A DNA stretch of 32,000 nucleotides, from contig CAVWXJ010000008.1 in the NCBI GenBank assembly GCA_963759195.1, positions 27,898 through 59,897 of the forward strand, in the 5' to 3' direction. This DNA is from an uncultured archaeon. GTDB lineage: Archaea; Thermoproteota; Nitrososphaeria; Nitrososphaerales; Gagatemarchaeaceae. Made by a program: the position numbers and the translations under genes. Each line of letters opens with the position of its first letter. The stretch's first letter is position 1. Shown in pieces: positions 1 to 32,000 of the stretch. The notes below the pieces were generated by a model, which was not told the origin of the DNA, ran no database searches, and saw nothing but the letters and a program-made list of their open reading frames with translations.

Positions 1-1
1 T

Positions 2-595
2 CCTGATGGGACTGCGGACGTGATAAGGGAAGAGATGTCGGGGGACGCATCGGTACACCTTCTTCTAAGAGGGAGCAAGCAAGGAATCGGTTCGGCCCAC
101 ATCGAAGGGTTCGCGGAGGCGATGAGGGAGTATGCGGCGGACGTCTTGGTCGAACTAGACGCGGACCTACAGCAGCCCCCTGAAAAGATCCCCGAACTTG
201 TCGCTTCTGTGAGGTCGGGCGCGGACGTCGCGGTCGCCTCCAGAAAAGTCACGGGAGGCGGAACTGTCGGCTGGAGTCTCTGGAGAAGGACGGTCAGTTC
301 GGGCGCTAACTTCTATGCCAGAGTGCTTCTGGGAATCCCAATAAGAGACTGCACTTCAGGGTTCAGGGCCCTCAGTAGGAACGCCGCTCAGGTTCTCGTC
401 GAAGGAAAGGTCCAAGCGTCCCAGTTCTACTTTCAGGTCGCTTCTCTGTACCTGCTCAAGAAACAAGGCATGAAGATGGTAGAGATTCCGTTCGTCTTCG
501 GCGAAAGACGGTCAGGAAGGTCAAAGCTCGGCTGGGGCGAAATTGTCGGGTTCTTCTTCGGCGTCCTCAGACTGCGCTTGTCGTCAATTGGCTAA
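2..595 (+). CDS. GT2 glycosyltransferase, dolichyl/polyprenyl-phosphate mannose synthase-like (5' end outside window)
   Basis: The frame is open from nt 2 (PDGTADVIRE precedes the first GTG at 20). Blocks LVELDADLQQPP, VASRKV.GGG..GWS..RR..S..AN.Y and IRDCTSGFRAL fit the Dpm1/GT2 family by recall. Confidence 0.8.
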   Translation, partial: PDGTADVIREEMSGDASVHLLLRGSKQGIGSAHIEGFAEAMREYAADVLVELDADLQQPPEKIPELVASVRSGADVAVASRKVTGGGTVGWSLWRRTVSSGANFYARVLLGIPIRDCTSGFRALSRNAAQVLVEGKVQASQFYFQVASLYLLKKQGMKMVEIPFVFGERRSGRSKLGWGEIVGFFFGVLRLRLSSIG

Positions 596-651
596 AGCGC
601 CTCACACATTGACGAAAGTTCTAAAGCCCAACGGAAAGGGCGGGCATCAGG

Positions 652-2634
652 TTGTCCGTCAACTGGGCGCTGCCATTCAGCGAACAGGTCCCGACTGACG
701 GATGGGAGACAGTCACACCGAAGAAGTACATCGCCTCCCACGAATCGAGTCTGGCACGGGGTCCTGAGTTCTGGTCAGCGGTGGCATCTGAGCTGGACTG
801 GTACAGGAAGTGGGACAAGACACTTGACGACAGCAGACCACCTTTCTACAAGTGGTTCGTCGGCGGCGAGCTGAACGCCAGTCATCTCTGCGTAGACAGA
901 CATGCAAAAGGCCCCCTGAGGAACAAGACCGCCATCCTGTGGGAAGGCGAACCCGTCGAGGGAGCGGTCCCTAAGGAGGTCAGGAAGGTAACCTACGGAG
1001 ACCTCTACAGGGATGTGAATCGGATGGCCTATCTTCTCAACCACAGGTATGGGATCAAGAAGGGAGACGCTATCGGACTCTACATGCCGATGGTCCCGGA
1101 GTTCCCGACCGTGATGCTGGCTGCGGCTCGGCTCGGAGCGCCCTTCACAGTCATCTTCTCGGGGTTCAGCGACGAAGCGCTGGCTGAGCGGCTCCAGGAC
1201 GCCGACGCAAAACTGCTTGTCACTGCGGACGGAGGATGGAGAAGGGGGAACGTCATCAAGCTCAAAGAGATTGCCGACGAAGCGATGGCCGAGGCCACCT
1301 GCGTCGAACATTCGCTTGTACTCCGGCGTGTGGGTAACGGGGTCAGCATGCGCCAGGGGCGGGACGAGTACCTCGACTCGGCCATGGACGGCGTCCCCAG
1401 TGACGCGGTGGTGGAGCCTATCAAAGTGAAGTCCGAGGATCCACTCTTCATACTCCACACCTCGGGGACAACTGGGAAGCCAAAGGGGCAGGTTCACGAC
1501 CTTGGCGGCTACCTCACCCTTCTCCACGCCACAATGAATTGGGTGTTCGACATCACTAAGGAAGACATCTACTGGTGTACCGCTGACATCGGCTGGGTGA
1601 CAGGCCACTCATACGTAGTGTTCGGGCCGCTGATGGAAGGCGCGACGACCGTGATGTACGAGGGAGCAATCGACTACCCCCACCCAGACCGATGGGTCTC
1701 CCTGATTGAGCGGCACAAGGTGAGCGTGCTCTACACTTCCCCAACCGCAATACGAGGATTCATGAAAATGGGCGAAGAGTGGGTGAAGAAGCATGATGTC
1801 TCCACCGTCAGGCTCATGCATTCGGTGGGGGAACCCATCAACCCTGCTGCGTTCAGGTGGATGCACAGAATGGTCGGCGGCGACAAGGTGCCCTTCGGAA
1901 GCACGTGGTGGATGACGGAGACCGGGGGAATAATGATCAGCATCACGCCGGGGGGAGAGATGATACCGATGAAACCGGGAACAAACGGCCTTCCCATCCC
2001 AGGCATCGATGCGGACGTGGTCGACGATTCTGGAAAGCCGTCGGCAGCGCTCGCCCGCGGATTCCTTGTGATCAAACGCCCTTGGCCGGGGATGCCGCTC
2101 ACAATACACAAGGACCCTGAGAGATACAGGCAGGTATACTGGAGTAGGTTTCCTGGCTGGTTTTACGCTGGCGACTACGCCGTAAAGGACAACGACGGCT
2201 ACTTCTGGATACTCGGCAGGGCCGACGAGGTGATCAAGGTAGCAGGCCACAGGCTGGGAACCTACGAGCTCGAGTCTGCGCTAGTCCATCACCCGGCGGT
2301 CGCCGAGGCTGCGGTCGTTGGCGTTCCCGACTCGGTCAAGGGAGAGGTTCCAGTCGGGTTTGTGATTCTTCGCTCCGGCAATCTGCCCAGCGACGGGGTA
2401 AGGGAAGAACTCAAAGCAAGAGTCCGCGAGCACGTAGGTCACATCGCCACCCTCAAGGAGGTCTACTTCGTATCCAAGCTGCCAAAGACCAGAAGCGCGA
2501 AGATAATGAGGAGAGTTGTGAAGGCTGTCGTTCAGGGCACCCCGGTGGGTGACGTCACAACCCTCGAGGACGAGGCGTCCGTGGACGAGGTCAAGCGTGC
2601 CTACGAAGAATTGAAGAAAGAGGTTTCCAGGTAA
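652..2634 (+). CDS. acs: Acetyl-CoA synthetase (AMP-forming)
   Basis: 660-aa ORF with a TTG start. YKWFVGGELNASHLCVDRH, HTSGTTGKPKG, WWMTETGG, YFWILGRADEVIKVAGHRLGTYELE and PKTRSAKIMRR are classical Acs/adenylate-forming motifs. Confidence 0.93.
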   Translation: MSVNWALPFSEQVPTDGWETVTPKKYIASHESSLARGPEFWSAVASELDWYRKWDKTLDDSRPPFYKWFVGGELNASHLCVDRHAKGPLRNKTAILWEGEPVEGAVPKEVRKVTYGDLYRDVNRMAYLLNHRYGIKKGDAIGLYMPMVPEFPTVMLAAARLGAPFTVIFSGFSDEALAERLQDADAKLLVTADGGWRRGNVIKLKEIADEAMAEATCVEHSLVLRRVGNGVSMRQGRDEYLDSAMDGVPSDAVVEPIKVKSEDPLFILHTSGTTGKPKGQVHDLGGYLTLLHATMNWVFDITKEDIYWCTADIGWVTGHSYVVFGPLMEGATTVMYEGAIDYPHPDRWVSLIERHKVSVLYTSPTAIRGFMKMGEEWVKKHDVSTVRLMHSVGEPINPAAFRWMHRMVGGDKVPFGSTWWMTETGGIMISITPGGEMIPMKPGTNGLPIPGIDADVVDDSGKPSAALARGFLVIKRPWPGMPLTIHKDPERYRQVYWSRFPGWFYAGDYAVKDNDGYFWILGRADEVIKVAGHRLGTYELESALVHHPAVAEAAVVGVPDSVKGEVPVGFVILRSGNLPSDGVREELKARVREHVGHIATLKEVYFVSKLPKTRSAKIMRRVVKAVVQGTPVGDVTTLEDEASVDEVKRAYEELKKEVSR

Positions 2635-2636
2635 GC

Positions 2637-3122
2637 AGAATAGAGGATATTGTAGATTGAAATATTGTAAGAGTGGTAGTGAGTGTTGGGTTAGGATTAG
2701 TGGAAAATAAGATGGTGTTTTTTTTTTAGTTAGTTGGGATAGGAATAGAGATTTGTTTAGTTATAGTGTGTTGTAAGTTTTATAAATTGGTTGGAAGTTA
2801 GAAGTCTGTCACTTAGTTTAATTTTTATGTTTGAGAGATTAGAGAGAGTACTAGATTAAGAGTTCTATGGGTTTAAGAAGGATGAGGATTAAATTGTAAG
2901 TGACATAGACATAGAGCTTCTCTCATTAAAAAACGAGAACAAGTACACTAAAGGTTTGGGGACTGAGATAAAAGAGCTTGTAAGTATACTAGATAGTGTG
3001 AAAGTGTATTTTGTAGTAATAGATAGTGTGGTATAAAAATGAGTATTTAAACATGGGCTAGGCTTATAAGATGAGAATAAGTATAGCAACATTAATATAC
3101 ACAATAGTATTAAAGTAAGGAT
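2637..3122. other. AT-rich, cytosine-depleted non-coding block (C-free on + strand 2637-2805)
   Basis: Direct reading finds no C between 2637 and 2805 and only about 13 C up to 2940. The block holds short internal direct repeats, TATA-like TATAAAAAT / TATTTAAAC at about 3032-3052, and no credible ORF. Confidence 0.9.
2718..2727 (+). terminator. Oligo-T tract (T10), candidate archaeal terminator for acs
   Basis: An uninterrupted T10 lies about 85 nt downstream of the acs stop. Archaeal RNAP terminates at oligo-T on the non-template strand. Confidence 0.35.
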
Positions 3123-4367
3123 ATGGATATAGAAAGAGAGAGGTGGGAAATGGACGCAGACGACTTCGAGGCGCTCTCGGAATACCTCGAAAAGAGACAC
3201 GAGGAGGAGCAGAGACTGATGAACCAATTCAACCTCAAAGCGACATTCGACGAGCGTGAGGCAAGAGGCGAGGCAATCGCCCATGAGTTCGGGTGGGTTC
3301 AACGCGTGGACGAGTTCTCTTACAGAGTTCACAGTCAGAAGCTGGACAAGGAATACCAAGTCCAGAAGACCGAGACGGGTTGGGTTTGTTCCTGCCCTGA
3401 TTCCACGTTTAGGCTTCTCAAGTGCAAGCACGTCTGGGCTGTCGAGATTAGCTGGACTCTGAGGGAGCAAGTCAAGGAGTCGGTTGTGATTCAGTCGGTT
3501 AGGGTAGATGCGTGCCTGTTCTGCGGTTCGGGTCGGCTCGTCAAGGACGGGATAAGACACAACAAGTCGGGCGACATTCAGAAGTTCGAGTGCCGAGACT
3601 GCGGGAGATACTTCACGGTCAACGTGGGCTTCGAGAGGATGAAGCACGACCCGAAGGCGATAACTGCGGCCATGCAGTTCTACTTCTCTGGGAGAGAGTT
3701 CGAGGAATACAGCGAGGGCGCTCAAGCTCATGGGGGCGGAGGTATTCACATAGAACTGTCCTCAACTGGATTGGAAAGTATGTCGCTCTCATGGATAAGT
3801 ATCTGGACAAGATTACCCCGCATGTCTCGAACACATGGAGGGCAGACGAGATGTTCGTCAAGGTGAAGGGAAACGTGAAGTGGCTGTTCGCCATGATGGA
3901 CGACGAGACTCGCTTCTGGATTGCTCAACAGGTCTCAGACACCAAATTCAACGCGGCAGTTAGGCCACTCTTCGCGGATGCCAAGCGGATAGCGGGGAAG
4001 CGGCCTCTGACCCTCATCACAGACGGAGGCCACCACTTCAATCAACCCTTCAAGAAGGAGTTCTATTCCAAGTATGCCCCGTTCTCCATCCATGTGAGGG
4101 ACATTCAGGCTCAGCGGCCAAGTCCACAACAACAAGATGGAGCGCATGAATGGGGAAATTCGAGACCGAGAGAAGGTCATGCGTGGTCTAAAGAACACCG
4201 ACACGCCCATCCTCAAGGGCATCCAGATTTACCACAACTTCATCCGACCCCATGAATCGCTGAACGGTCAGACACCCGCAGACAAAGCGGGAATCAGGGT
4301 CGAGGGGAAGGACAAGTGGCTGACTCTGATTCAGAACGCGAGCAAAGGCTCAAAGGCCAAACCATAG
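3123..4367 (+). pseudogene. IS6-family (IS240/IS26-type DDE) transposase with N-terminal SWIM zinc finger, disrupted by three +1 frameshifts
   Basis: The reading passes frame 0 (3123 to ~3692: CSCPD..CKH SWIM motif, C..C zinc ribbon, AITAAMQFYFSG), frame 1 (~3694-3744: ESSRNTARALKLMGAEV), frame 2 (~3746-4110: SHRTVLNWIGKYV, WRADEMFVKVKG, LFAMMDDETRFW, LITDGGHHFN) and frame 0 again (~4113-4367: NNKMERMNGEIRDREKV, YHNFIRPHESLNGQTPA). The HTH plus D..D..E layout parallels IS26. Confidence 0.8.
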
Positions 4368-4388
4368 ATACCCTCACGGGAGGAGTAA

Positions 4389-4649
4389 TTGAGTTCTGAA
4401 GAACGGCAGAAAAGGCTTGAGGCTTTGAATCGTTGGTGGAGGGTAGAGATTCCAAGAAGAATCGTTGGTGGTTGGATTGATGACAAGGACGATGATGTTT
4501 TCGAGGAAGTTGTGTATGCACTGATAGCGCAAGCCCAGAAGAGGTGGGGTGTGGCAATCACAACTGCGAGAGATTATGCAAGAGTGGTCTTTATCGCTAA
4601 TGAGGCTTACCTGAAGTCCGAACAAAAGAAGCATAGGAAGTCAGGATAG
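4389..4649 (+). CDS. Hypothetical 86-aa protein directly downstream of the IS transposase
   Basis: ORF with a TTG start and balanced, charged composition (EERQKRLEALNRWW...). I recognise no family. It could be an IS passenger or a host gene. Confidence 0.35.
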   Translation: MSSEERQKRLEALNRWWRVEIPRRIVGGWIDDKDDDVFEEVVYALIAQAQKRWGVAITTARDYARVVFIANEAYLKSEQKKHRKSG

Positions 4650-4773
4650 GCCGATTAGTTCATTCGCCCGACGAAAGTTTCCAATTCACCGAAAGAGGGA
4701 GAATCCGACAAAGACTTCCCAGAACCCTGAGACCAAAGATACAAATACGAGAGAAATCAGATTCTCGAAAGAA

Positions 4774-4977
4774 TTGTCAGAAACTCCTGCAGCACCCGCT
4801 GAGAAGCCTGCTGAGCCAGCCAAGGTCTTCGCCAGCGCAATCTATGAGTGTGTGAGGTGCGGGACAAGGACGACCCAGGAAGAGCTGTCACATCTCCCAG
4901 AAGTGAAGTGCATCTGCGGCTACCGCGTTTTCAGAAAGGCGCGGCCGCCCGTAGTGAAACAGATCAAGGCAGTCTAG
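4774..4977 (+). CDS. rpoP: DNA-directed RNA polymerase subunit P (Rpo12/RpoP) with N-terminal extension
   Basis: C-terminal 45 aa YECVRCGTRTTQEELSHLPEVKCICGYRVFRKARPPVVKQIKAV matches the archaeal RpoP zinc-ribbon pattern (Y.C..CG...L..LP.V.C..CGY.....R.P..K..KA). The only in-frame start is TTG. Confidence 0.8.
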   Translation: MSETPAAPAEKPAEPAKVFASAIYECVRCGTRTTQEELSHLPEVKCICGYRVFRKARPPVVKQIKAV

Positions 4978-5073
4978 CCGAACGTCTTAGGGTTTCGACA
5001 CCTGCCTAACTAGAAGTGCTACAGCTGCCTCATCGTTTATGTATGCGACGGCGAGAGCGATTTTGATTCTCGG

Positions 5074-6117
5074 ATGTACGTCATGAGAAGCAAGATTCCT
5101 ACAGCAATCAAGGGCTACGGGGCTTATGTTCCATACTACCGACTTCCAACGACCGAAATCGCCCGAATCTGGAAGGGAGGGGGGACAGGCCCGAACCTCG
5201 AAAAATCCGTTGCCGGGCTCGACGAGGATACGGCAACCATGGCCATAGAAGCTTCAAGGATGGCAATGAAGATGGCTGGGGTCGAGCATCTCGGGGCGGT
5301 CTTTGTCGGAACCGAGTCGAAGCCCTACGCAGTCAAACCTACAAGCACGATAGTCGCTCAGGCGCTGGGACAGCACCATACGCTCTCTGCCGACCTGGAG
5401 TTCGCGTGCAAGGCAGGGACCGAGGCGATGCAGGTGGTGATGGGGCTTGTGGGCTCGGGAATGATCGACGCGGGTCTTGCCATAGGCATGGACACGGCCC
5501 AAGGGAGGCCGGGAGACGACCTAGAGTACACTGCTTCTAGCGGCGGCGCAGCCTTCGTGATCGGGCAAAAGGACAAGGACGCAATCGCCTACTTCGATTG
5601 CAGCACGTCCTACGTGTCGGACACGGGAGACTTCTGGAGACGCCCTCGCCAGATGTATCCACGACACCTCTCAAGGTTCACAGGGGAGCCTGCCTACTTT
5701 CATCACATCGAGACAGCCGTCAAGACGCTCTTCGAAGAGACTGGGCACAAGGCGAGCGATTTCGACTATGCGGTCTTCCATCAGCCCAATCCGAGGTTTC
5801 CCGTTGAGGTGGCCACCAGACTCGGATTCAACGCCGACCAGATCAAGACAGGCCTTCTGAACCCAATGATAGGCAACACCTACGCAGGCTCATCGCCCAT
5901 CGGGCTGGCAGCGGTCCTTGACGAGGCCAAGCCGGGCAACAAGATACTGGTCGCGAGCTTCGGCTCCGGAGCAGGTTCAGACGTCTTCTGCATAGAAGTC
6001 CTAGATGGGATCAAGAAGAAGCGCGGAATCAACCCGACGGTGAAATCGATGATTCAAAGGAGTTCCAAGATTGATTATTCAACATACATCAAGTTCCGTG
6101 AGAAGCTCCACAGGTAG
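5074..6117 (+). CDS. Hydroxymethylglutaryl-CoA synthase (archaeal type)
   Basis: 347 aa. GYGAYVPYYRL, EKSVAGLDEDTATMA and the thiolase-fold GSGAGSD C-terminus fit the family. Its stop overlaps the thiolase start by 1 nt. Confidence 0.88.
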   Translation: MYVMRSKIPTAIKGYGAYVPYYRLPTTEIARIWKGGGTGPNLEKSVAGLDEDTATMAIEASRMAMKMAGVEHLGAVFVGTESKPYAVKPTSTIVAQALGQHHTLSADLEFACKAGTEAMQVVMGLVGSGMIDAGLAIGMDTAQGRPGDDLEYTASSGGAAFVIGQKDKDAIAYFDCSTSYVSDTGDFWRRPRQMYPRHLSRFTGEPAYFHHIETAVKTLFEETGHKASDFDYAVFHQPNPRFPVEVATRLGFNADQIKTGLLNPMIGNTYAGSSPIGLAAVLDEAKPGNKILVASFGSGAGSDVFCIEVLDGIKKKRGINPTVKSMIQRSSKIDYSTYIKFREKLHR

Positions 6118-7286
6118 TGATTGGCTTGGCTAATGGCAAGGCGTACGTCGCATCCGTCGGCTTCACCAAAATCGGAGACCACTGGGAGAGCTCATTGCTT
6201 GACCTCGCGGTGCAGGCTGCAAGAGGAGCGCTCAAGGGAGCCCCCTCGGTCAGACCCCAGCAGATATTCGTCGGGAACATGTTCAGCTCCATAGGTTCGA
6301 ACCAGGAGCATCTCGGCGCGCTGGTCGCAAGTGCTCTGGGTTTTGAAGGAATCCCAGCGTTCAAGGTCGAGGCCGCCTGCGCGTCAGGCGCATGTGCGTT
6401 CAACGTCGCCTACAAGCTGGTGAAGTCGGGTGCGCTGGACTCTGCACTGGTTGTGGGGGTCGAGAAGATGAGAGACCTAGAGCCCGAGGTCATCTCCCAG
6501 GCCCTGGCCATGGCCGAATCGTACGAATACACTCAGTTTGTTGGGGCGACGTTTGCCGCGATGAACGCGCTCCTCGCAAGGCTGTACATGGAACAGGCCG
6601 GCGTGAGCCGCGACGAGCTGAGCTCCATCCCCGTCATAGACCACAAGAACGCAGTCACGGCGGAGCACGCGCAGTTCAGAAGGGCGATAACGCCAGAGAT
6701 TGTGGCGCGTTCTGCGATGATAGCGGACCCGCTGAGGCTGTTCGACTGCGCGCCCGTAGGCGACGGGGCGGCCGCGGCCCTCTTGGTGAGCGACAAGGCA
6801 GCCGCGGAAACCAAGAGGCTGGTCGAGGTGCTCGGCGGGAGGATAGCGACTACGGTATTCAGCGTCTACGATAGGAAGGATATGCTTAGGTTCACTGCGA
6901 CTGAGGAGGCATTCAAAGCAGCCCTCGGGGAGTCAGCAGTTCCCCGCGCCAAGTTGGACTTCGCGGAGATTCACGACGCCTTCTCTGTGGTTGGCGCACT
7001 CGCGCTGGAAGCGATGGGATTCTCCAAGAAGGGACAGGGTTCCAAAGACGCCGCTCAGGGCAAGTACAACTTCGACTCTGAAATGCCGATCAACACCTTC
7101 GGTGGCCTAAAGGCCCGGGGGCACCCGGTGGGAGCCACAGGACTCTACCAGATCGCCGAGGCCTACCTCCAGCTAACGGGCAAGGGTGGCAAGAACCAGC
7201 TCAAGGAAGCGGAGTACGGAGTCACGCAGAATGTTGGCGCTGTGGATACGACGAGCGCTATTCACATATTCGGGAGGGCGGCCTAG
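6117..7286 (+). CDS. Acetyl-CoA acetyltransferase (archaeal thiolase)
   Basis: 389 aa. The active-site context VEAACASGA and the C-terminal GGLKARGHPVGATG fit the family. The start is GTG and the stop abuts the next ATG. Confidence 0.9.
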   Translation: MIGLANGKAYVASVGFTKIGDHWESSLLDLAVQAARGALKGAPSVRPQQIFVGNMFSSIGSNQEHLGALVASALGFEGIPAFKVEAACASGACAFNVAYKLVKSGALDSALVVGVEKMRDLEPEVISQALAMAESYEYTQFVGATFAAMNALLARLYMEQAGVSRDELSSIPVIDHKNAVTAEHAQFRRAITPEIVARSAMIADPLRLFDCAPVGDGAAAALLVSDKAAAETKRLVEVLGGRIATTVFSVYDRKDMLRFTATEEAFKAALGESAVPRAKLDFAEIHDAFSVVGALALEAMGFSKKGQGSKDAAQGKYNFDSEMPINTFGGLKARGHPVGATGLYQIAEAYLQLTGKGGKNQLKEAEYGVTQNVGAVDTTSAIHIFGRAA

Positions 7287-7676
7287 ATGGCGATACAATA
7301 TTGGAGGCAGAGGGACAGGTACTACAGACTGATTGGAAGCAAGTGCACAGAGTGCGGAGCGGAGTTCTTCCCTCCAGTCTACAAATGCAGGAAGTGCGGC
7401 TCCGAGAGTGTGGAAGACAAAGAGATGCCGAAGACGGGAAAGATTCTGACGTATACCGTGCTCCACGAGCCCCTGCCGGGGTTCGAGGCTCAGGCGCCAT
7501 TCTTCATTGCCGTAATCGAGCTTGAGAACGGAGGCCGGGTGCTCAGCCAGGTTGTCGACTCGCCCGATGAATCTGTGAGGATCGGAGCGAAGGTGCGCGC
7601 GACTGTCAGAAAGGTCAGGGTAGATGGCGAATCTGGCCAGATTCTTTACGGCTACAAATTCATTGTAGAAAGCTAG
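7287..7676 (+). CDS. DUF35 OB-fold/zinc-ribbon protein (scaffold of the thiolase/HMG-CoA synthase complex)
   Basis: 129 aa. Zinc ribbon CTECGAEFFPPVYKCRKCGS is followed by an OB-fold-like C-terminus. The gene sits in the conserved position after the thiolase. Confidence 0.85.
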   Translation: MAIQYWRQRDRYYRLIGSKCTECGAEFFPPVYKCRKCGSESVEDKEMPKTGKILTYTVLHEPLPGFEAQAPFFIAVIELENGGRVLSQVVDSPDESVRIGAKVRATVRKVRVDGESGQILYGYKFIVES

Positions 7677-8033
7677 CAACCGAACGGCAATTACACGTGC
7701 AATCTAAGCTCCTGAAACCACTTCCCTGAACGACTCTCTCCTTCACATCCTGCCGAGGGTTCACCAGATTCCACATGCCGAAGGCCTTTATACTCTCCAG
7801 GGATACTTGTTCATTATGACTTTTGCGCGAAGAAAGAAGTGGGAAGTAATTCGAAGACGGAGACACTCTTCTCATCAGAACACGCTTGAACACCGTTCTG
7901 CTCACCCATCGAAATCCGGTTAACGGATCAAGCGAAGAGTCCTGAACAAGGAACAAACTGTCTCGTTTGATTCAATAATCAGCTACAAATTCGCAGACGA
8001 AGGCTGATTGAACGGGCCGCCGGTGGGTACGGG

Positions 8034-9440
8034 CTAGGTGGTTCCAATGATTGCATCCTTTCCGAATCTGCCCCTGATGTAACGTGCAAGCAAGGGCGCT
8101 TGGATGGTTATGGAGAGGAAGGCGACTCCGAGGACCATTGTAGTTATGGTCTGGACATCGCCCTGAGAAACAACAGCCGACACACCGAGTGATGCGGCAA
8201 GAGCGATTGACAAGGCGCCGCGGAACCCGCCGAGAACGGCGACGTTGCTCCACGAAATCGGGATTTTTTCGCCCACCTGGCTGAAGATTGCCAAGATTGG
8301 GTATGCCGACGCCGTTCTTGCGACTGTCACGGCCAGATACGCTGCGAGTATCGGGACCAGGGCAACGTAGATTGCACCAAGATTCGTCTCGAATCCTATC
8401 ATTAGGAAAGCGACGGAGTTGCCGAGGAAGGCTGCTAGTTCCCAAAAGGTCGAGATTGCCTCTCTTCCGGGAGAGGCTATGGTGGAACCTCTTGTGACGT
8501 TCCCGATGTACAAGCCCACGATTGCAACTGCGATGAGGCCAGACATTCCGAGCCCTGAAGCAAACACGTACGAACCGTAAACAGCGGACACCGTCACAAT
8601 GGTCTTCGCGGTCCTGTCCTCGACCGCTGAGATAATCCGTCGCGCCCACAGCGCAACGAGGAGACCGATTACCGCCCCTCCAGCCATTGTGAAGACGAAA
8701 AGGGTGAACGATGAGAAGAGGGAAATCCCGGCCACTCCCACGGAAGACAGCAAGATGCTGAAAATCACGATTGCCGTTGCATCGTTGAAAGCTGCTTCGA
8801 CTTCCATCAAGGTCGAGAGTTTCAGGGGGACCTTGGCTCGGCGGAACACTTCAAGGACCGTTACCGTGTCCGTGGGTGAAATGATCACAGCAAAGAGCAT
8901 TGAAGCCATGAGCGAAAGGCCTGCGAGTCGCCACAGGATTGCGCCGCACACCAGTGTGGCAACCGCAACTCCGACTGTCGCAAGGACAAGGGCGGGCCTG
9001 ACGACGCTCTTCAAGTTCTCGACATCCACGTGCATCATCGCCTCGAAAATCAGCGGGGGTACCACGAGGCCGACGAACAGACCACCCTTGACGAGGGTGG
9101 AGTAGACAGACCTCATCTGTGTAACCGCTTCGACGATTCCTGTTGTGACCGCATTAGAACCCAAGGTCGGAAGAGAAGCAAAGGTTGTGACACCGATGCC
9201 GACAAAGACGAGCACCAAGGTGTAGGGAAGCTTTGACTTGACCGAAAGGAGTTCCGAAGCCACGAGCACGAGCAGAAAACCCGTGAGTACTATCTCAGTC
9301 GCCGCGACTGCCACAGAGCGCTTTCGCTCGGATAAGAGATAAGCGTTAGCTTGAGCAAGTCTTCCAGACGCGCCGAGTCTGACCAGAGCAAGGCCGTGGA
9401 GACTCGGGGCGAATGGTACCTCAATATCATGATCGGCCAC
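8034..9440 (-). CDS. Cation:proton antiporter, CPA1/NhaP-type Na+/H+ exchanger
   Basis: 468-aa polytopic membrane protein with a GTG start. IISPTDTVTVLEVF and EVEAAFNDATAIVIF resemble the NhaP TM4/TM5 signatures. Confidence 0.8.
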   Translation of the reverse strand: MADHDIEVPFAPSLHGLALVRLGASGRLAQANAYLLSERKRSVAVAATEIVLTGFLLVLVASELLSVKSKLPYTLVLVFVGIGVTTFASLPTLGSNAVTTGIVEAVTQMRSVYSTLVKGGLFVGLVVPPLIFEAMMHVDVENLKSVVRPALVLATVGVAVATLVCGAILWRLAGLSLMASMLFAVIISPTDTVTVLEVFRRAKVPLKLSTLMEVEAAFNDATAIVIFSILLSSVGVAGISLFSSFTLFVFTMAGGAVIGLLVALWARRIISAVEDRTAKTIVTVSAVYGSYVFASGLGMSGLIAVAIVGLYIGNVTRGSTIASPGREAISTFWELAAFLGNSVAFLMIGFETNLGAIYVALVPILAAYLAVTVARTASAYPILAIFSQVGEKIPISWSNVAVLGGFRGALSIALAASLGVSAVVSQGDVQTITTMVLGVAFLSITIQAPLLARYIRGRFGKDAIIGTT

Positions 9441-9492
9441 GCCCCCATTTCCATGATCAGGGAAGAAAGCAATCCGGACGAGAGCGCAATCT

Positions 9493-9499
9493 CATATAT
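9493..9499 (+). promoter_or_regulatory. TATA-like box (CATATAT) upstream of glyS
   Basis: It lies about 27 nt upstream of the GTG at 9523, consistent with a near-leaderless archaeal transcript. Confidence 0.35.
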
Positions 9500-9522
9500 C
9501 CTCGCTCCTCGCAGGTCGGGGC

Positions 9523-10986
9523 GTGTCCTTCGAAGAAGTGATGCGGCTTGCTCAGCAGAAGGGGTTCTTCTTCAAGACCGCGGATTCATACCCCAATTCG
9601 CCAGCCGGCTTCTGGGACTACGGGCCATTGGGCGTTTCGATGAAGAACAAGTTCGTCGAACTCTGGCGCCGGATGGTGGTCAGGAGGGACGAAATGATCG
9701 AGATAGATGGCGCGCAGATTCTGCCCCGGGCGGTTTTCGAGGCGTCGGGGCATCTCGCAAGCTTCACCGACCCTTTCGTTCAATGCTCGAAGTGCGGCTC
9801 CGTCTTTAGGCCCGACAAGCTGATCGAAGAGAAGACCGGGCGTCAGACGCCGGAAAAGCTGGACGATGCAGAGTACGACAAGCTGATGGCCGAATCCGGT
9901 GTGAAGTGTCTAAAGTGCGGCTCCAAGCTTGAGGGCACGAAGCGGTTCAACATGATGTTCAAGGTCGAAGTGGGCGCACAGCACGAAGAAGCCTACCTTC
10001 GGCCCGAGACCTGCCAGTCGATTTTCGTGGACTTCCCATTGCTCTTCAAGACCCAGCGAATCAAGCTTCCGGTCGGCTTCGCACAAGTGGGACGAAGCTT
10101 CAGGAACGAGATTGCCCCTCGGCAGAGCTTGATCAGGATGCGGGAGCTCAACCAAGCAGAGGTCGAGGTTTTCTTCAACCCCAAGAAGACAGACATGGCA
10201 AAGTTTGGTGCGAAGGCTGGGGAAAGGTTGACTTTTCTGAAGACTGACGGAAGCACCACAGAAATGGCAGTCGCCGATGCGGTGAACGCGGGTGTCATAC
10301 CCAACATGCTGATTGGCTATTACCTCGCAATGATACAGGACCTTTACGTAGCGGCTGGATTGGAACCAGGCAAGATCAGGTTCAGGATGCTGTCCGACAA
10401 GGACAGGGCATTCTACTCCAAGGCCGCATACGACGTCGAGGTAAGCACCTCGCTTGGCTGGGTCGAACTCGTTGCATGCAACTACAGGAGCGACTACGAC
10501 CTTGGGCGGCACTCCAAGGTCAGCGGCACGAACTTCACCGTCGACGACGAAGGAGAAAAAGTTCTGCCTCACGTTTTCGAGCTTTCACTGGGCGTGGACA
10601 GGAGTATCTACGTAATCTTGGAGGCCTCCATGAAGACGGACGGAGACCGGAAGGTCCTCAAGCTGCAACCGTACCTCGCTCCGCTAAAGCTCGGTGTGTT
10701 CCCCCTGGTCAACAAAGACGGCCTCCCGGAGATGGCGGAGAAGGTCTTCAGGGAGGTCGCGGACGTGGTGGACGCGTTCTATGACGACTCCGGCTCAATA
10801 GGCAGGAGGTACGCGCGTTCGGATGAGGTTGGCGTACCCTACTGTGCCACGGTTGACCATGAATCCCTGACCGATTCTTCGGTGACTCTCAGGAACAGGG
10901 ACACCAAGGCGCAGGAGAGGGTGAAGATTCCTGAGCTGCAATCCCGTATCGTGGAACTGACCAAGTTCCCTTCGATATTCGGTTAG
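9523..10986 (+). CDS. glyS: Glycine--tRNA ligase (archaeal/eukaryotic class II type)
   Basis: 487 aa. GFFFKTADSYPNSPAGFWDYGPLG, FEASGHLASFTDPFVQC, RPETCQSIF and FAQVGRSFRNEIAPR match GlyRS motifs 1-3. Confidence 0.9.
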   Translation: MSFEEVMRLAQQKGFFFKTADSYPNSPAGFWDYGPLGVSMKNKFVELWRRMVVRRDEMIEIDGAQILPRAVFEASGHLASFTDPFVQCSKCGSVFRPDKLIEEKTGRQTPEKLDDAEYDKLMAESGVKCLKCGSKLEGTKRFNMMFKVEVGAQHEEAYLRPETCQSIFVDFPLLFKTQRIKLPVGFAQVGRSFRNEIAPRQSLIRMRELNQAEVEVFFNPKKTDMAKFGAKAGERLTFLKTDGSTTEMAVADAVNAGVIPNMLIGYYLAMIQDLYVAAGLEPGKIRFRMLSDKDRAFYSKAAYDVEVSTSLGWVELVACNYRSDYDLGRHSKVSGTNFTVDDEGEKVLPHVFELSLGVDRSIYVILEASMKTDGDRKVLKLQPYLAPLKLGVFPLVNKDGLPEMAEKVFREVADVVDAFYDDSGSIGRRYARSDEVGVPYCATVDHESLTDSSVTLRNRDTKAQERVKIPELQSRIVELTKFPSIFG

Positions 10987-11789
10987 ACCATCGCAGCGAC
11001 TGCGAGTGCCGCCAGAGATCCGAATATCGTGGCAAGGAGGTTCACAACGTTGTTCTCGATGAACGAGACTCCACCCGTCTTCTCGGTCGGCTCGCCGCAG
11101 TGGTGGAGCGCCTCTGTGGGTTTCATGCAGACCCTGCAGTAGCCCTTCCTCTGGAACGACGCGCCAAGGAGACTGTCGAAGACGGCTCCGCCCAGCCCGC
11201 CTGCGACGCAGACGAGAATCACGAGCAATGGGCTCTTCACGATACCCAGGAGGAAACCCATCACCCCGATGACGAGGGAGGCCAGAATCGCACCTCCGAA
11301 TCCCATTGCAGAAACCCCGCCCGAGGTGCCTGGGGGGACTGACCGCCTCGGGTGGGTGATCAGTTTTGGTAGGCTCTTGCTGAGCAGCCCCAGCTCGGTC
11401 GCAACTGTGTCAGCGGCAGCCGTCGAGATGCTCCCTAGGAACATGACTGCGAAGGCTGGATTGGGAGTGAGATAACCTGCCACTGCGAAAATCGAAGCGA
11501 CCCCACCGTTTGCAAGTATGTTGGGCCAGTTTCGCGCACCTCCTTTTTCCTGGGCCCCTCCCAGCTTTTTCTTGTACTCGTACTTGTACCAAGTGAAAGA
11601 GATACCGAGTGTGAAGAAGACCGCGACGATGACGAACCATCCAATCCCGCCTCCTAGAAGGATCGAGTAGCCTACAGCCACGCTGGCTAGGAAGCCCCTA
11701 CCATCGAGAGCTTTTGTGAATATTGCAGTGAGGGCGAAGGCGACAACCACGAAGAGGTCAATGACTATGGTAACTGTGCTCGGAAACAA
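10983..11789 (-). CDS. DUF92/TMEM19-family integral membrane protein (COG1836-like)
   Basis: 268-aa polytopic protein. GGARNWPNILANGGVA, the Gly-rich TM helices and the inserted Cys loop CRVCMKPTEALHHCGE fit the family by recall. Its stop codon overlaps the glyS stop. Confidence 0.6.
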   Translation of the reverse strand: MFPSTVTIVIDLFVVVAFALTAIFTKALDGRGFLASVAVGYSILLGGGIGWFVIVAVFFTLGISFTWYKYEYKKKLGGAQEKGGARNWPNILANGGVASIFAVAGYLTPNPAFAVMFLGSISTAAADTVATELGLLSKSLPKLITHPRRSVPPGTSGGVSAMGFGGAILASLVIGVMGFLLGIVKSPLLVILVCVAGGLGGAVFDSLLGASFQRKGYCRVCMKPTEALHHCGEPTEKTGGVSFIENNVVNLLATIFGSLAALAVAAMV

Positions 11790-11839
11790 TCCTCAGTCGC
11801 CCTTAGAGTTTCAGTAAAAAACCTTCGCCGGACTTCCGC

Positions 11840-12442
11840 CTACTGCTGCCGCCGCTCCTTCACCAATTCTAGCTCGAGTATGCCCTCGGAGAGCTTTCCG
11901 GCCTTCGCCGACCACGAGTAGGAATCCAGTATGCCCCGGATGAATTGCTCGGCGCACGCAGTCGACTCGGCCGAGAGCCCTAGGCCTATCGCCCTGAGCA
12001 TGAGATTCCCCCTCGCCTCTTGGTCCTCGACAGACCTGATCTCGATGCGCTTCAGCGGGAGCAATCCCTGAAACTCTATTGCAGCTTGGCTGAGCTTGGA
12101 AATGTCAGAGTAGCCCATCTGGAGGTAGTGCCCTGTCCTGGCCCCCTCGTCGAACCACGTCTTGAGCAGCCACGCCTTGTCTGCGGCGTACAGCTTCTTG
12201 ATGAGCTTCTCCACCAGGTCTCCTGGAAGGGGAACGGCGTCGATGTCCTTCAGCATCCTCCCCATCTTCCATGACGGAACAACTTCGCCCGGCTCTCCGG
12301 AGAGCTTGCAAATCGAAATGACCGCTTCGAGCGATTCGTTCGCGAATGCGTACAAAGTTTTGTTCTTTTTCATTGCCTGAACTGAAAGATCGTCAGCAAT
12401 GTTGTCTGCTATCGAGATGTTTGTTCTAGGCAACCGATTCAA
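11840..12442 (-). CDS. Hypothetical protein, possible N-terminal ribbon-helix-helix
   Basis: 200-aa ORF with a TTG start. The N-terminus RTNISIADNIADDLSVQAMKKNKTLYAFANESLEAVI looks CopG/RHH-like. I recognise nothing in the remainder. Confidence 0.55.
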   Translation of the reverse strand: MNRLPRTNISIADNIADDLSVQAMKKNKTLYAFANESLEAVISICKLSGEPGEVVPSWKMGRMLKDIDAVPLPGDLVEKLIKKLYAADKAWLLKTWFDEGARTGHYLQMGYSDISKLSQAAIEFQGLLPLKRIEIRSVEDQEARGNLMLRAIGLGLSAESTACAEQFIRGILDSYSWSAKAGKLSEGILELELVKERRQQ

Positions 12443-12518
12443 TATGTACGAGTGCAGTTAAAAGTGTTCAAACGTACGCGCGGGTTGATAGACTTCCCTC
12501 CAGCCTTACCAAACCACA

Positions 12519-13853
12519 TTGAGGTTCGAGCGAAGGCGCGGAATGACCACGACAGACGGCGCTCTCGCGATACTCACGGTATTTGTCGCAGGCACCCTTC
12601 TGCTCGCCGTGTACGAGTCGGAGAGCCTGCAAGGCCAGATCACCAGAATGGACCAGCTGGCGGGAAAGCAGGCCCAAGCGTCAACCACGGCTGGAGGTGG
12701 ATCCGGCACGTCCGGAACGCCAACCCAACCCGTCACTAGGGACATCAGGCTCTACAGCTACTCAAAAGTGGTGCCGATAGCGAATGGCGTGAACTACCTT
12801 GCATTCACATTCAACGGCACGGTCCCAGGGCCGACCATATTCATCAATCAGGGCGATACGGTGCACTTCACCCTCATCAACAACGACACCATGGCGCATT
12901 CCATCGACTTCCATGCGGCTGAGATCGATTGGTCCACGGCCTACGCTTCAATCCTGCCTGGTCAGAACAAGTCGTTCAGCTTCATTGCCAACTACCCGGG
13001 CGTATTCATGTATCACTGCGGGACGCCGCCCGTGCTTGAACACATAGCGAACGGGATGTACGGTGCAATCATAGTCCGGCCGTCTAATCCCCTGCCCGCA
13101 GCCCCCGGCGGCTCCTACGTCTTGGTGGAGAGTGAATTCTACACCTCAATGGGTCCGGGTGGAACCTACTTGGGCAACTACTCGAAGATGCTGAGCGCTA
13201 CGCCCGACTACGTGGTGTTCAACGGAGTGGCCAATCAGTACGCCAACAGCCCACTGGTGGTCCAGCCCAATCAGCTTGTCAGGCTCTACCTGTTGAACGC
13301 AGGCCCGTCCCTCTGGGAGGCGTTTCACGTGATCGGTGCCTTGATGGACACTGTCTATCAGGATGGGAACCCCGCGAACGTTCTCCACGGGATGCAGACT
13401 GTCAGCCTTGCGCCTTCTTCGGGCGCCATAGTTGACATGTACTTCACGGACCCAGGAGGAAAGAATCCCTTCGTTAACCATGCCTTTGCCTACGCATCGA
13501 TCGGGGCAACGGGAATCTTCCAGGTCGCGAACGGCAGCCAGAGCTCAACCACGTCAACAGCAGCCTCGGTGGCTGGCCCGGTCGTCACCATCAAGGCGGG
13601 GTCGGGGCTCAATCAGTCCTCGCCAGGTTACTCTCCCGCGACCATGACCGTGGTGGTTGGGGTGAACAACACTGTGACTTGGGTGAACAAGGACAGCATA
13701 ATCCACACGGTGACTGCGAGCGACAAGAGCTTCAACTCCGGTGACTTGTACCAGGGCGATAGCTTCACCTGGACATTCAAGACTCCTGGCACATACACGT
13801 ACTACTGCCTCTACCACCCGTGGATGAAGGGCACGATTATCGTGAAGGGGTAG
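12519..13853 (+). CDS. nirK: Copper-containing nitrite reductase (NirK-type two-domain multicopper oxidase) fused to a C-terminal plastocyanin-like cupredoxin
   Basis: HSIDFHAAE supplies T1/T2 His, and MYHCGTPPVLEHIANGMYG gives H-C-x8-H-x4-M. WEAFHVIGALMD and NHAFAYASIGATG also fit. The C-terminal domain IHTV...YYCLYHPWM carries the H/C/H/M type-1 Cu ligands. An N-terminal TM anchor and S/T/G-rich linkers are present. The true start may be the ATG at 12543. Confidence 0.8.
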   Translation: MRFERRRGMTTTDGALAILTVFVAGTLLLAVYESESLQGQITRMDQLAGKQAQASTTAGGGSGTSGTPTQPVTRDIRLYSYSKVVPIANGVNYLAFTFNGTVPGPTIFINQGDTVHFTLINNDTMAHSIDFHAAEIDWSTAYASILPGQNKSFSFIANYPGVFMYHCGTPPVLEHIANGMYGAIIVRPSNPLPAAPGGSYVLVESEFYTSMGPGGTYLGNYSKMLSATPDYVVFNGVANQYANSPLVVQPNQLVRLYLLNAGPSLWEAFHVIGALMDTVYQDGNPANVLHGMQTVSLAPSSGAIVDMYFTDPGGKNPFVNHAFAYASIGATGIFQVANGSQSSTTSTAASVAGPVVTIKAGSGLNQSSPGYSPATMTVVVGVNNTVTWVNKDSIIHTVTASDKSFNSGDLYQGDSFTWTFKTPGTYTYYCLYHPWMKGTIIVKG

Positions 13854-14324
13854 ATGATCCGAATGTCTTCGAATCCGGATTCTGGTGAGCCCGGTCTTAT
13901 TGATGAGAACGGGCTCGTTTCAAGGCGGAAGCTCGTCGTCCTTGGAGCCACAGCCTTGCTCGGGGGCATGATTGCCCTCGCTTTCAGCATCCCAAAGCTG
14001 TCCGAGTCGCGTGACAGTAAAGGGACCGAGGGGCAATCAGCTGGCCAAGCTAAGGTCCAGTCGACCAGCGATTTCGGGACCGTTCGTGTGAAGGCAGTCT
14101 ACTTCCAGATGGCTCAGACGGTTCCGGTGGACCATGAATACTACGACATCGCATCTCCAGCTACGGTAGCTGCACTCACGAAAATCGTCCAGTCGGAGTA
14201 CCCACAGCTCGCGAACATGATGCTGTCGATGTCGATACTCGTCGACGGGCAGGTAGCGACTGGCTCCACTCTCTTGCATCCAAGTGACGAGGTGGACTTC
14301 GTACCGATGTTGCAAGGGGGATAG
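13854..14324 (+). CDS. Twin-arginine/TM-anchored protein with C-terminal MoaD/ThiS-like beta-grasp domain ending in Gly-Gly
   Basis: The ATG directly abuts the nirK stop (TAGATG). The N-terminus SRRKLVVLGATALLGGMIALAF is Tat-like. The C-terminal 80 aa VRVKAVYF...TVAALTKIVQSEYPQL...ILVDGQVA...DEVDFVPMLQGG follow the MoaD/ThiS pattern. Confidence 0.6.
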   Translation: MIRMSSNPDSGEPGLIDENGLVSRRKLVVLGATALLGGMIALAFSIPKLSESRDSKGTEGQSAGQAKVQSTSDFGTVRVKAVYFQMAQTVPVDHEYYDIASPATVAALTKIVQSEYPQLANMMLSMSILVDGQVATGSTLLHPSDEVDFVPMLQGG

Positions 14325-14448
14325 AGATATGACCAAGCGAAGCGGGGCTCGGGTGGAATTGGAAACTCTGCTCTCGGTGCAGTCCAGCCCTTACCTGGGG
14401 GCGATCTAATTGAGGCCGAGTCAATCGCAGCAAAGATTGCTGAGGGGA

Positions 14449-14667
14449 ATGAAGAAGCTGTTCCCTTCGAGATGGGAGGTTTCCAACATGCAGGCGAAGT
14501 TCGCAGGCGCCGAAGCGAGGGGAACGATCCGAATCCATTGTACGGCCGACGATAAGAACTTCCTGAGCGACTTCGACGCCAGACTGGATGCTAAGGGGAA
14601 CATCAAGGAATTCTTCATCGACGGCCTTTCGCTCAAGGACAAGATCGAGCGCCTTGATGCCGAGTAG
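14449..14667 (+). CDS. Hypothetical small protein (72 aa from ATG; ORF extends to TTG 14410)
   Basis: Protein-like composition (GTIRIHCTADDKNFLSDFDARLDAKGNIKEFFIDGLSLKDKIERLDAE). The overlapping antisense 171-aa ORF is R/L/S-rich and looks spurious. Confidence 0.4.
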   Translation: MKKLFPSRWEVSNMQAKFAGAEARGTIRIHCTADDKNFLSDFDARLDAKGNIKEFFIDGLSLKDKIERLDAE

Positions 14668-14687
14668 AGACCCCTTTGTTTCACGAT

Positions 14688-14963
14688 TCAAGCATCAGGC
14701 ATTAGCGCCAGGGCGCTCTTCCTAACCCCGGCCATCGTCGTTGCCAGCCTTTCCCTGTCGAGCATCTTGGCTGCAACGGTCACATCGTTGACGCTCAGCT
14801 GCAAGTGTCTTAACGCCGGGTCGCCTGATGACCTCAATCTGTTTCCAATTTCATTGTTCAGCTTGAAGATTGCCGAAAGCACTGCAGCATTGTCATCGTT
14901 CCCCCTCACCAGGAAATCTGCCACCGCTCTCTCAAGGTCCGTGATCAAGTCTGGTAGTTCCAT
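14688..14963 (-). CDS. Hypothetical small helical protein (91 aa)
   Basis: ATG-started ORF of plausible composition, divergent from the glycosyltransferase gene. I recognise no family. Confidence 0.4.
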   Translation of the reverse strand: MELPDLITDLERAVADFLVRGNDDNAAVLSAIFKLNNEIGNRLRSSGDPALRHLQLSVNDVTVAAKMLDRERLATTMAGVRKSALALMPDA

Positions 14964-15016
14964 GAGCCGATGAAGAACCTGCCCTGATTAAATACGCGCC
15001 TGGCTTCGCCCTTTCG

Positions 15017-16048
15017 TTGCCTCGCATACTCTACGGCGTTAGCCCCATTGGCTTGGGGCATGCAACGCGCGCTGTGCCAGTGGGCGGGCTGCTAATGGAA
15101 TCTGGGGCAGATGTTGTTTTCGTGAGCGGCGGTGCCGCGGTCGAATGCCTACGGAGCTATGGATTCCAAGTCGAAGATGCGGTGTCGGAACCAATGCTGA
15201 GGGTGGCCAAAGGAGAAATGAAGAACGTTGTCTCGTGGTACTTCAGATACTGGATAGGATACCGGCGTACCAAAGGACAGGTGGGAAGAATCATGGACAG
15301 ATTGAAGCCGGATGCCGTTGTAGGAGACGAAGAATTCTCTTCAATCACTCTCGCTCTGGAGAGAGGGATTCCCCAAGCGCTGATTGCTGACGAGTTGGAG
15401 TTGGGGTTCGCGAGAACATGGCTGGCAAGAAGAGTGGAAAGGAGGGTTTCCGAGTGGTACTCTGACCTTCAGCACCGGGTTTCGATGTCGATCATCCCTG
15501 AAGAAGGCAACAACAGTGCGAACAGGCACTACGTAGGACCCATAGTGAGACAAGCAACCAAGACGAGGTCACAGATTATCGAAGGTCTAGGGGTTCCTCA
15601 GGATAGCCGACTCATTGTCGTTTCTCTCAGTGGCACAGGAATCGGCTCCCATCTCATCAAGGGGGCGATCAACGCTCTTGCTTCAGTTCCCGACTCCGTT
15701 CTCCTGCTCATCGGCAACAGGGGCAGGAAGGTCTCGGGTGACCGAGTCTTCGACCTCGGAGTGGTGCAGGACGGTCAGAACTTTGTGGCTGCTGCGGATG
15801 TGGTAGTTTCGACAGCCGGCAAGAGCACCATTGACGAGGCGGCAGCGTTTGGGACCCCAATCGTTGCCATACCAATCAGAAACCACAGTGAGCAGCTGAG
15901 GAACGCGTCAGCGCTTGGGTACTCGGCAGACGACCTCTCTAAGATACCAGAACTCATCGCATCTAAGATAGGAAGGCGTCAGAAACCTGTCGCCATGATC
16001 GGCGCGCGGAACGCTGCTGGACTCATTGGCTCTCTTGTTACTCCGTGA
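15017..16048 (+). CDS. GT-B glycosyltransferase, MJ1255 / GT28 C-terminal-domain-like
   Basis: 343 aa with a TTG start. The N-terminal ILYGVSPIGLGHATRA (G.G.GH..R) and the C-terminal VVSTAGKSTIDEAAAFGTPIVAIPIRNHSEQ..NA are typical of the MurG/MGT-like GT-B fold. Confidence 0.7.
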   Translation: MPRILYGVSPIGLGHATRAVPVGGLLMESGADVVFVSGGAAVECLRSYGFQVEDAVSEPMLRVAKGEMKNVVSWYFRYWIGYRRTKGQVGRIMDRLKPDAVVGDEEFSSITLALERGIPQALIADELELGFARTWLARRVERRVSEWYSDLQHRVSMSIIPEEGNNSANRHYVGPIVRQATKTRSQIIEGLGVPQDSRLIVVSLSGTGIGSHLIKGAINALASVPDSVLLLIGNRGRKVSGDRVFDLGVVQDGQNFVAAADVVVSTAGKSTIDEAAAFGTPIVAIPIRNHSEQLRNASALGYSADDLSKIPELIASKIGRRQKPVAMIGARNAAGLIGSLVTP

Positions 16049-16056
16049 CTGAGAGC

Positions 16057-16746
16057 CTACTGAATCGATTTGAGGGCAGCGATGAGCGACGCCTCGTCTC
16101 CCGTTCCCGACAACTCCAGTACGATGCCTTCACGCCTCGCAAGCTCCACTGCGAGGGGGTCCAGTTCCTTGGGGCCGTGTATCACGACCATCCTAGGTTT
16201 CAACTGGGACACTCTGATCGCGACCAGGGGACTCCTGCCCATTCCAACCTTTGTGAATACCAAGGCCCTCTCGGTCGTTGCTCCGAAGATTCTGTAGAAG
16301 TCGTAGCCCGAAAGCGCGTAGATCGTCTTTATGCTGTCGACCACTGTATACCCGTAGAGTCTGACGCCCCTGTCATCTCCCGTGAGGACGCTGCCCTTCA
16401 CGGCCTTTGTTACTTCGGAACCATCCACCGGGGACTGGAACTCCCCGATGGCGAGAATGGCCGCGTCTTTTTCGGTCGACACGAGCTTGGACACAACCCT
16501 TTCCTTTGACTCGTCCAGGGTGACCAGAGCCTCGACGTACTTTCTTACGAATTGGACGCCTGGGGAGGGTCGCCTCCCGCTTTCGTAGTCGCTCAGCACA
16601 GAAGGAGAGATTCGAAGGGCGCGCGCAAGGACGACCTGCTTTATCCCAAGCTTCTCTCGCCATGCCTTCATCGCCCTTCCGGGATCAGGATTTGCGACGA
16701 CGCTGCCGGCTATCTTTGCTACGGCGTCGCTGCTAGGTGCTTCCAA
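16057..16746 (-). CDS. XRE-family HTH transcriptional regulator with archaeal C-terminal domain (COG1395-like)
   Basis: 229 aa. MKAWREKLGIKQVVLARALRISPSVLSDYESGRR is a canonical Cro/C1 HTH. Confidence 0.75.
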   Translation of the reverse strand: MEAPSSDAVAKIAGSVVANPDPGRAMKAWREKLGIKQVVLARALRISPSVLSDYESGRRPSPGVQFVRKYVEALVTLDESKERVVSKLVSTEKDAAILAIGEFQSPVDGSEVTKAVKGSVLTGDDRGVRLYGYTVVDSIKTIYALSGYDFYRIFGATTERALVFTKVGMGRSPLVAIRVSQLKPRMVVIHGPKELDPLAVELARREGIVLELSGTGDEASLIAALKSIQ

Positions 16747-16774
16747 GGTTGATAGACGTTTAGCGAAGGGGGTA

Positions 16775-17041
16775 TTAACCTCTGTCGATGTTCTGTTCTG
16801 AGCCAGAGCGAGACTTGAGACCGTACCTCATGCCGGGTGTACGCGCAAGGTCTTTGAAGAAGATCTCGGCCAACTCGAACGGGACTTCTGAACCATTCTC
16901 CACAACGCTCGCTGCTTCTTTGTCGTAGTCTTTCCCCTCAACTGGCCCGACGGGTACCGGTGCAAAATCGCAGCTGGAATTGGTATCAAAATGAACGGGT
17001 TCATGCCGCGAAGGGACCGGACCCGCTGCCCTGAGCTGCAT
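16775..17041 (-). CDS. Hypothetical 88-aa protein upstream of the XRE regulator (same strand, 28-nt gap)
   Basis: ORF from the ATG at 17041 with acceptable codon usage. I recognise no family. Confidence 0.35.
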   Translation of the reverse strand: MQLRAAGPVPSRHEPVHFDTNSSCDFAPVPVGPVEGKDYDKEAASVVENGSEVPFELAEIFFKDLARTPGMRYGLKSRSGSEQNIDRG

Positions 17042-17055
17042 CCTAGTCTGGCACA

Positions 17056-17158
17056 TTTAGCGCCGTTTTCAGTACTAGTTTGGCATGGTACTCGTTTGGG
17101 AAATCTCGGCACGTACCATCTGTGGTCATGGGTTCAAATCCGGTGGGGTTCGAACCCC
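17056..17158 (+). other. tRNA-like-motif element, copy A (homologous to 29148-29257 minus strand); candidate ncRNA or decayed tRNA remnant
   Basis: The first 45 nt are about 84% identical to copy B. It contains GGTTCAAATCC (a T-loop motif) followed by the hairpin GGGGT-TCGA-ACCCC. No complete cloverleaf can be drawn. Confidence 0.4.
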
Positions 17159-17301
17159 AGCTTGACAGAACATGGTAATCAGAAATCTCCCAAATAGAGC
17201 TTATCTTGTCCAGAATAGCTCGAATCAGGACGGTCTAGGTCGGGAGACCCTTTCTTTTGGGGGAACCGTTCTTTTAGGGCAGTGATGGTTTGCGGAAGGG
17301 G

Positions 17302-17532
17302 ATGGAAGACCTCCGCAAAGAGATTTGGAATGAGAACGGTACTCTGAAAAGTTTCGAGTGTGGCCTTTGCAGATTGGAAAGGAACAAGCAGATTCCTGCG
17401 TCGGCACACTCACAGTATCAGCTTAGGCAAAAGAGTAGCAAAAGAGAAGTGTGGGTCTGGGTTTGTACGAACCACTTCGACATGGTCGAAAGTCGCGACA
17501 GCCCCTACGAAATCCTCAGGCACTTTTTCTAA
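17302..17532 (+). CDS. Hypothetical small Cys-containing protein (76 aa)
   Basis: ATG ORF MEDLRKEIWNENGTLKSFECGLCRLERNK...VWVCTNHFDMV, with a possible C..C / C..H metal site. The stop overlaps the end of the IS remnant. Confidence 0.35.
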   Translation: MEDLRKEIWNENGTLKSFECGLCRLERNKQIPASAHSQYQLRQKSSKREVWVWVCTNHFDMVESRDSPYEILRHFF

Positions 17533-17655
17533 GTCGGCTCGTCCTTAGGACGGCTTGCATTCTGAATCAGAGCCAGCCACTTGTTCTCTCCCTCGACCTT
17601 GATTCCCGCCCGGTCCGCTGGCGTGTCACCGAAGAGTCTCAATGGCGTCATCGTA
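17529..17655 (-). pseudogene. Decayed 3' fragment of the same IS6-family transposase
   Basis: The minus strand reads ...GDTPADRAGIKVEGENKWLALIQNASRPKDEPT*, against TPADKAGIRVEGKDKWLTLIQNASKGSKAKP* at 4270-4367. Nucleotide similarity is obvious (GGGAATCAAGGTCGAGGGAGAGAACAAGTGGCTGGCTCTGATTCAGAATGC). The upstream part is frameshifted and truncated. Confidence 0.8.
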
Positions 17656-17725
17656 AGCAAGAGAGGGTGGCTTGGAAGGGTTAAGTTCACGCTCACTCTT
17701 CCGTGCAATCGCTTGATTCAAGGCG

Positions 17726-18139
17726 TTGTCTTCGAAGAATGTTTGTAGGAATCATCGCTGTGTAAGTTGCTGCTACGAGACAGAGATGATCTTATTGAGG
17801 GATGACGTACGGTGCATAGTGAGCCTAGGTTTCAAAGAAGGCTTCTTCGCAGTCGAATTCAGAGGCTTCAAGAAGCTCAGGAACGACAACGGCAGATGCA
17901 TCTTCCACGATGGAGAGCAATGCACAATCTACCCAAATCGACCATCGGGGTGCAGACTATATCCCGTCATCTTCGACGAAGACTTGAACCATCCTGTAAT
18001 GGACAGGTTATGCCCATTCAGAGCGGAGTTTCTTCTCTCGTCAAGAGCCAGACGGGAAGCATCAAAGCTTTACCTCAGACTGACGGGCGAAAGACAAGCC
18101 AACAGCAGCGAGAAGAAGAGGTCGGTCGTGGAGATATGA
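17726..18139 (+). CDS. YkgJ-family cysteine-cluster protein (CxxCxxCC, PF03692-like)
   Basis: 137 aa. N-terminal CRNHRCVSCC plus GRCIFHDGEQCTIYPNRPSGCRLYP is the hallmark of the family. Confidence 0.7.
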   Translation: MSSKNVCRNHRCVSCCYETEMILLRDDVRCIVSLGFKEGFFAVEFRGFKKLRNDNGRCIFHDGEQCTIYPNRPSGCRLYPVIFDEDLNHPVMDRLCPFRAEFLLSSRARREASKLYLRLTGERQANSSEKKRSVVEI

Positions 18140-18423
18140 GTTACCGCTCCGACGCAAGGAAGGAACACCTGACTTCAAAGGAATACCTCGAATATCTTGA
18201 TCAAAGACTGGGTTTTTCAAGAGGAACCCTCTACGATCTCTGTCTAGGTGCCATAAAGTCGAAGATAGAAACTAGGCTGGGGGTCAAGGTGACATATAGA
18301 GGAGAGACCGAACGCCAGATACGTCTCGTTCAGGTGCGTAAAGCCATATTCCTGATAGAGTTCAAGATGGCCAGGGCGGGAAGGCAGACGGACCGCGTGG
18401 TTCAGGTTCATCTGGAAGTATAG
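18136..18423 (+). CDS. Hypothetical 95-aa HTH-like protein, copy 1 of an inverted duplicate
   Basis: The start overlaps the YkgJ stop (ATGA). LGFSRGTLYDLCLGAIK looks like an HTH. It has a paralog at 19653-19955 (minus strand) with about 85% nucleotide identity by eye. Confidence 0.6.
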   Translation: MSYRSDARKEHLTSKEYLEYLDQRLGFSRGTLYDLCLGAIKSKIETRLGVKVTYRGETERQIRLVQVRKAIFLIEFKMARAGRQTDRVVQVHLEV

Positions 18424-18490
18424 CGGATTCCACCATTTTCTGACCCGAATATGCTCTGTTCTGCATCCATCTTTAATACCCAAGTCCAAG

Positions 18491-18823
18491 GTGGACGGAG
18501 TTGTGTCTGACAACAAATCCAGGGAGACAGCCGGCTGGAACACCGTATACATTGGAAGACAGAAGCCCATGATGAATTACGTCCTCGCCACTCTGACGTG
18601 TCTCAACAACTCTCCTGACGTCACTCTGAAGGCGAGGGGCGCGGCAATTAGCCTCGCCGTCGACGTCGCACAAGTGACAATTCACAGATTCGCTCGAGGC
18701 CTCAGGGTCGCCGACATAAAGATAGGCACGGAGCAGTTGCAGTCGCAAGAAGGCGGCACCAGAAACGTTTCGAGCATCGAAATCAAGTTGACAAACTCCC
18801 CGGCAGGCCAAGAAGGGTCGTAA
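18491..18823 (+). CDS. albA: Alba DNA/RNA-binding chromatin protein
   Basis: NTVYIGRQKPMMNYVLATLTCLNN...VTLKARGAAISLAVDVAQV...VSSIEIKL matches the Alba core. The exact start is ambiguous (GTG at 18491 or 18503). Confidence 0.88.
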   Translation: MDGVVSDNKSRETAGWNTVYIGRQKPMMNYVLATLTCLNNSPDVTLKARGAAISLAVDVAQVTIHRFARGLRVADIKIGTEQLQSQEGGTRNVSSIEIKLTNSPAGQEGS

Positions 18824-19140
18824 GAAAGCCTAGCCAGGAAAAGCCTGGATACCCTAGTCAGCGGTCAGAAAGTTGACACTCACTTTAACTTTGGACCTCA
18901 CGCTACGTTGACCAGTAGGAGCTGAGTTGGCCTTTATTGAAAGTGAAGGTGTAACGCATTGGCAGAACGAGCCCGAAACGGCTCTGTTTGCTGAGACGAA
19001 AATTTGCAGAGAACTAGAAGAAGCTGTAGAAGTGCTAAGAGCAGGGACCGAGACCAATCATCTCCTACGTAACAAAAGTAGGAGGAGGGACCAGTCCGCT
19101 TTCAACCCTAGGATGTCGTTGTGCTCGCCTGAGGGGCGCC

Positions 19141-19230
19141 TTATTTGGTTGCAGGTTGAGTGGCCGAAGCTGCCTTCTTGGTTGCTTTTCCTTTGGCAGC
19201 CTTCTTCTTGACCTTCTTCAATTTCGCCAT
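19141..19230 (-). CDS. 29-aa lysine-rich micro-protein (MAKLKKVKKKAAKGKATKKAASATQPATK)
   Basis: ATG ORF below the track's size cutoff. A BRE/TATA-like AAAGAATTTAAGTA is centred about 25 nt upstream of the ATG, implying a leaderless transcript. Confidence 0.45.
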   Translation of the reverse strand: MAKLKKVKKKAAKGKATKKAASATQPATK

Positions 19231-19250
19231 ATAATTATAACCTTCGATGT

Positions 19251-19260
19251 TACTTAAATT
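19251..19260 (-). promoter_or_regulatory. TATA box (minus strand AATTTAAGTA) with purine-rich BRE for the lysine-rich micro-ORF
   Basis: It matches the archaeal TTTAWATA-type consensus and is spaced about 25 nt from the ATG at 19230. Confidence 0.45.
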
Positions 19261-19381
19261 CTTTGCAGCTCGCTAGCGGCTCTTTCAAATCTTCGGTTGG
19301 TCGAGCACCTCCTTCATGCCTACGTCAACCGCATACTTTACGGCACCTTGATTCTGAAAGGGGAAAAAGTACCAGGTAACC

Positions 19382-19588
19382 CTAGCTTTTCGATCTGTTA
19401 CTTTCTCGCTGACCGTACTTGCGGAGCCGGTTTAGCTCGGAGATCTTTTCCTTGTATTCCTTTTTCTTCTTCTTGTTTCCCTGTGTGCGCGCTTGGTCGT
19501 AAAGCTTCCTCAGTTTCTCCTCTTCTGACACGTAATCTGACAACTTCGGAAATGAAATCGTAGCACCATAATTATATCTTTCAGACAT
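19382..19588 (-). CDS. Hypothetical 68-aa charged protein (from ATG 19588)
   Basis: MSERYNYGATISFPKLSDYVSEEEKLRKLYDQARTQGNKKKKKEYKEKISELNRLRKYG... It lies downstream of duplicate copy 2. I recognise no family. Confidence 0.4.
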   Translation of the reverse strand: MSERYNYGATISFPKLSDYVSEEEKLRKLYDQARTQGNKKKKKEYKEKISELNRLRKYGQRESNRSKS

Positions 19589-19652
19589 GGGTCGCAAAAC
19601 CACCCGCTGTACTCCTCCGAGCATTCTCGGGTCAGAGAAATGGCGGAGCACG

Positions 19653-19955
19653 CTATATCTCCAGATGGACCTGAACCACGCGGTCGATCTGCTTTCCCGG
19701 CTTGGGCATCTTGAACTCTATCAAGAATATGGCTTTACGCACCTGAGAGGAGCGATGAGGAGCAGTACGTATCTGGCGTTCGGTCTCTCCTCGATATGTC
19801 ACCTTGACCCCCGACTTGGACTTGGTCTTTGACTTCATGGCTGCTAGACAGAGATCGTAGACGGTTCCTCTCGAAAAACCTAGTCGCTGATCAATGTATT
19901 CGAGGTAGCCCTTTGAAGTTAGGTGTTCCCCCCTTGTGCCGGAGCGGTAACTCAT
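19653..19955 (-). CDS. Hypothetical 100-aa HTH-like protein, copy 2 of the inverted duplicate
   Basis: MSYRSGTRGEHLTSKGYLEYIDQRLGFSRGTVYDLCLAAMKS... is colinear with copy 1, except that a 7-codon segment (TAPHRSS) replaces 2 codons. Confidence 0.55.
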   Translation of the reverse strand: MSYRSGTRGEHLTSKGYLEYIDQRLGFSRGTVYDLCLAAMKSKTKSKSGVKVTYRGETERQIRTAPHRSSQVRKAIFLIEFKMPKPGKQIDRVVQVHLEI

Positions 19956-19978
19956 GCATTCGGCATCTGATTTCAATG

Positions 19979-20125
19979 CTAGTCGGTCCAGCCTTCCTTT
20001 TCTCGCTTTCCTTCTGAACTTCGAGAGAATATTTGGGCATCGTCGAACCAGTTGCCGACTTCAGCCACCTTGATTTTCAAATGCTCTCTCACGACGAAGA
20101 TGACAAAACGTCTTTTCCTCTATTG
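19979..20125 (-). pseudogene. Remnant of a second YkgJ-family gene (3' part only, degraded)
   Basis: The minus strand keeps GTCATCTTCG..., ATGCCCA... and GAAAAGGAAGGCTGGACCG, colinear with 17966-18130 of the intact gene. The N-terminal CxxCxxCC part is missing and the frame is broken. Confidence 0.55.
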
Positions 20126-20605
20126 TAATCACCCAGCTCAGGGGTTCCCCTCATTCTTCTTGGTCAATGTAGCCATACTCTTAAGGGGGAACGACTTCTT
20201 GTCACAGAGAGGAAGATGAAGAATGACGTGGCTGAGAGATAGGTAACTTGCGCTAGCCAAGAAAGCCAGAAAAGGAGACGCTAATTACATCCACGCTCAG
20301 CTTCTTCTGGCTGGTCAGAATGTAGACAGGGATGAGATAGTAGGAAGGTCTCATCTATACTATTTCGACTGTTGCTGTGTCAGGTATTTCTCTGTAAGCA
20401 TCGAGCTCTTAGCATCTGAAAGCGTTTCAGCCTATGAGAAGCATAAAGACCTCGTAAGGCTGCACCATAGGCAAAAGAATCACTAGGTCACAGCAGGACA
20501 GGGTTCTGATGACTCTTCGGGGTTTGAGGACCAATTGCGATGCGCCTCATATCCCGATCAAGCCTTACACGCCCCTACGTCATCTGGACGATTCCGTCCC
20601 TTTTG

Positions 20606-20617
20606 TTTACTATATAT
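20606..20617 (+). promoter_or_regulatory. TATA box (TTTACTATATAT) of tbp
   Basis: Centred about 31 nt upstream of the ATG at 20643. Confidence 0.5.
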
Positions 20618-20642
20618 GCTGTCGAATCTCCACGACTCCGTA

Positions 20643-21200
20643 ATGCCCCAAACGAAGGCGATAGTGAGCATCGAGAACGTTGTCGCTTCTGCCTCAATAA
20701 ATCAGAGGGTCGACCTCAACCTGATAACAAAGAACTTTATCGACGTGGAGTATCATCCCGACCAATTCCCTGGACTGGTCTTTAGACTGAAAAGCCCAAA
20801 GACAGCTACCCTGGTCTTCAGCTCAGGGAAGATGGTCTGCACGGGTGCAAAATCGGAGGAGCAGTCAAGAAAGGCCGTGCAAGAGGTCGTCAGGAGGTTG
20901 AAGAAGGGGGGTATCCCCATCAAGAACGAGGCAGAGATAGTGATACAGAACATGGTGGGGACGGCGAACCTTGGGGGGAAGATTGACCTAGAGAAAGCGG
21001 CTAGACAGTTACCAAAATCGATGTACGAGCCGGAGCAGTTCCCCGGTTTGATCCACAGGATGCCAGACCCCAAGACCGTGATACTTCTCTTCTCCTCTGG
21101 GAAGCTCGTTTGCACTGGAGCGAAGAGGGAGAGCGAGGTCTACAGGGCCGTGAACAACCTGCACGTGATGCTCGAGGAAAAAGGGCTCATGGTTTACTGA
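20643..21200 (+). CDS. tbp: TATA-box-binding protein
   Basis: 185 aa from the ATG at 20643. It has the two direct repeats IENVVASASINQRVDL...EQFPGLVFRL...TATLVFSSGKMVCTGAKS and IQNMVGTANLGGKIDL...EQFPGLIHRM...LLFSSGKLVCTGAKR. The track ORF start at 20535 is upstream of the TATA box and unlikely. Confidence 0.93.
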   Translation: MPQTKAIVSIENVVASASINQRVDLNLITKNFIDVEYHPDQFPGLVFRLKSPKTATLVFSSGKMVCTGAKSEEQSRKAVQEVVRRLKKGGIPIKNEAEIVIQNMVGTANLGGKIDLEKAARQLPKSMYEPEQFPGLIHRMPDPKTVILLFSSGKLVCTGAKRESEVYRAVNNLHVMLEEKGLMVY

Positions 21201-21473
21201 CCCTTCCCGCGTCCAGCCCGACTGATGATGGCCTTCTTCTCTTCGGCCAGCCATCGAATCGGCGTACTCTGAAGGCCGTAAGTTCTACGTACTTCCCCTG
21301 GGAAGATTGTCCTTGAACTAGTGCCGTACCCAGTTTGATGAACAAGTGCATTCGCCGGTGTAATCATTACTACCAGTACAAACTGAGACAGGGCTTCCTT
21401 CAGTTCTCATCTCCACCGCTTTTTTTCTACATTTACTACAAAGAATCGATTCTACCACGTACCACTTACTGCC

Positions 21474-23663
21474 TTACCTGTAGAAAGGCACCGCGACCTT
21501 CTCCATCGGATTGTTCTCCCTGGAGGTTCTCACTTTCTTCGCTGCCTCCCGGAAGTGCTCGTAGGTCACGATCACTTCATCCAGGTGCTTCTTCGCGTCC
21601 TCGGGCCTCGGATACTTGGCGATGTAGGCCTGAAGGACCATGGAGAGTGCCGTGTTCACGAGTGCGGCCAAGTCCGCTCCGTTGAATCCCTCGGTCATCT
21701 CAACGAGACGCCCAACCTCTACCGCCTTTGCGATTGGCTTCCCCTTCATGTGTATCTGGAGGGTCTCTTTCCTCGCGTCCCTATCGGGGAGAGGTGTACT
21801 GATTATCTTATCGAAACGCCCGGCCCTCAAAAGCGCTGAGTCGACCATGTCGATTCTGTTGGTTGCAGCTAGTACGACGACCCCCTGGAGCGCTTGTATT
21901 CCGTCGAGCTCTGTCAGAAGCTGACTGACGACTCGCGCCGTTACCATGCTGTCCCCACCCATCCCTCTCGTCGGCGCAACCGAATCAATCTCGTCGAAGA
22001 AGATTATGCACGGAGAGGCTTGTCTTGCCCGTCTGAAGACCTCTCGCATTCCCCTTTCCGATTCACCCACCCACTTACTGAGCAACTCTGGGCCCCTCAC
22101 GCTGATGAAGTTCGCTTCACTCTCCGTAGCAACCGCCTTGGCCAGCAGTGTCTTACCCGTACCCGAGGGACCGTAGAGCAGGATGCCCTTCGGCACAGAG
22201 TAGCCTATCGTCTTGTAAAGGTCCGGGTACTTCAGCGGCCATTCGACCGCCTCCTGAAGCTCCTTCTTGACACCATCAAGGCCGCCAATCTCTGACCACT
22301 TCACATCCGGTGTTTCAAGATACACTTCTCTCATCGCTGACGGCGTGATGTCTTTCAGCGCCTTCTGGAAGTCGTCCCCCGTAACAATCAGTTTGCCGAG
22401 TATCTCTGGGCTCAGTCTCTCTTCCTCGAGCTTCAGTTCTGGTAGAATCCTTCTGAGAGTCTTCATGGCGGCCTCCTTGCAAAGATACTCGAGGTCAGCC
22501 CCGACGAACCCGTGCGATACCGAGGCGAGCTTCTCGAGGTCAACGTCCTGCTGTAGTGGCATGTGGCGCGTGTGGATCTGCAGTATCTCGTATCTTCCCT
22601 TCTTGTCCGGGACCTTGATCTCGATCTCTCTGTCAAACCTGCCCGGCCTTCGGAGAGCGGGGTCTAGTGCGTTGTGTCGGTTGGTAGCGGCTATTACTAT
22701 GACCTTGCCCCTTGCTTCGAGACCATCCATCAGGGAGAGCAACTGGCTGACAACTCTCCGCTCGACTTCGCCAATTACTTCCTCGCGCTTTGGAGCTATC
22801 GAGTCGATCTCGTCGATGAAGACGATGGTAGGAGCTTTCTCCTTTGCCTCTTTGAATATCTCTCTGAGCCTTGCCTCTGATTCACCATAGTATTTGCTCA
22901 TGATCTCCGGACCGCTTATCGGAATGAAGTGAGCGTTGGTCTCATTAACTACAGCCTTCGCCAAGAGCGTCTTGCCGGTTCCCGGAGGACCGTATAGCAG
23001 AACCCCTTTCGGTGCTTCAACACCCAACTTCTCGAAAATCTCCGGATGTCTCAGGGGGAGCTCAATCATCTCCCTTACCTTCCGGACTTCGTCCTTCATG
23101 CCACCGATGTCTTCGTAGGTTACCTGTGGTACTCCCCTCAGAGCTTCGCCCTTCTCGGAGATGACGAAGACCGTTCTCTGAGTTATCAGCGCTGCGTCTG
23201 CGACCGGACTTAGCCCAACGACCTGGAAGGTGAGCCTCCCACCGAAGTAGGGTACCATCACGTTGTCCCCCTTCGTTACCGGGACGCCTTCGAGGGCATC
23301 CGCCAAGTATCTCTCGTCGAGAGGCGGCACAGCTTCGGATGGAGCGATCACAACCTTCTCTGCTGGTGGGACCTTGACTACCTTTACGACAACCACGTCA
23401 CCTATGGCGACGCCGCCGTTGTTCCTGATGAGACCGTCGATCCTTACCATTCCTCTGCCCTCGTCTGAGGGGTAGAGAGGTATGCACTTCGCGACCGTTC
23501 GTCTCTTTCCCTTGATCTCGATTACGTCTCCCGTCGACGCGCCTAATGCGCCCATCGCGTCATAGTCTATCCTCGCCACACCATGACCGACGTCGCGAGT
23601 GTATGCCTCGAGAACTCTAAGCTGGACTTGCTGCTGGCTCACGCCTTTATCACTGTAAGACAA
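21474..23663 (-). CDS. cdc48: CDC48/VCP-like AAA+ ATPase (VAT)
   Basis: 729 aa. It has an N-terminal double-psi-barrel-like domain and two AAA modules with [13 protein letters not shown] / IVFIDEIDS and [13 protein letters not shown] / IIFFDEIDS. Confidence 0.93.
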
Positions 23664-23760
23664 TCCTCAGCCTCCTGTACCAATTACGAGTCTTCTCCAT
23701 CAGATAGGTGTTCCTATGATGGGCTTACGAATGCTAGCCTGATAACGTCTTTCATCAGTG

Positions 23761-24171
23761 CTAACTTGACGGGTTCTCTAACTTGGTCCTAACCCTCGGG
23801 TCATGCTTAAACGTCTTTAGAAATTCAACCAGGTCAACGAAATCTGGGTTGTCATCTGCTTTGCGAAGTCGCACGCGGATGTCTTCCTTTCCCAAGTTCA
23901 CTATGAACTCAGATTGATATGAAATCTTGGTGAAGAGGACAGCGGAGTAGTGTATCCTTCCCTTGAGCTCTTCTCGCACGACATCTTCCGTGTCTGGGAA
24001 AGATAATATCGTAAAGGCTATTCCGCCAATCCAATTGACGGTAGGGATAACTGGAATTTCTCTCGTCAGTATTTGCTTCACGACGTCTTCGAAGAAGATT
24101 ATCTTATTGTCGGACTCCAAAACTTGATGAATGACGACTTCCTCTGTCGGCATGTATGTAATCTTAGCCAA
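23761..24171 (-). CDS. Hypothetical 136-aa protein in a visibly AT-richer patch
   Basis: ORF of plausible composition starting at TTG or an internal ATG. I recognise no family. Confidence 0.45.
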   Translation of the reverse strand: MAKITYMPTEEVVIHQVLESDNKIIFFEDVVKQILTREIPVIPTVNWIGGIAFTILSFPDTEDVVREELKGRIHYSAVLFTKISYQSEFIVNLGKEDIRVRLRKADDNPDFVDLVEFLKTFKHDPRVRTKLENPSS

Positions 24172-24659
24172 GTCTAACGTCCTCTTCTAACAGAACAAAT
24201 TCTGGGCGCCCCGAACTAAGGTTATCCACGATCAGTCTTGATTCCGTACTTCTCAGCCTGTGTCCTACCTACTAAACCTTCATGCGGTCTAAACTGAAGA
24301 GAATGGTGGACGCCACACTCGATGCCCATTAGTGATGCCTCCGGTCAAGTCGGAGAGCAAGGACGATCCGAGCTCCTCGCTCAGATGCAACCAGCGGATC
24401 CGGAATCCATCCTCCTAAAGGGCCACGTCACGACGTAGCTGGATGGTCGACCACAATTGACACAAGGTCGTTGCTCCCCCCTCCCGCCCAGATGAAAAGA
24501 TGACATAGTTTGTCACGCTCTAGTTCGATTTGTCCCCCTCGAGTCCCCTTGTCCCCGCAATCAACAATGAATGGGACTTCGCCAAAAGAGGGAAAATCGG
24601 CAAGCAGGCCTGTCTGCAGTTCTCACAAGTGCTAAATATCCGAATGAGGCAACAGGAGA

Positions 24660-25082
24660 ATGAATATGGCAAATTGTACAGGGACCTGCAAGCAGAGGAA
24701 GTACAAATTCGCTCTTGATTCCCTTGGTGACACGAATATTCGAATAGACGAGCAGCCGCCGCTAGCAGGTCAACCTGTCATTGGAACGACACAGGAACTA
24801 AGAGACAAAGCGCGTGAAGAAATAGCGAAGGAAATAGAAAGACTGGAAAAGTACAACGATGTTACTGCATGCCCAGAAGGCTGTTTTTGCCGAATATCAG
24901 GAAAAGAGGCGAAAAAGGACAGGGAGGATGATAACTGGAGTGCTGATTGGGTGGAAATGGAAATTCCAGTACGATTCACAATCGGAGGTACAGTATGGAA
25001 GGCCTATGGAAAGGTAAGAAGTAAATCGATTACCGTGTATGGTGAATGTGAGCCCCGGAAGTTTGAATTACACTACGCATGA
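24660..25082 (+). CDS. Hypothetical 140-aa Cys-containing protein
   Basis: ATG ORF with CTGTC at the N-terminus, ACPEGCFC in the middle and a charged helical segment. I recognise no family. Confidence 0.45.
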   Translation: MNMANCTGTCKQRKYKFALDSLGDTNIRIDEQPPLAGQPVIGTTQELRDKAREEIAKEIERLEKYNDVTACPEGCFCRISGKEAKKDREDDNWSADWVEMEIPVRFTIGGTVWKAYGKVRSKSITVYGECEPRKFELHYA

Positions 25083-25479
25083 GTTTTCATACCCGAAGAC
25101 CACTGACCCTTTACATACAGCGAACTGAACGCCATTGTGGGCGAGCCATGATTTCACCGCCTGCAAGGCACTTCTCTTCTATGACTCTTGATTACGAAAG
25201 ATTTAGCGTCCCTCGAATTAAGCGGAGGTTCCAGCATCGATTGGTAGCGGGCCCGGTGGGTTCCAGCACATCTTTGTGTCGGACCCCCTTTGTCGGTCGC
25301 CAGAATTGCAATTCTCACATACTCGGCATCCCATTTGGAACGGTCCAATCTCGGCAAGATTTCGCTTCTCCTCTTAGACGCTTTCTCCACTTAGAGGTTT
25401 CCTGCGTGCATAATGGGTTTACTGCGCCTCCGCAGAGAAACTCGTCTAGGAAATTCGTTCTCGAATAGGCGTAGCGCCT

Positions 25480-26499
25480 TCACGCATTTGGCGCTGCGGC
25501 CAGCCTCCCCTCCCCGCTCGGATCGGATAATGCTGGCTCCAGCTCCTTGACCCTGGCCTTCGCTGCAGCTAGCTCAGTGGTGCTTTCGGCCAGCCTCTGC
25601 TCTGCCTCTGCGACCCTCTCCTTCAGCGTTTCAACTTCGGCCTTGGGCGAAGATTCGGCGAGCTCTGCCTCCAACTCTCTCACCCTCGCCTCGAACTGGG
25701 CCTTCGCCGCCTCCAGCTCGGTTTTCGGCATCGATTCGCTCAATCTTGCTTCCAAATCCTGAACCTTAGCCATGAGGCCTTCAGCTTCATCCTTCGGTAC
25801 CGACAGCGACAGCTTCTCCTGAAGTCTTTCCACGTCGGCCCTCAAGCCTGTTTGAGCCTCCTCAAGCCGGTTGATCTTGTCCTCTGCTTCGGCCTTTGGA
25901 ATCGACTCGGTCAGCCTGGACTCGAGCTCCCCAATCCTAGCCCGGTTGGCCCGACCCTCCTTTTCGAGCTCGTTCACCCTGCTGTTGGCTTCTTTCAGCT
26001 GCACCTGCGGCACCGACTCGGATAGTTGCTCCTCCAGCTCGGTAACCCGGGCCTCCAGGGACTCGGCGTCACTCTTGGGTACTGACTGGGCAAGTTGCTC
26101 TTTCAGGCTGTCCACGGAAGACTGAAGCTCTTGAATCGTGGTCTCTGCGTCCTTCTTGGGCATGGAACGCGCCAGCTTCTCCTCAAGCGTCTGGATCTGG
26201 GCTTGAAGACCGGACCTTGCCTTCTCCAGCTCAATCTTGGGTATCGAATCGGCCAGCTTCAATTCCAGCGCTTTTGCTTTGCCTTGAAGAGCTTCGACCT
26301 CGTTTCTTGGGACGGAAAGCGCAAGTTTGGCCTGGAGTTCAGAGACCTTCGCTTCCAGATTCCCCTTAAGAGTCTCCAACTCGGCTCTGGGGACGGAGTC
26401 AGCCAGCTTAGATTCGAGATTCTTGACTCTGGTTCTCAGCCTCTTGAACTGAGGAGACTCTACCTTGAATCTTACTTTCTTTCCAGCCTTCTTGACCAA
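25480..26499 (-). CDS. Coiled-coil tandem-repeat protein (about 10 units punctuated by L-x-x-S-[VIM]-P-[KR])
   Basis: 339 aa. A basic N-terminus (MVKKAGKKVRFK) is followed by repeats of 23, 27, 34 or 37 aa, such as LADSVPRAELETLKGNLEAKVSELQAK and LSESMPKTELEAAKAQFEARVRELEAE. Confidence 0.7.
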   Translation of the reverse strand: MVKKAGKKVRFKVESPQFKRLRTRVKNLESKLADSVPRAELETLKGNLEAKVSELQAKLALSVPRNEVEALQGKAKALELKLADSIPKIELEKARSGLQAQIQTLEEKLARSMPKKDAETTIQELQSSVDSLKEQLAQSVPKSDAESLEARVTELEEQLSESVPQVQLKEANSRVNELEKEGRANRARIGELESRLTESIPKAEAEDKINRLEEAQTGLRADVERLQEKLSLSVPKDEAEGLMAKVQDLEARLSESMPKTELEAAKAQFEARVRELEAELAESSPKAEVETLKERVAEAEQRLAESTTELAAAKARVKELEPALSDPSGEGRLAAAPNA

Positions 26500-26697
26500 A
26501 AGGAGCTTTCACCAATGTAATAACTCCTGCCGAACTAGATAAGCGTATCATGCAACGTAGCAAGCAGCAAGTCCGGTTCTTGGAGGAGTCGTGTATTCAT
26601 TGAACTTCACGTCTCAATCAAGACTTTTCAAGCCTTCCGCTGAAACGACCCGCTCGACAAACGTCGCCGCACGGAAGCGGTTTCAGAATTTGTCGAC

Positions 26698-26922
26698 GTG
26701 AAGGCACAGCTCGATGCAAGGATCGCCGCTCTTCAGCGCGAGAGAGTCGCACTCCAGAAGGAGGTCAGGTCGCTCGGCGAGAGGCTGGCGATCGACCAGT
26801 TGGAGGGACAAGCAAGGTCCCTCGAAGGCGATGTCAACGCCCTCAGGGGGCAGAAGACCGCGCTGCAGCAGAAGCTCGCCAGCTTCGAGGCCCCGGCGGC
26901 TCAGGGCCCGCTGCCCCGCTAA
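26698..26922 (+). CDS. Small coiled-coil protein (74 aa)
   Basis: GTG ORF with heptad-like sequence AQLDARIAALQRERVALQKEVRSLGERLA...ALRGQKTALQQKLASF. The overlapping antisense ORFs are R/L-rich and look spurious. Confidence 0.4.
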   Translation: MKAQLDARIAALQRERVALQKEVRSLGERLAIDQLEGQARSLEGDVNALRGQKTALQQKLASFEAPAAQGPLPR

Positions 26923-27039
26923 GGCCCGTCCGCTCACTAGCCGACCCCTGCGATTTGTCCCGCGAGCCAGCATTTGTAGAGTAGGGACGGTGCACGGTTC
27001 ATCTATTGCTGATGCCGGTAGCCAGCTGTCCCCCTCTCC

Positions 27040-27073
27040 GAACCGAACGTGCATCTTTCGATGCATTCGGTTC
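27040..27073. other. Long near-perfect hairpin (14 bp, TTTC loop)
   Basis: GAACCGAA-CG-TGCATC [TTTC] GATGCA-TTCGGTTC, in intergenic DNA. Confidence 0.6.
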
Positions 27074-27162
27074 CCCATCGTCAGAACTTTTCAATCCACA
27101 ATTCTTACCGACAAATGGGTCGCTGGATATGCGTAAGTAGTACCCTGACTCAATTCTAGGCT

Positions 27163-27276
27163 ATGGCAACTGCACCTACAGGCCACAAATCTCACACTGG
27201 TCGAAATGTTGGCATCGTAATAGTGGTTGTGATTGTCGTGGTCGTTGGTTATCTTTTCCTGACAGGATATCTCTGA
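27163..27276 (+). CDS. Possible 37-aa single-TM micro-protein (MATAPTGHKSHTGRNVGIVIVVVIVVVVGYLFLTGYL)
   Basis: ATG ORF below the track cutoff with a basic N-terminus and a 20-residue hydrophobic helix. It converges on the RNase P RNA 3' end. Confidence 0.25.
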   Translation: MATAPTGHKSHTGRNVGIVIVVVIVVVVGYLFLTGYL

Positions 27277-27640
27277 GTCCCATAAGGCCGTCTTCGCTCA
27301 GGGTGCTTCGGGCAGAGGTTCCTTGCGTGGCCTCTGTCGGACTTGGGCTAGTGGCCTCGGGTCGCAATGAGGTAGCGCCCTTATCCGCATTTACACCGAG
27401 CTTCAGACAGATACTGCCTCGGTACCTGCCTGTCGGCTGGCCTCGCGTGTGCTGGGGAGCACCCGCGTCCCTAGGCGGGAATTGTGCAGCCACGCTTCGT
27501 GTCGGGCAAGGCTTTCACTGCCTACCGTAAGGTCCAGGGACTTGTACCCGTAGTTTGGCACAATCGGTGTGTTAAGCCGCCCAGAAACACAATCACCTGT
27601 CCCGAACCGCTTAACAGTTGAAACGCCCGCATCTGACAGA
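27255..27640 (-). ncRNA. rnpB: RNase P RNA (type A-like); boundaries approximate
   Basis: The minus strand carries, in the correct order and spacing: ACAAGUCCCUGG (27533-27544; cf. CR-I GAAAGUCC), GCUGCACAAUUCCCGCC (27474-27490; cf. CCACAGAAA..ACCGCC), GGUGUAAAUGCGGAUAAGGGCGCUACC (27371-27397; cf. GGUGAAAGGGUGCGGUAAGAGCGCACC) and GAAGACGGCCUUAUGGG (27279-27295; cf. ACAGAACCCGGCUUAUCGG). The region is GC-rich and hairpin-dense, with only junk-like ORFs. Confidence 0.6.
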
Positions 27641-27840
27641 GGGAGGCTCCGACACACTCTGATTGCGAAAAGACGCCAGAATCAGCCTTCTTGAGGGGAG
27701 ATGCCCCTCAAGTCTATCTGACAGGTTCTCCAATGCTGAACACATCGAACTCCGTTCAGCGGCTCTCCTCGAAGCGTGTCTCGAATTCTTTGCCTTCCAT
27801 TTCTTCACCGCAATCGTCACGAGAACTGGCAGGATATTGG

Positions 27841-28212
27841 CTACCTTGACTTGGCGCGTCTGTACCTCTCTCTGATCGAGAGTTGATACACGAATACAGA
27901 AAGGAACAGTATTATGATGAATTGGCGTACATCGAATTGAACGCCAAGAAACGAATCTAGGATTTCAAAGGCGTACCAATCTATTATGCCCACCATGAGG
28001 ATTGCAACCACGGAATCGAGTACGACTCGCCTTGGCGAAATGGGAACCAGAGCAGTCGGTAGCTCAACACGCACGCAATTTTCGCTACCGCGCACGTACT
28101 CCTTGTGCGTTTCACACCACACCGCGTCGCAATACAGGCATCTGAAATATTCATGGCCGCTGCTAATCAGTCCGCCAGCACGTGCTTCGAACTCCCACTT
28201 GTGCTCTCTCAT
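27841..28212 (-). CDS. Hypothetical membrane protein with N-terminal Cys/His cluster
   Basis: 123 aa. HEYFRCLYCDAVWCETH is followed by two hydrophobic helices. The local sequence is AT-richer. Confidence 0.45.
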   Translation of the reverse strand: MREHKWEFEARAGGLISSGHEYFRCLYCDAVWCETHKEYVRGSENCVRVELPTALVPISPRRVVLDSVVAILMVGIIDWYAFEILDSFLGVQFDVRQFIIILFLSVFVYQLSIRERYRRAKSR

Positions 28213-28454
28213 TCATTGTCAATTATTTTCCTTCCAACCTCATAAGTGTTCTTGAGGCCTGTGCGCGTTGAGAAGAATCTCTTGTTCACTGCTTTGCGTT
28301 CAAGCTTGAGAGACGACGGAATTCCATTACTCTCCTCTGTTCTTCGTCGTTGCTTGCTCTCTCCCTTTCTAGTCCCTGCTGATTTGAGGGTTAATCGAGC
28401 TCGCTCGGAATCCTTAATATCGCATTCGGGATAATCTTCCTTGCTGATTCTGGC

Positions 28455-28676
28455 TTGACATTTCAGATTGCATGTTCAACATGCGGTTGCACGCTCTACT
28501 CCGGGTTCAACCTTAGGAACCCAGCAGACGTCCTGAAGCCGTTGGGCTCCAGGTGCAAGAAGTGCGGAGCAAATCTCTCGAGAGACCATTTCAAGGTCGA
28601 TGTTTGGAGGTCTGAGGACGTCATTGTATCGGCGGAGAACCCGCAGCCTCTTCTGTACGCTCAGGCATCGAAGTGA
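28455..28676 (+). CDS. Small zinc-ribbon protein (73 aa)
   Basis: Two CxxC pairs, CSTCGC...CKKCG, with a TTG start. Confidence 0.4.
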   Translation: MTFQIACSTCGCTLYSGFNLRNPADVLKPLGSRCKKCGANLSRDHFKVDVWRSEDVIVSAENPQPLLYAQASK

Positions 28677-28846
28677 CGCCAGAGCGCTTCGGCCTCCCCA
28701 ATTGAGCGCTTCGATCAGCCGAGCGCCATCGATTACGTTCTTCTTACGGCATCGCTGAGCTTCACAGGAACCTCGGCCAAGGCTAGCATGCGTAAGTGCT
28801 GGTCGACACCTGTCTGGGGCTTTCAGAATGACTGGCTTAGGCTTGC

Positions 28847-28854
28847 GTATATAC
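28847..28854 (+). promoter_or_regulatory. TATA-like box (GTATATAC) for the 65-aa zinc-ribbon ORF
   Basis: Centred about 30 nt upstream of the ATG at 28880. Confidence 0.35.
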
Positions 28855-28879
28855 GTGGAGACAAGAAATCAAGAGAAAA

Positions 28880-29077
28880 ATGAGCCGCGGTGGATCTCCT
28901 TCACCGAGCCCGCTGGGACCGCTAACTTACAGGTGTCGGTACTGCGGGAAGGTGGTGAAGCCGGAGAAGCAAGCCGGGAACTTTACCCTGGCGAACATAG
29001 TTGTGATTGAACCCGATGGGTCAGTGCGCAAGGCTTGCAGGAGGTGCGCGAACCTGCCACTCAAGGTGCCGAGATGA
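28880..29077 (+). CDS. Small zinc-ribbon protein (65 aa)
   Basis: ATG ORF with CRYCG...CRRCAN (two CxxC pairs) and a TATA-like box at the expected distance. Confidence 0.45.
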   Translation: MSRGGSPSPSPLGPLTYRCRYCGKVVKPEKQAGNFTLANIVVIEPDGSVRKACRRCANLPLKVPR

Positions 29078-29147
29078 GCTGGAACCACGAGTCGGTTCAC
29101 CAAGACTTCGAAGCGCCCGGTACTAGCGTGGCTCTTCTATCATCGTA

Positions 29148-29257
29148 CGGAATTCCTTCCGATTCGAACCTTTGACCTCCAACCCCGATCGCGGGTGCTA
29201 GTACCAAAAACCCCTAAACGAGTACCAAGCCAATCCAGCACTGAAAACACCGCTAAA
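29148..29257 (-). other. tRNA-like-motif element, copy B (homologous to 17056-17158 plus strand)
   Basis: The minus strand reads TTTAGCGGTGTTTTCAGTGCTGGATTGGCTTGGTACTCGTTTAGGGG ... GGTTCGAATC + hairpin CGGAA-GGAA-TTCCG. It lies about 210 nt downstream of the HerA-like gene. Confidence 0.4.
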
Positions 29258-29469
29258 CGTCCCATTCCAGTACTGAGTTCCGTGTCGTTGCCGTCAGACC
29301 CTATCGCTTCGACATTGCTGCTGCATTCATACGAGGTTTGATTGACGTGAAGAGCGGGAACCGAGACCACTCGCTTAGAGCAAGGCAAGGCGACCGATCA
29401 AAGCCCTTCGACTTGAGGGGCCATTCGAAGCTCCGAGCACGACGAATGAAGGCATGGGCACGCCATTAT

Positions 29470-30906
29470 TCACATTGTTCGTTGGGGGGTCACCTGAACC
29501 TGCTCCAAGAAGAACCTCCTCGTCTCGCCAGAAGCTGGAGCGTCTATCGGGTCGATACTGACGATGACCGGGAGGTTGTTGACCGCGTGCCCCAGCAACA
29601 GGCAAACTCGGGGTGGCAGCGTCCTGACGATGGCCCGCACAGTGTCCGTGTCGACAGTTGAGGCCTGAGAGAGCATGGAAAGGTCTCCATCGTTGCTGAA
29701 GTTGTAGAGGAACATGTTGTCGACCTGCCTGTAGATCCTCTGGTCGATGGCGTCGGGTTGGTTCGTGACGAACACCGTGAAGACGCCAAAGTGCCTCATC
29801 CTGGTGATGAGGTCCTCCCAGTACGTGTCCCTGAGGTAAAGGTGCGCCTCCTCGGCGAATAGGAAGACCGGAGGCACCTTCCTTTGCTCCAGAAGTTCGA
29901 CGAGCTTGGAAAGAATCAGCTCCACAGTCATTTTGCGGTTGAGCGGGGAAACCCCGCTGAGGGAGATGACGAGGGAGCCGCCGCTCTTCGAGGAACGGAA
30001 GAACTCGAGGAGGTCGAACTGCTTCTCCGGCGAGTCAGAGAAGAGCCCGCACGACGCGAGCGTGTGGTAGCGGGCGAAGAGCGCGTCCCTGACGAACTCG
30101 TTGCAGTGCCATTGGTGGATTGCTCCCTCCAGTGTACCCAAAGAAAGGTCGCCTCTGTCCTCCAGGGTCTCCCATATCTTCACAAACTCCCGCAGGGAAG
30201 TTCCGGGCATCTCCAAGGAATGTGTCAGCACCGACGTAATCGACCGCAGCCCAACTGAGGACAATGAGAGCTTCATGTCCCTGCCTGGCCTCAACACCTT
30301 GACGTGTGGGGCGAGGCTCGTCCTGCTCCCGTCCCTCCTCTGACCGATGGTCCCGTATTCGTCATTCAAGTCGAAGACTATGCTGTAGGCACCGTGCTCG
30401 AGCAGCCCGCGGAGTAGAATCTTGGCGAGGTGCGACTTGCCCGATTCCTTCCGTCCGGTGATGACCGTTATTCTTCCGTCGAACGCCTCGGCGGCCACGC
30501 TGAACTCGGAATTGCCGTCGACGCTCCCGAGCCTGATCATCCTCCTGCCTAGGGAGGCAACGCTCTCAGCCAGGTCGCTCACGAGGAGTCTTCGCAACCG
30601 GGAGTTTGTCCTGGACGGCATCCAGTCTATGCGAGGACTGAGCCTGCCTCGCGTGATTGTTCCCCGTGCCTTACAAAGAAGCACCCTCATGTCCCTGATC
30701 TGAGCAGACATCGTTGAGACTTCGGTGGGGTCTTCGGTTACGCCAGGGGTCGAAACGGAGAGGATTTCTTCCCGGGCTATCTCCTCCTCTATGCCCTCTA
30801 TGTCCAGGTAATGCTCGTCGTAAATCTGGAGGACCAGGCTCATCTTTTCCTGGGTTGCGAGGATGTAGTCGCCCACCTTGACATCCTCCTTGGCAGTGGC
30901 GACCAC
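29470..30906 (-). CDS. HerA/FtsK-like ATPase (COG0433/DUF87-type, HAS-barrel + P-loop)
   Basis: 478 aa. Walker A is ITGRKESGKSH and Walker B is PVFLFAEEAHLYL, and VFVTNQPDAIDQRIYRQVDNMFLY also fits. The annotated GTG start may be too far downstream (see findings). Confidence 0.8.
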   Translation of the reverse strand: MVATAKEDVKVGDYILATQEKMSLVLQIYDEHYLDIEGIEEEIAREEILSVSTPGVTEDPTEVSTMSAQIRDMRVLLCKARGTITRGRLSPRIDWMPSRTNSRLRRLLVSDLAESVASLGRRMIRLGSVDGNSEFSVAAEAFDGRITVITGRKESGKSHLAKILLRGLLEHGAYSIVFDLNDEYGTIGQRRDGSRTSLAPHVKVLRPGRDMKLSLSSVGLRSITSVLTHSLEMPGTSLREFVKIWETLEDRGDLSLGTLEGAIHQWHCNEFVRDALFARYHTLASCGLFSDSPEKQFDLLEFFRSSKSGGSLVISLSGVSPLNRKMTVELILSKLVELLEQRKVPPVFLFAEEAHLYLRDTYWEDLITRMRHFGVFTVFVTNQPDAIDQRIYRQVDNMFLYNFSNDGDLSMLSQASTVDTDTVRAIVRTLPPRVCLLLGHAVNNLPVIVSIDPIDAPASGETRRFFLEQVQVTPQRTM

Positions 30907-30944
30907 GATAATGTCGTCCGCGTCCTTACGCAGAATCTTCAGGT

Positions 30945-31889
30945 TCAGGCTCCTCCTCTGAAGCTCCCCAGCGCAATTGTCCTGAGGGTGAACGTCGGTA
31001 GCTGCCTGAACCTGAACCGCTTCGTCACATAGGCCTTCAGCGCCTGGTCCTCAGCCTTTGAGAAAATGGAGAGGTGATGCGCGGCTTTCAACGACTCCGG
31101 GTACCCTGCAGCAAAGGAGTCATTCCAGAGGAGCCTCCCAAGAGCATTCTCCACCGGCTCACGCAGCCCGGCTAGGTCGAGCCTGAAGACGAGGCCGTCG
31201 GGTGCGAATTTGGCAAGGACCGTCTTCACGGGCCCACTATCGAGAAGGTGGAAGGAGGCCGAGCTCGACTTCGAGAGAGACGCCACAGCTCCTTCGGAGA
31301 CGATTAGTGTGCTCGACTTTGAGAACCCGATAAGGCAGTTACCCCCGGGAAGAGGCGTTGGACCCGAGTTGTGCTGTCCAAAAGGATGCTTCAGCGAACC
31401 GTCCGCAATGACAATCATCTCGCTATCGGATGAGAGAAGAGATTCGACCACCCGACCCTCGACGATATTCCTGACAACCCTCTCCGCAATCCCGTGGTCC
31501 GCCAGCAGCAGGCCCATCTCGGCTGAAGAAAGCTCCGACTGCAGACCAGTCATTCCCGAAGCAGAGAGGTAGACCAGGATGGGACCCAGCCTGAAGAAGC
31601 GGCGCAGGGCGCCTTCCCTCGAGATGCCAACAGCTGTCCTCGCAGCGTACAGCGCGCCGTCGGTGGTCTCACCGACCAGGACGCATGTCGAGTCGACTGA
31701 CGCGACCGGTCGCCCTTCTTTGATAGGAACTATGCACCCAGGGACCTGTGTCGCGTCTGTCTCCTCGAAGTACGGATACAGCTGCTTCCCGTATCTGCTG
31801 AAGATGAAGCTCCTGCCTGACGAGCTCCCTCTCCGCGTTCTGAGCCAGGTCTTCGAATCCCTGCCTGAACTCCCTCGCGATGGAGTCAA
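30945..31889 (-). CDS. NurA-like nuclease; N-terminus probably continues in another frame up to the ATG at 31938 (apparent frameshift near 31795)
   Basis: PVASVDSTCVLVGE and SEMIVIADGSLKHP match the NurA D..S / DGSL motifs. It lies immediately upstream of the HerA-like gene on the same strand. Confidence 0.65.
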   Translation of the reverse strand: MTPSRGSSGRDSKTWLRTRRGSSSGRSFIFSRYGKQLYPYFEETDATQVPGCIVPIKEGRPVASVDSTCVLVGETTDGALYAARTAVGISREGALRRFFRLGPILVYLSASGMTGLQSELSSAEMGLLLADHGIAERVVRNIVEGRVVESLLSSDSEMIVIADGSLKHPFGQHNSGPTPLPGGNCLIGFSKSSTLIVSEGAVASLSKSSSASFHLLDSGPVKTVLAKFAPDGLVFRLDLAGLREPVENALGRLLWNDSFAAGYPESLKAAHHLSIFSKAEDQALKAYVTKRFRFRQLPTFTLRTIALGSFRGGA

Positions 31890-32000
31890 ACAGCTCGAGG
31901 TTGTCTGTGTCGGGAAGGCTTATTACGCTGCTGTCCATGTTGGCCAACAATAGGTAGGCACGAAGGGTAGATAAAGATTGCGCAAGTTGGCCAATAACAA

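What the first reader, a model, noticed from the sequence alone, without database searches (positions are those of the whole stretch)
2637..3122. 169-nt cytosine-free run inside a 480-bp AT-rich, strand-skewed block between acs and the IS transposase
Right after the acs stop the composition collapses to a visibly AT-rich block. On the + strand, nt 2637-2805 contain no C at all, and I count only about 13 C up to 2940. G stays abundant, so the skew is strand-specific: G/T/A only on +, a natural G-less stretch on -. In a genome where C is roughly a quarter of bases this cannot be chance. The block also contains T10 (2718-2727) and two 16-mers differing at 2 positions (GTTGGGTTAGGATTAG at 2685-2700, GTTGGGATAGGAATAG at 2733-2748). 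An exact 11-mer TAGATAGTGTG occurs twice, 30 nt apart (2990-3000 and 3020-3030). No ORF here is credible. Four explanations are possible, all inference. (a) It is a foreign low-GC arm of the adjacent IS. (b) It is a footprint of one-strand C-to-T deamination hypermutation; the base mix is what a normal sequence would look like after full C-to-T conversion. (c) It is a template for an RNA that cannot form G-C pairs (an unstructured protein-binding or sponge RNA). (d) It is an easily melted DNA element.
Basis: partly seen in the sequence, partly recalled or inferred. Interest (0 to 1): 0.72.

Follow-up and report, generated by a model that had tools for sequence, protein, structure and literature searches.

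The report
Hypermutated end of truncated transposon copy
The cytosine-free stretch is the first 0.5 kb of a truncated transposon copy in which about 83% of the Cs on one strand were replaced, mostly by A, compared with an intact copy found in public short-read data; it is either a one-strand hypermutation scar of DNA repair or an error in the assembled sequence.

Summary
Window 2637-2805 has no C (169 nt), and only 25 C occur in 2637-3122.

The interpretation needs revising. An Illumina contig (L086, run ERR10755942) carries the same sequence with normal C content. It is a complete ~3.1-kb IS6-family transposon (14-bp GG-tipped inverted repeats, 8-bp target duplication CTGAGACC) inserted between acs and an rpoP-like gene. 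The same run also holds the empty site.

The window carries a third allele. About 1 kb, including the left transposon end, is deleted. The 505 bp next to the deletion junction (2637-3141) differ from the intact copy almost only at C:
- Of 148 C, 25 are kept, 74 became A, 14 T, 10 G and 25 were deleted.
- In the well-aligned part (2737-3146), G, A and T are 98% unchanged (309 of 316).
- The next 767 bp show one substitution.

So this is neither C-to-T deamination, nor an IS arm, nor a functional RNA or melting element. The mutated DNA was ordinary coding sequence (an AbrB/PrlF-like gene and an unknown gene).

Best reading (about 0.5): fill-in across a guanine-damaged single-stranded tail during break repair at the transposon end. 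Main rival (about 0.38): a sequencing or assembly artefact supported by few reads. Raw reads would decide.

The parts
652..2634 (+). acs (acetyl-CoA synthetase), intact. This is the left flank of the insertion site.
   Evidence: Pfam ACAS_N, AMP-binding and AMP-binding_C. Window 1-2636 is 100% identical to Illumina contig L083.
2637..4724 (.). A 2,088-bp segment that is absent from the empty-site allele. It is a left-truncated copy of a ~3.1-kb IS6-family transposon.
   Evidence: L083 ends ...GGTAAGC+CCCTGAGACC and L001 starts CCCTGAGACC at window 4725. The relative L081 has acs directly followed by the rpoP-like gene. L086 shows the full element at this same site.
2637..2805 (+). The 169-nt run with no C. 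This is the most heavily converted part: none of the 57 donor C is kept.
   Evidence: The donor C became A 20, T 9, G 7, and 21 were deleted.
2637..3141 (+). The whole C-targeted conversion tract (505 bp). The first changed position is the first base after the junction. The last converted C is 3141 and the first unchanged C after it is 3155.
   Evidence: Of 148 donor C, 25 are kept, 74 became A, 14 T, 10 G and 25 were deleted. In 3147-3913, 169 of 170 C are kept.
2637..2812 (-). Wrecked remnant of the first ~60-70 codons of a 154-aa gene of unknown function (p154).
   Evidence: Alignment to L084 and L086. tblastn of p154 residues 1-25 hits 2812-2741.
2809..3020 (-). Wrecked remnant of an AbrB/PrlF (MazE-type) antitoxin-like gene (73 aa in relatives).
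   Evidence: The donor ORF hits Pfam MazE_antitoxin. Its relatives P0142-P0149 are 73 aa or longer, and some carry PF04014. tblastn to the window shows substitutions and a frameshift.
3021..3149 (.). Divergent intergenic region between the AbrB-like gene and the transposase leader. It is converted up to 3141.
3150..4366 (+). IS6-family transposase gene (SWIM zinc finger plus DDE_Tnp_IS240). A 22-codon leader ORF starts at 3150 and the main ATG is at 3221. The window copy carries extra bases at 3209 (+G), 3693 (+A) and 3744 (+A) and a further frame change near 4105.
   Evidence: Pfam. Compared with Illumina L086, 3147-3913 differs by only 3 insertions and 1 substitution.
4389..4649 (+). ORF2, an orphan ORF inside the right arm of the transposon. 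It is naturally G-rich and C-poor; the same skew is present in L084.
   Evidence: The only hit among 5.8 billion proteins is itself.
4705..4726 (+). Right terminal inverted repeat (...GACTTCCCAGAACC). The terminal 14 nt are a perfect inverted copy of the left end GGTTCTGGGAAGTC seen in L086.
4727..4734 (+). The single remaining copy of the 8-bp target-site duplication CTGAGACC. The left copy is deleted in the window.
   Evidence: L086rc begins ...GGTAAGCCC CTGAGACC GGTTCTGGG. The 10-mer occurs only once in the window.
4726..4977 (+). rpoP-like zinc-ribbon ORF, the right flank of the insertion site.
   Evidence: Weak Pfam hits to Zn_ribbon_RPAB4 and DUF7129. Window 4725-9400 is 99.96% identical to L001.

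Best explanation
Shown: the block is derived DNA. A ~3.1-kb IS6-family transposon sits between acs and the rpoP-like gene in part of this archaeal population. It carries the transposase, an AbrB/PrlF-like gene, paralogous unknown genes and ORF2. It has GG-tipped inverted repeats and the 8-bp duplication CTGAGACC. The window carries a derivative of that allele. About 1.03 kb is missing: 2 bp of flank, the left duplication copy, the left inverted repeat, two genes and the C-terminal two-thirds of p154. The 505 bp directly right of the deletion junction have lost 83% of their + strand cytosines (100% in the first 169 nt), mostly to A, while G, A and T are kept. The change stops abruptly at 3141.

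Inferred mechanism: a double-strand break at or near the left transposon end was processed asymmetrically. On the transposon side, 5'-to-3' resection left the - strand as a ~0.5-kb 3' single-stranded tail. Its guanines were damaged, most plausibly oxidised (8-oxoG and further oxidation products). After end joining to the acs-side end, the + strand was resynthesised from the 3'-OH at 2636 across this damaged template. The polymerase put A opposite most damaged G (C-to-A), sometimes another base or nothing (C-to-T, C-to-G, -1 deletions). Damage was heaviest at the tip, which had been single-stranded longest. Fidelity returns to normal where the old + strand began, at about 3142-3154.

The tract has no function. 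It inactivates two genes and the element (no left end, frameshifted transposase).
For: 1. Donor identity. Illumina contig L086 and contig L084 match the window colinearly. At 3147-3913 there is 1 substitution in 764 aligned positions.
2. Base and strand specificity. In 2737-3146, 81 of 106 C changed, against 1 of 98 G, 1 of 90 A and 5 of 128 T.
3. Spectrum. Of 123 changed C, 74 became A and 25 were deleted. C-to-A on + equals G-to-T on -, the classical 8-oxoG:A outcome (established knowledge).
4. Context, read on the - strand. By 3' neighbour, conversion is GA 86%, GG 82%, GC 64% and GT 41%. This parallels the known GG/GA > GC > GT order of guanine oxidation (from memory, so inference).
5. Geometry. 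The tract starts at the first base after the junction. It is graded: 0% of C kept in the first 150 nt, then 8-44% per 50-nt bin. It ends abruptly.
6. The junction lies 10 nt outside the left inverted repeat, a natural site for transposase-linked breaks.
7. The A, G and T calls inside the tract are about 99% right, which argues that the molecule read carried ordinary bases there.
8. The intact donor encodes real genes, so the direction of change is donor to window.
9. Strand-coordinated mutation clusters from damaged single-stranded DNA at resected breaks and in break-induced replication are an established phenomenon (PMC6786661, PMC9262586, PMC6527239).
Against: 1. No independent data set shows the mutated tract or its left junction. 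The Illumina graph of ERR10755942 branches after CCCTGAGACC (empty versus full element), not at 2636.
2. No other protein or contig in the searched collections carries a converted version.
3. The unconverted part of the insert has 3 single-base insertions in 768 nt, against none in 7.3 kb of backbone. That looks like a consensus built from few reads.
4. The density (83-100% of target bases) is far above any reported damage cluster.
5. Published redox damage of single-stranded DNA in yeast gives mainly C-to-T, not G-to-T (PMC6527239).
6. The acs side of the junction shows no complementary G-to-T tract, so the processing must have been one-sided.
7. Whether this lineage has a suitable end-joining pathway or bypass polymerase was not tested.
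Confidence: 0.5

Rival explanations
1. Technical artefact. The deletion and the C-stripped tract exist only in the assembled contig. One or a few aberrant reads (or one damaged DNA molecule) from the full-element allele were built into the contig path at the graph node next to the transposon end, and were never corrected because no normal reads map there.
For: The source contig is 93,217 nt. L084, from ENA assembly ERZ25039512, has a 'contig_82499'-style name, which is typical of long-read assemblers; this is a guess from the name. L084 spans exactly the transposon plus or minus 1 nt, as a graph bubble branch would. Illumina contigs of the same strain show only the empty and full-element alleles. 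The unconverted part of the insert has 3 single-base insertions in 768 nt against 0 indels in 7.3 kb of backbone. One of them fuses the family-conserved leader ORF to the transposase, so it is derived, not ancestral. The left junction lies within 10 nt of the graph branch point. DNA modifications are known to cause systematic nanopore errors (bioRxiv 10.64898/2026.03.20.713089 and PMC9414165).
Against: No described artefact replaces one base by another at 83-100% while the other three bases are called about 99% correctly. A perturbed signal or modified bases should also corrupt neighbouring calls. A ligation chimera cannot explain a segment that returns precisely to the same locus on both sides. 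The sequencing platform of the source contig is not known to me.
Confidence: 0.38
2. A real in-vivo event with different chemistry. Either lesions sat on the + strand cytosines while that strand was single-stranded (N3-alkyl or exocyclic C adducts, which give C-to-A and C-to-T). Or the + strand was synthesised by a polymerase starved of dCTP, which forced misinsertion or skipping at template G.
For: Only C positions change. The 5' neighbour preference is TC 86% and CC 82% against AC 41%. In the first 169 nt the outcomes are spread over A, T, G and deletion, as expected for forced misincorporation. Cytosine is the most mutable base in single-stranded DNA in yeast reporters (PMC3799438, PMC6527239).
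Against: The usual outcome of damaged or deaminated C in single-stranded DNA is C-to-T (PMC6527239), but only 14 of 123 changes here are C-to-T. The commonest mispair at template G for most polymerases would also give C-to-T (general knowledge). With the + strand as the single strand, the polarity does not fit simple 5'-to-3' resection of the transposon-side end.
Confidence: 0.07
3. One reading: one-strand C-to-U deamination (APOBEC, DddA or SsdA-like, or thermal), leaving T for C.
For: The changes are strand-coordinated, C-specific and favour TC and CC contexts.
Against: Only 14 of 123 changed C are T, while 74 are A. The composition also fits poorly: T is 40% where about 49% would be expected. 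The larger ORFs of the window that were scanned against Pfam include no deaminase.
Confidence: 0.02
4. A native functional element: a C-free or G-free unstructured RNA, an easily melted DNA element, or a conserved low-GC arm of the IS.
For: Low GC content. The - strand RNA is predicted to be fully unstructured. TATA-like motifs are present.
Against: The same locus exists with normal composition and intact genes. There is no homology to the flanks of 79 related IS copies, and they show no C depletion upstream. There is no Rfam hit and no fold signal. No other occurrence was found in viral or JGI metagenome contigs, even with T-or-C wildcards.
Confidence: 0.02

Closest known systems
Strand-coordinated mutation clusters from damaged single-stranded DNA at resected double-strand breaks or in break-induced replication (yeast reporters; kataegis in cancers)
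   Same: One base type on one strand is hit. The tract is hundreds of bp long and lies directly beside a rearrangement breakpoint. It has a sharp end where the duplex began, and the rest of the sequence is untouched (PMC6786661, PMC9262586).
   Different: The density is 83-100% of all target bases, against roughly one change per 100-1000 bp. The spectrum is C-to-A plus deletions, not C-to-T or C-to-G. The host is an archaeon. No deaminase is implicated.
8-oxoguanine mutagenesis (G-to-T through the 8-oxoG:A mispair), including the C>A/G>T oxidation artefact of library preparation
   Same: The dominant change is G-to-T on the - strand. GG and GA contexts are preferred, and every CpG is hit.
   Different: It normally affects a tiny fraction of G spread over both strands. 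Here nearly all G of one strand are changed in one 0.5-kb tract. The lesion itself cannot be tested from sequence.
APOBEC3G-type hypermutation of retroviral cDNA, and bacterial single-stranded DNA deaminase toxins
   Same: Near-saturating, one-strand, one-base editing of a mobile element's DNA that kills its genes.
   Different: Those give C-to-T (read as G-to-A). Here only 11% of the changes are C-to-T. The ORFs of the window that were scanned include no deaminase.
Diversity-generating retroelements (template repeat to variable repeat, adenine-specific mutagenesis)
   Same: An intact donor copy and a recipient copy that differ at only one base type.
   Different: The target base is C or G, not A. 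The ORFs of the window that were scanned include no reverse transcriptase or Avd. The tract destroys ORFs rather than varying a ligand-binding domain. The length is 505 bp against about 100-150 bp.
IS6/IS26-family insertion sequences
   Same: DDE_Tnp_IS240 transposase, terminal GG...CC inverted repeats and an 8-bp target duplication in the full allele (PMC7986276). This archaeal clade has a SWIM zinc finger and is common in Nitrososphaerales and Bathyarchaeia MAGs.
   Different: The element is ~3.1 kb and carries passenger genes (AbrB/PrlF-like, p154, p177, ORF2). The window copy lacks the left end and one duplication copy. The C-free block is not an IS arm.
Repeat-induced point mutation (RIP) in fungi
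   Same: A duplicated mobile sequence riddled with changes at C.
   Different: RIP gives C-to-T on both strands and in both copies, with a CpA preference. Here one strand and one copy are affected, and the change is C-to-A.

Membership tests
IS6/IS26 family transposon (the context of the block) | DDE transposase of the IS240/IS26 type | tested here: met
   PF13610 DDE_Tnp_IS240 plus a SWIM zinc finger. 128 related loci were found.
IS6/IS26 family transposon (the context of the block) | Short terminal inverted repeats beginning with GG | tested here: met
   The left end GGTTCTGGGAAGTC in L086 matches the right end ...GACTTCCCAGAACC at window 4713-4726, 14 of 14. The window itself keeps only the right repeat.
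IS6/IS26 family transposon (the context of the block) | 8-bp target-site duplication | tested here: met
   CTGAGACC flanks the full element in the Illumina contigs L086, L083 and L001. The window has one copy only.
   No DNA homology of 2637-3146 to 79 related loci. Their upstream 500 nt average 24% C. The intact copy of this very element has normal C content.
Cytosine-deaminase hypermutation (APOBEC, DddA, thermal) | The changes are C-to-T (G-to-A) transitions | tested here: not met
   Only 14 of 123 changed C are T; 74 are A.
Cytosine-deaminase hypermutation (APOBEC, DddA, thermal) | Strand-coordinated and restricted to C | tested here: met
   In 2737-3146, 81 of 106 C changed against 1 of 98 G.
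Diversity-generating retroelement | Reverse transcriptase and accessory gene next to the repeats; adenine-specific differences; variable repeat inside an ORF | tested here: not met
   The ORFs of the window that were scanned include no reverse transcriptase. A positions are 99% unchanged. The tract destroys the ORFs.
Single-stranded DNA damage cluster at a break or repair junction | One-strand, one-base-type cluster abutting a structural breakpoint | tested here: met
   The tract begins at the first base after the deletion junction (2637) and ends abruptly at 3141.
Single-stranded DNA damage cluster at a break or repair junction | The event occurred in a living cell (heritable allele) | not testable with these tools
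   Raw reads are not available. No second data set carries the allele.
8-oxoG-type guanine oxidation signature | G-to-T predominance with a GG/GA > GC > GT context order | tested here: met
   60% of all changes are C-to-A, and 85% of substitutions in the well-aligned part. The - strand 3'-neighbour order is A 86%, G 82%, C 64%, T 41%. The reference order is recalled from memory.
Structured or known non-coding RNA | Rfam match, or a fold better than shuffles | tested here: not met
   No Rfam hit at E<=1. The z-scores are 0.12 and 0.22.

The most novel reading that the evidence does not exclude
The allele is real. In a soil or peat archaeon related to Nitrososphaerales and Bathyarchaeia, repair of a break at a transposon end rewrote about 0.5 kb of one strand, replacing essentially every C with A (G-to-T on the template). 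If so, it is a near-saturating, strand-specific transversion hypermutation with no described enzyme or pathway behind it. Candidates are massive guanine-specific damage or modification of single-stranded DNA, or synthesis without dCTP, possibly as a host response that disables mobile DNA.
Probability: 0.4. Interest if true: 0.8.

Novelty: new variant of a known kind. Interest (0 to 1): 0.55.

Why it matters
If the allele is real, it is a natural record of how an uncultured archaeon processes a broken transposon end. It shows the length of the single-stranded tail (about 0.5 kb), its polarity, which base is vulnerable, and what the fill-in polymerase inserts. The mutation density and the transversion spectrum have not been described for any organism. 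That would open questions about guanine-targeted damage or nucleotide-pool control in archaeal repair and in defence against mobile DNA.

If it is an artefact, it is still useful. It would be an undocumented error mode, a base-specific substitution tract beside a false deletion, that can survive into published MAGs and pass for exotic biology. It could be screened for with a simple one-base-depletion scan.

Either way, the finding is no longer a mysterious C-free element. Its origin, donor and boundaries are now defined to the base.

Tried and rejected
- Three-letter (C=T) BLAST of the block against the window and against 80 loci found nothing above shuffles.
- tblastx of the block against related loci found nothing.
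- Autocorrelation and Tandem Repeats Finder showed no periodicity, so a telomere-like or tandem-repeat origin was rejected.
- Rfam and folding of both strands gave nothing.
- T-to-Y wildcard patterns from the block found no match in viral contigs or JGI metagenome contigs.
- A p154 protein scan of JGI metagenomes found nothing.
- C-to-T or C-to-A excess inside the transposase body was tested against family-conserved columns and is absent.
- I tested whether unconverted C are protected by predicted single-stranded DNA pairing. They are not (p=0.44), and their clustering is weak (P=0.08).
- I first read the segment as a clean insertion without target duplication, and considered one-ended, rolling-circle and Shapiro-intermediate models. 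I dropped these when L086 showed the complete element with both ends at the same site.
- I first took the extra G at 3209 as ancestral. Relatives show a separate 22-codon leader ORF, so it is derived.
- Inverted repeats near the transposase start were sought and not found. The true left end lies 2.1 kb further left in the intact allele.
- Look-ups of the window's transposase fragment 3150-3866 and of ORF2 gave no second contig with the converted form. The 3123-3866 ORF was not on record in the contig index but is in the protein collection, on the 93,217-nt source contig only.

Full report
**1. The observation**

The recount confirms the finding. Window 2637-2805 contains no C (T67, A51, G51). 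There are 13 C up to 2940 and 25 C in 2637-3122. The five longest C-free runs of the window all lie in 2637-3154, and the longest run lacking any base elsewhere is 44 nt. GC drops to about 0.3 and GC skew reaches +0.84. At the window's 27% C, a 169-nt C-free run has a probability of about 8e-24 per start. There is no tandem or 3-nt periodicity, no ORF, no Rfam match and no fold beyond shuffles.

**2. Surroundings**

- acs (652-2634) is intact.
- Downstream lies an IS6-family transposase gene with a SWIM zinc finger and a DDE_Tnp_IS240 domain, read in several frames.
- Next come an orphan ORF (4389-4649), an rpoP-like zinc-ribbon ORF, and the archaeal HMG-CoA synthase / thiolase / DUF35 operon.
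- The rest of the window is ordinary archaeal chromosome: TBP, CDC48, an aminoacyl-tRNA synthetase and a multicopper oxidase. The ORFs scanned include no reverse transcriptase or deaminase.
- The transposase family is common in Nitrososphaerales and Bathyarchaeia MAGs from peat and soil: 128 loci, the best at 68% amino-acid identity.
- None of 79 fetched relatives shares DNA with 2637-3146. Their upstream regions average 24% C. None has a comparable one-base-depleted window.

**3. The site is polymorphic**

- A relative with 91% identical ACS has acs followed directly by the rpoP-like gene (L081).
- Two Illumina-derived Logan contigs from run ERR10755942 come from essentially the same strain. 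L083 equals window 1-2636 at 100% and then reads CCCTGAGACC. L001 starts with CCCTGAGACC and equals window 4725-9400 at 99.96%.
- So window 2637-4724 (2,088 bp) is absent from an otherwise identical genome.

**4. The unmutated counterpart**

- The 90% cluster of the window's first transposase ORF held one other member. It led to L084, a 3,150-nt ENA contig.
- L084 aligns to window 2724-4727 and has normal C content throughout.
- Exact look-up of L084's proteins led to L086, a 2,360-nt Illumina (Logan) contig from the same run ERR10755942.
- L086 begins ...AAAGAGGTTTCCAGGTAAGCCC CTGAGACC GGTTCTGGGAAGTC... That is the end of acs, the 8-bp target sequence, and an inverted repeat whose first 14 nt are the exact reverse complement of window 4713-4726.
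- L086 then runs through three genes of unknown function (a partial one, p177 and p154) and an AbrB/PrlF-like antitoxin-type gene, and on into the transposase.
- Part of the population therefore carries a complete ~3.1-kb IS6-family transposon at this site, with GG...CC ends and the family's 8-bp duplication (PMC7986276). L084 spans exactly this element, plus or minus 1 nt.
- The same gene set (transposase, AbrB-like, p154-like) occurs together in other samples. In L087 it is flanked by long inverted repeats and a short direct repeat. The passenger genes therefore belong to the element.

**5. What the block is**

Relative to the full allele, the window lacks about 1.03 kb: 2 bp of flank, the left duplication copy, the left inverted repeat, two genes and the 3' two-thirds of p154. 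The DNA immediately right of that junction is the C-free block.

The table compares the window with Illumina L086.

| Region | Donor C | C kept | to A | to T | to G | deleted | Other bases |
|---|---|---|---|---|---|---|---|
| 2637-3146 | 148 | 25 | 74 | 14 | 10 | 25 | see next row |
| 2737-3146 (well aligned) | 106 | 25 | 62 | 7 | 4 | 8 | G 97/98, A 89/90, T 123/128 unchanged |
| 2637-2805 | 57 | 0 | 20 | 9 | 7 | 21 | not tallied separately |
| 3147-3913 | 170 | 169 | 0 | 1 | 0 | 0 | A, G and T all unchanged, plus three 1-nt insertions in the window |

- The last changed C is 3141 and the first unchanged C after it is 3155.
- Context matters. All 26 CpG cytosines are converted, as are 25 of 28 C followed by C. 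About half of the C followed by T or A are converted. C after T or C is converted 86% and 82% of the time, and C after A 41%.
- The block is a wrecked copy of p154 codons 1 to about 65 (2637-2812, - strand), the AbrB-like gene (2809-3020, - strand) and the divergent intergenic region.

**6. How it most likely arose**

Shown:
- The block derives from ordinary coding DNA.
- The change is specific to one strand and one base.
- C-to-A predominates.
- The tract starts exactly at a deletion junction that lies 10 nt outside a transposon end.
- The change is graded in intensity and stops abruptly.

Inferred:
- A break at or near the left transposon end was resected 5'-to-3' on the transposon side. This left the - strand single-stranded for about 0.5 kb.
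- The guanines of that strand were damaged.
- After joining to the acs-side end, the + strand was resynthesised from position 2636. The polymerase placed A opposite damaged G, or another base or nothing where damage was heaviest.
- G-to-T is the textbook outcome of 8-oxoG. The - strand context order (GA and GG > GC > GT) resembles the known order of guanine oxidation.

Strand-coordinated clusters from damaged single-stranded DNA at breaks are well documented in yeast and in cancers (PMC6786661, PMC9262586). They occur at far lower density and mostly as C-to-T (PMC6527239).

A variant of this explanation places the lesions on + strand cytosines, or invokes synthesis without dCTP. It explains the C-to-A bias less well.

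**7. The main rival is technical**

Points in favour of an artefact:
- Nothing outside the source contig shows the mutated tract or its left junction. The Illumina graph branches after the target sequence (empty versus full element), not at 2636.
- The unconverted part of the insert carries three single-base insertions in 768 nt, while 7.3 kb of backbone carries no indel.
- One insertion fuses the family-conserved 22-codon leader ORF to the transposase, so it is derived. Two others break the frame.
- This is what a consensus built from very few reads looks like. The junction also lies within 10 nt of an assembly-graph node.

Points against a pure base-calling error:
- A, G and T inside the tract are about 99% correct.
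- The known modification-related nanopore errors are motif-bound and genome-wide.
- A ligation chimera cannot return precisely to the same locus.

I put an in-vivo event at about 0.5 (0.57 with the chemical variant) and an artefact at about 0.38.

**8.

- (a) Not an IS arm, although it is former transposon cargo.
- (b) Right in kind (one-strand hypermutation, testable against a paralogue) but wrong in chemistry: C-to-A, not C-to-T.
- (c) and (d) Unsupported, because the same locus exists with normal composition and intact genes.

**9. Novelty and score**

The transposon is an ordinary, if cargo-bearing, IS6-family member. The tract resembles single-stranded DNA damage clusters but differs in density, spectrum and host. 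I file it as a new variant of a known kind, conditional on being real. Interest is 0.55: very surprising if real, with a substantial chance that it is an error in the assembled sequence. Raw-read mapping, a k-mer search or one PCR would settle it.

Noticed in passing
window 3150-3223; L006:4001-4120, L008:2406-2525, L029:4001-4120, L009:4001-4120: This archaeal IS6 clade has a conserved ~22-codon leader ORF (MD.DDFE...). Its stop overlaps or abuts the transposase ATG (a TGATG-type junction), which suggests translational coupling or control of the transposase. In the window an extra G at 3209 fuses the two ORFs.
   Followed up: partly
L087:552-608 and 3084-3140; L087:544-554 and 3135-3145: A related element in another sample (SRR18214642) has 57-nt imperfect inverted repeats and an 11-nt direct repeat ACCAGGCACCC at its ends. 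It encloses the transposase, an AbrB-like gene, a p154-like gene and a 103-aa gene. This IS6 clade therefore travels as a ~2.6-3.1-kb unit with an antitoxin-like passenger cassette.
   Followed up: partly
L080:1323-1382; L053:389-454 and 2722-2796: Illumina-assembled relatives have 60-75-nt runs lacking C (or G) that are still rich in the complementary base, just upstream of or beside their IS copies. They may be naturally strand-skewed leaders. They are much shorter than the window's tract.
   Followed up: no
window 4727-4780 compared with L081:2918-2975: In the empty-site allele the rpoP-like ORF is in the same frame as acs, directly after its TAA. Where the relative L081 has ATG, the window strain has ATC (about 4757), so the start codon is unclear (possibly the in-frame TTG a few codons downstream).
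   Followed up: no
window 4389-4649 and 4300-4600: ORF2 in the right arm of the transposon has no homologue among 5.8 billion proteins. It lies in a naturally G-rich, C-poor stretch (GC skew about +0.4) that is also present in the unmutated copy L084. That skew is therefore native and not part of the conversion.
   Followed up: partly
L084:1615-2305 compared with L086: The ENA contig L084 is identical to Illumina L086 across the passenger genes, but differs at 28 positions inside the transposase. The window's transposase matches L086. L084 may be a consensus over several diverged IS copies.
   Followed up: partly
L084:232-765 and 762-1226 (p177, p154): Two adjacent paralogous genes of unknown function have similar C-termini (..DWIRKYLEKSAQTGGKGS and ..EWIRNFLRKSSQTGGQGT). 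They have no Pfam family and always sit next to the AbrB/PrlF-like gene, so they could be the toxin-side partner of a toxin-antitoxin-like cassette.
   Followed up: no
L082:11984-12875: In a more distant relative (ACS 85% identical), acs is followed by different small genes on the opposite strand, not by rpoP and HMG-CoA synthase. The acs-rpoP junction is therefore a variable spot in this lineage.
   Followed up: no

What the first reader, a model, noticed from the sequence alone, without database searches (positions are those of the whole stretch)
13854..14324. Tat-signal/TM-anchored MoaD/ThiS-like beta-grasp protein with C-terminal Gly-Gly, translationally coupled to NirK
The ORF starts at the nucleotide after the nirK stop (TAGATG). 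Its N-terminus has a twin-arginine-like motif followed by a hydrophobic stretch (VSRRKLVVLGATALLGGMIALAFS) and a polar linker. The last 80 aa (VRVKAVYFQMAQ...TVAALTKIVQSEYPQLANMM...ILVDGQVATGSTLLHPSDEVDFVPMLQGG*) follow the MoaD/ThiS/SAMP pattern, including the terminal di-glycine. Known MoaD/ThiS/SAMP proteins are cytoplasmic because their GG terminus is adenylated by an ATP-dependent E1. The positive-inside rule or Tat export would place this beta-grasp domain outside the cell, beside an extracytoplasmic copper enzyme. That combination is, to my knowledge, undescribed. It may be an exported ubiquitin-fold accessory, chaperone or anchor for NirK rather than a sulfur carrier.
Basis: partly seen in the sequence, partly recalled or inferred. 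Interest (0 to 1): 0.68.

Follow-up and report, generated by a model that had tools for sequence, protein, structure and literature searches.

The report
Exported MoaD-like partner of archaeal NirK
Right after a copper nitrite reductase gene, this soil archaeon encodes a small ubiquitin-fold (MoaD-like) protein that carries an export signal. It belongs to a conserved family with no dedicated model in the libraries searched, which puts a protein type known only from inside cells on the outside, next to the enzyme.

Summary
ORF 13854..14324 (156 aa) starts on the base after the NirK-cupredoxin stop codon. Its last ~80 residues are a MoaD/ThiS beta-grasp ending in Gly-Gly: Pfam ThiS is above its cutoff, AF2 pLDDT exceeds 90, and the best Foldseek match is MoaD at TM 0.87.

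The N-terminus is real and conserved. An exhaustive search found 79 cluster representatives. Nearly all have an [S/A]-R-R-x-[ALF]-[LI]-[RK] motif, a mildly hydrophobic Gly/Ala-rich segment, a Ser/Thr-rich linker (~33 aa), the beta-grasp and a terminal GG. The second Arg and the GG are invariant. Flanking charges place the domain outside the membrane in 73 of 80 members.

Of 62 informative loci, all from Nitrososphaerales/Thaumarchaeota MAGs or unbinned metagenome contigs, 58 have the gene directly downstream of NirK-cupredoxin. The reverse does not hold: four of five close NirK relatives lack it.

No E1, MoaE or JAMM gene lies nearby, and I found no dedicated family model or paper.

Best reading: a Tat-exported accessory of extracytoplasmic NirK. 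It may handle Cu(I) through three conserved methionines, but that is inferred. An open rival is activation in the cytoplasm before export. I rate it a new variant of a known kind, function untested.

The parts
12519..13853 (+). NirK-like copper nitrite reductase with an N-terminal signal-anchor, a Ser/Thr-rich linker and a fused C-terminal cupredoxin domain
   Evidence: Matches TIGR02376 at 4.6e-55, Cupredoxin_1 and Cu-oxidase_3/_2 and PDB 3x1e Geobacillus NirK at 1e-62. Cu ligand motifs are intact when read from the sequence. The TM core scores KD 2.61.
13854..14324 (+). Gene for the Tat-signal MoaD-like beta-grasp protein (156 aa plus stop); an alternative start lies at 13863
   Evidence: It is in frame with, and abuts, the NirK stop codon (TAG|ATG).
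13920..13931 (+). Twin-arginine motif S23-R24-R25-K26
   Evidence: R25 is invariant and R24 is at least 90% conserved in 48 aligned members. The family motif is [AS]-R-R-x-[ALF]-[LI]-[RKI]. The profile N-terminus weakly matches the N-terminus of EfeB-type deferrochelatase/peroxidase (E 0.027); EfeB being a Tat substrate is from memory.
13932..13994 (+). Hydrophobic h-region or membrane helix (L27-P47), either a signal peptide or a signal-anchor
   Evidence: A 21-residue uncharged run with mean KD 2.2. AF2 models a helix at 24-43.
13995..14078 (+). Polar, low-complexity linker (residues 48-75)
   Evidence: AF2 pLDDT is about 56-60 with no secondary structure. Family linkers average 33 aa, with 25% Ser, 11.5% Thr and 11% Ala.
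14079..14321 (+). MoaD/ThiS-type beta-grasp domain (residues 76-156) with family-conserved M86, M122 and M126, ending in G155-G156 (14316..14321)
   Evidence: Pfam ThiS 26.9 bits, 1vjk at 4.7e-12, pLDDT above 90, Foldseek MoaD TMt 0.87. The conserved columns are listed.
14410..14667 (+). 85-aa ORF with no known family, a second small NirK-linked gene
   Evidence: No Pfam hit. Homologues lie after the beta-grasp gene in L001 and directly after NirK in L075, L077 and L078.
11840..12442 (-). 200-aa ORF transcribed divergently from nirK, conserved in the same NirK sub-clade
   Evidence: No Pfam hit. It is 68% identical to the divergent neighbour of nirK in L075 and L077.

Best explanation
The ORF encodes a member of a distinct, conserved family of MoaD-fold proteins from soil Nitrososphaeria. 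These proteins are sent across the cytoplasmic membrane by an N-terminal twin-arginine (Tat-type) signal. They then either stay tethered by that helix or are released. A Ser/Thr-rich linker holds the domain outside the membrane.

There the protein works as an accessory partner of the membrane-anchored, outward-facing NirK-cupredoxin nitrite reductase encoded immediately upstream in the same operon. It is not the Moco or thiamine sulfur carrier.

My most likely specific mechanism is as follows. The face around the base of the flexible C-terminal Gly-Gly tail carries three family-specific conserved methionines: M86 and the M122-x3-M126 motif. This face docks onto NirK and/or binds Cu(I), helping to load or stabilise an enzyme that needs three copper ions per monomer.

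Shown:
- the fold
- the terminal GG
- the conserved RR and h-region
- the charge bias across the membrane segment
- the linker composition
- the operon linkage

Inferred:
- actual export by Tat
- physical interaction with NirK
- the spatial clustering of the methionines, argued only from the general beta-grasp topology
- any copper binding
For: Fold and GG:
-.

Family:
- 79 representatives among 1.84 billion proteins.
- 118 of 121 fetched sequences end in GG.
- 82 of 101 sequences of at least 120 aa have [RK]R followed by at least 12 uncharged residues. Most of the remainder start inside the h-region, which points to mis-called or truncated starts.

Conserved columns:
- Invariant: R25, M126, L141, G155, G156.
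- At least 90% conserved: R24, Y83, M86, E95, P102, M122, G132, E146, D148, P151.
- In MoaD 1vjk and 6jbz the Met positions align to R/A, V/T and V/C.

Topology:
- K+R is 4.19 on the N-flank against 1.73 on the C-flank, and the N-flank is higher in 73 of 80 members.
- The h-region is weaker than the NirK anchor (KD 2.1 against 2.64).
- NirK has RR in only 14 of 25 distinct N-termini and never the Tat consensus.
- Linkers are Ser/Thr/Ala-rich.

Linkage:
- 58 of 62 informative loci have NirK-cupredoxin directly upstream.
- This includes distant sub-families at 25-33% identity.

Neighbourhood:
- It contains an HTH_10 regulator, hemerythrins and a cupin. There is no E1, MoaE or JAMM gene.
- The 32-kb window has none of these either.
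Against: - No signal-peptide or Tat predictor and no experiment was available, so export is inferred.
- The window protein's own flanking charges are balanced, 3 against 3.
- NirK does not need the protein universally. Four of five sampled close NirK-cupredoxin loci (L075, L076, L077, L078) lack it within the fetched DNA. L010 keeps the gene without an adjacent nirK.
- A strictly invariant terminal GG is not obviously required for a docking or copper role. It is the hallmark of E1-activated carriers.
- No copper chaperone or transporter is consistently nearby. CopD appears in only one lineage.
Confidence: 0.55

Rival explanations
1. Activation before export. The beta-grasp folds in the cytoplasm, and an E1-like enzyme (MoeB/UbaA type) encoded elsewhere adenylates and thiocarboxylates its GG terminus, or conjugates it. 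The Tat system exports folded proteins, so it would then carry the modified protein outside. There the thiocarboxylate or conjugate would serve NirK, for example as a soft sulfur ligand for Cu(I), as a sulfur donor, or as a covalent tag.
For: - The terminal GG is invariant in 118 of 121 sequences. Established knowledge of Ubl families is that GG is usually lost when beta-grasp domains become mere adaptors.
- The small cofactor-less partner has a conserved Tat-type signal, while the copper enzyme itself has a Sec-type anchor. This is what one would expect if the partner must be folded or loaded before export.
- MoaD-MoeB fusions are reported as common in Thaumarchaeota (PMC11237513), so E1 enzymes exist in the phylum.
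- A TusA/DsrE sulfur-relay cluster lies next to the gene in one lineage.
Against: - No E1, JAMM or sulfurtransferase is conserved in the neighbourhood across 58 non-redundant locus groups.
- NirK has no known need for inorganic sulfur.
- The TusA/DsrE neighbourhood occurs in one lineage only.
- No precedent was found in the literature searched.
Confidence: 0.13
2. Membrane-tethered but cytoplasmic. The N-terminal helix inserts N-out/C-in, or is not exported at all, and the domain acts as a conventional cytoplasmic MoaD/SAMP-type sulfur carrier or modifier that happens to be encoded next to nirK.
For: - All characterised ThiS/MoaD/SAMP proteins are cytoplasmic (established knowledge).
- The window protein's own flanking charges are balanced.
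- Some sources annotate family members as 'molybdopterin converting factor small subunit' or 'sulfur-carrier protein'.
Against: - The family-wide positive-inside bias is strong, 73 of 80.
- The RR sits immediately N-terminal to the helix and is invariant.
- The Ser/Thr-rich linkers resemble the linker of the outward-facing NirK.
- TIGR01682 (moaD) and TIGR01687 score far below their cutoffs, 24.3 against 66.15 and 14 against 49.5.
- No MoaE or MoeB gene is nearby.
Confidence: 0.07
3. Annotation artefact. The true gene starts at the internal GTG (V79, '...VKAVYFQM') and encodes an ordinary ~78-aa MoaD, and the upstream 75 codons are untranslated spacer.
For: A GTG lies at the start of beta-strand 1, and canonical MoaD proteins begin there (alignment to 1vjk).
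Against: - The N-terminal RR motif, the hydrophobic segment and the linker are conserved as protein features in homologues with only 25-47% identity. Drifting spacer DNA would not preserve them.
- The reading frame is open from the NirK stop codon in 58 loci.
Confidence: 0.02
4. A generic extracytoplasmic tether or stabiliser with no copper or sulfur chemistry. The beta-grasp would be a passive structural subunit, for example positioning NirK trimers at the membrane or S-layer, and the GG is kept only because the tail inserts into a pocket, as MoaD's tail does in MoaE.
For: - The linkage and topology evidence is the same as for the best explanation.
- MoaD binds MoaE by inserting its GG tail (established knowledge).
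- The gene is dispensable in close NirK relatives.
Against: It does not explain the Tat-type signal on a cofactor-less 80-aa domain, or the three conserved methionines.
Confidence: 0.18

Closest known systems
MoaD / ThiS family (PF02597): molybdopterin synthase small subunit and thiamine sulfur carrier
   Same: It has the same beta-grasp fold (Foldseek TMt 0.79-0.87 to MoaD structures). Pfam ThiS scores above its gathering cutoff. It shares the '...DGDEV.F.P..GG-COOH' C-terminus.
   Different: - It adds an N-terminal twin-arginine signal or anchor and a ~33-aa Ser/Thr linker.
- It has family-specific conserved methionines.
- It sits in an operon with NirK instead of with moaE, moeB or thiF.
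- It scores far below the NCBIfam moaD cutoffs.
- The family forms a separate cluster, with only 3 ordinary MoaD-like sequences among the 79 hits.
Archaeal SAMP1/SAMP2/Urm1-type ubiquitin-like modifiers
   Same: They share the beta-grasp fold with a terminal GG. SAMP1 (3po0, 4hro) is among the top structural matches.
   Different: SAMPs are cytoplasmic and are activated by UbaA. They have no signal peptide, no membrane segment and no link to nitrite reductase (established knowledge; PMC2948915 lists no exported forms).
SoxY, the periplasmic sulfur-carrier of the Sox system (from memory, not tested here)
   Same: It is a small carrier protein that acts outside the cytoplasm. It uses a flexible glycine-rich C-terminal arm (GGCGG) and is exported with a Tat-type signal.
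   Different: SoxY has an immunoglobulin-like fold and carries its substrate on a cysteine. The present family has no cysteine in the window protein and is not homologous.
Periplasmic Cu(I) chaperones with methionine sites (CusF, CopC/PcoC, PCuAC) (from memory, analogy only)
   Same: They are small exported proteins that bind Cu(I) with Met-rich motifs such as MxxxM and serve extracytoplasmic copper enzymes.
   Different: Their folds are unrelated (OB or cupredoxin-like). Copper binding by the present family is untested, and no such chaperone is conserved in the neighbourhood.
Secreted beta-grasp domains (SLBB, staphylokinase/superantigen, BofC) reviewed in PMC1949818
   Same: They show that the beta-grasp fold as such does occur outside the cell.
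   Different: They belong to other beta-grasp superfamilies. None is of the ThiS/MoaD lineage with a terminal GG.

Membership tests
ThiS/MoaD family (Pfam PF02597) | HMM score above the curated gathering cutoff | tested here: met
   26.9 bits against a cutoff of 22.5, residues 95-156. The match is marginal: most family members carry no precomputed Pfam hit.
ThiS/MoaD family (Pfam PF02597) | Five-stranded beta-grasp fold | tested here: met
   AF2 pLDDT above 90 for residues ~75-155. Foldseek matches 6jbz_B at TMt 0.87 with rmsd 1.7 A over 84 columns.
ThiS/MoaD family (Pfam PF02597) | Gly-Gly at the extreme C-terminus | tested here: met
   The window protein ends ...MLQGG*. G155 and G156 are invariant in 48 aligned members, and 118 of 121 sequences end in GG.
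MoaD proper (NCBIfam TIGR01682 equivalog / TIGR01687 archaeal MoaD) | Score above the equivalog or subfamily cutoff | tested here: not met
   24.3 bits against 66.15, and 14 bits against 49.5.
MoaD/ThiS/SAMP functional systems | Genomic or functional partnership with an E1-like adenylyltransferase (MoeB/ThiF/UbaA) and MoaE/ThiG | tested here: not met
   None is present in the 32-kb window or in the conserved neighbourhood of 58 non-redundant locus groups. Presence elsewhere in the genome could not be tested.
MoaD/ThiS/SAMP functional systems | Cytoplasmic, soluble protein of ~65-100 aa without a targeting signal | tested here: not met
   The protein is 156 aa with a conserved RR motif, a hydrophobic helix and a linker.
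Tat (twin-arginine) substrates | S/T-R-R-x-F-L-K-like motif followed by a moderately hydrophobic uncharged stretch of at least ~13 residues near the N-terminus | tested here: met
   The window has S-R-R-K-L-V-V followed by 21 uncharged residues. The family consensus is [AS]-R-R-x-[ALF]-[LI]-[RK], with RR at a median position of 13 and a median run of 20 residues. This is a manual rule-based check, not TatFind or TatP.
Tat (twin-arginine) substrates | Demonstrated Tat-dependent export, and TatA/TatC present in the host | not testable with these tools
Extracytoplasmic Cu(I) chaperones (functional class) | Conserved Met/His ligands forming one metal site, with measured Cu(I) affinity | tested here: inconclusive
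   M86, M122 and M126 are 90-100% conserved, and they are absent from MoaD 1vjk and 6jbz. The domain averages 4.85% Met. Spatial clustering and metal binding could not be tested.

The most novel reading that the evidence does not exclude
This would be the first ubiquitin-like or sulfur-carrier protein that works outside the cytoplasm. Its invariant Gly-Gly end is activated (thiocarboxylated or conjugated) by a cytoplasmic E1. The folded, modified protein is then exported by the Tat pathway to act on the extracellular copper nitrite reductase, for example by delivering Cu(I) held by the thiocarboxylate and three methionines, or by covalently tagging the enzyme.
Probability: 0.12. Interest if true: 0.92.

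Novelty: new variant of a known kind. Interest (0 to 1): 0.64.

Why it matters
ThiS, MoaD, SAMP, Urm1 and ubiquitin chemistry is understood as strictly cytoplasmic because it needs ATP-dependent E1 enzymes. A conserved family that keeps the fold and the invariant terminal Gly-Gly, but carries an invariant twin-arginine export signal, has one of two consequences. Either the scaffold has a new, non-sulfur-carrier use as an accessory of an extracytoplasmic copper enzyme, or Ubl/sulfur-carrier chemistry extends beyond the membrane.

It also names a candidate accessory factor for archaeal NirK. That enzyme is central to NO and N2O production by soil Nitrososphaeria, and its maturation and partners in archaea are unknown.

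The family is easy to miss. It is annotated as hypothetical or as a 'molybdopterin converting factor', and on at least one public MAG contig the gene is not called at all.

Tried and rejected
- The word-indexed protein search with the single protein found only the protein itself and one homologue. The exhaustive HMMER search was needed.
I replaced it with the tighter alignment A2. That alignment uses the pattern GDEVDFIP, so the sampled loci are biased towards members with that motif. I checked distant sub-families separately.
- An exact-sequence look-up of the window's own protein found no record.
- I considered and rejected an internal GTG start giving an ordinary MoaD. See the rivals.
- I considered Tat 'hitch-hiking' of NirK on the beta-grasp protein and consider it unlikely, because NirK has its own strongly hydrophobic N-terminal anchor.
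- I looked for NirK-beta-grasp fusions (Rosetta-stone evidence). There are none: all 79 representatives are 173 aa or shorter.
- I looked for conserved E1, MoaE, JAMM, Tat or copper-chaperone neighbours by clustering ORFs from 74 loci. Only the HTH_10 regulator, hemerythrins and a cupin recur.
- The 'Candidatus Acidoferrales/Acidoferrum' labels suggested a bacterial host. I rejected this for L072/L073, whose contig carries archaeal TFIIB. For L006 the rejection is only an inference from its similar NirK-beta-grasp locus.
- Literature searches for an exported MoaD/ThiS or for a NirK-MoaD association returned nothing relevant. One query was rejected for syntax.
- I could not obtain model coordinates, so Met-Met distances were not measured.
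- The sigma-70 promoter and intrinsic-terminator scan is uninformative for an archaeon and gave counts at background.
Full report
**1. Observation**

The window is an archaeal chromosome segment. It carries TBP, Alba, CDC48, HerA, an archaeal-type GlyRS, and acetyl-CoA synthetase with an HMG-CoA synthase/thiolase/OB-fold trio.

ORF 12519..13853 (+) encodes a 444-aa NirK homologue with a fused C-terminal cupredoxin.
- It matches TIGR02376 at 4.6e-55, below the equivalog cutoff.
- It matches Cupredoxin_1 at 9.7e-14.
- The best solved relative is Geobacillus NirK 3x1e at 1e-62.
- The type-1, type-2 and cupredoxin copper ligand motifs can be read directly from the sequence.

The finding's ORF 13854..14324 (+) begins on the base after the NirK stop codon (TAG|ATG, same frame). 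It encodes 156 aa with four parts:
- an S-R-R-K motif (residues 23-26);
- a 21-residue uncharged segment (27-47, mean KD 2.2);
- a polar linker;
- an 81-residue domain ending ...VDFVPMLQGG*.

**2. Fold**

- Pfam ThiS (PF02597) scores 26.9 bits against a cutoff of 22.5.
- The NCBIfam moaD models hit, but far below their cutoffs.
- A profile of 48 family members hits P. furiosus MoaD (1vjk) at 4.7e-12 and mycobacterial MoaD2 (6jbz) at 1.2e-9.
- AlphaFold2 with that alignment gives pLDDT of about 95 for residues ~75-155, a helix at 24-43, and a low-confidence, structure-less linker.
- Foldseek against the PDB returns MoaD structures first: 6jbz_B (TMt 0.87, rmsd 1.7 A), then 6jc0, 5mpo, 1vjk and 2q5w. 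SAMP1 (3po0, 4hro) also ranks among the top eight hits, and SUMO and ubiquitin follow.

The beta-grasp/MoaD assignment is secure.

**3. The N-terminal extension is real and defines a family**

The word-indexed search found only the protein itself and one 47%-identical homologue. The exhaustive HMMER search of 1.84 billion representatives found 79. A profile search added another sub-family.

Almost all are 120-173 aa and share the four-part architecture. Only three hits look like ordinary short MoaDs.

In the 48-sequence alignment:
- Invariant columns are R25, M126, L141, G155 and G156.
- Columns at least 90% conserved are R24, Y83, M86, E95, P102, M122, G132, E146, D148 and P151.

Of 121 fetched sequences:
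- 118 end in GG.
- 82 of the 101 that are at least 120 aa have [RK]R followed by at least 12 uncharged residues. Most of the remainder begin inside the hydrophobic segment, which indicates a mis-called start or a truncated contig.

The motif is [A/S]-R-R-x-[A/L/F]-[L/I]-[R/K/I], close to the Tat consensus S/T-R-R-x-F-L-K (established knowledge). The profile's N-terminus even weakly matches the N-terminus of EfeB-type deferrochelatase/peroxidase (E 0.027); that EfeB is a Tat substrate is from memory. This rules out the idea that the true gene starts at the internal GTG.

**4. Topology**

No predictor was available, so I used explicit rules.
- Across 80 members, the 15 residues before the hydrophobic run carry 4.19 K+R on average, against 1.73 after it. 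The N-flank is higher in 73, equal in 6 and lower in 1. The window protein alone is 3 against 3.
- The linkers average 33 aa and are 25% Ser, 11.5% Thr and 11% Ala. This resembles the linker that follows the membrane anchor of NirK itself.
- The NirK N-termini from the same operons give an informative contrast. Their anchor is more hydrophobic (median KD 2.64 over 17 aa, against 2.1 over 15 aa). RR occurs in only 14 of 25 distinct sequences and never in a Tat-like context.

So in these operons the enzyme looks Sec-inserted, while the small partner carries a selected twin-arginine signal. I cannot tell whether the signal is cleaved. The window has an A-L-A|FS site. One sub-family has a lipobox-like IGGC.

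**5. Linkage to nirK**

The one close homologue lies on a 1.4-kb contig with the same order as the window:
- the NirK cupredoxin end;
- the beta-grasp gene;
- an 85-aa ORF;
- a reverse ORF of about 95 aa.

Scans of GTDB genomes and JGI metagenomes gave 66 loci. Look-ups of distant members gave more. Of 75 loci including the window:
- 58 have NirK-cupredoxin directly upstream on the same strand, with a gap of 0-66 nt or an overlap.
- 12 have too little upstream DNA.
- One (L007) is an ordinary bacterial MoaD.
- Four are exceptions. L010 is intact without an adjacent nirK. L027 and L060 are degenerate fragments. L068 has nirK 0.9 kb away, divergently transcribed.

Where labelled, hosts are Thaumarchaeota/Nitrososphaerales MAGs; most loci are unbinned metagenome contigs. 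The 'Acidoferrales' label of L072 is a binning error, because that contig carries archaeal TFIIB; I infer the same for the 'Acidoferrum' label of L006 from its matching locus.

Clustering ORFs from 74 loci (58 non-redundant groups) shows these recurrent neighbours:
- NirK;
- an HTH_10 regulator;
- two hemerythrin families;
- a cupin.

No E1, MoaE, JAMM, Tat component or copper chaperone recurs.

**6. The linkage is not reciprocal**

I started from the window's NirK and sampled five close relatives (58-68% identical).
- Three (L075, L077, L078) have the 85-aa gene directly after NirK and no beta-grasp gene.
- One (L076) has neither.
- One (L079, the same contig as L002) has the beta-grasp ORF, but the public gene calls omit it.

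The window and L001 therefore carry the beta-grasp gene inserted between NirK and the 85-aa gene. The protein is an accessory that NirK can do without, or its gene lies elsewhere in those genomes.

**7. Mechanism**

Shown:
- a MoaD fold with an invariant terminal GG;
- a conserved Tat-type signal;
- an outward-facing topology bias;
- a tether-like linker;
- an operon with an outward-facing copper enzyme.

Inferred: it is exported and acts on or with NirK.

My preferred specific model is a docking and/or Cu(I)-handling accessory.
- Three of the fifteen best-conserved columns are methionines: M86 and M122-x3-M126. The window also has M123 and M152.
- These positions are not Met in MoaD 1vjk or 6jbz.
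- By the general beta-grasp topology, the beta1-beta2 loop, the start of beta3 and the end of beta5 all lie at the base of the C-terminal tail. This is inference, not measurement.
- Met-only sites are typical of extracytoplasmic Cu(I) carriers (established knowledge), and NirK-cupredoxin needs three coppers per monomer.

The main rival is activation before export. I also consider a passive structural role and a cytoplasmic tethered carrier. The latter is disfavoured by the topology evidence.

**8. Comparison with known systems and novelty**

By fold and Pfam score it is a member of the ThiS/MoaD superfamily. It fails the tests for MoaD proper: the NCBIfam cutoffs, E1/MoaE partnership in the neighbourhood, and cytoplasmic soluble architecture.

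Secreted beta-grasp domains are known (PMC1949818), but they belong to other lineages. The archaeal Ubl survey PMC2948915 mentions no signal peptide, transmembrane, secreted or extracellular form.

Neither Pfam (2025 copy) nor NCBIfam (2026) has a dedicated model. Sources call members hypothetical or 'molybdopterin converting factor small subunit'.

I rate it a new variant of a known kind: a real, conserved and apparently undescribed family with an unexpected cellular location. Its function is untested.

Noticed in passing
window 14410..14667 (+): An 85-aa ORF with no Pfam family belongs to a second small gene family linked to NirK-cupredoxin. Homologues lie directly after nirK in L075, L077 and L078, which lack the beta-grasp gene, and after the beta-grasp gene in L001. 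It has no signal sequence and its function is unknown.
   Followed up: partly
window 11840..12442 (-): A 200-aa ORF divergent from nirK has no Pfam hit and is 68% identical to the gene in the same position in L075 and L077. In other lineages this position holds an HTH_10 regulator and a hemerythrin, so it may be the regulator of this NirK sub-clade.
   Followed up: partly
window 14688..14963 (-): A 91-aa ORF with no Pfam hit is conserved (48% identity) at the same position in L001 only.
   Followed up: no
window 26976..27075 (-): Rfam RF00029 (3' end of the group II catalytic intron) matches at 59.2 bits, E 2.2e-9. No reverse-transcriptase ORF was recognised nearby, so it may be an ORF-less or decayed group II intron in an archaeal chromosome.
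   Followed up: no
L079 6356..6945 (same contig as L002 6001..6447, PLCG01000068.1): The gene calls held for this Thaumarchaeota MAG contig skip the beta-grasp ORF entirely, so the family is under-represented in protein databases.
   Followed up: partly
L006, L072, L073: Contigs labelled 'Candidatus Acidoferrum/Acidoferrales' (Acidobacteriota) carry this archaeal NirK module. L072 and L073 also carry archaeal TFIIB, so they are probably mis-binned.
   Followed up: partly
L072 10551..12917; L068 5576..6070 and 9459..9977; L027 3039..3569: Lineage-specific neighbours might hint at function. L072 has a TusA + DsrE + Pyr_redox_2 sulfur-relay cluster. L068 has CopD directly downstream. L068 and L027 have a short Oxidored_molyb (sulfite-oxidase-like Moco domain) gene.
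   Followed up: no
window 2001..5000: GC is lower (0.49-0.51 against about 0.57) with a strongly positive GC skew (up to 0.24). The 285-aa ORF 2889..3749 (-) has no Pfam hit.
   Followed up: no
L075 1..4841: A type I CRISPR-Cas gene set (Cas3, Cas5, Cas7, Cas8-like, Cas6) lies next to the nirK locus of a close relative of the window organism.
   Followed up: no
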